A stretch of DNA of 63,723 nt, filler included, from Bigelowiella natans CCMP2755 (taxonomy: Eukaryota; Protista; Cercozoa), in the NCBI GenBank assembly GCA_000320545.1. It is 4 parts of 4 records of this genome, joined end to end, with 100 filler letters (N's around TTAATTAATTAA, not from the genome) between each part and the next. Parts side by side here need not be neighbours in the genome. Positions count along the whole stretch, not along the records: positions 1 to 30,185 come from ADNK01002270.1; 3 more parts are not named here. One strand, given 5' to 3'. This document shows positions 1-63,723 of this stretch, piece after piece; within the stretch, counting starts at the first letter, position 1; each line of letters begins with the position of its first letter. Below the pieces are notes generated by a model that did no database searches, was not told the origin of the DNA, and saw only the letters and a program-made list of their open reading frames with translations. Made by a program: the position numbers and the translations under genes.

Positions 1-269
1 GTTGAAGGGGGGAGGGGGGGGGAGCGGGGATAGAACACAAATAGGACGTCAAACCGAGGACATTCAGAGAGATGAGAGCGACGTCTCTCCCCCCCCCCAT
101 AATTCAGCAGGTGAAATATGAAACATTGCCCATTATATAGCGTGACAGACACCGCAACTTGGCTGAGGCAAAAACACCCCGAGAAGGGGGGGGGGGACAC
201 TAGAGAACATAACACTCTTTGACCCTGTGAGCTTTCCTATCGTTTGACGATCAGGCCGTTTGGCCACGC

Positions 270-310
<41 letters not shown>

Positions 311-333
311 CTCTCCCTCCGTGTAACACCCTC

Positions 334-481
334 CTACCTCGTCGATGCTGGGACCTTCCCTAGATCGTAATCATCCCTGGCCTTGCTCGCCCCCCCCCTT
401 GTGCGGCCGACACTTGCGGATTTCGCTGCCGGAGCTGAAGCGATGGATGGGGTGAGATGGTGGATTGTCGGTTGCATGTAT

Positions 482-519
<38 letters not shown>

Positions 520-750
520 AGAGACCTGTCTTTGAGGCTGCTGCACCTGCTGATGGTGATTTTTTGCGTGGGATAAACTTGCTCTTTTCCGACGATTTAG
601 CCGACGACCCGGTCTTGGCAGTGTTGATGCCGTTTCTTGCCTGGAAAGGGGGGGGGAAGGGGGGTTAGTGCTATTGGCGCGTTTGACTAGTTGCCCCAAG
701 CAAACGGCGTATTCGAGCAAATCTCCCAAACTTAAGCTAATGTGTGTGTG

Positions 751-792
<42 letters not shown>

Positions 793-1150
793 TATGAAAA
801 AAGTTAAAGACAGGTTTAAAGGTGCGACGACTGGTCTACACGTTCGAGTGTAGTAAATGTGCTGCAAAGAGGTGGATGAGCGCATATTCGCATGTTCAGA
901 AGTAGGAATCTTCTGCCAGTCTCTCCCAGCCCCACCTTAGCTCTTTGCTGCTTGTTGACCGCATGGTGGAATCCCTGGCGAGGCATCGGCGCGCAACACA
1001 TGCAACACATGGAACAGCAGAAACAAGGCCGCAAATCACAACTCACACGGTGGTAATAATAGTAAATGCACACGGGGGGAGAGCTAGCGAGGGAGACGGA
1101 GAGAAAGAGGAGAGAGATCATATACCTGAGAATCCTGCAACTCACACGCA

Positions 1151-1191
<41 letters not shown>

Positions 1192-1739
1192 TCATTTACC
1201 ACGTGCGCAGAGATTGAACCGACCTTGGAGCTGTCCTTCATCGGGGCTGCAAAGTCCTCCGTGATCTTCTTCGCTGTGCGTGATACTTTCGGCTTTGCCG
1301 CTCTTGAGCCACCCGCCACTCCGACCGGCCCATCGTTCAGATGCGACGAATCGATGATCTCCGCATTATCCGAGCTTCCAAATAGCCAGTCGAAGGCCTG
1401 GGAAGAGGGGGGAGGAGGGGGGGGGGGAGAATGGAATTTATATTTAGGACGAAGCAGCAGCAGCATGATTATTTAGGTTTCATGAACCACGCGTTATAAA
1501 GGCACGATGGAAGGTGAAATAAGCAATGTGACAGTAGCCTTGGTGGTGTGTAAGAAATCGAAATATATAGGCTCTCATCTACCTCGTGAAGGCCTTTTTG
1601 GGAGTGCAGAATCCTCATCAACTCTCCGCCGGCAAGATTCCCTGCATCGTAGCCTGCTTTGAGCGTGTTCAGGACTTTTGCGTGCTTCTTGACCTGTTTT
1701 GGGAGTTTCAAGAATATACTTTAAAGCTATATATCTATT

Positions 1740-1783
<44 letters not shown>

Positions 1784-2341
1784 CTCTAAATATGTATTAT
1801 ATATTCTGTACGTGTACATAATATTATGAATTAAAAAAAGATAAACAATATGCGTAGATTTAGTACTATGCTTCCGCAGCCAAACCTCTAACTCGCAACA
1901 CTGTATAGCTTCGAGTCGCAAATCATAAATTATATATCAATTATGCACACACACACACACACACACACACATGCACTGACTGACTGCATATATCACACAC
2001 AAAAACATGTAGGCAGTAAATCATAAATGGAGGAAAAACCAAAGACCTCAAGAATAGCATCGACTTCATGATACATCTAAAAGCAAAGGGGCAGGGGGGG
2101 GGAGGGAAGGGGGAGGAGGGGGAAAATGCACAAATGTTATTTGGCCAATTTGTATTGTCACAGACATCGTCGCTATCGCAGTGTACCCCCTTCCCCCTCC
2201 CCCCTCCCCTCTCCCCCCCCCCCTCATCTGCCCTCGAGCTAACCATGTACAGTAGACGCTCCTTAAGCTTCTCATCTCCAAGTGCACGTGCATCGACGTC
2301 TATAATGCCCTGAAAGTATATCAACAAAAGTTATATGATTG

Positions 2342-2379
<38 letters not shown>

Positions 2380-2906
2380 ATGTATATTTCAAGTATATTT
2401 GACTCAATTATCTATATGATACATTTGCTTTCCTCCTACGCATGCATATGCATAATAGCGCGGTAAACAACCGAGTCCTTGAGCAGCTTCGAGAGCGTAT
2501 TCCACCTCCTCCTCCCTGCGGCTAAGAGGGGTACAAAAAGGGGGTTGGGGTGGGGGTGGTTGAACCACGCGAAAAGACTGTGCAAAATAGCCATTCTTTC
2601 TCATCAATCAACGGACAAGCTTCCTTCCTCGAAAAGGGATTGGGAATGAATGCGTAGTTCCTGCCCCGTACCTCACCCAAACACCTCGAAATACACTGCA
2701 ATATCTCCCCCCCCCCCGCCCCCCCTCTCCCTCTCTCTCCCTCCCTGACCTGCGAAAGCTTCTGGATCTTTGACGTTGGCACCTGGTGAGGATGTGTGGG
2801 TATTCGTTAGAATCGCAGATCATTAACCGCTCATTTGCAGAGCCTCGTCAGGTTTCAATCTCATCGGGGTTGAAAGGGGGGGAGGAATCGAGGTTGGCGC
2901 TGTGCT

Positions 2907-2954
<48 letters not shown>

Positions 2955-2980
2955 GGAGGAATCGAGGTTGGCGCTGTGCT

Positions 2981-3013
<33 letters not shown>

Positions 3014-3511
3014 CTATATAATATATGATTTACAGACTATATTACAACATGCTTCAACCTCATGCACTTTAACAAAAACCAAAAAAACCTAAATAGCGCA
3101 TAGTCGCCATCGTTCTGCAAACGACTCGCACACGTTTCTACCACAACTGCTGCTACTGCTACTACTACTACTACTGCTACTTCTACTACTACCAAGAGTT
3201 TGCTTAAACTTGAAAAACTTCTCTGCGAATCCCTGAGGAAAGCTCACGTCCGTCGCAGCCTTCACACCCTCGAAAAACTTGGCAATTCTTGAAGATAAAT
3301 CGCTGAGTAAATGATGCATAGGAGTGGAGAAGATTGGGGAGGATTGAGGAGGAAAGGGGGGGCAAAGAGAGAGAGAGGGAGAGAGAGAAAGAGAGAGAGA
3401 ATGAGGATAAAATCAGAGAGACGATTACTAGATAAAGCGGGAAACATGTTCTTGAGAAAAACTATAAGACATGTGCGCAATTCGCATCGAATATGAATGT
3501 ATATCCGCAAT

Positions 3512-3550
<39 letters not shown>

Positions 3551-4775
3551 GATATATACTAATATATATGAATAATACCGTCCATGCGTCAGCCCGGCAG
3601 CTTTAGTCTTCTGCTGATTGATCATCGGTTGTATACGCATAATGCGGTTGTTGTTCGCAAAGCAGCAGCAAGCAGAATCTTAGTTGTGATAGCATTTTGA
3701 TAATGTATTGATTCTCCAAGTCAGGCGAAAATCAGGGGGGGGAAGGGGGGGGAATGAGCGCCAGAGAACGCACCTTGTTCTGATGGGCGGTGCCAGCGGC
3801 GAAGGACGGATTTGCGCCTCCTCCTGATTTGTAGTCTTTGTGCCCCCATTGGTCCTTCTTCAGGTTATTCATCTCCCACCTGACGATAGCCATTTTTATA
3901 AGTATATTGGTCTAGGTTATTACGACGAGGGAGTGTGTTCACCGCGGCACTGTATGCGCCATCACCGCATGTGTGGTGGTCGTTAGCTCAAGATACGGGT
4001 TTGTCCTTGAGCGCGTGCGCGCGCGCGCGCGCATAAATGAGCGCTAGTACTTGACCAGAATGTATCATACACGATGATGAGCATCCACTAGTATATCTTC
4101 TTTTCTCTTACTGGTGTTCTTGCGGCATCCAAGCGGTGTTATCGACCGGAGCTTCTGGCACTAAATCATCCTATTTCATGATAGCACGTCGTTTTGATGA
4201 TGGCGATGATGGTGATGATGGTGATGATGGTGATGATGGGGATGATGATCCATGCTAGATACATGTTTGGATGGTGACGATGTTTATGATGGCGATGCTG
4301 CAGCATTTATCTTCCTATGATTCCCAGGCTGCTGCTGCTTGATCTACCTGTCCAAGCATTTGATTGACCTCGCCCAGCACCATCTTTGCTTCCACGGCTT
4401 CCCTGAAGGCATCATCGGAGAGAGGGGTTATGCAGGGCAGATATGGGAGGGGGGGGGGGGGATTGCAGTTGCAGCCGCGCACATAAAACTTGTCATAACA
4501 ATCAACTGAACCGAATACATTGAGAGAGAGATGTACCGTCGGAACGATGTACAAATAATTTGAGGGAATTGACAAAATTCATCGTTATCGATAAACGGTG
4601 TAGGAGAGGAGGAAGAGAGGAAGGGGAGGAGTGTGGGGACAAGGTGAGGCACTTACGCTTTTCGGTCTTCTAGAAAACGGACTACGGGTTGCATTAGCTC
4701 GCGAAGGTAACTATAGGAATAACAAGATATATAGCTCAGAACGACCGATGAACATGGCGAGTTTGCAATATATAC

Positions 4776-4812
<37 letters not shown>

Positions 4813-5750
4813 CATTTATACAGACACACACGTGTGTGTGTGTGCGTGTATTTGGCCTCACCTTTGAGCTTTGATAGCATCTGCAGAAGACAACTTCGCC
4901 TGAGAGGGAGAGGGAGGGTGTTTGGAATCAATGGGGGGAGGGGGGGGGGGCGGACACGGGAAAAACAGTATTAACTAACGATTTGAGGAGAGGAAGAGAT
5001 ACTTTAGTACCAAACATGGCAAAACTTCCTTACAAATTGATGGCCATTGATGGCCTCGGTGCCCCAATCCCCCCCCCCCCCCCTCCCCCTTTCCCCTTCG
5101 TCCTTAAACCCAGACCGGTAGGTACGCACCTGTAAGAACCCTAGCAAAGAGCGCTGCGATTTCATCAGTGATTTTTCCAAGGGGTCCCCCATATCCTGGG
5201 ACGGTTTTTGTGGGTTTGCAAAATGAATACCAAAGGGCGAAAAAAAAAATTATCCCTTCCCCCCCCTGTAATCGTTATCTCCCATCATCATCATCATCAT
5301 CGTTACCTCCTCTGCAGCCTCACGACGCAGGAAGTCCTCGAGCGTAAGCCCAATCTCCATCACCCTCTCCAAAGCTAACTCCTCCATTTCATCGGCCTGC
5401 AACAACGTGTAAGAAAACGGGGGAGCGGAGGGGGAGGGGGCGGAGATACAGGATATAAGGTTCTTCTTATGCTACGCAGCGATTTGATAAAATAGGTATT
5501 TAGAGTCTCTTGAGATCAAGTCATAGCCTCAAAATTATTCCAAAGACAAAGGTTTCTCGTTCTTAATAAACAGGCAGCTTAAGAAGGAGCAAGAGTGACA
5601 TCTTTGCGTGCCCTTCCTTGTTTTTTATTAAAAAATGGTGCTCGGTCGGTTGCATTAGTTGTGGTATGCCTGCATTCCTTTTTTACCGCACCTGCTCGAG
5701 GGCGCCGACATAGTTCTTATTCTTGATTTGAAGCTCAAAGTTTCTCATTA
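334..5750 (-). CDS. Multi-exon gene, unknown product; probably continues beyond the window start
   Basis: Many short GT-AG-bounded exons between microsatellite-rich introns, e.g. ADEMEELALERVMEIGLTLEDFLRREAAEE (~5310-5400), DMGDPLEKSLMKSQRSLLGFLQ (~5130-5200), YLRELMQPVVRFLEDRKA, EAVEAKMVLGEVNQMLGQ and KHAKVLNTLKAGYDAGNLAGGELMRILHSQKGLHE. No domain recognised. Confidence 0.6.
2876..3010. repeat. Intronic tandem duplication of GGGGGAGGAATCGAGGTTGGCGCTGTGCTATAC(AT)n
   Basis: The same ~33-bp unit followed by (TA)n occurs twice back to back. Confidence 0.85.
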
Positions 5751-5934
5751 CGAATCTGACATGTGTGATAATGGTGATTGAGGACAATTGAACTGTGTAC
5801 GGGAAAAATATGACGTAAGGACATCTCTAGCCCCCCCCCCTCCCCCCCCCACTCCCCCTATCTCATCATTTTTCTCCTTTCTTTCTTCCTTTTTGTCTCC
5901 CACTTGCAATCTTAATATTGATTTGGCCATGCCC

Positions 5935-7050
5935 CTTAAGTTTACTTATGCTTGTTTGATTCTTGTTTTGCGCTCCTTAACTTACCCAATAGCAAAGCAC
6001 ATTAAGACGGCAGCAATAATCCAGAGGCCTAGAGATGCAAAAGAGTGTGTCAAGGAATTGTGCTGCTGCAAAGATTCACCTTAAATTTCAGGCGCGAGGC
6101 ATTACCGTAGGTCATAGTGTTCGAGTCCACGATGTATGCCACATCCTTATCACCACCTCCAACCTGCATGCAGCAACCAACACATAGACGAAAAACGTGC
6201 CGGGGGAGCGATAAATCAGTAAAGCCAAGGTTTCAACGAATATGGCAATATATTTCCGAGGGTTCTTGTAGAGAAAGCAAAGGTGCGGCGAAGAGAAGGC
6301 GTATAACACACGGTGTGGCAATCGCTCAACCTTCGTCTTCTTGATCCCAAGAGACTTTGCAATGTCCCCCACTGCCAAGCTGATTCGACCACACGGCATA
6401 TAATCATCAGTGCAGTCTTCTACTTCGGGTTAACGTTGTTTAGTAACAAAATATTGTGATTCGTCATATTTTTTCATTTGCTGGAATGGGGGGGGGTACT
6501 TCGCCATTGTGATTCGGAATTGCGGAGGATTCCGATTCTTCTCGTAAATTTAGAAATTTGTATTAGGATATTCTCGGCTTACAGATCTTTACTTATCGTC
6601 GTTCGGAATAAAAGAACCCAGAGAATTCTCTGGGTTCGAATCGTACATGCTAGAACTAGAAGTACCGTGAAATATCTGAATAATGTTGTTCCAAATTCTG
6701 TCGGAGGAATGCACGGCCAGCGAAAACTTATGGCTGTCGTCATCATAGATTTCCGCCGTCTGCGGCTTAGGAAGGCTTCTATGCGCCATTTTGGAAAGAA
6801 ATGCACTAGATTTTATGCGAATATTGCTTTTCTAAATCGTTCTACAGTTGAAATCCTAGTTCATTTTATCTTAACGACAAATCGAGATGGGAAATATCAC
6901 TTCTTTTTGATGGTAGCGTTCAGATCTGAAATATTCTTGCGAACTTCGATGTACATAGAATTCCTTTCGAATAGAATCACGGGGATTTATTGTTTCATCG
7001 AGAGAGGTAATCATATTTTAAGGGAAAAAGGAAGCCGTACACGAATTTGT
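5935..7050 (-). CDS. Probable small multi-exon membrane protein, divergent from SUMO
   Basis: Exon-like segments MPCGRISLAVGDIAKSLGIKKTKVERLPHR, RKYIAIFVETLALLIY and SFASLGLWIIAAVLMCFAI include hydrophobic stretches. Boundaries uncertain. Confidence 0.4.
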
Positions 7051-7204
7051 TGCTAAGAGCTGGGAAGAGATATTCATCATTTCAATTGACGCTTTTCATA
7101 TTGTTACTATTTTACCCTTGTCGCGCAAATAAAAAAGGCCTGGGATGCAGCCCTTCACGGGTGCTCCCGCCAAAACCGCACACTTGAACACGCAAACGCA
7201 AACC

Positions 7205-7652
7205 ATGGAGGAAACAAAGGTTGTCATTTCCAATGTGAATAGCGAAATGCGGCGCATGGCCTGGTTCCAGATTAGAAAATAAGGATGCTTCCATCTTTCG
7301 ATTCATCCTCTTAATTCTTCTTATTTCACAGGATCAAAAGCCCAATGAGCACCTTAACCTTAAAGTGAAGTCCCAAGATGGAAACGAGGTCTTCTTCAAG
7401 GTGAAGAAAACAACCCCATTCAAGAGGCTGATGGAAGCATACTGCCAAAAAGTCGGAGCGGAAAAATCTTCAGTTCGATTTCTCTTCGACGGAGATCGCA
7501 TTAGTGGCGACCAGACTCCTGCCGATGTAAGCTGATTCATATTTCTCCCACTTACTCCAAGCTCACGTTTTGAATTCCTTTCCTTTTAGCTTGACATGCA
7601 GGACGAGGATGAGATCGATGCTATGGTGCAGCAGACGGGTGGGAGCTGGTAA
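7205..7652 (+). CDS. SUMO: SUMO (small ubiquitin-like modifier), 3 exons: 7205-7219, 7332-7526, 7590-7652
   Basis: Spliced translation MEETKDQKPNEHLNLKVKSQDGNEVFFKVKKTTPFKRLMEAYCQKVGAEKSSVRFLFDGDRISGDQTPADLDMQDEDEIDAMVQQTGGSW*. GT-AG introns and the QQTGG processing motif. Missed by the ORF track. Confidence 0.97.
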
Positions 7653-7809
7653 AAACCACTTCCCAGTTGACGAGAGTATGAATCTTGATTTTAGTCTCCA
7701 GTTGCGATGAAACTTCTCACAGTAGTACTCAAATAACTAAATAACTAAGTAGTGCTAGAAGTATGTTTTTGTGGCATGATGTCGAAAATTTAAAGATTTA
7801 TTATAACCA

Positions 7810-10800
7810 TGTTAGATGAAGATAGCGATGATATTTTTTGAACATGCGGCTTGCTGCGTGATGAGACACGGGTGAAAATGAACGGGGTGCAAAGGGAAAG
7901 ATCACTGGCAAGTCAACGTGGAATGCAACACAATTCGAGAGTTTGTGCACAATCTAACTCCAGTTACACAAGCTGAAAAGCCATGCACTGCTACACTGTC
8001 TCGCTACGACGTGTTCTGAGCAGAATGTCCAGATCTTCCGCCCCATCTAGCCATATTGAATGTCTATCATCCACACCTCTAGACCTTACACTGCTAAGCT
8101 AGCACAGGCTAGCAGTATAGCAGGCAGGGATGCATGTGGACAACACGACAACTATCATCTTGCATGTGCACCATGTCGGCTCCACAAACAGCACTAGCTA
8201 GCTAGAGCACGACGACCAATGATGACGGCCTAAACGGCTCTAGCAGAGCTGAAGAGCGCTAGCTAGGTTGCTAGTAGGGCGCTGTGCTGGTGCAAATGTG
8301 GCATCCAATGACCCCCTCTAGCTAGCCCTTGATGATTTGTGCAAAAATCCCATTGCATTGTTGCCACGCTGCACCAGTCTAGCACAAATCCGTTGAACCT
8401 GCTGGCCTGTGACGAGTGGCATGACCTCTCAATGCGAGAGCATTTTTTGCATTTTGGTGCTGAAATTCTAGCAATTTTTGCGTTTTTTCGTGCTGAAATT
8501 TTGCAAGTGCATGAAGCTAGTGTGCTCACACCCTCATGAGCTTGCAAGACTTGTGGCACAGCACGTGCAATTGCGCTAGCTGTTTCAGAAGTGGTGAGCA
8601 TTTTCCGCTGGTGGGCGTTGAAAAACGAGGTTTTGAAGCTGGCATTCAAAAACAAAATCAAAATTGAACTTCAAACAGGCTCCATTGTGCTTCCAATGTC
8701 CAATTGCAGCGATTGAGCGCGTCAGGCCGCGCGCGCAAAGCATGGTTTGTGCAAAACCCAGTCGTTGCAGGGTTTGACGGAGTTGTGAGCAGTGCAGAGC
8801 GTGACGCGAGACACGCAATCGTGTTTGCTTCAACAAATCTAGAAATGCTTGTCATCTGCAGGTCACGCTAGCACATGCCTGCATGCTAGATGCAGGCTGC
8901 AATCTGGTGATGTCCGCACATTGCGCATGTGTGCATGCGATGCGGTCCAGCTTGCTGGCTCTGGAGCTAGCTAGCTAGCGGTGCACTGTGGCAATCACAC
9001 CTGCAAGGCATGCCACAGCTGCTAGACAGCCCTAGACCAGTGCTAGCTAGCTAGAGTGCAGCCGCATCGCATTCTGGCATGTCCAGACGTCACGATCGTG
9101 ACGCTTCTAGGCTTGCTAGCTTGGCAAAAAAAAATGGTTTCTCCATGTTTCCAATTTTTCCAATGTTGAATTTGACCTAGCTCCAGAGCTAGCTCTGAGC
9201 CAACTGCAGCGCGTCTTTTGTCTGGCTGTGTCTGTTGTGCAGAAGCAGCCCCATTGCGCGCACATGCAAACTAGCTAGCTAGACAGTGCCAGAGTGCAAT
9301 GCGTCAACTGCACAGCAGTGCACTTGACTAGATAACTGGATGAGACGGATGTGATCAATGCATGAATGAATCAAATTTGTTCAATGATCATCCTCATGCG
9401 CGGTGCACGTGCTAGCATCTGTGTCATGTTTCTAGGCGTCCATGTGTGTCCATCTCCAGATCTAGCCAAGCTAGCAAGCGCTCAAGTGCTGTCAAAAATT
9501 GTTGCGCAATGATCGCAGAATGAGGCAGCGTTTGAGCCATTTTTGCTCTCGTGCATGCACCACAAACTCACAGCCGCAGCGGCCAACTAGCCAACTCTGG
9601 AACTCAGCAATGCGCGCATCCCGAAAACATTTTCTAGAAATGGCGCGTTGAGAACATGTTTTGCGAGCAAAGTGTGTGCATGCAAGGGTTGAAGCGTTTG
9701 TTCAGTGGTCGTAGAAGTGATGGCAGCAGTGTTGGTGACAGTGACAACAGTGGAGCAGTGAGCAAGGGATGAAGAGGAGTTGTGGTGGCACTGAGCAGTG
9801 AGAAACAGGACTGGAAAGGTGAATGATTTGTCATTAGTTGCGCCGAACAACTCGCAGAGTTTGATGAGATGTTGGTTGGAGCATGGTGGTGGCAGCATGT
9901 TGCATTGCTGATCATTGACATGATGACAACGAACAATTTTCTTTTCAATGCAAAATTGTCATGATGTCTAGACATGCCACACATGCCAACAACCATTTGC
10001 GTGCTGTGGAAGTTGAAGTGCGCGTCGATTGATGCAATGGAAAGATGTGACATTGAACAGGTGCAATTTCAAGCTGAAGATGAATGTGACACACAAAGGA
10101 ATTTCTGCAGTCCATCTTCCAAGAATTCCTGGACAGCAGTGCCGCGCTCTTTCAAATGGTTCATGTTTGCATTCGAAAAGTTGATTGTCAACACGCCGTC
10201 TTCCAATTTCAAGCCCTTCTTGCAATCACTCGAGGGAGCTGTCTTGGGGTCGAAGGTGAAAACAATTTCTTTCAACAGTTCTTGAAGAGATTCCATGCCG
10301 TCCTCGTCGATGCACATCGCTGACATTGCATTGATGATCGGTCTGAAATGCCTCTTCTCAAAATTTCACGTGTTGTCGTAGTCACATTTGGAGCCCTTTG
10401 AAGCAATTGCCTTCTCGTCGATGGCAATTTTCATCTCGCTTTCAGATGCTGTTTTCATCTGAGCAAGAAACCCAGGGAGGAGATCTTTCTTGAACTTTGT
10501 CAGAGGGCGAGCCTGTTCAAGTGGGAAAATCTCCTTGCTTTCCACAGCCACATTGCATTGCTCTTCGAGGAGTTTTTGAATTGCTTGTGCACGAGCAGAA
10601 CTCTGATTCAAGTTGCTCATGGGCTTGAAATTTGTTGTCAGCTTGCTGTCCGCAAGCTTCAGGCCATTCTTGAAATTGGAGGATGGTGCTGTTTTTTCGT
10701 CGAGAGTGAAATGCAACTCAGCAAGTGAAGCTTTGATTGCAGCTTTTCCCAGATCGTCAGCCCCGACGCTCTACAAAGCCTCGATGCACGGTTTGCAGAA

Positions 10801-12150
10801 AACTTGTTGCAATGTCCAGAATTCCTTCAGCGCGCAGGGAGAGTCTTCTGTGCACAAAATGGGAAAATCCGCTGTCACCTTGATCTCTGTGCCAGCAGCT
10901 TTGTTGATTTCTTCGAGAAGGCCTGGGAGTTTCTCTTTCTCAAAGGCTTTCAGCGCACGGCGGCACTTGAGCTTGAGTTTCTTGGGGGCGTCTGCGGTGT
11001 CCATGTTGAGGACACTTTTGGGATCTGCACAGGTTGTCCAGCTCGTTGCGATGTTTTTTCTCCGCAAAAGTTTTGCTTCACGCTTCCAACTTGGTGGTGA
11101 GACAACGATCTCACGCTTGTCGCAGGGGGCAAACGGAAGTCGAAAAGCTGACATTGCGGTCCAGACGTTCCATCGCCATCGGAAATCGCAAAGTTCACAC
11201 TGGTGCACCAGCTTCTCTGGATCTTTCGAACTGCCGTGCGAAACCATCGGAAGGTGCTGCAACGTTTTTGCCGCAGGCAACAAAGTCTCCCAGCGGCCTG
11301 GACCACGTCGAATCTCAAGCAAAAAAGTGGCACAAAGTGGAGGCCAGACCTTTCTGAGAAAGCCGATGAACCCGAGAGTTTCTGGTCAAAAAGAACTGCA
11401 TGTTCACCTTGCGTCATTGCTCAAGGCTCGAAAAGGCTCTCCAAAGAGCTCAGTGGAACGCAAGGCATTTCGACACGTGGACAATGTGCACTTCGGGATC
11501 TTGTCGAAGTGAACACGAATCAATTGATCAATCATCGTGAAGGGCATCCAAAACCGCTGCCCCTTTCAACAGCTCAATTGGCGTTGAGCTTCAGCTCACT
11601 CGTCTGGCCAGCTGGCTCGTTCCTGCGTTGCTGGGTTGCCATGTTCAGGGTTGTGCGTGTTGTCTGAGTGGTCAGCGGCCCGGCTAGCGGGCAGTTCGAC
11701 AGGTTTGCACCTTGCCAGCTCTGAGCTTGCCCCAGTCTAGCAGTGCCAGCCTTTTGTGAGCTCCACATGCACAGCTTGCCAGTCTTTCAGAGCAGGCTAG
11801 CAGGCTAGCAGGCCAGCAGGTCCAGCTTCACTAGTTCAGAGAGCTGGTCTAGCTAGCTAGCAGAGCTAGCAAACACATGCCAGCATGCATCGTTCTGGCG
11901 TTGTCATGTCGTGAACGTTGATCACTAGAAGCTACTAGGCTAGCTAGCTAGATCACGTTGACAGTGCTAGAGTGTGGCACGTTCCAAGCGTTGCTTGCAT
12001 GCTAGGCTAGCTAGCTAGTCCCACTTGGGAGATCATGCACACACACACACACACACACACACTGAGATGCCTGCTCATGCATTTTGAAGTCATGCAGAAA
12101 AAAGATTACTCTGCCGTGGCCACTAGATCAGCATGGATCATTGCAAGCTG
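7810..12150. other. TpA-depleted, CTAG/CATG/TGCA-rich hypermutated island A
   Basis: Between ~8280 and ~12000 nearly every TA is inside CTAG, with a few CTAC/GTAG. Runs of consecutive 60-nt lines (e.g. 10021-10370, 10385-10770) contain no TA, and CpG is retained. Confidence 0.9.
10105..11004 (-). pseudogene. Intronless pseudogene with two tandem copies of a ~145-aa bacterial-like domain
   Basis: One frame of 300 codons from MDTADAPKKLKLK with in-frame stops at 10771-10773 (TAG) and 10366-10368 (TGA). Internal repeat: RALKAFEKEKLPGLLEEINKAAG...DDLGKAAIKASLAELHFTLDEKTAPSSNFKNGLKL versus RPLTKFKKDLLPGFLAQMKTAS...DEDGMESLQELLKEIVFTFDPKTAPSSDCKKGLKL. Only one Tyr. Confidence 0.8.
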
Positions 12151-12286
12151 ATTTAAATTGACATCAATTTCTCGATGGGTTCCTATGCTAATAGATACAG
12201 TGAACAAAATGTAATTTAAATCATTTTTCGCACATGTCCTAGCTATTAAGTTGTGCAAGTGGCCTTAATAAGAACTTTCCTTAATC

Positions 12287-15200
12287 TTAATTATCGTTAT
12301 CAACGCCATCTCTGTCGTCCTCGTCAAAACCTTTGTTTTCTATGGTTGGAGCTGGAACTCTGGGCGATGGAGTGATCTGTTCACTTCCTGCTTCCGTCAA
12401 TTGAGCTGCACTTCCAACATCTAAAGGCTTCATTGTCGTAATTGTACTCGAAGATATGTTCATAGGGTCAAGACCTGGACTGCTTCGATGTCTTGCTGAT
12501 AACATTTCTTGCGTCCCTTGAGATTGCGATCGCAATCGTCTGGTGCCATAGCCTGGACGTCCTTTAATAGATCCAATTCTCTGTCGTGATTGGGGAGCTC
12601 CGACAAGCCATGATGGCCTCTCAGAGCCCTGGACAGGAACATCTAGTATTCCTCGTCCTCCATATTTACTTTCCGCATCTAATTTGGTATCTAGAGGAAG
12701 CTTAGTGTCTAGTTCCACGACCGATATACCAAATTTGGACTTCGATTTGATGCTGCTTAGCAGTGAGTCTGAATTTTTAACCTGATAAATCTCCAGCTGG
12801 ATAGCTGTTTGAATGAAGCGCTTCATTAGCTCGCCCTTTTTGGTGTAAAAGACAAACTTTTTCTGCTGCACAACATCTCCAACCACTAAAATAAATTTAG
12901 TTTTCGAGTGACCCCATGTTACAATATCTTTTAACGAATAGTTGTTTGTAATGGATAAGTCCACTGGGTGTTGAAACACGACCCCACTAGAAGAGATTCC
13001 TACATTGAAAAAGTCAGGAAGCCGGCGCAGCTGCTTTCGCTGCTCCACCGGAAAAAAATGGACTCCATAAGTACTACTTCTTTGAGTGTAAGCTATGAAA
13101 CTCCTTTTGCACGTTCCTGTGGAACACTTGGTAAGCTTCTTATATTTTTCAACCATCTTAGTCATGACGTTATTGAGAGCTTTTTCGCCTGCCACAGTCT
13201 GGAAATTTTCCTCAATAAAGGACGCTGGAATATACTTGGGAAGGATTCTTGCAAATAAAATCTCATCCGCAGGGTTGAGAACTTCCTTTTCCTCCTCATG
13301 AATTTTCAACATTAATGCACAAAGCTTAGGAAGATCCCTTTCTGAATACGACAACTTGCCTTGCATGAAATCCCTTCGTGACTGTTCGTACAATATTTCA
13401 ATAGCTACAGGGTCGTCTAGTAGTTGCTTCATTCTATATCGGCCTGCTATTGGAACTGGTAATTTGCATTGAAAAAGAAAATACTCATATCGCGCCTGCG
13501 CTCGTCGGGATCTCCTAGTACCGCGCGCTCGGCGCGTGGATCTACCCCCAAGGCTGTTTCGTTTCAAGCTTCCGGGGGGAACAGATTGCGCTCTTCTACG
13601 TTTGCTTGCTTTCTCAAGCTTCTCGTCCGATATTGCTTTAAAGTATAGACTACGATTTTTGCTATTTTCTTCCAATAGATCTCTATTGTTTTCTAAGCTC
13701 GCTTGCCATGAAGACATTACATCTAAAACGCGTCTCCTTTCCAGAAGAGGCTCGAACGCGAAGTCATTCGCTTCAAACAGACCAAAACAGGTAGTAAAGG
13801 TAAGGCCAAGTTTCTTGAACATGATATGCTCTACCTCAGCTATCAGTGTGAATGGATCGATTCCAATCTCTATACTTTTTGCCTCAGACCCAGAGGTATA
13901 AGGAAGACGGACTGTAATTGGAATAAGAGTAAAGTCCTGTAAATGCTTCAGTTCAACCCCCAAGGGCACTTCTTCAGCCTCTGGGTGAAGAGCGATGATA
14001 TGCATGAGTTTCTTCGCCTGCAAAGACTTCTCCTTTACTTCTTGAAATTGTGTATTCTTAATGGTTTTCTCCACATACCCTAACACCTCATCATGATTCG
14101 AGGGTCTAAACGACATGAGGCACAATAGCAAGAGGGTCCACCCTTCTAGGCAACGGTTCATATCAGGATGCCCATTTACCTGCTTGCAAATTTGGAGATA
14201 GAGCTCGTCTCGAATCGAAGGCTCTGATAGTAGGGCGATTCGATGTAAAGTTTTAGCTTGCTCTTCTTGTGGTTTTCTGGATTTTTTATCGCCCATGAAG
14301 CACATTACTGCCTTAAACATGTGGATGGCAAGATCATCGTTCTTACGATTTGCCTCTAGAAGAGCAGTTGATATCACAGAGTCTTCATGAGTCATCAAAT
14401 CACTTTCTTCGACCGGCTGACCATATTTAAACATACGTTTAAAAAAACCCTTTCGGTGCTTCTTTGAGAATATGAGTTTTGATGCCACGGATTCCTCATC
14501 GCTACTCATGTCTACATCACTCTCATTCCCTTTTGACATTTCATCGTCTTCTTCGACGGCAGAAAGGAAACCTTTAGCTTTCCCAGATCTAGCAAATTCC
14601 AGAAGGCCATATCGCAGCTGGATCATAGTATCTAAACTTGTTGGCTTGAATTTCAACACGGATTCAGCAAAGCTCTCTACCAGAGCTGGATTGTAGCCTA
14701 GATCGTCGGCATAAAGTTTAGGTCTGTGGGTTTCATCGCTCTTCTGAGAATTATTATCATGACTTCTGTTGGTACTAGCCTCGTGGAAAGCTTGTATCTT
14801 GTCTAAATTATCTTTTGAGCTTGGTGGCTTCGTAGTGTCAAGTGTGTAGACACTTTCCATGTCTCCTGCAGTTGTGGGAATTTGCAACTTGGGATTTCTA
14901 TTTTCGAATGGATTTCTTTGTCCTGAGTCTGGCGTGGAAGTTGACTGTCGTCTCACCATATCAAAAATCCCTTCAACAGTACCATCCTTTGATTTCATCT
15001 TATCAGAGTAACGAATCCAAGTGGCAATTGTCTTCACAGCTATGATGCATTCTTCTGATAAATTTCGAAATATTTTAGCTGCTGTAAAAAGTTCTTCCGT
15101 AGCCTTTAGCCGTGCCCTTGATCCTTTATGAAAAAGCATAATGAGATCAAGAGCATAAAGGCTCTCATGATCCAAATTTAGAAAACTACCTAAATTTTCT

Positions 15201-16830
15201 TGCAGAGGAATAACGGTTCGCATTATCGTCTTTGCCCGACCAAGCTTCATCCCAGCATCAAGCAGGTCTTTTAAGCGGAGTTCTTCAAGCGTCTCACCAT
15301 CAATTTCCATTCCCTCGATCTCACTCGCAAGTTCTTTTTTGAGCCCTTTTTGGACCAAAAGGATATTAACTTGCTTTGGAGTGAATGATTTCCAGGATTC
15401 CTGTATAGGCGGAGTATCACTTCTCTAAATTATTTAGTGGGTATATATTATGGACTGCAACATTATCCTTATTCTGATAAATAAACCTTATCTTCCACAG
15501 GGGAAAGAGTAATCAATGTGGTACTCATCCCAACGGAAGATTTTGAATCCTTCAAATATAGAATAACAAATGTAAATTTATGTATGTATGTGTAACTGAA
15601 GGTATCTGGGTTCATCAATATTTACACAGAAATAATATTTCTTTTAATTTGTTTTCATATTTGAACTTCGCATCAACAGCGATTCTCTCACATTCTTTAA
15701 ACATCGAAAAATCTTACCGCCGTAATTTCAGCTTTCTTCTCTTTAGAATTTCCTTTATCTTGTGTTTGCAAACTCTTGCTACTTAACGATTTGAGCATGT
15801 TCTCGCTATCGGTTTTACCTTTCATTTCTTTTTCCATAGATGGAATTTCATCTTTTTTTGTGATCATCTTTTTTTCTGGTTCTTCCTTAATCTTCGTCTT
15901 CGTTAGCGGCACAGCAGAGGTGGAATCTTTTGAAGATTCCTTTTTTGATTCCTAGGATTATTGCGAAAATTTATTAAGTTTTCATGAATATAGAAATTCG
16001 AAACCTATATCAACAACGGTTCTACCTCCGCCCCGCCTTTCCAAAATTTCTTCGCATTAATCTTATTCTTACTTGGCCCTTTTTTGAGCATCGACTTTTT
16101 TGAATTACTTTTCATTAATGGCACCTGTTGAGAGATATTTCTCTAGCAAATAACAGTGTAAGACAAATAAAATTTACTATGAAGTTCCATGATACCTTTG
16201 ATTCGTGTTTTTTCTTTGTTGCCCCAGAAAATTTTGAACTTTTTTTGGGTTCAGGGCTCTTACTTTTTCGCTTAGCTACTGATTTCTTCGTGACACTATT
16301 CTGCTGGATCAAAAGTGATTTAATGGCTTAGTATACGCTAAAACAATAAGAAAACCTTTGATTCAGGTTTGGATCGAGGAATCTTGAAACTGAGAGTGTA
16401 TGGCTCTCTTTTCTCATTACGTTGTTTAAGCGCATTAAGGATTTGGCTTTTTTTTGACACATTTACGTTCCCGACCTGTGCAAGTCGTATCCGTATTAAA
16501 ATAAGATACGTATCATAATTACGATATACCTTCATGAGCTGCCATCCCAGTTTAACCCCTTTTTGTTCCACCTGGCCACCAGGCGTGATCTTTCGAACGA
16601 GAACACCATTTTTGCCTATTTGATATTTATGAGGTAACATTTCAATTTCATTAAAAACAAACCAACCTGTATTCTCGAAGCTAAATCCAAGGGTTCCACA
16701 CTCGACTGTAATTACTACTTCCTAAACATATTACGTGTAAAACATCATTCTGTAAAACATCATTCTGAAATGGTGGAATTAGTTCTATTGTATCACCTTT
16801 TGATCTGTTGTGTTGACTTGGCTGTTTTCT
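12287..16830 (-). CDS. PDZ-SAM-MyTH4-FERM protein (no motor domain seen); large 3' exon 12287-~15400 plus short 5' exons
   Basis: MyTH4: LAIHMFKAVMCFMGD...IRDELYLQICKQ...GWTLLLLCLMSFRPS. FERM: FGLFEA...YGVHFFPVEQ...VGISSSGV...IVTWGHS. SAM-like: EIDGETLEELRLKDLLDAGMKLGRAKTI. PDZ split over exons: CGTLGFSF|GKNGVLVRKITPGGQVEQKGVKLGW|VGNVNV. 5' end uncertain. Confidence 0.88.
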
Positions 16831-17240
16831 ATCTACAACAAATGCGCAAAATTTATCTATTCTGTATTCTAATAGACAGCTATCGAAGTCACGTACCATT
16901 TAACGCAAGCCCCTATAACGAAGCGCTTTGGTACAACGTTAGATTAGTTCCACTTCATTCAGGTAACCTCGCCTGAGAAACGAATGGGAGCGCACAATTG
17001 ATTTGTGATCTGCGATATTTTGTTTACATAATAACCTATTTTTCATGTCGCGGAATGTAAACAACATGCATTTCAAAGGTTATGTGCCTCTGTTTGTGAG
17101 TGACTCACAACATTGCGGCGATTTTCTTCTTCCACAACAAAATCAGAAGGAAAAACTATTAAAACGGATTGCATTTGTTACTTACGACAACCTTTCAGGA
17201 CGTTTTAATGCACCGTGCAACAAATTATCCATCGCTCATC

Positions 17241-18636
17241 ATGTCCGTGAAGGGGCGGAGGGCCGAGATTGACCATCTATTCTCGGAGCGAATACCAGCG
17301 CACATAGCTGCCGGCGGACATTTGTTGGAGCCATCCGAACGGCTAGGTGCATGCACACGTTATGCATTAGCTTATTTTACGGGAGCTACAAAGAGGATTA
17401 CACATAGAGACTTTTGTACTTGAAGATTGCAATGTTTCCTCTCTGTTTAGTCCGATTTTATTGTTTTCACTTATTCGAGAAGGTAATGAGGAAGAGGAAG
17501 AAGGCGAACGCCAAATATCAAATAAATTGGAAGAAATCTCTTGATCTAATAAGGGTCTTATTTTATGTTCAGAAATAGCAGTGGAGGTAGAAGCACAATT
17601 TCGAAACATGGAGAATGCTAGTGATTCCAAGAAAAAGCATCCATTATCGTTATACTTACGGACGCTAGTTCACAATACTAACATCATAGATGAGAAATGG
17701 CACGCAGATGCAGTAGATACCCTTTGTGCAGTGTATTCAATCCAACCCGATGATGATATCAAACTACAAGGCATTTTTTGCGAAGTTGCTGCACTTGCTG
17801 CAATTGTTTCCGCAAGATCTACTTTTTATAAGGCATTAGGAGAAGACATTCCACCGTTGTCAAAGTTAGTCAACAATGTGCTAACATCCAAGACTGCTTC
17901 GCAAGATGGTTTTAATAAGACGATTTCTTCCGAAACTGTTCGAGTCATTTCCTTGTACAAGCCAACTTATCAACGGTTTGGGAAATCTGTAAAAAGTTTT
18001 AGCGGATACTATTTTTCACAAAAATCAAAGTTTACAGATCATCTCCGACGCGTTTTTTCAAATCCCGTATTCTGGATCAGTCCCGCGCACACTGTTGCCC
18101 CGTCACCAAAGGAATTGGTTTTTATTTTGCAAGAATGCTTACCCACTCTCTACATGCCGGATGAAGATGTGATGAAACTTTACATAGACGTCAAAGCGAG
18201 GTACCGTCGCTTAGCAACACGTGCTCAGATCGAAACAGTTGCTGAAGCTTTTTCTGCTGCAAAGTCATGCAGTTTTTGACAGAAAGCTCACTCCGGGCTA
18301 CGAGACGTGATTCTGACCTGGAGAATTGCACCTCCTCCTCCCAAAAGCAAAAAACTTAAGGCTTTTGGGAGGGCATTAGGGAGCAATCCCTTGAATGATA
18401 AAGCGATTGAGCTAGCACGAAACGCCTTACAGACGGCGTCTTGTGATGAAGGCCTGGTTCTTGAGTCTGCGAGTTCTTGTGCAGCTTTTATGTTGCTAAC
18501 ACAGTTAAGCAGCACTTTTGGCAAGGAAGTTCCAAAACCAATGGAGATGTTCATGGACATCGTATCAGCATTGGGCCGAAATAAACATCTAATTGCATTA
18601 CTTACAGTCCTTGGCTTATTTGCATACTATCGTTAA
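17241..18636 (+). CDS. AhpD/alkylhydroperoxidase-related candidate selenoprotein (exons 17241-17346 and 17573-18636; in-frame TGA 18277-18279 read as Sec)
   Basis: GT-AG splicing joins ...EPSERL-E-IAVEV in frame. Motif RAQIETVAEAFSAAKSC-S-F-TGA-Q-K-A-H matches AhpD CxxCxxxH with U at the second Cys. The frame stays open 118 more codons, with AhpD-like helices and a C-terminal hydrophobic anchor. Confidence 0.8.
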
Positions 18637-18689
18637 CTCATACATAGATTGTGGAGACTGTGTTCTACAGGGATGGAAAGACTATTTGG

Positions 18690-20030
18690 CCAGACAAGTG
18701 TGACAATTACAAAATGAAGCATCCATGCCTCAAAGCTGAATGTTCAGCACACATGCGCATGCTGAGAAGATTCAACATTGCTACAACATGGCTCAACCAT
18801 TCAAATTCATGCATTTTGAAATGTGCTTCATTTCTCGATCCAGCGGTCCTATTTTTCAATGGATCTGGAAAAATCCCAACACATTCACAATTCACGAAAG
18901 CTTCAGCGTGAACAATTGCAGTTGCACATCCGTTGGCACCGCGAATGATCATCATCAACACGTCGCAACGGCCACCACAGCCAGGCCCGGGCGTGATCTG
19001 TGATCCCGGATTTTCGTTGCAAAATCCATTTTGCGTGCGCATGCGTTCACATTCTAGAACATTGCTTTCACATGCACATTGTGTCTGATTGCGATGTCGG
19101 TCACACATGCCAGTGTGGGACCTTTTCGTTGCAAATTCCATGGTCATGCACGAAACGAATTGCGCTTCAAAAATTTTTGTGTTTTGTGCCACCTTTCGGT
19201 TTTGTTTCCACGTTTGGTGTGTGATGTGCAAGCAATGATGAAAATGATTGTTGTGACCGCCAGTGGCGGTGTCTGCGATGTGGGCAGAGCCCACCTGCTT
19301 CGCAAAGCAATGCGACTGCGTTGTGCGACTGCATCCTAGCAGTGGTGGTCTACGTCAGACTCGTCTTCCTGATTGAGTGCACATGTTTAGCGGGCTGTGC
19401 AATGACTCGATGGGACACCAAAATTGTGCGATGCATGGCTGGGACACAGCAAAGCTTGTTGATCAAACACGCACAAACAAGAACTTGAGTTCATGCATGT
19501 GTGTAGCCGATGCAAATGAAAACGAATGGATTGATTTTGACACAGACACAACTGAAGACAATTGAAAATGTCCGTCAAAGTAGCGGATGGATGCTCATCA
19601 TCATGGACATGCAACATCATGCATGCAATGTGCATGTTGTCGTTTGGTTGTCATTTGCTCATTTCAAAGGCTGCTGTTTTCACACCAACTGCTAATTTTT
19701 TCTCCAGCGCCATTGCTAAGAATTTTGGCATCGCAACGGATCTGGGGTACACTGAAAAAAAAGAAAACGCTCTGCATGCATGCACCATTACTGCAGATTT
19801 GCACATCTCTAGACCTAGCAGAGACAAGTGCGCATTCTTCGCACATCTGAAAGGGCATGCATGTGCTCCGATGGTCTGCAAAATGCATGACTGAAATGGA
19901 AAAACTCAACGGCTAAGTGTGCTTTGCAGAAACGAATTTGCTCCATTCAGCGAGCTAGCGAGACAGGAGACACGTTGGCACACTTATCAAACACACTGCA
20001 CATCAACAAGATCCTCAATGATAAAAAATC
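18690..20030. other. TpA-depleted island B
   Basis: Very few TA (mostly CTA/TAG), abundant TGCA/CATG/CACA, and His/Cys/Met-rich spurious ORFs in all frames. Confidence 0.8.
18700..18780 (+). promoter_or_regulatory. Candidate type II SECIS element
   Basis: ATGA (18714-18717), GCAT/ATGC and CATG/CATG pairing, AAA (18732-18734), apical mini-stem GCTGA-atgt-TCAGC and closing GA (18764-18765), ~80 nt after the stop codon. Spacings are slightly longer than canonical. Confidence 0.5.
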
Positions 20031-20038
20031 TGCTTTGG

Positions 20039-20318
20039 TCAAGATGCTTTGTAGGACTTCTTTAACTCGTCCGAAACCTCCTCTATTGTGCCTAGGCCTT
20101 CGACAGAATACCTGCGCCATACGTGTGTGATGGGAGTGACAGTGTGTGATTGGCTACTTCCTTCTATGATCGAACAAATTCGCAGCAACACATATGTGTG
20201 TGTTGGATGTGGCGAGATCGCTGAAATTGATTAGTAATGGGAATGTACGCACATCAAGAATATTCATATGTCGCGGGACACATAAGATGAATAGACAAAC
20301 CACTCCTCTTAACAAACG

Positions 20319-20353
<35 letters not shown>

Positions 20354-20847
20354 ACGCGTGCGCGCACATCAAAGGTTAAAATGTTCAGAGTTTAAAGGAC
20401 ATAATGTATACATCTTTCAATAATTAAAAAAAAGGAACTTATTCTCATATTATAGCATTTCGATAAGTTCCTCAAACATCAACAAAGCGCGTGCATACTC
20501 ACAGCCGATGGTCCGTCATAAGAAAAAGCAGCACATCGCGAAGTGTGCGCTTCTCCTTCGCCAGCATTTCCACGTTCTTCACACTCCTGTGATTTCAGAC
20601 ATCGAAGGAAAGAATACTGAGGGGAAGAGGGGGCTAGGCTCGGTGAAAATGTCGGACATATATCATGGATGCTCGCACGCCTTTTCAACAAGCAATTACT
20701 GCTGGGGTATGTTAAAGTAGAACTCTTTGCTAAAATAAGCGAGCACTGACCTTGCCTCTCGAAGCTCCCTAACTCGCACCTCATCTTCTGTAAGGCCGAC
20801 ATTTTCTGGGTTATTGTCATCAAATGGCGATGTGAAATATTATATTT

Positions 20848-20917
<70 letters not shown>

Positions 20918-22001
20918 GTATATCGGCCAGCTTGTTTCTTGCAATTCCCCCTCGTCATATGTCCTGTTGTGCTCGTCTCTCGGTCAGTTGAATAGTAGCT
21001 ATATTCGAGCATATCACGGAAGAGAGCAAACAAAAACGACCTGTGCCTATGTAAGTAAGAGAGTATCGATCGCGGGGCAGTGTTGCGGATTCACTGGCGA
21101 TTGCTGCAGCAGCAGCAGCCTCGCGGTCCTCATTTCCATCGCCTTGGACTCCCTCTGAGGGCAGAGCATTGACCCCGAAGATCCAGTCAAAGATTGCCCT
21201 GAAACAACACAAGAGCATAATTCACTCTTATTCCTCACACGCTTCGATCCCTCGCGCGGAAAACGGGAAAACATCGTATTAACCACGCGACATTAATGCT
21301 CCCCTTCGCAGGTTCGGTTGCTCCTTACCTTGTGCGGGGCGCGTGGAACGAGGAGGTGACTACCTGCTCACAGTAGCAATGCATCAACGTCAGGTGATAG
21401 TCCTCCCTCCGTGTCATGTGGGAAGTCTTAATGAAGTTGCTATGCGGAATTGTGCTCTTCTTAATGAAGTCGGCATGCATGCGGAATTGTTCATGCGGAA
21501 AGACGCCGTCGACATGCAAGCGCGGTCGTTATCAGAGGAGATTCATTGGGGTTGGCGGAGAGGCGCATCGTTCCGAATCAAACCTAGCACCGGCATGCAG
21601 TCGAAAACGGCATCATGCCAAAAGCTATTCTACGCGAGACAGCGGGAAATGCGGCGAGGAGGCGTCGATACCCACAAACACTTCCAGCCCATTACATCGG
21701 CGAATTCTGGATTTATACGGCAAAGCACAACTCAGTGATCAAAACGCGGTTTTCAACGTGCTATTGCTAATATCATCATCCCTCGTCTTTACAAGGGGGG
21801 TGGATTGGAAAACAGCTTCGCAGCGAAATGTAAGGCCCAAAACGGCTGCTCTAATCGACTCACGTGTTCTTGTGAAGTAAGCATTCGCTATTGTGTCAAA
21901 CGAAGTCGTCTCCATCAAAATCATCTTCGGGTCAATACCATGCTTGTTTACCTATCCGCGCCATAGCATATACATGTTATATGAAAATCATTCAGTTGAT
22001 A

Positions 22002-22038
<37 letters not shown>

Positions 22039-22590
22039 GTTTATGTTTATGTATATATTGTGACTCTAACATCCTAACATCTTTGACAAAGATATAAAAA
22101 TACATATAATACAAAATGATTGTGACAAAGTCTACTAATCCCACTGCGCCTACCCCCACTACTCCTCCTACAACTCCTACGACTGGTAGTGCAACCAGAT
22201 AGTCTGCAGAGGCATGCGACTCGTACAACGGCATGCCATTTTCGAACAGTGTCATCGCGGCGTGCTATGAAAAAAAGGGGGGGGGGACACAGCAAAGAAG
22301 GACGAAGACAGCCACGTACAACACACCATTTAAATCAAAGCTTTGCCTGTGGACGTTTGTGTATTCATAAGTGAAACGCGAGTGGCCATGGCCATGTCTA
22401 TGGGCGCTGTATATCCATTAATGAAAAGCGAGCGTCTACTAAATAGCCGCAGATGCGTTCTTTTTGAAAAATTAAAAACGAAAGGCCATCCAGTATATGT
22501 TATGAGTCGAGATTTTTAGTCGGTTCTTGTAGCTCACCGCAGACCCCGCGCTGATAGGCACTATATACACGTTCCTTCCGTGTTTCTGCC

Positions 22591-22631
<41 letters not shown>

Positions 22632-23164
22632 GCATCTTGTTAGCCCCCCACGTGTGTGCGGTAGTGTGCAGCATGGCTCCGTGCCGCGCAGGTACATCGT
22701 AACAGACGAAGGGAAGGTCAGTTGCGACCAACGATGCGGCTATTGAAAGTTAGTGTTCGGAGAACAGCAGATGCAAAGACCGCTCATGTATGCTCAGTGG
22801 CACTGCAAACAGGGAAGATATAGATAATGCGCCCAAGGCGCGGATGCGCGCTTGTGCTAGCAGCTCGGGGGGCAGCCGAATGCTCTGACCTTCGCCTCTT
22901 TGTGAATCTTTGCCGCTATATCACATCGGTTTTTCACGAATTCTGGGGGATTGTGCACGTCCTTGGGCCGACCCCCGCCGAGGACAACAATGGCGTCTGG
23001 AAGCGTGCACTTCGCCTTTATCGGTGACGTCGATGCGGCCAAAGCCTCTGTTACGCGCTGGTAGATGTGCGATATTGAGAAGGGGGGGGTGAAGGAAGTC
23101 GTGAAAAGGAATAGCAGCTGGTATAATTGATAATTATGTAGACATACAAGCACATAAATACACG

Positions 23165-23246
<82 letters not shown>

Positions 23247-24011
23247 GAGAGAGAGGGGGAAAGAGACGAGAGGTAAACACATATCATCTACTACACACTA
23301 TCTAAATTATGCAGCTGAGTAGACCATCTTCTCGATGTATCTTTCACTATTTAATTTGGTCATCTTCTACCTTCAATGCAGCATCAGCGCTCAGTATCTG
23401 TTACACACACACACACCCACACACACACACACACATACATATACTTTATGAGCAGGGGGTAATATGTGTACGCGCATCTACATTCCTATCATAACTGCAT
23501 TTAGATTCAAGGTGAGGACATTTGTTTCTTGCAATTTTCCGATTCCTAAACATAACCCCGCCTCAAGTGCTAGGCATTGCTGACTCTACTACCGAGTTAG
23601 GAAAGCGGTTCCAACTAGTGTCCCAAGTTTGTCCGGCCGCAGTTGTCATGGAACGATACACAGCCGAACACATGTCTCCATAAGATTAATCTCAAAGATT
23701 TCGATTGCTATGCATGGGTGCTAGCGCACGCGGTTACCTTGCAATGGCCAAAGATGGACGAGATTTGGATTCGTTTCTCAGTGAGAACGCTGCGTAGCCC
23801 TGACTTAGCACGAGCAAGATGCCTGAAACACGTTGTAAAGGCATCAACAACACAATAGCTCGTATGGATGTTGTAAGGGAAGAATGCATTTAAATGCAGT
23901 CACTTTTGAACATAAATAAAATCTTAGAAGACTACAAACCAGAAAGTAAAATGGCGCCTCCGGTGATCCATCGTTGATGTGCCGTAAACGAGGAGAGCGT
24001 TGAAGGCATCC
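20039..24011 (-). CDS. DUF218 / YdcF-like protein, multi-exon
   Basis: Exons give DAIVVLGGG...RCDIA, IVPISAGSA|HAAM...GMPLYESHASADYL, ILMETTSFDTIANAYFTR, VVTSSFHAPRT|RAIFDWIFG, ENVGLTEDEVRVRELREAR, TLRDVLLFLMTDHRL|YSVEGL...KAS*. Stop at 20039-20041. The 5' end (possible MPSTLSS...GAILLS leader) is uncertain. Confidence 0.85.
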
Positions 24012-24383
24012 TCGCCTTCAAGCAGCCATTACTGTGAATATCAATTAAAAGACGGTGCTCAGTTATGTTGAGAATCGATGACTTCGATTAAGATAGTAAT
24101 ATCACCAGAAGTCCTTGCTTTTGTCAGCCAGACCTGATCGTCCCCTCATTCTAATTATCAAAGCTACACGTGCCCTCCCCTATAGCGCCATGAGGACTCC
24201 GGAAGAGCAGGGCGCAGCCGATGGGGAAACCTGCAACTTTTGGAAATAATACGGATTATTTCCTTGACGCTGATTAGAAACCGCATAGTTTTTTGGTTTA
24301 AAGCAAAGAGTTCAAGTAAAATCAAAAATCGACCCGGATACATCTAAGAGGCACGTCAAAGCTGGGGAGGCTCTCCTGACATT

Positions 24384-24416
24384 GCACGTAAAAGAGCACG
24401 TAAAAGAGCACGTAAA
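24384..24416. repeat. 12-bp tandem repeat GCACGTAAAAGA x~3 in a divergent intergenic region
   Basis: gcacgtaaaaga gcacgtaaaaga gcacgtaaa. Confidence 0.8.
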
Positions 24417-24659
24417 CTCTTCCGAAAAAAATTATCCAATTCAAGGCTGCGACAGCATTTTATTCCTGATTTCAGCTGAAAATGCATCGTTCTTTTGGAA
24501 AACTTCTCCGGTCGGTCTTCAATACACAGCGGTAGCTCGAGGTATTTTACGAAACATTGCTTTTTTTGGCCAAAAATATCCATAAATTGTGTGCATTTTG
24601 ATGATTTCGGTTTTCGAAATGCTCTTCTTAGAGCTCACATAATCTGAATGAATCGGAGT

Positions 24660-25656
24660 ATGGAGAAGATGGTTGCCTCCGAAGGCGTGTCCTCTGACCT
24701 ACCTGACTCATCGCCCGCAATGGCAGGTTAGTCGATTTTTGTTTAGCGGATTGGGATCAATGCACTATGGATGTGGTTTTGTAAGTGGTTGTGCTGTTGT
24801 GATCGTTTCATTACCCTCTTGCGCGACAACATCAGAGTTGGTTGGATACCCCCACGCTTCAACTCCCAACGCGGAAGTCGAAGCTCGACTGGATGGGAAC
24901 GTAGTCATTGCTTGTGAATGCCTCTTGTGCAAGATGTGATGAGATGAATGCTCGATGTGCAGCGTATGCTGTAATTCGTTGAAGGCTAAAATCACAATGT
25001 TGGGTTGAAATCGTATTCGCACGTTCACTTCGACCCAGCGAAGTGTTATCCCTAACATCACGTCTTTGTGATTGGCTACTTCATTATTCCTTAGATTGCA
25101 TACACACGGGAGGAGTTCGACTCTTACTACGGCCCTCTTGCAGAGGAAAAATGGTAAATTCGTGCTACATTGGTCAATATCTCCAACTGTACGATATAAT
25201 GCCGTTTGCACGGGATCAAAATATTGATTTGTCGGTGCTTTCAGGGAGAAGGCTATCTCGCTTCCTAGGACGAAATGTGAGGCTCTGTTTGAAGACGGCA
25301 AGTTCTACCCAGTACTTTATATGCCTTTGAGTTCATTGATATATCAATATATGATTCTGCATGTATTAATATATCAATGTAAATCCATCTTTATAAATCC
25401 ATCTTTATTCGTCCATCACCCGCGAGATGACACGGCAGTATGAGTTCTTGGAATTCGCGTACTATTTGTATACGAAATGTAGCGAGCAATGTCGATATCG
25501 TGATGGCAAGTCGCTACAATGGGTGTGTGTGTGTGCAGTGATCTGATATTACTACCACAAAATACAATACAACAGGCAAAATATACTCGGCGCCGGCCAG
25601 ATATCAACTTTGTCAGGTGCTGAATCGTCGTATTAGTAGCTTTCTCTGATATATAT

Positions 25657-25704
<48 letters not shown>

Positions 25705-27810
25705 TTATACACACACACATATATATATACACATATATTAAATTAGTAAATGGGTGAGGCGTAATAGAAAGGTATCTTAAATACACTCGTCCTCGGGTGT
25801 ATTTTTAACTTTTTGAATAGAGATTCAGAAGAAATCTACGGGTGCTATTTGAACAGAGATTGTGAGTAATCTTCGATTGCTGCTGTGTTGTGCTGTGCCC
25901 TGCAAATAGATTCGAGAACTACAAAGAAATTCTAATAATGAAAGACAACGAAATCCGTCCAACACAGCCAAGCTTCAGCCGCAGCACAGAGAGGGTAAGA
26001 TGAGTGCGATCAGGCGAAGAGTTATCAACCATGCAAATGTTTGCCAACATACCGATGTGTTTGAGGCATACAGATTTTGTAAGTATCATTGCCACAAGTA
26101 TGCGCTAGAGGTGCATCGTTGCTTTCTGTCTATCTCTCTCTCCCTCCCCCTTTCCCCACCTCTCCCCATAAAAGCGAGCAATGGCTTCAAGTGACCTAAC
26201 CTATAGATGCATCGAGGGGGAGAAGGGCGACGAGAGCATGTTCCCACTCATCGCACGGAATCAGCACAAGAGGGACTCCCCGTCACCTCTTCTCGCATTG
26301 CTCCGTCGTCGACGAGGAAAGGACTACAGCTACCCGAGCGGAAGAAGGAGCGGGGGGACCAAGAACGAGCGGGGAGGGGGAGGGGGAAACACAAAGGTAG
26401 GCCAAATGAGCGAAATGATTCGAAGAGGATGAATCTTAAGGAGACATCATGCTGATATTCGCCCCTGCGGCGCAAACACAAAGAGTATGCTCCAAATAGC
26501 ACATAGCAACGAGGAGGAGGACTCTCCTAATTGGAAATTATCAAAAAAAACAAAAACTGAATTGCACTAGCGGCGCCGTCCTTCCTAAGATATGAAAAGC
26601 TCTAACACTTCTGTATCTTTTCAATGCCATTCAGGGACTCGTCCTCGTGATGCCGCATACTATGAAAAGGACCGTGATTCGAGTGAAGAGTATGGAGAAG
26701 GGGTAGGCTCCGACAGAAATGTCCACAAAGAAGAAGGAAAATGCAAGAAAAGGGCAATCGAAGGGGATGAAAAGGTACAACTAACATCAAAAGCAATATT
26801 CCCTAACGCCATCTCGCTGTGATGACTATATTCAGCTCGAGCACGAAGGAAGGGGAGGAGAGAAGGTCTTAGAGAGGAAAATCCTGACTGAAGATCCAGC
26901 CAGTAACAAGGCAGGAAGGGAAGTGTTGGATGGGGAGATATTGGATGAGGGAGAAAAGGAGGTGTTAGACGGGGAGATATTGGATGAAGATACAGCTGTG
27001 TTTGATGGGGAGATCTTGGACGAGGGAGAAGAGAAGGTGTTAGACGGGGAGATATTGGATGAAGATGCAGCGAATGAAATGATTAGCAAGGTACTGAAAG
27101 AGCTTTGATCCCTAGTATTAGACTTGAGCTAATAAGATAGACTTTATGCCCCAAATTTCTCTTTTCTTTTACACTGGCGATGCTAGTGCGTGCTTGAGAT
27201 TGGGTTCTTGTGCCGCAGCAGCAGACACCTTTGCTGCCTCGAAAAACATATTTTCTAGAAATCGATCGATCGCAAAACAGATGAGAGTCTCCATTTTTTC
27301 TCCTTCGCAGTTTCTTTCCCCCAACAACGATTCCACGTGTGCAATAATTTGGGTGGTATTTATTTCAGTAGAATTTCAGCCTTTGCATATCAAATCGGAA
27401 TTTTCGAATTCTCGCGACAACGCCCCCTTCTTTACCAGATTTGTCTGATCTTAGGTTTGCGACATTTCGAGTGTGTTGGAGAGGCTGCTTCTTTTCTCTG
27501 ATTCGGTAGTATTAGCACGCTGCCGACACTAGCAAACACCCTTAGACGTAATGCGTTCATTGGTCAGTCGTTTTCCACAAACCATTCAATGGCACTAAGT
27601 ATGTGAAACAGATGCTATCGATATATCTCATAAAACCAAAATATTGCCATGGAGAACCTCTCCTCTCTCACGCCAGCGCTTTGCCGTTTGTGGGTATGAA
27701 AGGTAAAAGAGATGAAGCGGAGAATGCAAGCGCTTGAGGCGGAGAATTCGCACTTAAAGAACCGTGTCGAAATACTGGAAAAGAGCTTTGCTGATGAGGT
27801 TGGCTGAGAC
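24660..27810 (+). CDS. Multi-exon protein with an RLD-G...YTxEEFxxYYG...W motif, acidic repeats and a C-terminal coiled coil
   Basis: Exons EARLDGN, AYTREEFDSYYGPLAEEKW|EKA, an Arg/Gly-rich segment, VLDGEILDE repeats and KEMKRRMQALEAENSHLKNRVEILEK. Whether these form a single gene is uncertain. Confidence 0.5.
26855..27065 (+). repeat. Coding minisatellite, 36/39-bp units encoding VLDGEILDE(GEKE/DTA)
   Basis: Four close copies plus one diverged copy of gtgttagacggggagatattggatga, alternating to form a ~75-bp higher-order unit. Confidence 0.85.
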
Positions 27811-28593
27811 AAATCGTCAACTTGGAAGAGTTTTGAATCCGTTTAGTAGTTGTAGGGGCAGTGGGGTTGAGTTCCTTTCAGGCGAAAATCATCTTCGTTT
27901 TTTCACATGAGCGAGAGAAGTCCAATATTTATTCAGGGGGAGAACGTGCAAATGTATGCATGGTGATCTTGTATTTCTTCTAATAAAATTCTCACAATTC
28001 ACTCACGTTGGTACGGTACTATTAGGTGGGAAAGCACCTGAGAATAGTGGCACTCAACGCTGAGACATCGGCTAAAATTGCTAGTGTTTACCGCGGTTCT
28101 TCTGGCGAATGATGCGAGAAATATATCAGTGTCATGCTGATCATGTGATCAGCAATAACTGTGGTGCAAATTTTTATGAAAACTCTCTTCATTTCGAAAA
28201 CATGTCCGACCAAGTTTCTTGATGACGCACGCGTGTACAATGTAAGTGTGTGCATGCTCATCAAAGTGCAGTCGGCAGCTTTCTAGCTGTGGATTACACG
28301 CAACGTGCAATCCGTGGTGTGCTCTAATGCTCAAAGTGCCCTTTGCATATGCCTAGGCGTGTTGTGTTAGTTGTGGCAGCATTTTGTGCATAGCTATGTA
28401 GGGTGATATCATCACACCCAGTCACAAAGTCTCATGTGCAGCAAGACTGGAACTTGCCAATCGCCATCGATTAACATCGCAAAGGAAAGGCACGTTCTCT
28501 GTGTTTCCATTAACTAGTAAATCACTCATAACCCTTTGCTCAGAAACTGTGCACCGTGCACAGGCGAAAACATCATCAACAAACTGTCCTAAC

Positions 28594-28920
28594 TGTAGCG
28601 CGTACCACTACGCGGGCACAAGTCACGTGCGACAACAAAGGGGTTGTCGCGGATATAGAATATAGATAACGTAGATATTAATACAGCATAGGCACGTGGG
28701 TTCCGGCGGGACTCATGGCAGCACACCGGAAGTGTGCTGCCCCACGTGCGGCGGCATTCGCGAAAGCTTCGCGAATGATTACGCAGTGCACGATTTAATA
28801 AAAATATAATCTTTAATAAAAGATAAACACAACTCTTCAAAAGGAAGCAAACGTGCCTTTCCCCCCCCCTGCCTACTTGTGCACGTAGCGCCTCGGCCTG
28901 TGAACACCTTACGCGCAACA
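28594..28920 (+). mobile_element. 5' LTR (327 bp) of an LTR retrotransposon
   Basis: Starts TGTAGCGCGTA and ends TACGCGCAACA (10/11 inverted match, TG...CA termini). Internal AATAAA. Followed by a PBS and gag. Confidence 0.85.
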
Positions 28921-28925
28921 ACCTT

Positions 28926-28943
28926 TGGCTTCCACACACGGGA
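28926..28943 (+). promoter_or_regulatory. Primer-binding site TGGCTTCCACACACGGGA
   Basis: An 18-mer starting TGG, 5 nt after the LTR end. Its reverse complement ends ...GGAAG-CCA, like a tRNA 3' end. The tRNA is not identified. Confidence 0.7.
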
Positions 28944-28959
28944 AACGATTTGACTAACA

Positions 28960-30185
28960 ATGTCACAGCAGCTAGAAGAACAGCAGGACTTTGGCTCGCA
29001 GGCCGTGCAAGGGCACGAGCAGAAACAGGAAAGGAAGGGCGATACGGACGCTAAGGAAGGAGGAGGAACACCTCCACAGGCACCGCCGGGACCAGCACCC
29101 GGGATTAAGAAAGCAGATGCAGCAGCAGAGGCACTGGAGAACTTCTACGAGGCGGACGACGAGGACGTGGCCGCCGAAAGCAAGAAGGTCGTAATGGCAT
29201 TACGAGCCTTGCGACCCAGGGCGAGCAACTACGCCAAACTGAAAGTATCGATAGAATACAAGTATCAGACACATGATGTTTGGGCAGCTATCATGCAGGA
29301 CATCATGGATTACGAAGCAGACTTACCTCCAGAGTGGGCAGCTTTGTTTAGGAACGACGGGGGTCTGGGCGCCTCGCGGGGGACGACCCAGAGCACCGTC
29401 AAGCAGCAGCAGCCGGTACAGCGGAACACCCAGTTCATGTCTGTTAAAACAGCACCGGTTATGATAACGAAATACAACGGGAAAAGAGGTGAGGCAAGGA
29501 GGTGGTGGAAGAACGCTAGGAGTATACTCTGCGACTTTACCCCTAACCCCACCGAAAACGACAAGCTCAAATGGCTAGCTATAATAAAGCAAGCCATGGA
29601 CCTTTACGAGACAGGCAGGACCCGGATCAGGCAGCTAGAGAAAATACACACTACAGTTAGTGGGCTACGAGACGTTGAGGCGATAATGAAGGCTTTTGTA
29701 AATGAACAGGATGCTAACTCCCTACCCCAGGCTATTAGAAAATACAGAGCAATGATGCAGCATGAGAGAGAACCTGTTAGAGACTTTGCCACGCGCTTCC
29801 AGGATATGATCGACGAACTACATGATTTTAATTACAACACAGGTGATGATCAGGCAAGGTTTGAAGAGTTCAAGTTAAAGATAAAGGAATCCACTTACGT
29901 TACGGAGAAAGGCTACACCACGATGGAGGCAGCAGTGCAGGCTATATCCCTACGCGAGCAGGAGCAGGACCGCAAGTTTACCAGCCCTAAGGTACCTGGC
30001 ATAGGAAACATTAACGCTATTAAGCCGCAGCGAGACTGGTACAAGGACAGGGAAGGTAACCGACGTTGCGGATACTGCTCACGTAAAGGGAAACACACCG
30101 CTAAAGACTGCAGAGACAGGAAAGAAGGACGACCCAGGATGACGATCAGGCAGCTCAACGAACACTACGAGAAGTTAAAGAGAAA
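28960..30185 (+). mobile_element. gag: Ty3/gypsy-like gag ORF, truncated by an assembly gap
   Basis: Uninterrupted ORF of >400 aa. Capsid-like TKYNGKRGEARRWW...QHEREPVRDFATRFQDM and zinc knuckle CGYCSRKGKHTAKDC. Confidence 0.85.
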
Positions 30186-30285
30186 NNNNNNNNNNNNNNN
30201 NNNNNNNNNNNNNNNNNNNNNNNNNNNNNTTAATTAATTAANNNNNNNNNNNNNNNNNNNNNNNNNNNNNNNNNNNNNNNNNNNN
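30186..30285. other. Assembly gap with TTAATTAATTAA linker
   Basis: N runs flank a six-frame-stop linker, identical to the gaps at 57998 and 61961. Confidence 0.97.
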
Positions 30286-30289
30286 TAAT

Positions 30290-30373
30290 GCAGTATCTCT
30301 TCTATGTGTTGAGGCACTCCGCACTATAGGGATTGCCAAGTAGTTCGTCATTCTCCATATAATTCTATTCTCT

Positions 30374-30408
<35 letters not shown>

Positions 30409-31363
30409 AAGCATCATCATTATCGGGCATTATCGTCACAATCATCTGGCCTACGTTCATGATGCTGAAGAAGCCATCATCAACACTCTGGTTTTCTGGC
30501 TGCTGCTGCTGCTGCTGCGAGATGGCCTCTAACAGTTTTCCCTTCAATATCCTCTGGTCAAATGCGAATCTAGCACCAACGCAACAGAGTGTGAGCGTCC
30601 GGCATCATCGAAAGAAGATTCATCATGAAAAAGCATCTATGACGCTAATGCTACGTCTTTTCGGCATCAGAGAGTAACGGATATTGGGCAAGAACCTCCT
30701 CCCCCCCCCCCCCCCCCCCGTGGTCACTTCGACCCAAGGGTAGTAGTAATGTTATATATGAAATCTGTTCCTGACCCAGTCATGGTGTATAGGCGCTGAA
30801 TTATCAAATCATCGACGCCATCGTGCTACCCTCTTGGAACATGCAAATAACTCTAATTACTACTCACAACAACTCACCTGTCTATCGCCAGCCATACGAA
30901 TAGCCGTTCGGGGTCATCGATTCTTGAAAGGGGGGAGGGGGGGGGCGTGATGGAAGGATCGCAGTTGTCAGCACATGGAAAGCTGGTGGGTTTCGTTGTT
31001 GTGCTATGGTTACCCTCGCGTGATCTTGAGATGCCTGTCAATATACGTGACCTCGACTTCGCGAAATAACGACAGCATGCGCGTCGATACTCTGCGTTTT
31101 GGCCGGCACATGATGTGATAAAGTGAGGGAGGAGGAGGAGGAGGAGGGGGAAAGAGTCAGGATGCACTCTATCGACGATGGCTATAGTGATCATGATCTT
31201 GTTGGTAATGGAGAGTAATGATGGAGGAGCGAAATATATGTATATAGAAATATATTTTATAATATCTTACAATGAAGAACCCACCCCAAATTAGAGCCCA
31301 TCCTGGCTTTTCCATCCTCCACCGGAGCTCTAAAAGGGCCAACCTACCATACAAGTTATATAA

Positions 31364-31405
<42 letters not shown>

Positions 31406-31514
31406 GGGTGCGGGTCGTTGTCAAGAGCGCGGTCGTACAAATACTGCGTCGGCACGATTCATGATTTCACACGAACTAAAAAAAGAAGATACACAGTACA
31501 CGTATATGTATAAA

Positions 31515-31555
<41 letters not shown>

Positions 31556-31953
31556 GTGCGAACCTGAATACAGTCAAAGTCTACTTTCAGTGGGCTGCCT
31601 TCTCCTCGATCACTGCTGCTACTGCGGTCGCCCCAGTAGCTAGTGTTAGGTTCTTCGTTTTCCAAACTCCTCTCTTCACTTGTCTGCTGCTGCCTTTGTT
31701 TAACATCTTCCTGCTCTTGATGCTGCTGCTCCTCCTCCTCCCCGTCGTTGTCACCATTATTGCCATAATCCTTCCGGTCTAGTTTTCTCTCCTCCCCTCC
31801 TCCTTGCCATTTCAGTGGCGATGTTGGCTCTGCAACTACTAAAGAGCCGAACGTCTGCACGCTTACTCGAGGCCATCTGATATACAGCAACCACGTGATA
31901 ATCATATCTACCTCTTGACTGCCTCATGATTGCTCGCGCGTTTCGAGGAGCAA

Positions 31954-32000
<47 letters not shown>

Positions 32001-32142
32001 AAGGAATGCCAGAGCTTGAATTATAGGCACAGGCTGCTGCAGCATACGACATACTTATTCCGTAGAGTGAGAACACCCTTGTACTCCTTCGTGTCCATAT
32101 CAATTTTCTCGTGGCAGCCTAATTCTGCCAAGTATCTGGATA

Positions 32143-32183
<41 letters not shown>

Positions 32184-32599
32184 CACATGCACACACATGC
32201 ACATGCACGCACACGGGGAGAGAGAGAGAGAGGGAGAGAGAGAGAGAATGGAGGGGAAGGGGTTTAGGGTAACATAGTCAAATACTGGAGTAGAGCAGAT
32301 AATTTAACTCAATCTATTAATACAGGTTGCGCAAGTTCGGGGGTCAGATAGATATAAGAAATCACAACCTGAACTTAGGAATGCTGCTGTGTACCAGTCG
32401 CCAAACACCAGTCAATAAATCACTAGATTCCTAGATATGACAACGACGACGACGACGATGATGATGATTATTATTATAATTATTATACTTTCTCTGTGCC
32501 GTCCTCGTGCACATGATCTTCTATCCTACCTCTCTCGTAATTTCCATGCCCCCCCCCCGCGCCCCTTCTTCTTATTATTATTATTATTATTATCTTTAT

Positions 32600-32630
<31 letters not shown>

Positions 32631-32647
32631 GCTAAAATAATAATAAT

Positions 32648-32688
<41 letters not shown>

Positions 32689-33619
32689 TACTGCTACAAT
32701 ACTGTTCGCAATTATAATGTTGCAGCAGATATGCAGACAGACATTTATGGGAACTTCCGTCGGGTTGACAAGCTCGAGCCTACTAGCCATAGTGGTAAGA
32801 GCATCCTCATCTAAGACGGAAACGATAAAGCGAAGATGCTGCCCATCGCCAATTCCTGCAGCTCCTTTATCATCTGTTTCGAATTTGTACGTGTCGACTA
32901 TGTATTGAACCAGCTTTGACTTGGCCACCTTCAGAGTACAAAAGGATAGATTATCACAAGGTGTGTGTCTTCGATGCAACACACGACACTCGACGGGATC
33001 TCCACAACAAACGGTATCTATCTCACAGTTAAATAGCACACGCATTCAGCTAGTCTATTCTTCACCTGGCGTTCGAGCTGCTGGTTTCTGGAAAGCCGCG
33101 CACGCAGCCGAGTAGGGGTAGTAGTAGTAGTAGTAGTAGTAGTAGTGCGGCCACTGTTTTATGGTGAAAGTTATGATAATGATGATCATGACGATGAGCC
33201 ACCAACTCTACAATCGATTAGTCTAGTGGATTTATAGTTATATTGAAAGGGTGGGTATATTTGTGATGTGTACAGGTAGCAACAAACTTGCAGGCGGTGC
33301 ATTATTTCGACGCGACGCGTGCTGGCAACACGTTCGCGCTTTGAACTTGGCGTTGTGTAAGGATAGAGAACAACCTGGAGGAGAAAGGGTTATTGGTAGG
33401 AACCTCCGTAGGAGCTAATCGAAAATTGTGCGGTGACGAGTGCCGAGAGAACCCAAAAGCAGCAAACTTGGTCCTCTTTAACGTAGGAGGCGGAACACTT
33501 ACCTCCCCCCTGGACTTGCTTACACGATAAGTTGTGAACCCAAACAGACCGAGGAGGAGGAATGTTTTCACGACAAATCTGCAGTTCCTATCATTCCTCG
33601 TCGGGCCTCCTTGGAACAT
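30290..33619 (-). CDS. Multi-exon gene, unknown product, with an N-terminal hydrophobic segment
   Basis: Exon-like segments MFQGG...KTFLLLGLFGFTTY, VECRVLHRRHTPCDNLSFCTLKV...ELVNPTE, YLAELGCHEKIDMDTKEYKGVLTLRN and RILKGKLLEAISQQQ, separated by microsatellite introns. Confidence 0.5.
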
Positions 33620-33973
33620 AGGCGCCAGAGCCGCAGTGGCTTGGAAGCGGGGGGGGAGGAAAAAAGCAAGGGGAGCTACCGTTAGCAAATCACGTGGCAG
33701 CGAACGCCTTTCGTTCCGTCCTTTCAAAAGCTCCAAATCTTTTGTCGCAATATCTAAATAGACTGAAATTCCGAAGAGTGAACATCCGAATATTAGAGCA
33801 TTTCCGTCGCTAATTTTCCACAGCGACAAAACAAAATTCCAGCCCATGATTGTAATCCCCGGTAGATCGAGTCGGGAATCCGAAACGGTCATCGGCCTAG
33901 TGATGTGCCCCCTACCAACACACGCCTAGCACCGCCCAGAGTAAACCTACGTACACGAAAACCCGGATTGGAG

Positions 33974-34570
33974 ATGTCATCACTACCCGCCATTAAAGAA
34001 GAGAATGTAAATAAGGAGGAAAAGTCGGTAAATGTGGAAGTGAAACGGTTGCAGTCTAAGCGCCAGGATGGTCATCTTCCGGCGGACTATGAGGAAGAAT
34101 TTATGAAGATTCTAGAGGGGGTCGTTGGTACGGACGGATTTCTTTGCGACAACGACATTAAAAATCTCTTCAAGAAGTGTGGCCTTCAAAGCAGTAGCGA
34201 CGAAGACGTTCTCCTTGAGGAGCTCCGATACAACAAAAACAACAAAATTCATTGGACAGAGCTGCTGGACTACATGTCAACGAACGGAATTACAAATTGG
34301 CTGAACGTTGATCAAGTGGATCTAATGGAAGAGAGTTTCTTCAACCTTTTATCAAAGAGTGGTCGTAAGAAGGGAGAAATAACACTTGAGGAACTGGAAA
34401 CTGCAATTATGTCATATTTACCAGATCACGTAAACTCGAAAGAGGACATCTGCTCGATGTTGGCACACATACCGCCAGAACATATAAAAGATGGTAAACT
34501 TCAATTTAGGAGTTGGCTCGACCAAATGATCATCGATAACGACTCTGAAGAGGGTGATTGCGAGATCTAG
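33974..34570 (+). CDS. Calmodulin-like EF-hand protein, intronless, ~198 aa
   Basis: Four degenerate EF-hand-like units: GTDGFLCDNDIKNLF, YNKNNKIHWTELL, KKGEITLEELETAI and IKDGKLQFRSWL. Confidence 0.75.
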   Translation: MSSLPAIKEENVNKEEKSVNVEVKRLQSKRQDGHLPADYEEEFMKILEGVVGTDGFLCDNDIKNLFKKCGLQSSSDEDVLLEELRYNKNNKIHWTELLDYMSTNGITNWLNVDQVDLMEESFFNLLSKSGRKKGEITLEELETAIMSYLPDHVNSKEDICSMLAHIPPEHIKDGKLQFRSWLDQMIIDNDSEEGDCEI

Positions 34571-34809
34571 ATAGCGATATTCAGTGTTTCCTGGTCATCA
34601 TATTATCAACGTCATGTGATCATTAAGATTTATATTTTCATCTGCGCAAAAATAAAGATGAATGAATGAGGATTGAGATCTATAATCAGGTGTTATATCA
34701 GCTCTTATTTTACTTTTCTATGAATGTGGCATAGCGTAACATATCTTATTACATCGTAACTTGACACGCGCGTATAGCTAGCTTACAAGCTATTCTGTAA
34801 TGTGACTTA

Positions 34810-35880
34810 AGCCGTTAGTGCATGCTTGCCACCATTACACGTACAGCAATGATTGGCGTTTCATTGCTGCATGTAGCAGCTATGCAGGGCTATGCGTTGT
34901 AATACTAATCTTATAATCTTGTCATTGGTGCGGCCAATGCGCGCGCGGCGGGCTAGTTGCCATGGCAAGATCAGCATGTAGATGATGACAATTTTTGGAA
35001 GAAAAACAAAAAAAAGCCAGGAATGATTGGTCCAGAAGCCATGCTGTGCATTGCAATTGGAGTTGTGTTTCTTGCATGTTCTAGTGTTGACACAATAAAT
35101 GTGAACTTGCATCGCAGGCTCGCATCGTCGCAGCAACACAACACTCACTACGTACGTGCGCATGCATGTGCACGTCATCGCGATGCATTGAGATGACAAA
35201 CTAAAAAAGTCGAGACAGGCGGCTAGACAGGGGGGTATCGTAGCCCCCTGTCTCGACTTTCCACACCAAGCTCGTTGTTCGAACTGATGACGTTTCGAGT
35301 GTCATTGACAGGGATCCCTGTGCGATGCAGCCTTGCATGAACACGTGCTTTTGCAGCCAAGTGTACATGTGGATGCTCATAAACAATTCATCATCGCGCG
35401 ACATCCATCTCGACTTTCATTTTTTCCTGCCCAACTACATGCTGATCTTGGCAAGTAACCCGCGGCTAGGCAAACAAGCAACTACAACTATGCAATGATG
35501 ATGATGTGTGCTAGCTGCCATGCACAACAAGAGCCTGTGTGACATTTCAGAGGCACAGTGATGAATGCACATGCATGCATTGCACGGAATCTATCCACAA
35601 AGTCATGCTGAGCTATTCCAGCATTGATACCTACGCACAACGACATGGCAATGACTGGGTTCATGCCAAGGTCACAGCTACATCGCATCACCAGCGCAGG
35701 CTAGCAGGCATCACCAGTCTCATATATAAGAATGCTGCTAGCGAGAGCCTGGAATCCAAGTGCTGACCTAGCTAGCTAGCTAGGCCTGCTGGCACGCCAC
35801 AACTGCAGAGTACGACAGTGCAACAGTCGTCTTCGCCGTGTTGCAATTTCATTGTTGCATGATATACATGCAATATGATG
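34810..35880. other. TpA-depleted island D (partial, graded edges)
   Basis: CATG/TGCA-rich, with a CTAGCTAGCTAG run at ~35768-35783 and reduced TA. Confidence 0.7.
35206..35260. repeat. 20-bp inverted repeat hairpin
   Basis: AAAGTCGAGACAGGCGGCTA (35206-35225) and TAGCCCCCTGTCTCGACTTT (35241-35260), 19/20 paired, 15-nt loop. Confidence 0.85.
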
Positions 35881-35964
35881 TGCATAATCTAGATAATATG
35901 CACATATCGTATCACATTGCTGTGTCCATTATGTACTTATGATAGACATGCAATATGTTAAATG

Positions 35965-36004
<40 letters not shown>

Positions 36005-36010
36005 CGGATG

Positions 36011-36051
<41 letters not shown>

Positions 36052-36351
36052 GCTGTGTCTCTTATTTGCTTGCATACTTGTGCCCGCCATGTGCACATGA
36101 ACACAGGCTATAAGCGAGGCATTGTAGCAGGGCATGAAACTCGTCTAGCTAGATCTGTAACCGCTGCTCTTCATTGCCAATATAACAACCGACGCGAGAC
36201 GCACATGTTATTTGTCGCATCTATCCCAGGCAAGGACATCGCGCCCACAATTGTAGTTTGACGAATGCGCGCATGCGAATGAATGTGAGTAGTACTTGGA
36301 CAAGTGTCCATGATTTTCAACAATGTGTAGTTTCGTTTTGTCGTTTGATAG

Positions 36352-37632
36352 CTATGAATTGCCCCAACCACTATCTCTTCTTCGCTTTTTACTGCTGCGG
36401 GTGACGTCAAGAGGCCGCTTGCTAGACCCTCCGCCTAAACTATACCCGGAAGATTTTCCTTGCTCCTGAAATGTCGTGGAAATCAGATTCGATTCGATAT
36501 CGGATGATGCATTTTCATTACAACACGATGATAAAGCCATGGATTCGTACCGCAAGCCTCTCGAAGTACTTGCTGCTCCCCGACGCACGAGTTGCTCCCC
36601 CTTTTTCGTGCTAAGATTGTGTGGAGAGAAACAAGGTGGTTGTAATGGTAATTTGTTCGTCTTGTAAGGCTGAAGAAAGAAAGGGAGAGACGGAAATTGT
36701 GAGAAGGAAGACATATAACGCTGATAGATTTGGCAAACTGACAGGCACAAAGCGACCTTTTTGGAGCCCCAAACTTGTTGAGAGCCGCCTTGTTTTTCTT
36801 CACCTCCCCCCTCACCCTCAAGATCGCTCTTTGTAGCGGTGGTCTTCGACAGTGCCTGCTTGCGGCTCTCCTCCTCCTTTTCCTTTTCCTGGTAGTCCTT
36901 GGGAGGTAGAAAATCCACTTTGATCTGAAGAGGGGAAGGGCAAGAAGAAGGAGGAGAGAATGAATGAATGAACGAAGGAACAACAAGGTTAATAATGGGT
37001 TTGGTGGAGGATCGGCAGAGCGCAGAAGCAGCAACAGCAGCCACAGCAAGACGGGGAAGGCAACTAGCACTACTGGTGCTAAAATCAAATCTATTGCCAT
37101 CTCCCATTGGGAACGTTTGTCGTCTGTCTATACATCGGTATCCACAACGGTGATCTTAGGGTCAGGGCGCGTTTCGTGAACATCCAACTTGTAGCAACTG
37201 CTTCCGTAGCGCACCGTTATCGTGTCGCCCTACGGTAGCAGTAGTTGATAGACACGCGGAAGAAGAATACATGATGGGGAAGGGGTGGAGAGGAAACTTA
37301 TAAAACGAACGTTTCAGTGGTAGAAGGCAGCCGGAAAGCCTACGATGTTCTAACATAATGCCCAACGAATAGAAGCACCTGTGTGAGGCACGTGAATCGT
37401 TGCAGTGTGTTTGTCAGTGCTCCCTTGGGGTCAGGCAGCGTTGTGAATGCCGTCTTGTGCGCTTGTAATACGACGAACTTTGTTGTTGGATGGGCAAAAG
37501 TTAGACACACCAGCAGAAGGACACAGAGACGGATTATCGCCAAAATCGACACAATGCATTTGTGAGAGAGTATGTTCATATTCACAGACATTTATATATA
37601 CATAAACACACACATATTAAAAAAATATGTTC

Positions 37633-37669
<37 letters not shown>

Positions 37670-37813
37670 ATATGTATGCGTCGGCCACACCTTTCCCTTT
37701 CGGAGGTTCACGCTCGTAATGTCGGCAATACTTTCTATTTGGAACCCCAAGTTATCCATCATCTACATGTGATGAAACAAGGAATGGGGACAACGAAGTG
37801 GTGGTAATGATGG

Positions 37814-37845
<32 letters not shown>

Positions 37846-39389
37846 GTGGTGATGTTGGTGGTGGAGGAGGGGGAGTGGCATCGTCATTCGTCTTCGCCGT
37901 GTTTCAATTGAAAAAATAGCGCTGTCACATCGTTGGTGGCCGTCGTCGTTGTCTAGTACTTTACACCTACTATTACTATTACCATTACTATTGCTACTAC
38001 TACTACTACTACTACGACTACTCCTACTTCTGCTACTGCTACCCATTTGGGGAGATATGCTTTGTATTCCTCTGCCGTGAATTCTATCACCCCACTGTGA
38101 TATAGTAGTATACATGCACACACAAACACGGAGATTAGATTGGTTGATGGAGAGGGGGAAAGGGAGGGAATTGGGGTGGGAGATCTATTTGTGAGCTGAT
38201 ATAATCGGCTTCTTCATGATGAAGATAAAGATGGTGATGGAGGGAGAGGAAGGCTCGTATCATCTCAATAGGATATTGGGTTCGTCGAATAAAAACCTAT
38301 GCGTTTTCTTCTCGTTGACAGGATTTCGAATCTGTATGATGAACAGCAACTTTCAACTTGTTCACGCAATATATGCAAAAGAAACGTAATGCTCGTCGGA
38401 ACAGCCAAGGAGAATAAATATCTCATCTTTTATTCTCGAGAATTCATGAGCAGATCCATATTTCGCTGCTACTTGTATGTCCGTATCGCAAACATGATAT
38501 TGATTTTCGGGATGGCGGCAGCACCATAGTCTTTAGCCAAACACAAAAACGATGAAAAGGGCTCTAAGATGTTCTAGGACAAAGATATGATCGATCCTAT
38601 AGCTCGATCGTTTCTTTTAGAAAAAATAATGGTTCGAAACTTTGAATTCGTTCCATTAAATTAATCGGCATTTTTCCTACTGTTGACTATGGAGAAAATG
38701 GCGTCTTTGTCGATTGACGCATTGTGCTAGCTAATCAAGGGGGTTTGCTCGGTCGCACCTCAAACGTCATCGGCAAATTTACATGGCGCAAGGAAACCTC
38801 CTCAAAGGCAGATTGAGGCAAGTATATTTTGTCGCTTTCCTCCATGCTCGGATTGGAATTCATGAAGTAAGAGAGAGGATATACCTTCGCCAGGCAGTAG
38901 AAGCAGCAAGAAACAGAAACAAGATTAGCAGGCTGCGGCAAAAATCAAATCTACAATAACACCCTTCCTCACGCTGTATGAAATCACGAAGCTACACTTC
39001 CCAGAACTTTCATTTAATTTCAGTATTACTCGAAATTGCTTTCGATACGGCTTCGATACATCGATGCTACGGCTGCGATGCTGGACTTCAAGCTGCCCCC
39101 GCTGTTAGTTAGTTAGTTAGTTAGTAGAGAGACACCGTCATCAACTTTTACAACATACATCGAGCCTCTTCCCAAAGGTTTTTCCTTCCCCCAAACCCTT
39201 CCTCTTCCAATTCAAGATGGAAATTTCACAGATACATCTGCTCAGCACTCTTACCGCTAGTCCAAACCATGCAGGCGTGTTTCTTGTCCGTCTTGGTAAG
39301 CGCACTCTTGAGCCTGGGGCAGGATTGTTCGCTGTCGCTCTGCTTCTCCGATTTGATCGGCGGGAGTTTCTGGTTCTCCGCGATGTCAT
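36352..39389 (-). CDS. UFD1: UFD1-like ubiquitin fusion degradation protein
   Basis: Exons VYPLSYF...EESDKIYLPQSAF...LPMTFEV, HSGVIEFTAEEYKAYLPKW|MMDNLG...LRKGK, FVVLQAH...DPKGALTNTLQRFTCLT, LDVHETRPDPKITVVDTD|IKVDFLPPKDY, and C-terminal GYSLGG. Start codon tentative. Confidence 0.88.
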
Positions 39390-39769
39390 AACGTGTTGAC
39401 CGTTCGCTCCTACCTTTCTTTTTAGACGCCTAAGTGGAACAACTTCAATTTCAAAAGCACTTCTTTGAGCCCAACAAGTGCAACGAGGACGATGACCGAC
39501 GCCCGATACGCGCAAGTATATGAGCTTAAGCACATTTATCAAAAATCCCCACACGCAATCAAATCAGAGAGGTTCTTCGGAAACCTTGCAGAGGAGGGGC
39601 GGGAACGACCACGAGGAGGAATCACAAGCGCGGTACACGAACGGATGTGATTTCCACATCGCGACAAGATTAAACAGCGGGAAAAGAGTAAGAAACCAAC
39701 CTCAAAAGAGGCACGCTTCTACTCGCCGGAAACATCGAAGAAAAATGGTCCATTTGGCTTGAATAAGCA

Positions 39770-40900
39770 GGGGGAACCGCTTGACTGCAGCCTGCGGCCC
39801 GCATCGCATGCAGCGTTGATGCTGAAGTGGTTGTTGGTGTTCTCGCAGTGCGCACGCATCGCAGTCTAGCAGTGGCACAGACACAGTTGCATGGGCAGAC
39901 AACAAGTGCAGGTCATCACATGAACACCACCACGATGCGCACTCACAAGCCTTCAAGTGCGTCGCCAAGTCGCCAACCCGCTAGCCCTGAACAGCCCGTG
40001 CCACTTTGAAGAGTGGAATCATGCGCAGAGGCTTCGATTGAGCTCAACCTCAGTTCCAACCGACGTCTGTTCATTGCCGAGTGAATTTGTTTGTCAAAGT
40101 TTGCGCGTTTGCCGCTGTTGTTGTGCTGCGCGTGCTGGCGTGGCGCAAACCGACCGTTGCATTGATTTCATTGGCCTGAATTGCGTTGTTGTGTCATTGC
40201 ATTGCTCGGAGCGCATCGATGGAGCGCACGTGCACGCATCGATCGCGCGTGCATCGCCGGGCATTGCTTGCTAGCTTGGCGTGCCAGCTGGGCTACGCTA
40301 GTGGGGCACAGTGGTGCAAACCATTCCAGCGCATTGATCGCAACAAAACAACTAGCTTCAATGACTGTTGTCATTTCTCAGATCGCACCATCACAGCGCC
40401 ATGCATCGTGCCTCCAGAGGCACAGATGGACAGCATGCTAGCATGGCCGATCAAGTTTCAAGCAAGGAGCATCGCCGCGCACTCACAATCTGTTTTTGTT
40501 GTGCATGACTTGGATCATGTTTTTTTGTCGTTCTGCTGATGGATGCGTCAATCCTAGCAATGGCCATGCATGCACATCATCGCAGCTCACATTTTGTTGT
40601 TGGAATTCATTGTGATGGTGTAACAATGATTTGAACCATGAAAAATTGTGCAGAAGACATCATCATTTTGCAAAAGACACAATGTACATCTAGACATCTA
40701 GATGTGACACACACACAATGCACAGCACATGGTTGTTGAATTATAGAATTGTTTGAACGATCAAATTCAAAAGTCCAGATTTCTACGGGTTGCTGTACAC
40801 ACAGAACAGAGGGTATGCTCTCTGTCCAGATCAAAACTAAATCAGCCGTGCGTCAGTCGCTCGTCGATCACAAATCCTCTAGCAACATGTGCATTAAATC
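39770..40900. other. TpA-depleted island E
   Basis: From ~39780 to ~40615 the only TAs are in CTAG plus one CTAC. TA returns gradually toward 40900. Confidence 0.88.
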
Positions 40901-40949
40901 GAGTCGTTCTCAGTGATTTTAGCCTCCTCTTCACGATTCTTTCCCCACC

Positions 40950-43900
40950 TCAATGTTGTCCTTTTCGAGGCAAAAACATCTTTTTAAGTGTGGGTTGAAT
41001 TTCTTCACAATTTAGGTCTATAGAGCTGATCGATGACTCCGAGAGATATTCCTCATGCTTCCTGGAGCCATTTCCATGTGCTTGATTTCTAATCGATTTC
41101 GGTGTGTTCAGACTATCGCTCGCACTAATCACACTATTCGCACTATCGGCCATGCCTAGCATTGGTGATCCTGAGCTTTTCAGAGATTTCAGCTCAATTG
41201 CAGGTAAATCATTCTGAAAGTTACTAGAGAGTAGAGAGGATCTGATTGGACTCAATATAAGGCCTGATCTGGATCTGAGAGGAGCCAATTTAGTGCCTGA
41301 TCTGGATGGTCCTATTCGACTATCAGAAGTTAGGGAGGAACTGTTTTTCTTGTCCTTCTTATATTCGTCCTTAGTTTCGCCCCTTTTCGTTGTATCAAAT
41401 GTTACAACGACATCAGCACTGGTAACGTGTGCCTTCCGGAGCTCCTCTTCTAGTTCATAGCCATCTTTGACCCGCAAACCGTTGATGTGGGTCATTTTCC
41501 AGCCGATCTGGATGCCCATTTTCCGACCAGCATCTGTCACAGAGGCAACGAGTCCTTTGCAATTTACCATACACGTCTCCGTATCACAGCTTAGAGTCAT
41601 TTCCTTCAATGCCGACGAGCGTATCTCCGTGACGTCGTCAGAGTACGGACACAAGCAGCAGCAACAGCAGAGGCATGGAGCAATCAAAATAGCCTCAATC
41701 GAGCATAAAATGAATATCCGTATCACGACGTCCTGCGGAAACGAAAGCAGTACTGCAGCGACAGCATTGAAGTTGGTATTCTGTGCGCGCCATGACAGTG
41801 AAATGAGTAAAAAGGAACAACCGAGAATCACAATTATTGTCACAATTGTTGCCATTGTATCTGTGGGCGTCCAATCGTCGTAACGGTTGGCCTTGCGACG
41901 CACAATCTGAAGGATGCTAGTTCGGGCTCGTGGAGGCGAATCTGCAACCCTTGAGGACGGGGTTCTAATCATGTGCAGTGATATCTTGCGTTCAAGTCTC
42001 ATCCTGCTGTTGTCATTCTTTCCATTCTCCTTTAGCTCAGCTCCCGCAACCAATCCCGCTTGGTTTCCAAGCAAGTTGCCGAAGTTCGTAGTTAGGTTAC
42101 GCCCAATTCGAACCTGGCGTTGTTTGTCGTCGTCATCGTCATCACTACCGTCTTCATTCTCTCGCCGCTGGTCATCATCATCGGCTGGGGGTAGGGAAAG
42201 AAAAGGAAGGGAGAAGAGAGGAGGAAAGAGATAATTAGCACATTCCATTGCGCCGATTAAACGAACACAGACACCGTGCTCTCCTTCACCGCATGGCCAG
42301 TAATACATGCACGTAAAGGATAAAGAGTTCATTTTAAGTGACTTCACAGCAATAAAGATTCAACATAAATCAACAGAGAGGTGGAAAATTAGTGCGTCGG
42401 GTACCATTATCATGGCCATCCTCGCCGCCGTCTTCCGCTAAGTTCAACTCTACATCCTCTGCAAGAACGAGAAGGCAAGGTAGAAAGACCGCCAAATTAG
42501 ATTGCTTAAAGGCAATTTGGAATCTTCCGGGGACTGGTCTGGCAAATATATATGCAAGCGCGAAGGGAACTGGGAATGCCAGTATGCATGCAAAGAGTCC
42601 GGATGCAACCGGGCCCCGTAGCCATAGCAGTTCTTGGTTTGTCCCCGCGAGAAGCGAGCAGACAACAGCAGCGTTCAGAATCAGCGCAACCAAGACTAAG
42701 AGACGCTTTCGCGAATTCATATAGTCTCCATTGTGGCGCTTGAGTACCGAAATCCACGGATGCTTCCGGCGGAGCGTCCATTTCCATGCCACTCTTAGGT
42801 TTGAGCAGCTTCGCTGGCCTTCACCGCGCAGAATTCTTACTTGGTTGAGCTTACGCCAGAAATCCAATTCGTTGTTCTCGCGGGCATTTTCGCCACGAAG
42901 ATCAACACTGGAGCCAATATTACTGGAACTGCTACTGCTACCGCTAACCCATCCATGAGAATTATTCACCGTTTGCGTATTACCCAGCGTTTCGATGCCC
43001 TCGCTGCTAACTTTATTATCGTAGTACCAAGCAATAGGGTAAAGGATCAGCATCACAGACAACAGGCAGAGCACGAGTGCAGACATGGCGTTCTGCGTGG
43101 GGTCTAGGGATTTATGTGTTGTAGCATCCTCTTCCCCAATCGTATTCACTCGGAGCCGAAATCGCATTCCGCTGGTGAATGCGGTCAAGTGCGAGCTCTC
43201 GCACACCACAACGGAGGCAGACGATGTGTTTGATAGTTTGAGGCCATCGTTAAGCCAGATCTTCTTTGATGGGTCCCAAAAGAGGCACTCAGGAACTTCC
43301 TCCGGCTCATCGATCAAGGGGCGGCTCGTCGCTGTTGATGCTAACGATGGCGACGTCCCGTTCTGCCCCAAGGGAATCTCAAATATAAATGGTCTCGAGG
43401 TGTTGGTGATCGGAATCTTTTTCCGAGACTCAGCGTCCTTGACCTGCGGGAGTGGAATAGCGTGTCAGTGGATCGTATGTATGATGTTTGAGCTGTGAAT
43501 ATTTCTGAGAATGTTTATTAGTGCATCCTCCCACCTTTTATATGTCTTCTTACTCTAATGTTTCAGGTGTTTATAGATACTACCACTGTCATCCTCCCCT
43601 CCCCCCCCCCCCCCCCACTCTCTCTCCCTATTCGCTAGCAATCGACACCACCTCAATTATCGTTAGCCCCCCTGTCTTAGAAGTCGAGTTTGGTCTCGGA
43701 AAGAGGGAAGAGCCCTTCAGGGAGATGATCCCCAACATAACGTCGCTGGTGATGCCATTACCTTCTAGGTCAGGGAACAACACTGAAACACCGCCCGTCG
43801 TACTGAGAGCACTCCCTGTGATACTAGCAGAGCTAAGTACCCTGGAGGATATGCGTAGGTTTGCCCCTCCTACCTCCTGCGCGTTTTCCCCGGGCACAGC

Positions 43901-46900
43901 GTTGGAGACCAAAAGAGAGCTGAGATTGGATAACACAGCTGCCATCCCGGCAGAGCTTTGCGAGGAGAGGGAAGAAGAGGATACCGCCGCAGGGGTCAGG
44001 GCTTTCGATGCAGACAACAGGTTCTCAACAGCGGTCGTAGCTGATGAAGCAATACCTCGTGCGGCTGAGCCTGACAATGAGGACGACAGCTTAGAGGGCA
44101 CCTTTGAGAGCACGCTCAAGGCCAGCTGCTCAAGGTCTTCGTCGAACTCCTCCGTATTCGAAACGTCAGTCATTTCATCGACGACGGTTACTGCTCCCAC
44201 GGTATCCAGCTCAACGAAATCGCCAGCGTCGAGAAGACTAAGAACTTTCTTACGCAATCCTCGCGCCTGAGAGGTATTGGAACGCCCTTCCTCTGACTTG
44301 AGGAAGCTTGAGGCACCCAGTGAACCGATAGCGAAACTTAGATAGTCACCTGAGTCCGCTGATAGCTCCAATGACGCGGCGATCTCCTCGCTACTGCTGC
44401 TCTCAGGCAATGTGATATTCACAGCAACGAAGACGTACGATTCGGCGCCAAGGTTATCGGAGATGATTGATCGGATAAGCGTGAGGTTAGAGTCGGGTGC
44501 CGGGGCCCGGGGCAACACGGTAGTTATGCTGTCCACCTTCTGAAACTGCGATAAATCAACGAACGTGCTGGTGCTGCTGTTTAGGTTGTTGCTGCTGTCT
44601 GTGGCTGTCGCCGAGATAGCTTGCGAGATTGCAAGGCGCTTCGTGAGTTGAAACTTATAGCTGAGCGGCAAATCGGCGTCCGTCCAGTCCCTGCACACGA
44701 GCCGAAATATCGTTTGCAGGTTCAAACCTGATGACGGCTCCGAGACGCACGCTCCCATACTGGGAGGCACGTTCGTTGCGAAAGTGATACTCGCGCTTCC
44801 AGCCTCTCCTGATGACGACAGTGACGACGCTGCCCAGACCTGTACCTTAAATGTATACGTGGATGCAGGCACGAGGGACCCAGGAGCAATAGAGAGGTAA
44901 CGATTCGCCGTGGATGTCTTCACAATTGTCTTGTCTTCGAGGTCCAGTCCGCACGACTCACAGCTCCACCTGAAGGTGTACGCATCGTCGACTGTGTTGG
45001 CGCTTGGCATTGTCACAGTACCCATTTGCTTAATCTTGGCCTCCAAATCAAGCCTTCCCGTAGGGTTGGCGAGCTTAACGCTGGCCGACTGCAAGGAGGA
45101 AGACAAAATAGTGACCTGAGGGACGACAGCTCCGACAACGATCAAGCGCTGTGATGTAAAGGCACGAGCCGTAGTAGCGTCGGGTCGATTTGAAGTCACA
45201 TTTAGCATGATAACATATGGGCTGAAGGTGGGGTCCAGATCTGCAGGGTCAATGAGAACGGACTCTCTTCCAGATGTCAGGGTAATGCGTACACGGTCGC
45301 TACGCACCAAGGTCCACGTGCGCACGATAAGGGAAGCGTTGGGATACGAAGGGTCGGCATTGCCAGAAGCGCTGTTACTTTCCACCAAGATCCCTGGTCT
45401 GCTGCTGCTGCTGCTGCTAGTCACCGAAACAATTCTCTCGGAACCGCCCACAATCTTCACCCGAAGTGGCTCCGCTTCAACGGTGACATTGAAGAGTTCG
45501 CTGGCCTCCCCTAGCACGTTGTCCTGAGTGCTTCCGGCACTAGTCCCCCTTGCAGCTTGAATAATTCTTGCTTTAAGCAGAAAGGAATACTGTGCGCCTG
45601 TCCGTAAGGTGTCAGGGGGCAGCACTAACGACTGGAGCGAGGGTCGGGGAATCTTCACAGGAGGGCCGGATACTTGGGTCCAGGTGGCACGCAATCGTAG
45701 CTTGTTGTTTACCGACAAAGCTGAGGAAGATGACGCCTGCGAACACTGCTGTTGCGCCTTCGATGGGATCGAGACCCTAGTTGGAATGACAAGCTGCCTG
45801 CTGCGGACGATGGAGAGCGAAGAGGGTCCAGGGAGGGATATTGCGGGAAGCAGCGTGCTGTTGCTCCGACGAATCCTCTGCTCTGCGACGTTCGATGAGG
45901 ATCCCAGCCAGTTGCTTGCATTCATCCTCACCACCAAAAAGCCATCAACAGGGATCGAGCTTGTTATATTTTTATCAATTAGGTAGGTAGCCTCCTTGGA
46001 GCGCTGTTGGTGTAGCACGGTCGTCGCTGGCCCATTGCCGCTGCCCCCGTCCTGCTCTAGTAGAAGGGTCCAGGAAAAAGTAACGGCTCTTCCTGCGTTC
46101 CCGGTAACAATTGCGTTCAGCTCTACCTTCGCCTCACACGCCCCAATGATTGAGGGACCAACAATTGCGGCAGTGACCAGGGGCAGATTTAGGGGGGGTT
46201 CCATTTTGACCGAGAAATCGGAAGGAATGAAGTAGCCAGGTAAGGCGTGCGGAGAAAAGACCCCGCCCAGTAATGTGAGCCGATCTCCTGCTGCCAATGT
46301 GAACCCCCGTCCAAGCACGAGCTCCAGCTGGTCTGGTTGCCGCCACACACATATGGGATCTTTACCGAGTTTCTGCACTGCCGCTGCGTCCATAAAAACG
46401 GCGCATGCCGATGCTCCTGCGCCCCCTTTCGGTTCGCGGGTGGTAGGTCTATCAAATACCACGCGCACGCTGGCCACGGAGTCATCAAGCCTGGCAGTAA
46501 CGACGTTGAGGCTGACTCTCGTCGGTGCATCCGTAGAGGGCGACATGCTGGGAGTCATCGTGAGCGGAGAGGCACTTGGCAAACTTGTCGGAGACCTACT
46601 CTTTGATGGGGCCTGCGTTTCTGGGGAGGCAGTTGACGGAGTGCTCGACGGGGCTCCTGTATGTGGGGACGCGCTAGTAGGCATCATCGTCTGGGGTGCC
46701 AACGATGGGGAGCTCGACGGGGCTCCTGTCTTTGGGGACGCGCTAGTAGGCATCATCGTCTGGGGTGTCAACGATGGGGAGCTCGACGGGGCTCCTGTCT
46801 TTGGGGACGCGCTAGTAGGCATCATCGTCTGGGGTGTCAACGATGGGGATACTGTGCTTGGTGTCATGGTTGGCATAGATGATGTCGGTGACATCGAAGG

Positions 46901-49873
46901 ACTGGTAGAGGTAGGGGCCCGTGAAGGACTCTGCGTCATCGGGGCTTTGGATGTCGGGGAGCGACTGGGGGCCTTGCTAGTTGGGGATCTCGACGTGGGG
47001 CTCTGTGAAGGACCCCAAGTCGTTGGGGCTTTGGATCGTGGAGAGGCAGTAGGAGCTTTTGAGGTTGGAACCAGTGTAGGACGACCGGTAGTTGGCGTAG
47101 AAGAGGGAGAGCAGGTCACCGTCGGGATCTTCGTTGTAGGGCTCTTTGTTACAGGCTGGTATATGAACATAACAAGAGTGAAACAATAAAAGCGCATGCG
47201 GCTCAACATAGAAAGATATTGAGATATGATGTTCGAGAACAACGATGTCGTCCTCGAAAACGAGAGTTCCAAAATAAATACATTCATCCATTCATACGCA
47301 TGTTAGCTATTCTCTTTATGTACCAGGTTGGCGGAAGAGAATTTGATGAAAAATACAAAGTTTTCGCATGAAAACTGCTCTACTCTGTAACAAACCTTAA
47401 AAGGTGTTGTGATAGTGGCTATCGCCTTTTTTGAAGAAACAGCTCGCAGGATACCCCATCTAGGTCGAAACATCCAATCGTGTTTACTAGTTTTATGATA
47501 TACTTTGAAAGCCAACCATCCATTCTGGAACAAGAGAACATCATAATCGTCATTTGCCAGTGCGGTGTCCACTCCAATCACGGTGCTGATAGGGTTTGCA
47601 CCCTTGTAATTAAACGAACGGTGATAACAGGAGCCGAAGACGTTGAGATTCTTATCAGATGTGGCGAAAAAGAATCGAGATGAACTTCGCAGGGTTCCAA
47701 TTCCTTTCCATCGTTCAGCTTTGTTCGCGTCCCGCAAGTATGTCCTACCCCAGGTGATGAGCGTTTTGTCTGACATGTGGGCTGCAAAGCTGGCTTCGGT
47801 AGCATAAACACCTTTTATATTTACGCCTTTCGAAACAAGCCACTCGATTCGACTCTTTACATCATCAGGCATTTTGGCTTCGCTGGTAGTGCGACCCCAA
47901 GTATGCAAGGTACCGTCAGCCATCAAAGCCGCGAACGCATTTTTGGTGTGAGCGAGACTTTTTACTTTTGTCGTTGCCAGGTATGTTTCGTTGGGCTTTA
48001 CCAAATATTTATTATAATATGTAGAGGTAGAGTGCAACCGTAGAGTGAGCGTATCATTTAATAGCTTAGCTGCGCATAAGACAGAATAAGAAATTCCTGT
48101 ACATTGTACTTCTTCGACTTCCCTATCGTAGATATACCACGAAAAGCGTGGACTAGCAAACTGGCCAAGACGGTTAATCGCCATTAAGTAATCGCTGAAA
48201 CCCCCACTGACATCCGAACCTCCATCAACTAATTGCTTTATTCCCGCTTTACTGAAATCCGACTTTAATGTGTAAGATTGGAAGTTGTAGCCCCAGAATC
48301 CTACAGTTCCGTCAGAGAAAATTGCGCCATAGTGTTTGCCTGATGGTGACTGCTGCGCATCAATCACGGGTAGTTCAGCGAATTTCTTCCGAACATCTGC
48401 CAATGCTGTGAATGTCCCAGCGTGGTAAAACCTCCCCCAGAAGTACACGTTTGACTTAACGTCTACGGCAATGAAACCCTTCTCGTCTCGAAATAAGCGT
48501 GCCACTGGTGCCTTGAAGGAAGGTTCATTCACACCGAAGTAGGTGTCGCCGTTCGTGCGGGAGGCTGCGAAATGATCTCCCCCCCACAGTGGAAATACTT
48601 TCTCAATCTTTTCGATGACGTTCGAGAGCTGATTGTAACCCCATTGCACCATTCTCCCATCTGACCTTAATGCGGCGAAGTTTTTGTTCGTAGCGTACAA
48701 GGACAACACATCAGATTTTAATAGATTGGCAACCTCGGATGTCACTGTTGCGTAAGAAGAACTTCCCCATGTAATGACTGAGCCGTTGGCAAACAAAGCA
48801 GCAGCGGCATGAAGAGTTGCCACCACCTGTACAACAGGCCCTAGATTTCTGGGGCATTTAGAATTCACGGCTTCATAATTATAACCGATGCATTCGATGT
48901 TCCCATCCATCGTAAGTGCAAAGAAAGACTTCGCAGAGGCCGCCACGACAGGTTGGAATCGAGTTTGAACGATTTTTCCCTGCACATCTAGGGGTGGTCT
49001 GTAAAATGATGATCCTCCTCCAAGATAGATCAAGCTATGGTTGCGCGTGAGTAGCAAGAAGGCACCAAAATATGGGGGTCTTTTCGCGCTGTCAAGGGAT
49101 ACTCTCAAAGTGAACACATCCTTCACTTTTACCTCATCAATGAGCGCCTGTACAGTACTGGCGTCTCCTCCATAAGAAGAAGAGCCCCATGTGACGACCA
49201 TCCCATCTTCCGAAAGAGCGAGAAAGGCCTCAGAAGAAGAATAAGCACCATTTGACTTAACGCTACGAATGTCGAGGTGACGCATCTTCTCCTTCGCTGC
49301 AGTAAATCCTGTGGTGGGAGGGGTGCTAAATCCGATGCTCCATGTGGTAGGGGGTCCCTTTCCTCTTGGGATGGCAAAGAAGGAGCTCCCCGAGCCAAAG
49401 ATGTCGCTATAATTAGCATTTCGCTCTTCACTGTTGAGTTGATTGAATGCCGATACTTGTCCCGCCCCCCCGAGTGCGTAAATTCGGCCCTCACCGTCCA
49501 GCGCCGCATATCCGCCATATCGTCCATCTGCTGCGACCACTTTGGGTGGTGCAAATCCTTTCTCTCGGCCCTGCCTCAACTCGGTGTAGTTCAGCTTATT
49601 CATGCTGCAGCTATATATATATTGAGTAGGGCCCAAGCAAACTGCAGTGTAGTCGTCTTTCAATATCAGGAAGCCGTACTTACTCGATTTGATGTCAATG
49701 ATCCTCCCGGCCAGCAAGTGCTTTATCGTAGAAGAGTCGCCCCCGTATCCAGGATCCCCCCAAGTTACCACCTTACCGTCTTTCTTCAGAGCCGCGTATG
49801 CACCTACGAAAGTTATTCAGGATCGTGTCTTATCTGAATACGGAATTCGTTGGAGGTAAGCCCTGCTTGATTA

Positions 49874-49920
<47 letters not shown>

Positions 49921-51341
49921 GATGGTGCAAATTAAAGACCCACTACGCTACCTACCATAGCTCGACACAATTTTGAGGGCGTGGGATGCGTTGGGGAATT
50001 CCAGGCCTCCGTATAGCACGTTGCCCCAGGCCTTTACTTCCCCGTCTGTGCAGAAAAGACAACGTTTTGATGAGATGAAGCTGCTTGACAGAACAAATTT
50101 GAGGAAGGATGGGGATAAAGGTGGAGAAGAGGAATGGGAGCAAGCAAAGCTCCGGAAGGTTGCAGAGAAACAAAATATCTGTATTCCATCTCTATCAGCT
50201 CTTACCTTTAGTCAGTGCAGCTATCGCTTCGGTAGAAGCTTCGATCTGCACGACACTGGATGCTCGCGCGGTTTCGTTATTCGGCCCTCCCCCGTAACGT
50301 ACGTCTCCCCATGTCTAAAACGATGTGTAAGAGCTAACAGTTACCACAACAGTAGATATTTACTTATCATTCAAGCAAAGCCCTCCTCCACCCCAACCCT
50401 CCCCGCCTCTCTTGCAGTTTTATGCGGAGCGAGCCTCTACGTTGACAGTTCCTCCGTTTGACTCGATTTTCCGCAAGTTGCTCTTATCCCCCACGTACAG
50501 CTGCAAGTGTGGGAAGCATAAGGTTTGATCAAAATTCGCCATAGGATCATGCTTCACGTCAAGAAAAAATATAAAATGGCCATGCTGAGAAAATGCGGTC
50601 GTTATTCAAGAGAGTACATCCGGGATGGATACAAAATATGTACTAATGCCCTTCCCAAGCTACCCCTTGAGTTCAGCATTACTTTGCTACGTGTGTGTTT
50701 TAATGAGCAAAAAACGTGGAAGGCGGCGTGTATGGTGGGTCATCCGATCAGGTACGTAAAGTTACCGTTGGTGCGATGGCGTCTTCATCAAGCACTAAAG
50801 ATCTTGGGGTCTGACAGTAGAAACCAAGACATAATTAAGTAAGCTACCGTAGATCATCACGGGAAAAACATGGTCAGAACCTCAGCAGTTTCACGTTGCA
50901 TACAGAGTTACTCTTAACCTCAAACCTTAACCTTAAAACCCTAACCCTCATTGTAGGCAAATTAGCGAACCTGAAATGCAGCGTCCCATCCCCACCCATC
51001 TATCACGATTGTATTGTCGCTGCCAGCAATTGAACGTAAACTTTTCTTCTCCATGTCTACTACACGCACGCGGGGCTGAGATAACATCGGATTAGGCAAA
51101 TAAGGCTCAGTAGACGGATCAAGATGAAGGTGAGCTGGAACTTCGTATAAGAATGCTTTCGTTGATATTTCTATTAAGTTTCTACGACGTAATGACGAGG
51201 ATTTTGGTTTTTATTTCCCCCCACGGCATAGCACTAGTCATGCCACAGACAAGTATTTCTGTATTTCCCAAAGTCTAACCTCAATATATCTGAAAGTTTG
51301 TCGGGAAAAACATGCTTCATATTATGTGGAAGTAAACTGCG

Positions 51342-51390
<49 letters not shown>

Positions 51391-52058
51391 AAAAATTGGG
51401 TCGCAAATTTGAAAAGAAGTACATAAGAAACGTCAAGAGATGACTCTCTGCCCTCTGAAAAGTATAGTTGGGTTCCGTCCCGAGAGAGTGTCATGCTTAT
51501 CGGATACGTGAGTCTTGCCACGTCAATATTTCCATCCGTCTGACAAAGGGAGGAGGCAACGCACATCAGCAACAACAGACCAGATCGTCATCATCTGGAT
51601 ATTATAGTGGTTCATAGATATTCGCTCGACGAATTAAAAATATGTATGCTCAGATCGAAACATTCTCTCCCCGAAGCCCTTAGCGAGGAGAGCAAGGCGA
51701 GATGGTATGGACAGTGACTGTGTGGAGTAAGATATAGGAGATATAGCGACCATTCCTGCCTTTCCAGCAAACCCTACGAGGGTTGTGACCTCCTGGCTGT
51801 ACAGGTCGAGCTTGCGTATACGATGCTAGAGAAATACGTCAAATTTCAAGGATGTGTATTGAATGATGAAAATGCCACCAAGATCATCATAGCTACAGCA
51901 TGTTGAGTCTCACTTTTTCGTGGCTTCGTTTCCCTTAAAAACTTTCTATCTAATTTCTTATTCTTCCCTTGAATATTCCACCTTGCATGATATGTATAGC
52001 AAGCCTCTGCGGGTTCTTCTGTCGAGAGCTATATACGATTACGGACGACGGAGACGGC

Positions 52059-52095
<37 letters not shown>

Positions 52096-53822
52096 TTTCT
52101 TAGGCTATATCGCTCTGGAGTATCCTGACTTTATCGATAGTTGAAAGAAGGGCTACATGCATGCAGAGGGCTCCGCTTGTTCTCTACTGCGCCACACATT
52201 AAAAAAGCGAAAAACATAACTCCCTTTGTACTTAGAATTAATAAAAACAAAGCGGGGCCAGGTCGCCGAAGGTAAAGGCATGTCCCCATTAAACAGAGAG
52301 GAAATGACGGTGCTGCAGCTGTGAAAACCTAGTCTTGTTGGTTGAGAAAGATATGCCACAGAGCCGACACCATCCTTGGGATCAGAAGAGGACGCCGTGT
52401 GCCCTGCAAGCGTATTGACTTCTCCAAACTCGATATTACCATCACTCGTACCTCCGTTTACGATCGATATATGTCGAATCCGTTTGTTCATCTGTGTGAT
52501 GATAAAGATGCACGAGGGGATGGAAGGGAGGGGGGAGGCGAGTGTAAATCAGTAACGGGAAATAAACATGCATACTTTTGGATCTCAACAGACGGAATAT
52601 GGGAAACTTGACAAAGTTTTGTTATTATACGTCGTGAGACATCGTTGTGACATCATCCACCATATCGCATCATACCACACCATATGCCTATAACTGGCTG
52701 TGTTAGTCTGTGGCTGCAATAGCAGCTACTACTATAAAGTAATGCTTCAACTGAAGTTTATACGTCTTCTCACTACAGTGTCTGCCACGTAGAGTCCCTC
52801 CTTGCAGCCTTGATAGGTGAACGGCGGCACACAAGCTGCAGTATCTTCGGGCTGGAAATACCACACATAAAAGACTTATTGATTGAGGGAGGGGGGAGGG
52901 GGGAAGGGGAGGGTTTGAATATATTGTAAATCCACAGATATTCGAAATCCAAAACTCGAAATTGTAGTCCAATGTTTGAATAACTGATACCATATGAAAT
53001 CGGGCGATTGAGAGACTACCGTCCCGGTGTCCAAATTCACCATGCCCAACTGGGGCAATTGTAGTCACAATTGAAGTACTGAAATCGATGGATCGAATAC
53101 TGTGGTAATCCTGAAAGTTGATGCACAAAATTAGTCAATTTTTTTGCGAATAAAGAGTAGCAATCATCGTTTGGTTCTATCTTCTCCGTATCTGATCTTC
53201 TTAAATGCCATTTAAATTAGAGTGGGCATATACACGCACCTTGTCAGCCCAAAATGCCCATCGCCAGTGAAAATCCAAGCTATTAATCTGCCCGAAGGTT
53301 GCCTCTGCTGCATGTCCATCTTTCTTTCCACCCTGATGGACTAGGCTCCCAGCAACAAATACTTTCTCACCGGTTTCGACTTTGTATTTGTAAATTCTAG
53401 GCCGTCCAGAACTTTGCGACTGTGAGGGGAGAAAGAGGGAGCATCAGAGCATAAATAAGCAATGCAATTCCAACAAGTACTACGGTTCCAAACGATCAAA
53501 ATAAATTCGTACAATACGGTACCTGGACAACGCACAGCAGCGTAGTATTCTCCCACCTTCCCGAGAAATGACTCACACTTGTAACATCTCCATCAAAACT
53601 ACCACAAAAATATCGTAAATTAGGTGATGTGCTTTGGCCTCATTGTGTTGTCTCTTAGTGTGAAAACGATGGAAGCCACAATTTTACAATTTACCTGGCT
53701 GCAATAGAAACGTTGGTGTTAATGTGGTCAAGAGGTATCTTGACCCCTATTCTCTTTGCAGTCCCAAGTACAGAAAAGTCAAGGCTTGTGATGCAAAGCA
53801 CCAGGAGAAACCAGGGCTGCAT
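40950..53822 (-). CDS. Giant polycystin-1/REJ-like receptor: signal peptide, NHL repeats, RCC1-like repeats, PT mucin stalk, REJ, GPS, several TM helices, PDZ-like domain
   Basis: Signal MQPWFLLVLCITSL. NHL-like HRIRKLDL...VTTLVG and DGVGSVAYLSQP. VTWG...YGGD repeats (47303-49800). REJ YTFRWSC...YTFKVQV...NVPPSMGACVSEPSSG...TIFRLVCRDWTDADLPLSYKF. GPS CLFWD...W...CESSHLTAF. HPWISV...RKRLLVL. PDZ-like GIQIGWKMTHING. Confidence 0.85.
46540..47155 (-). repeat. Ser/Thr/Pro mucin-like coding repeats, including three near-perfect 69-bp copies (~46643-46848)
   Basis: SSSPSLTPQTMMPTSASPKTGAP x3 amid TxxP repeats. Confidence 0.9.
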
Positions 53823-54651
53823 GGTCTGTGACCTTATGGCGCTCCTAACTCTCGGGCTGTGGAGCGGGCTGGAAAGCGATTGGTGTGGGGCGAAGTGGTC
53901 TCATCAATGCCTCATTACATGCATCATGCCTGCATTCTTAAGTAATGTCGTCTTGAACATGGATGTAACGCCATGCACAGTTTAGTGAGACGACATGAAC
54001 CGTCCTTTTTCTGATTGTATTACGTTAAATTGGATGTCGTTAATAAATAATCAACTGGGATTTTCCTACGAGGGAATCTAAAAAGATCAGCTCTCGTTCG
54101 TAGAGACGCAATCTGTCCAATTCCTTGTCGTACCCCGACAATGAGAACCAAAAACCAGAAGGTTGGGAGCCCAGGGTAGCAGAGCCAAATATATGATGTT
54201 TCATAGGCGCGACATAAAAAATATTTTATTTTACAAGAATTTCTCGACAGTTAAAGTCAAAGTTGACACCGGCGAACACACAGAGGTAGGCAAAGTTCAC
54301 CCCTACGACGGAACAAGGCGGAGGACCGTTGCAAGCAATCTCGGAGGTAGGTGTTGGATTATTTAAGTCTCGTCACGTCCTTAAATCGAGGATGTGCATT
54401 GCCGATGAGTAATTTATTCAAGCCTACGACACCGCATCGATTTTGTGCTGAGATTCGGAATGCACAATGGCGAGCATGTGCTTTCTTCCGCATGAGAGTC
54501 CTGATTGAATTGGTACTGGTTTTAAATAAAAGAGAACCCCCTTTTTACAAAGGTTCCATTTGCACATTCCACATCCACGGAAATGTTCAAAATGCACCTT
54601 ACTGTCACCTGCTTTGTTCTGAGAGATGTGATTCCTAAATTGGCAGTGATC

Positions 54652-56000
54652 ATGAGGGTGCCGGAAACAGCAGCAGCAGCAGAAGCAGCAGCAGCAAACC
54701 CTAGGACCAACTCCATTCGAAAAACTTGGAGGGCAACGTCGCGTGGGAAGATCACCAAGCACACCTACGCCATCACAATCGATGCACGCACGATGTTTGC
54801 AGCCTTCGTGAAGAAAAAGGGCACAGGGAAGCAATTCTCGATCTTGAGATGTATGATATTAACTCGGTGGTCACGGTGGTGGGGTGAAGGTGGTGGTGGT
54901 GATGGTGGCGTGTTTGTGTGTGTATTTTGCGATTTTATAATTACCAGCGTCGGTCACCGAACAATATCAGTACGTACAAGCCACCCAATTCTTTCACTGC
55001 CCCCCCCACCCAGGCAAAATGCTGCAAACTTCCAAGACGGAGCAAAAAGAATTGTCGATCAAGTTCGAAGCGGATGGGAAATCTCCTTCGTGGAAGAAGG
55101 TTTTCCACATGCGTGGATGTCCTCTATGACTGAATGCCCTCTGCGTTTTCTGTACGTTCTGTGAATTTCTCGCCTCTCCTCCCGTGCTGAGAGGATACTC
55201 CTCATTCGTTGGATTTAGGTGCTTGTCTTCGACTCAAAACGTGATAGAGGTATGCATGGTAGTTTTCCTGGATGATCATGATGGTGATATGACGACGAAT
55301 TGTCACGACGGTGGTAATGTTGAGGTTACGCAGCGGCTGAGAGAGAGATAGAGAGAGAAAGAGATTTGAAGGATGATGAGGTTATAACCTTTTGATTTTG
55401 CCAATAATAGCCATCTATCGATCAGATGATTTTGCGGAAGTCTTCCGGTTGATTATGATGGCAGGGGAGAAGGTCGTTATGTTGCGGTGAATGAGAAAAC
55501 ACAACCACGTGCAAAATGAAGATATTATCTTTGTCTCCGCGAATATATAGTTCACACTGGAGTAAATATGATATTTGTACGCTCACAAATTACGAAACGC
55601 AACATGCATTTGCTTCTGTATACCCCCATGCAAGCTCTCGAGGTCTCGTCTAACTGTTGTTGAAACCATCGTGTGGCTCCTGTTCGTATTGTGTACAATC
55701 TCATCAGGCAATATACGCTTACGACGCTCTCTCTGGTCGGTTCCAAAAAGAAAGAATCGCTTTCATATATGCGCACTCTTACTCTCTTCCGCTGATAGTG
55801 ATAGTGATAGTGATAGTGTGTGTGCGCGCGCGCGCGCGAATGTTTGCATCCATTCGTTATGCAAGTAAAGTGGTGATAGTTCTCCTCTTTCTGTGGTCTC
55901 GCATATGCAGGAGGGCTCAAACAACAACTAACAAGGAGTGAAAAGGTTTTATCCCCCCCCCCCTCCCCTTCTAGATCGACATCCTCTTCTTACACACAAT
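54652..56000 (+). CDS. Probable multi-exon gene, unknown product
   Basis: Exon-like MRVPETAAAA...GKQFSILR, QNAANFQDGAKRIVDQVRSGWEISFVEEGFPH, DDFAEVFRLIMMAGEK and AIYAYDALSGRFQKERIAF with plausible GT-AG boundaries. Confidence 0.45.
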
Positions 56001-56249
56001 GCACCCATACAAACGCGAACTTCATTGCAGCTAAGGGCGGGCTTGAGCACCACCACCAACCATATTGCCCCCCTCCCCCTCCCCTGATCATTCTTCTTCT
56101 CCTTTCCTTTTCCTTGCTTGGGTATCATATTGCCTTGGCTATTGACATAACTTGGGGTTTGGCGGGAATACATATTATATGCCTTATATATATATATATA
56201 TATATATATATGATATTCTTGATATGGAATGAAAACCATCTATTCGCCT

Positions 56250-57228
56250 TTCGGCGTGCTAGAAAAGTCCGATAGCACCTTCGTCAACTTGTGCGAGCTG
56301 CTGCCCACATGATGACGATGGTAGTGGGGAAGAGTCTGAGTGCTCCACCCCTTGCAGCAGCTCGCAGACCGACTCGGATGGTGGTGGTCTTGAGAGCATT
56401 TTTTATCATGGCGATGACGACTACTTCCCCCCTACCATCTCGCCTGTATGCCTTCGAGAGGAAGGAACCAATTTCGGGAGGGGGGAGGAGGGGGATGGCA
56501 AGCCTTCCTTTTCGGCTTTTTTTTTTTTTTACAGATTGTTTTTTCTCTTTTTTGCTTATCAACGTCTTGCTCTTCCTCCCCCTCCTCCTCCTCCTCCTCG
56601 TCGGCAACTTCTCAGGCGAATTCGAAGGTGGTGTAGCGATGCTGAGCTCGCATTATGTGTGCGCGTGTGCGTGCGTGTGTGTGCGTGTGCGTGTGTGTGT
56701 TCGGTTTGTTTATTTTATTTGGAAATACTGCTATCATATTTGCTGATATATTCCCAACTTAAGAGGAAGTAGCAGCAGTAGTTGCAGCAGTAGGCGTTGG
56801 TTACTTGTTGGTTATCAGCCGCCTACTAATGTATGATTAAATCCCTCCTCCTCCTCCTCCTCCTCCTCCTCCTCCTCCTCCTCAGCCCCCCCCTCTTCAG
56901 AAACAGCAGCTGCCTGACTTCTTCACGTTTTTGAGAAGCTTTTGCTCTGCATTGAAGAGGTGATGATGATGCTAATCATAATGACGACGATGATGATGAT
57001 GATGATGATGCTAATGTGAGTTGGATGGGTGAGGGCACATTACGATCAGCATTTTTGGCAAAGAATTGAGCATATAAGCCGCTGTACAATCGCAACGAAC
57101 ATAAAATTCTCATGCGTCGTCGTATAGACAACTACATCTCATCGATTCATCTTTTCAGCGACAAATAGCGATATCCATTCGATGAATGGCAGAAATTGTG
57201 GTGGTGGTATATTCTCCTCCACGCTCAA

Positions 57229-57292
<64 letters not shown>

Positions 57293-57800
57293 CCACTCTC
57301 TCCCTCTCACCTTCCCAACCCCTCCCCCTAAAAAACACATGTCCAGCCGACAGACTCGAAGGAGCCAAGTCTCCGCTGGGATGCCAGGTGTGTGCTCCAA
57401 GTCGTTGCAGTGAGAGAATATGTGACGTGATCTAGGCGGGCCGAGTGCATCTTGAGATAGCACTTCAGCGTATTAGTTTTTAGATTATCTCCGTAATAGA
57501 AAAGAAAGGGAAGGGGGGGTGATGGGTGGGGAAAGTAAGGCTGCGTGGTATCGTCAATAGAGATCATGCTACACTGGCACACGCGTGTTGGTGGTAAGAT
57601 GAAGCACATACACGTCGCATACGTATGCGTGCTGTCGGAAGATGTGTGGGGTGCGGTCCTGAGAGGCAGCAGCAGCAGCAGCAGCAGCAGTAGCACCGCC
57701 AGCAGCATAAAGTCGGTGCTAACTACGCTCTTTGTACACGCTGCTGACATCATATAGTCGAGCAGCTGCTCCTCTTGGCGGACTCTAAACCTAGTGATAG
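56250..57800 (-). CDS. Possible 3' exons of a gene cut by the gap
   Basis: Short exon-like segments (QEEQLLDYMMSAACTKSVVSTDF, CNDLEHTPGIPAETWLLRVCR) among microsatellites. Confidence 0.3.
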
Positions 57801-57838
57801 TATTGGAGGTGAGTGCAGTCAACCCTGCCGCTCTCTAA

Positions 57839-57897
<59 letters not shown>

Positions 57898-57997
57898 CAC
57901 TAGTGTAGTGAACCATTGGCTGATTGTTATGTATTACTGTCGTCGTCGTTACGGTGGTTTGCTGCTACTGCTTGCTGGTGGTGGGGGGGGGTCGTCA

Positions 57998-58097
57998 NNN
58001 NNNNNNNNNNNNNNNNNNNNNNNNNNNNNNNNNNNNNNNNNTTAATTAATTAANNNNNNNNNNNNNNNNNNNNNNNNNNNNNNNNNNNNNNNNNNNN
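57998..58097. other. Assembly gap with linker
   Basis: N runs plus TTAATTAATTAA. Confidence 0.97.
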
Positions 58098-58586
58098 GGT
58101 GTGCCGGTGGCGGGACTCTCCCAGAGAGACCCCATTAAAATATGCGTCCCCCCCCCCCCCAAGAATTGGGGGGTTCCAAACCTATTCGGCGAGAGACCAT
58201 TAGAAAAGCGCCATATTATATTTTCCCCCCCCCCCCCCCCCTTCCCCCCCCCCCTTCCGCTATTTCACATGGCAACCGTTTTCCCCCCCGTTATGTGGGG
58301 GAGGAAGGATTCATGTACATAGAGTTTCTAATGGAAATGTCCTTTTTAAAAAAAGGCTGCCTTTGATTCTCCAGAGTCTCATATCGGAGTCGCCAAAAGG
58401 TAACAACATCATCACGACCCACCCCCCAACTTACCCGTCCACCACTGTCCGCTTTAGCCGGTTCTCTAGTGCATATATTGAGAGAATGATTCGTCTCCTG
58501 ATATTCCGTTCTGCTTTGTTTGTGTGTGTGTGTGTGTGTGCGTGGGTGGGGGGGTGGGGGGGTGGGGGGGAGGAAGATTGAATAAG

Positions 58587-59022
58587 GAGCTTCCCAATTC
58601 GCATATTCTGGACCAGTATGCCAATCCTTCTAATCCCATGGGTAGAAGTAGTAGCAAATGACAATACATAGCCGTGGGTAGCAGCAGTAATAGATATAAC
58701 AAAACCAATAATGACGATGAAACCCGCAGTGGCCGCAGCAGCAGCATTGTGGTAGCACTGCTTCGGTGGCGATGTAGACAGAGTCATCACTGCCATTCGC
58801 ACAATACAAAACACGTTTTCATTGGCCAAACGATCTGTATGGCTCATTTTCATGGGATACCAACCTCCCTCCCCCCCTCCTCCTATCCCTATAGCACACT
58901 ACCTCAACACGGCGGAAGAGCTCCTCGAGCAAACGGATAGAAAGATCGACTACGTCATCATGAGCGCTGGAACGGGAGGTACAAGGCCAAAGAACATTGT
59001 GGAAAATCGGCGCAACATGAGC

Positions 59023-59098
<76 letters not shown>

Positions 59099-59172
59099 CA
59101 TATTAACACGAAAACTATCAGGGACGATCACAGGCATTGCGCGGAGACTCAAGGAAACCATTCCCGGCATCA

Positions 59173-59207
<35 letters not shown>

Positions 59208-59691
59208 ACTGCAGTAGCAGTAGTAATTAGCCGTAGTAGCAGTAGCGAAGGAAGAGGGGGAAAGAGCTTGTGCTTGCACGCACATTGTGTACCTTGCGTC
59301 TGCATGTGCGTGTGCGGTATGGCTAGTCAGCACATACAAAGGATTTTCACGTCTCTCCACTGCTTCGTGGCGATTATGGCAATGAGCGAGGGGAGCATAC
59401 CGAGCGTTGGCCGGAGAACGCTGACTGCAGCAGCTGCTATCGAGCTCCTGCTAAAGCCGCCTATTCTTCTTTACATTACCAGGTTATTGGCGTCGATCCG
59501 AAGGGGTCAATACTGGCGCAGCCGGCCTCTCTGAACGGCCCCGTTTCAAGCTATAAGGTGTGTGGTTGGTATGTGTGTTGGTTGCATTGACGGGTTTTGA
59601 TAGCTACAAGGCTCAATGGTTTAATGTTTAATGGAAGCGCGTGGCGTGGTGGTGTTCTCGTTCACGATGTGTTCATAAATATTGTATATTA

Positions 59692-59736
<45 letters not shown>

Positions 59737-60034
59737 TTGATAAGTGTTTGTTATCGGTGTGTTTTGGGCTGTAGGTGGAAGGCATTGGCTATGACTTTAT
59801 CCCACGTGTTCTAGACCGATCACGTGCGTATTCAATAAGTCGATGATGATGATGATGATGATAAAATAATGATGATGACGGCTGCTGCTGCTCGCAGCTA
59901 TTCCTTGTTGTTGTCATCTGCTCTGTATTTCTGCTTAGCGGACGTTCCAGCGAAATGCATTTTTCCAGTATATATTTCGGGCATTTAGCAGTGTTGTTTC
60001 TCTCTTGACCCCTGTTTACGTGTGTTTGTGTATT

Positions 60035-60069
<35 letters not shown>

Positions 60070-60415
60070 CACGTAGTCGTTGACGAGTGGGTCAAGACGG
60101 AAGATAAGGAATCTTTCATCATGGTGATAGTAGCAGCAGCAGTAGCAGATAGTAAAAGAAGAAGAAGAAGAAGAAGAAGAAGAAGAAGCAAAAGAAGAAG
60201 AAGAAGCAAAAGAAGAACAAGAAGAAAAAGAAGAAGAAGAAGAAGAAAAAGAAGAAGAAGAAGAAAAAGAAGAAGAAGAAGAAAAAGAAGAAGAAGAAAA
60301 AAAAGAGACGAAGCCGAGTAGAAAGGAAAATAGCCTCTCCCCACGACGTTACTGCTGAACTATATTCATTACCCGACACACACTGCGAAAGGACGTTATT
60401 TGATTGATGTGCTTT

Positions 60416-60500
<85 letters not shown>

Positions 60501-60876
60501 CGTCAAAAGGCGCGACGATTAATCAAGGAGGAAGGGCTTTTGGCTGGAGGATCTGCTGGGGTCTATATTACACGAAATCACGCATGATTACAAATCAGCA
60601 TACCATATATAAATGATACTATATCAACATCCGCGCGCGCACGTCTGTGTGTGTGTTTGTATTTGTGCGCGCGCGCGCGCATACTATTCTACCATATCAC
60701 ACATCGTACATTTGCAAACCGCACAGGCAACGATGGCTGCTGCGGTACGATTCTGCAAGGAGAAGAAGCTTGGGCCAGGCACACGAGTGGTAAGTAGTGA
60801 GAAAGCATCGCCAACTAACCAAACACCACTCGGTGTTTTCAACGATACAAATTAAAAATTAAAAACGTGCATATCA

Positions 60877-60917
<41 letters not shown>

Positions 60918-60993
60918 TTGAGATTCTATTGACTAACTATTCTCTATCTACTTATTTCATCGATCGAACTATGATGCTAAGTATGCATATTCT

Positions 60994-61036
<43 letters not shown>

Positions 61037-61767
61037 CTCATTGGCTTCCTGCCGGCTGGGTTCTCTTCCTCCCCTCTTCCTCGTCTTTGCATGTAACACC
61101 GCTACTTTCCAAAGGTCGTCCTGTTGGCAGATTCTGTGCGAAACTACATGACCAAACATCTCAATGAAGACTGGATGAAGGTTCTTCTTTGGGAGAAGAA
61201 ATAATATCTGCCTATCCCTCTCTCTCGCTCTAGCTCTCTCTCTCTCTCTCCCTCCCTTTCTCTCTCTCTCTGTATATATAATATATACATATTTATCAAG
61301 TAAATATATTAAGTAATGTTGGGGAAATATATATATTATTTATATGTATGTATTAATTTTTATATATAGGACAACGACTTCCTCGCTTGCTCGCCTATCC
61401 AAATCGGCATGAACGGCACTGAGTGGTGGAGGAAGCACAAGATCGCTGATTTGAGGTATTGGCTGAAAAAAGAGGGGCCGGGGGCGGGGTGTATCTTCTC
61501 CTTTGGAAGCTGCCATCTTCACATGACCGCATTTGTGCATCTACTTGGTGGTGGCTATTCTCATCTTACACACACTCACACTCCCCCCCCCCCCCCCCCT
61601 CCCTTAATCCTTCTAATCATTTTCCATCTCCACCCAGGCTGACAATGCCGATGTGCGTTGAACCGAGCGTGACGTGTGAGGACGCACTCAAGATCTTAAA
61701 GGCAAGTGTTCAAAGCCTGTGCATCTGACTGCTGTGCTGATGCCGTTGCCGATGCCGTTTGGACTCT

Positions 61768-61805
<38 letters not shown>

Positions 61806-61945
61806 GGCGTGGGCTCGGGTCCTTCTTTACTTTTTTCTTTGAAACACCAACAACCATAATAGGATCATTGGCTTCGATCAATGGCGGTTTGTACACAGCA
61901 ACCACCAGGTGGAGGGAATGGTCACAATCGGAACTTTTTAGACTT
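58587..61945 (+). CDS. CBS: Cystathionine beta-synthase, partial (at least 12 small exons)
   Basis: Spliced: ELPNSHILDQYANPSNPM|AHYLNTAEELLEQTDRKIDYVIMSAGTGG|TITGIARRLKETIPGIK|VIGVDPKGSILAQP...SYK|VEGIGYDFIPRVLDRS|LVDEWVKTEDKESFIM|ARRLIKEEGLLAGGSAG|ATMAAA...|VVLLADSVRNYMTKHLNEDWMK|...WW...|CBS domain (...GFDQ...VEGMVTIG). Splice phases are consistent. Confidence 0.96.
60156..60305 (+). repeat. Intronic (GAA)n purine tract
   Basis: ~150 bp of nearly pure GAA/AAA repeats inside a CBS intron. Confidence 0.9.
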
Positions 61946-61960
61946 TCCCCCCCCCCCTAT

Positions 61961-62060
61961 NNNNNNNNNNNNNNNNNNNNNNNNNNNNNNNNNNNNNNNN
62001 NNNNTTAATTAATTAANNNNNNNNNNNNNNNNNNNNNNNNNNNNNNNNNNNNNNNNNNNN
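61961..62060. other. Assembly gap with linker
   Basis: N runs plus TTAATTAATTAA. Confidence 0.97.
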
Positions 62061-62520
62061 TCTTCAATAATCTCTTCTCCTCTCATTGTCACCATGCCAC
62101 ATCGCCGTTTTCGGCATCGATACACATCTCCGCATCTTTCATATCGCACTGTTACCGCCTCCCCCCCTCTCTCTCTGTCTCTCTCTCTCACTCATCTCTC
62201 TTCTTTCTCCTCCTCAATCGGCTGGTTTTGTGTCGCTGAACGGACAGCGGTAATGTGCCTCTTCCCCCCCTCCCCCACCCGTCCTCCTTTCCCCCAATTA
62301 CTTCAAAGCCTTCGTCGTAGACCATCGTGAAAGTGCCAGCACTAGTTCCCCCATAGCAACCACCGTGCATGAGGAGCGCCGAGAGAAATAGAGGGGAGAG
62401 ACAGAGAGAGGGGGGGGGAGGCGGAAACAGTCAAATATGAAAAATGCGGAAGATGTGTATCGATGAAGATAACAGCGATGTGGCATGGTGACTAATGATG
62501 AGGAAAGAGATTATTGAAGA
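62061..62520. repeat. Imperfect ~130-bp inverted repeat (fold-back) at a contig edge
   Basis: tcttcaataatctc...gtcaccatgccacatcgc...catcgatacacatc is mirrored by gatgtgtatcgatg...gcgatgtggcatggtgac...gagattattgaaga. Confidence 0.8.
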
Positions 62521-63723
62521 AATTCCGCGACAACAGTGCCGCTCGGCGTTCTCGTAGAGTTAGTTAATCGATGATTCATCGAGATTCTCATCCTACTCCC
62601 TCTTCCTTCGCCGAGGAATGTATGGGCAAGAGGAGTAATGCCTCATGCGAGAGGGGGGGAGACACTACCTCTCAGAAATCTGCACGCTTTGACTCTTCAC
62701 ACCTACAAGAAAATGCAATGCGTGTGAATGGCAGTGATGGCGCTGGCAAGTTTCTATTCAAGAAATCAACAAACCGGCGCTCGTTTGGTTCGCCCGTCTG
62801 CTTGCAGAATGGAATCGCGAGGGGTTGATGTTGTCATTGTTGTTGTCTCCATCTTCATCATCAAAGGCCTTTTGCAGCATAGCTTTCTCCGATCGGGATT
62901 CTTCCTCGAAACGAGCTGAACCTAGTACAGAGGGCTGCTGATCGCATCCCGACACGCATTTCACTAGGTTTGGAGCCTAGTTTTGGGGGCGGAGGAGACG
63001 GCACAATGAGGACGATGAGACGATGAAGAATAAAGGCCCGAGAAGAGGAAAGAAGGTATGGATGGAATCGTTCGTGAAGAGCATTGGGAAAGTTTGGCGA
63101 CATTCAAACATCAAGATGAGAATAAGAAAATAATCAAAGCGGGTCTCAGCTGTGAAAGCAGGTAGGGGAAGTGGCTGGGGGGGGGGGGGCATCTGTGACA
63201 AACAGCAAATACCGATAACTCCCGCGTGATTTTCTGGGCGGATTCAAATTCATAAGCCTGAGTGGGTTTGTTATTTGGCGTTTTTCAAAAGTCGTCATCA
63301 TTACGCGGGCGCTTTCATTTTCATTGCCGCCCCCCAAACCGCTTTTTTTTTGAACAGTCTTTGTCTGTTCTTTTTGGGGGGGGTGTAAAAAAGGGGGGCT
63401 TGGGGAAAATGGGAGCTTCCCCCCCCTGAGGGGGGCTTTTTTTAGGGGGTTTTTTGGGGGGGGGGGGGGGGGTTGGATATCGCTTTGGCCCCCCCGGGGG
63501 GGGGGGGGGGGGGGGGCCAATTTTTTCTGGGGGCTTAATCCCGGGAAAACTGGAGCTTTTTATCTAACTGGGGGGGGCGGGGGGGGGGCGGGTTTTTTCA
63601 CGAGGGTGAGGTGTTGGTCCTCTCCCCCCCCCCCTCCTTCCGGGAATTCTTTGGGTGGGCTCGCAAATTCTATTACCCCCCCCCATCAAAAAAGGTTGTG
63701 GTGAGTATGTGGGAAAAACCACT

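What the first reader, a model, noticed from the sequence alone, without database searches (positions are those of the whole stretch)
17241..18636. Hidden selenoprotein: AhpD-like CxxU with read-through to a membrane anchor
Seen: two ORFs in the same frame are separated only by TGA in C-S-F-TGA-Q-K-A-H, preceded by RAQIETVA. The downstream part (LKAFGRAL...IELARNAL...LVLESASSCAAFMLLTQLSSTFG) is protein-like and ends in a hydrophobic tail. Established: AhpD/CMD proteins use CxxCxxxH, and Sec-containing versions exist in bacteria and some algae. Inference: this is a ~390-aa eukaryotic, intron-containing, tail-anchored selenoenzyme that standard annotation would truncate.
Basis: partly seen in the sequence, partly recalled or inferred. 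Interest (0 to 1): 0.8.

Follow-up and report, generated by a model that had tools for sequence, protein, structure and literature searches.

The report
Tail-anchored AhpD-like selenoprotein gene
The in-frame TGA most likely encodes selenocysteine in the active site of a 389-residue, membrane-anchored, AhpD-like redox enzyme of a protist, which the public annotation cuts short; this looks like the first eukaryotic relative of a rare bacterial selenoprotein family.

Summary
TGA at 18277-18279 sits in C-S-F-TGA-Q-K-A-H, and 118 further codons stay open in the same frame.

The comparative evidence is the strongest part. The only relatives among 1.84 billion proteins come from two other eukaryotes. 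Both have TGA at the same position (GCDY-TGA-RQTH, SCAF-TGA-QKSH). In both, protein homology continues downstream and ends in a hydrophobic tail. One of them is a polyadenylated mRNA with a single in-frame TGA.

Further support:
- All three genes have a SECIS-like hairpin 53-84 nt after the true stop.
- The genome has tRNA-Sec(TCA), SepSecS, SelD/SPS and GPx genes with in-frame TGA.
- The pieces match NCBIfam NF041238 (AhpD_rel_CFYUT, a bacterial selenoprotein family) collinearly, with the TGA at the expected Sec position.
- Glu, Cys, Sec and His align with the Glu, CxxC and His of ordinary AhpD-like proteins.

The public model (223 aa) lacks exon 1 and stops at the TGA.

Weak points:
- RNA coverage of this locus is sparse, and no read bridges the TGA.
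- Pfam CMD and Rfam SECIS models do not reach significance.
- The structure model failed.

I found no eukaryotic AhpD-like selenoprotein in the literature I could search, so this is a new variant of a known kind.

The parts
17241..17346 (+). Exon 1 (Met1 to first base of codon 36)
   Evidence: Open from ATG 17241. The peptide is homologous to the N-termini of P0002 and P0003 (SW 42 and 59 against shuffle means of about 18-19, 0/3000 shuffles reach the score). The public model P0001 lacks it.
17347..17572 (+). Intron, 226 nt, GT..AG
   Evidence: Read from the sequence. Joining 17346 to 17573 gives ...SERL-E-IAVEVEAQF, which aligns without a gap to ...VRIAISREVEAQF of P0002. Not confirmed by RNA reads.
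17573..18276 (+). Exon 2, part before the Sec codon. It includes a degenerate first AhpD-like repeat and the conserved block RAQIETVA...SCSF.
   Evidence: phmmer finds P0002 (E 1e-7) and P0003 (E 1e-4), both ending exactly here. NF041238 match: residues 186-233 to profile 194-237, E 0.024.
18232..18234 (+). Glu256, 12 residues before Cys268; candidate proton-relay Glu of the AhpD motif
   Evidence: Invariant in the three homologues. It aligns with the Glu of ordinary AhpD-like ORFs.
18268..18291 (+). Active-site motif Cys268-Ser-Phe-Sec271-Gln-Lys-Ala-His275
   Evidence: The same motif is found in L013/L021 (CDY-TGA-RQTH) and L014/L019 (CAF-TGA-QKSH). It is in register with CxxCxxxH of bacterial AhpD-like ORFs.
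18277..18279 (+). TGA read as selenocysteine (residue 271)
   Evidence: The TGA is conserved at the same alignment column in three species. It falls at position 239 of the NF041238 'CFYUT' profile by extrapolation from the hit ends.
18280..18636 (+). Exon 2 after the Sec codon (118 codons plus TAA)
   Evidence: Smith-Waterman against L014 downstream gives 95 vs 25+-4.6 (0/2000 shuffles). Against L013 it gives 47 vs 26+-4.5 (p 5e-4). The family profile A2 hits AhpD-core PDB chains 2prr, 6k40 and 3c1l.
18586..18633 (+). C-terminal hydrophobic tail (…HLIALLTVLGLFAYYR), putative tail anchor
   Evidence: Kyte-Doolittle 15-residue mean is 1.81. The homologues have stronger tails at the same place (2.57 and 2.71).
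18714..18765 (+). SECIS-like element, form 2: AUGA, then A, a 10-bp helix with two single bulges, an internal loop with AAA, a 5-bp mini-stem, then UGA
   Evidence: It is the only candidate in 18637-19700. The constrained energy is -11.6 kcal/mol (-12.3 with the next GA, 18766-18767, taken as the 3' core). 1 of 400 shuffles of the 300-nt flank gives one as good. It resembles elements found downstream of Sec-GPx genes of the same genome. It does not reach E<=10 with Rfam SECIS_1.

Best explanation
This is a two-exon eukaryotic gene for a 389-residue selenoprotein. Its catalytic centre is the AhpD-type redox motif Glu256...Cys268-x-x-Sec271-x-x-x-His275.

Proposed mechanism:
- UGA 18277-18279 is recoded as selenocysteine by the organism's Sec machinery. 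This is directed by a form-2 SECIS element in the 3'UTR, 78 nt after the true TAA stop.
- The protein is an all-alpha AhpD-related thiol/selenol oxidoreductase. Sec occupies the position of the second Cys of CxxC. From my recollection of Mycobacterium AhpD, which I did not check here, that is the nucleophilic Cys.
- Cys268 would resolve the selenenylsulfide.
- The likely role is reducing a peroxiredoxin-type partner or hydroperoxides.
- The C-terminal hydrophobic segment would anchor the enzyme post-translationally in an organelle or ER membrane, with the catalytic domain facing the cytosol.

Shown here: the conserved TGA, homology on both sides of it, the Sec machinery, the SECIS-like hairpin, and the AhpD-family relationship.

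Inferred, not shown: Sec insertion itself, the substrate, the membrane and the topology.
For: -: the only homologues, from two other eukaryotes, have TGA at the same column within CxxU-xxxH. L019 is a polyA mRNA with one continuous frame through the TGA to a TM tail.
- downstream homology, SW 95 vs 25+-4.6 and 47 vs 26+-4.5.
- the two homologues' downstream pieces match each other at E 7e-8.
- all pieces hit NF041238 AhpD_rel_CFYUT collinearly. Upstream pieces end at profile 237/238. Downstream pieces hit 267-354, at E 3e-7 and 1.5e-9. TIGR01926 hits at E 0.015.
- AhpD-core PDB chains appear among the top hits of the downstream profile.
- Glu, Cys, Sec (aligned to Cys) and His are in register with ordinary AhpD-like ORFs, which rank 1 and 2 of 2761 ORFs.
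- tRNA-Sec at 68.5 bits with anticodon TCA.
- SepSecS and SelD are present.
- at least four GPx loci have an in-frame TGA.
- SECIS-like hairpins lie 53-84 nt after the stop in all three species (shuffle tests 1/400, 0/400, 7/400). The L013 element is also the SECIS_1 hit of Rfam (weak).
- a neighbouring gene in L013 ends in TGA, so TGA is a normal stop there.
- the hydrophobic tail is conserved.
Against: - No RNA read or contig bridges the TGA at this locus. Expression is very low (11 reads in about 6% of one RNA run). Read orientation is mostly 'first mate on +', which in a dUTP library would mean antisense RNA.
- Pfam CMD gives no hit to any piece, and the six-frame PF02627 and NF041238 scans of the genome did not pick up the locus.
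- The window's own downstream piece hits no library by itself.
- Rfam SECIS_1 does not reach E<=10 on the window element. Its 3' core reads UGAG rather than the consensus KGAW.
- AlphaFold2 on the upstream piece failed (pLDDT 35).
- The window protein has lost the two Cys of the first pseudo-repeat (SARS vs CARC).
Confidence: 0.85

Rival explanations
1. Ordinary termination. The gene ends at TGA 18279, giving a soluble protein of about 270 aa. The open frame behind it is 3'UTR that happens to be open.
For: This is how the public model reads it (P0001). Curated Pfam and Rfam models give no support for CMD or SECIS. 2.4% of 118-codon windows in this piece are open by chance.
Against: The TGA column and the protein homology beyond it are conserved in three species at 25-30% identity. 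The His of CxxCxxxH and the C-terminal half of the AhpD core lie after the TGA. A truncated product would lack half of its catalytic domain.
Confidence: 0.04
2. Programmed read-through without selenocysteine, or dual output. UGA-C is a leaky context. A near-cognate tRNA would insert Trp, Cys or Arg, giving a short soluble form and a long anchored form.
For: All three genes have C after the UGA (TGA-CAG, TGA-CAA, TGA-CGG). No exceptional hairpin lies just after the UGA (z about -1). The SECIS call rests on my own scanner.
Against: The codon sits at the second redox position of an AhpD CxxC motif. Sec is documented at that position in bacterial relatives (NF041238; AhpD-like CxxU families in PMC1088965 and PMC2398784). 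The organism has complete-looking Sec machinery and Sec-GPx genes. SECIS-like hairpins are found in all three 3'UTRs. The C after the UGA also follows simply from the conserved Gln/Arg codon.
Confidence: 0.06
3. A decaying copy. The family is a selenoprotein family elsewhere, but this genome's gene is no longer functional or barely expressed.
For: RNA coverage is very low. This is the most divergent member downstream of the TGA (19-29% identity). The first-repeat cysteines are lost. Its hydrophobic tail is the weakest of the three.
Against: Both exons are intact, with no frameshift or extra stop over 389 codons. The catalytic Glu, Cys, Sec and His, the tail and the SECIS-like element are all retained. 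There is a single copy in the genome.
Confidence: 0.05

Closest known systems
NCBIfam NF041238, AhpD_rel_CFYUT 'alkylhydroperoxidase-related (seleno)protein' (= 'hypothetical protein 1' of the Sargasso Sea bacterial selenoproteome, PMC1088965; listed in PMC13188914)
   Same: Long form (357 positions) with an N-terminal extension before the AhpD core. It has a CxxU motif. The eukaryotic pieces match it collinearly on both sides of the Sec position, and the TGA falls where the profile's U is expected.
   Different: It is bacterial, with an in-ORF bacterial SECIS. The eukaryotic genes use a 3'UTR SECIS-like element, carry an intron (this genome) and add a C-terminal hydrophobic tail beyond the profile's end. 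Scores are far below the 175-bit cut-off (window 13.9 bits; best homologue pieces 12.9 + 37.6). No true member was found in 401 sampled Pseudomonadota genomes, so I could not compare directly with a bacterial sequence.
AhpD / AhpD-like and CMD proteins (COG2128, TIGR01926, PF02627; PDB 2prr, 6k40, 3c1l); bacterial 'AhpD-like 1/2' CxxU selenoproteins (PMC2398784)
   Same: The Glu...CxxC/U...H catalytic signature is in exact register. The C-terminal helices match (…eAL..aG..d..v.e.A...A.F...tR......G). Secondary-structure prediction is all-alpha.
   Different: It is about twice as long. Pfam CMD does not reach significance. It is membrane-anchored and eukaryotic.
Known eukaryotic selenoprotein families of protists and algae (42 families in PMC7539508; MSP and 'hypothetical proteins 1-3' of Ostreococcus in PMC2375036)
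   Same: A Sec-UGA plus 3'UTR SECIS in a marine-protist-type selenoproteome. Several such families are of bacterial type.
   Different: None of the listed families is AhpD-like. The full phmmer scan found no relative beyond the three species, so it is not one of the widespread families. I could not compare directly with the Ostreococcus 'hypothetical' selenoproteins.

Membership tests
Eukaryotic selenoprotein gene | In-frame UGA conserved among homologues, with protein homology on both sides | tested here: met
   three species have the same column, and downstream SW z-scores are about 15 and 4.6.
Eukaryotic selenoprotein gene | SECIS element in the 3'UTR (AUGA...AA...GA kink-turn hairpin) | tested here: met
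   My own pattern and constrained-fold scan gives 18714-18765 at -11.6 kcal/mol, with 1/400 shuffles as good. Equivalent elements occur in L021 and L019. The same scan finds elements behind two Sec-GPx genes of this genome.
Eukaryotic selenoprotein gene | Recognition by a curated SECIS model (Rfam RF00031) | tested here: not met
   No hit at E<=10 on the window. L013 scores 14.5 bits, E 4.6. The model finds only one weak hit in the whole 91-Mb genome although that genome has Sec-GPx genes, so it is insensitive here.
Eukaryotic selenoprotein gene | Sec machinery in the genome | tested here: met
   tRNA-Sec at 68.5 bits with anticodon TCA. SepSecS. SelD/SPS. GPx loci with in-frame TGA. eEFSec, SBP2 and PSTK were not searched.
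Eukaryotic selenoprotein gene | One mature transcript spanning the UGA and carrying the SECIS | tested here: inconclusive
   At the window locus, sparse reads lie on both sides of the TGA and over 18821-18921, but none bridges it. For the homologue, L019 is a polyA mRNA with TGA, downstream ORF and SECIS-like element.
Eukaryotic selenoprotein gene | Selenium in the protein (75Se labelling or MS) | not testable with these tools
   This needs an experiment.
AhpD / CMD superfamily | CxxCxxxH active site with an upstream Glu | tested here: met
   Glu256, Cys268, Sec271 and His275 are invariant in the three homologues. They are in register with E...CxxC...H of bacterial AhpD-like ORFs. The catalytic role of these residues comes from my memory of Mycobacterium AhpD, not from a test here.
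AhpD / CMD superfamily | Significant match to Pfam PF02627 (CMD) | tested here: not met
   No hit for any piece at E<=10. The six-frame genome scan did not list the locus. The domain straddles the TGA, and the pieces had to be searched apart.
AhpD / CMD superfamily | Sequence similarity to AhpD-family models or structures | tested here: met
   TIGR01926 at E 0.015 and NF041238 at E 1.5e-9 and 3e-7 for homologue pieces. PDB chains 2prr at E 0.03, 6k40 at 0.32 and 3c1l at 0.41. The family HMM ranks AhpD-like ORFs first and second. These are weak individually but consistent with one another.
AhpD / CMD superfamily | All-alpha AhpD fold | tested here: inconclusive
   AlphaFold2 on the upstream piece gave pLDDT 35. 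It predicts only helices, but the model is not usable for a fold search. The ESM Atlas model is also poor.
NF041238 AhpD_rel_CFYUT | Score over the curated cut-off (175 bits) | tested here: not met
   The window upstream piece scores 13.9 bits. The best homologue pieces score 30 and 37.6 bits. It is a distant relative, not an equivalog member.
NF041238 AhpD_rel_CFYUT | CxxU at the family's Sec position, with a collinear match on both sides | tested here: met
   The upstream pieces end at profile 237/238 with Cys at 236, which puts the TGA at 239. The downstream pieces match 267-354. The profile's own letters were not shown, so the position of U is inferred from the family name.
Tail-anchored membrane protein | Single hydrophobic segment at the extreme C-terminus, none at the N-terminus | tested here: met
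   15-residue hydropathy maxima lie at the last 16-25 residues in all three proteins (1.81, 2.57, 2.71). Exon 1 is hydrophilic. Insertion pathway and target membrane were not tested.

The most novel reading that the evidence does not exclude
This is a previously undescribed eukaryotic selenoprotein family: a tail-anchored, double-length AhpD-type Cys-x-x-Sec oxidoreductase. It descends from, or shares an ancestor with, the rare bacterial NF041238 family, and has exchanged the bacterial in-ORF SECIS for a eukaryotic 3'UTR SECIS. So far it is known from three unrelated-looking marine or protist lineages, and every known member uses Sec with no Cys form.
Probability: 0.55. Interest if true: 0.65.

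Novelty: new variant of a known kind. Interest (0 to 1): 0.6.

Why it matters
AhpD-like CxxU selenoproteins are among the commonest selenoproteins of marine bacteria. The eukaryotic selenoproteome surveys I could read do not list them.

A eukaryotic member would matter in three ways:
- It adds a family to the eukaryotic selenoproteome.
- It gives a clean case of a bacterial-type selenoenzyme that had to acquire a eukaryotic SECIS.
- It points to a membrane-bound, Sec-dependent hydroperoxide or peroxiredoxin-reducing activity in protists.

In practice, it shows that the public gene model is wrong at both ends. Exon 1 is missing and the model stops at the Sec codon. The equivalent genes in two other data sets are each split into two 'proteins'.

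Tried and rejected
- Pfam on all pieces: nothing.
- Six-frame scans of the genome with PF02627 and NF041238: the locus was not picked up.
- Word-index protein searches with the single piece and with alignments A1 and A2: only the same three organisms.
- The search for related loci in metagenome and genome collections, four tries: no new member.
- The tool's BLASTP found no alignment between the window's downstream piece and either homologue. Smith-Waterman with shuffles did, so that blank was a heuristic miss.
- Rfam SECIS models: no hit on the window or L014, a weak hit on L013. A genome-wide RF00031 scan found one weak hit, so the model is insensitive in this organism.
- Unconstrained folding does not recover the SECIS shape for the window or L014. 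Constrained folding does.
- AlphaFold2 of the upstream piece: pLDDT 35, so no fold search was run.
- ESM Atlas: no usable hit.
- RNA reads: too sparse to decide.
- Bacterial-type SECIS or a read-through hairpin just after the UGA: nothing unusual.
- An intron removing the TGA was rejected. The residues directly flanking the TGA are the most conserved of the protein, and the homologue's polyA mRNA retains the TGA.
- An alternative genetic code was rejected. TGA ends a neighbouring gene in L013, and long ORFs in the window contain no TGA.
- Sampling 401 Pseudomonadota genomes for a true NF041238 member: none.
- The spliced, read-through protein was not submitted to any search or fold tool. Exons and pieces were searched apart. 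Only in my own scripts was the exon-2 frame read through, with X at the TGA.

Full report
OBSERVATION

- ORF 17581-18279 ends ...RAQIETVAEAFSAAKSCSF followed by TGA (18277-18279).
- The same frame continues QKAHSGLRDV... for 118 codons to TAA at 18634-18636.
- It ends in HLIALLTVLGLFAYYR.
- An open stretch of that length has P = 0.0012 by composition. It occurs in 2.4% of windows elsewhere in the piece.

- The exon-1 peptide is homologous to the N-termini of the two relatives. Smith-Waterman gives 59 and 42 against shuffle means of 18-19, with 0/3000 shuffles as good.
- The junction ...SERL-E-IAVEVEAQF lines up without a gap with ...VRIAISREVEAQF.

The resulting model is 389 aa with Glu256, Cys268, Sec271 and His275. 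The public product of this locus is a 223-aa protein. It starts at an internal ATG and stops at the TGA (P0001), so it is truncated at both ends.

RELATIVES

A full phmmer scan of 1.84 billion representatives found only two relatives of the upstream piece. They are P0002 (316 aa, E 1e-7) and P0003 (283 aa, E 1e-4). Both end exactly where the query ends. Their contigs explain this.
- Both stop at TGA in the same motif: GCDY-TGA-RQTH in L013 and SCAF-TGA-QKSH in L014.
- Both continue in frame into a second 'gene' that the callers annotated separately.

The contigs themselves:
- L013, L021 and L022 are metagenomic scaffolds of an intron-poor eukaryote. Its neighbours are adaptin, a mitochondrial carrier and a FYVE/RabGAP gene.
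- L014 and L019 are MMETSP transcripts.
- L019 ends in a poly(A) run. It carries one uninterrupted frame from Met through the TGA to a hydrophobic tail and TAG.
- L014 is the same gene with a one-base frameshift.

Downstream of the TGA the proteins are homologous.
- L014 against L013 gives E 7e-8.
- The window piece scores 95 against L014 (shuffles 25+-4.6, 0/2000) and 47 against L013 (26+-4.5, p 5e-4).
- The tool's BLASTP missed both of the window comparisons.

The most conserved block of the whole protein is R-[AS]-[QH]-[IV]-E-T-V-A...C-x-[FY]-TGA-x-x-x-H. TGA is an ordinary stop in a neighbouring gene of L013. There is no paralogue in the window's genome, and four locus searches found no further members.

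SEC MACHINERY AND SECIS

The 91-Mb genome has the following:
- a tRNA-Sec (68.5 bits, anticodon TCA)
- SepSecS
- SelD/SPS
- at least four GPx loci with an in-frame TGA

Rfam's SECIS_1 model is insensitive here. It gives one weak hit genome-wide and nothing on the window.

I therefore wrote my own pattern and constrained-fold scan. It looks for AUGA, at least 7 paired bases in helix 2, an unpaired AA at 9-14 nt, and GA. It finds exactly one element in 18637-19700, with this layout:
- AUGA at 18714
- a 10-bp helix
- an internal loop with AAA
- a 5-bp mini-stem
- UGA at 18763-18765
- constrained energy -11.6 kcal/mol

The element lies 78 nt after the stop. One of 400 shuffles of the flank gives one as good. 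By genomic background, about four equally stable candidates occur per 60 kb.

The same scan finds an element in each homologue.
- In L021/L013 it lies 53 nt after the stop (0/400 shuffles). This is also the weak SECIS_1 hit.
- In L019 it lies 84 nt after the stop (7/400 shuffles).
- As a positive control, it finds one element behind each of two Sec-GPx genes of this genome.

No unusual hairpin follows the UGA directly.

FAMILY

Pfam gives nothing for any piece.

NCBIfam gives one consistent answer: NF041238, 'AhpD_rel_CFYUT, alkylhydroperoxidase-related (seleno)protein'.
- The three upstream pieces end at profile position 237/238, at E 0.02-0.05 each.
- The downstream pieces of L013 and L014 match 267-354, at E 3e-7 and 1.5e-9.
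- TIGR01926 (peroxidase-related AhpD family) hits at E 0.015.
- Cys therefore falls at position 236 and the TGA at 239, where the family's CFYU-T motif would place Sec.

NF041238 is the 'hypothetical protein 1' (CxxU) of the Sargasso Sea bacterial selenoproteome (PMC1088965; table in PMC13188914).

Further family evidence:
- A profile of the downstream pieces finds AhpD-core structures 2prr, 6k40 and 3c1l among its top eight PDB hits, at E 0.03-0.4.
- A family HMM built in a script, with X at Sec, ranks two ordinary bacterial AhpD-like ORFs first and second among 2761 ORFs.
- In that alignment Glu, Cys, Sec (aligned to Cys) and His are in register with E...CxxC...H.
- In one case the alignment runs on through the C-terminal helices.

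Scores are far below NF041238's cut-off. This is a distant eukaryotic relative, not a member of that equivalog. AlphaFold2 on the upstream piece failed (pLDDT 35; helices only).

RNA AT THIS LOCUS

The one RNA run with raw reads gave 11 reads. They lie on both sides of the TGA and over 18821-18921, but none bridges the TGA or the intron. Most pairs have the first mate on the + strand. That would mean antisense RNA if the library is dUTP-stranded, and the record does not say whether it is.

Logan contigs of X1 and X2 cover 17555-17767, 17952-18236, 18370-18632 and 18631-18846. They may be DNA.

X3 looks like DNA of a diverged strain. It has 8/135 mismatches in exon 1 and a 177-bp skip inside the intron.

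MECHANISM

The best-supported reading is a Sec-dependent AhpD-type oxidoreductase.
- Sec271 is at the second redox position, Cys268 is the resolving partner, and Glu256 and His275 form the relay.
- The catalytic roles come from my memory of Mycobacterium AhpD and were not tested here.
- The enzyme would be held on a membrane by a C-terminal anchor.
- The anchor lies beyond the end of the bacterial profile, so it appears to be a eukaryotic addition.

NOVELTY

AhpD-like CxxU selenoproteins are well known in bacteria (PMC1088965, PMC2398784).

I found no eukaryotic one in the literature I could search.
- The 42 algal families of PMC7539508 do not mention AhpD.
- PMC2375036 and PMC3753652 list none.
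- Papers outside the held library, and the unnamed 'hypothetical' selenoproteins of Ostreococcus, could not be checked directly.

I rate it a new variant of a known kind, with interest 0.6.

PROCEDURE

The joined (spliced and read-through) protein was never given to a search or fold tool. Pieces were searched apart, and read-through with X was done only inside scripts.

Noticed in passing
window 12287-15358 (-): An intronless 1023-aa ORF with MyTH4, RA-like, FERM and IRS-type PTB domains. It is the upstream neighbour on the other strand.
   Followed up: partly
window 28960-30185 (+): A Gag-like ORF with a CCHC-type knuckle (…CGYCSRKGKHTAKDC…). It has no Pfam hit and is cut by the edge of the piece. 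It is probably a retrotransposon.
   Followed up: partly
G000:C2359:80119-80457, C1529:156469-156678, C3163:5344-5669, C3223:16521-16637: GPx loci with an in-frame TGA at the catalytic position. SECIS-like elements lie behind two of them, one with a GUGA core and one with an AUGA core. This genome's selenoproteome looks sizeable and is probably under-annotated.
   Followed up: partly
window 17210-17700 (run X3): A contig from another run under the same species label matches exon 1 with 8/135 mismatches. It skips 17345-17521 inside the intron and diverges after 17700. It is probably DNA of a diverged strain with a shorter intron. It would be a useful comparator, but it could not be fetched.
   Followed up: no
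window 17770-17840; P0002 residues about 157-176; P0003 about 137-156: A first, degenerate AhpD-like repeat (E-V-x-A-L...C-A-R-C-x-Y-[YF]-x-A-L-G) has a CxxC in both homologues but reads S-A-R-S in the window protein.
   Followed up: no
L014 about 1190-1210 vs L019: L014 has a one-base frameshift relative to L019 just before the hydrophobic tail. L019 is intact and polyadenylated.
   Followed up: yes
window 20291-20463 (-): The Rfam SCARNA7 hit (29 bits, below the 65-bit threshold) lies on a GT/CA dinucleotide repeat and looks like an artefact. Similar microsatellites occur at 334-1476, 20479-21033 and 22857-23282.
   Followed up: no
window 18637-19700, both strands: The region behind the gene is rich in His and Cys codons and short palindromes. 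It has a 195-aa ORF on the minus strand (18707-19294) with no Pfam hit. If the RNA library is dUTP-stranded, the few reads would come from the minus strand.
   Followed up: partly
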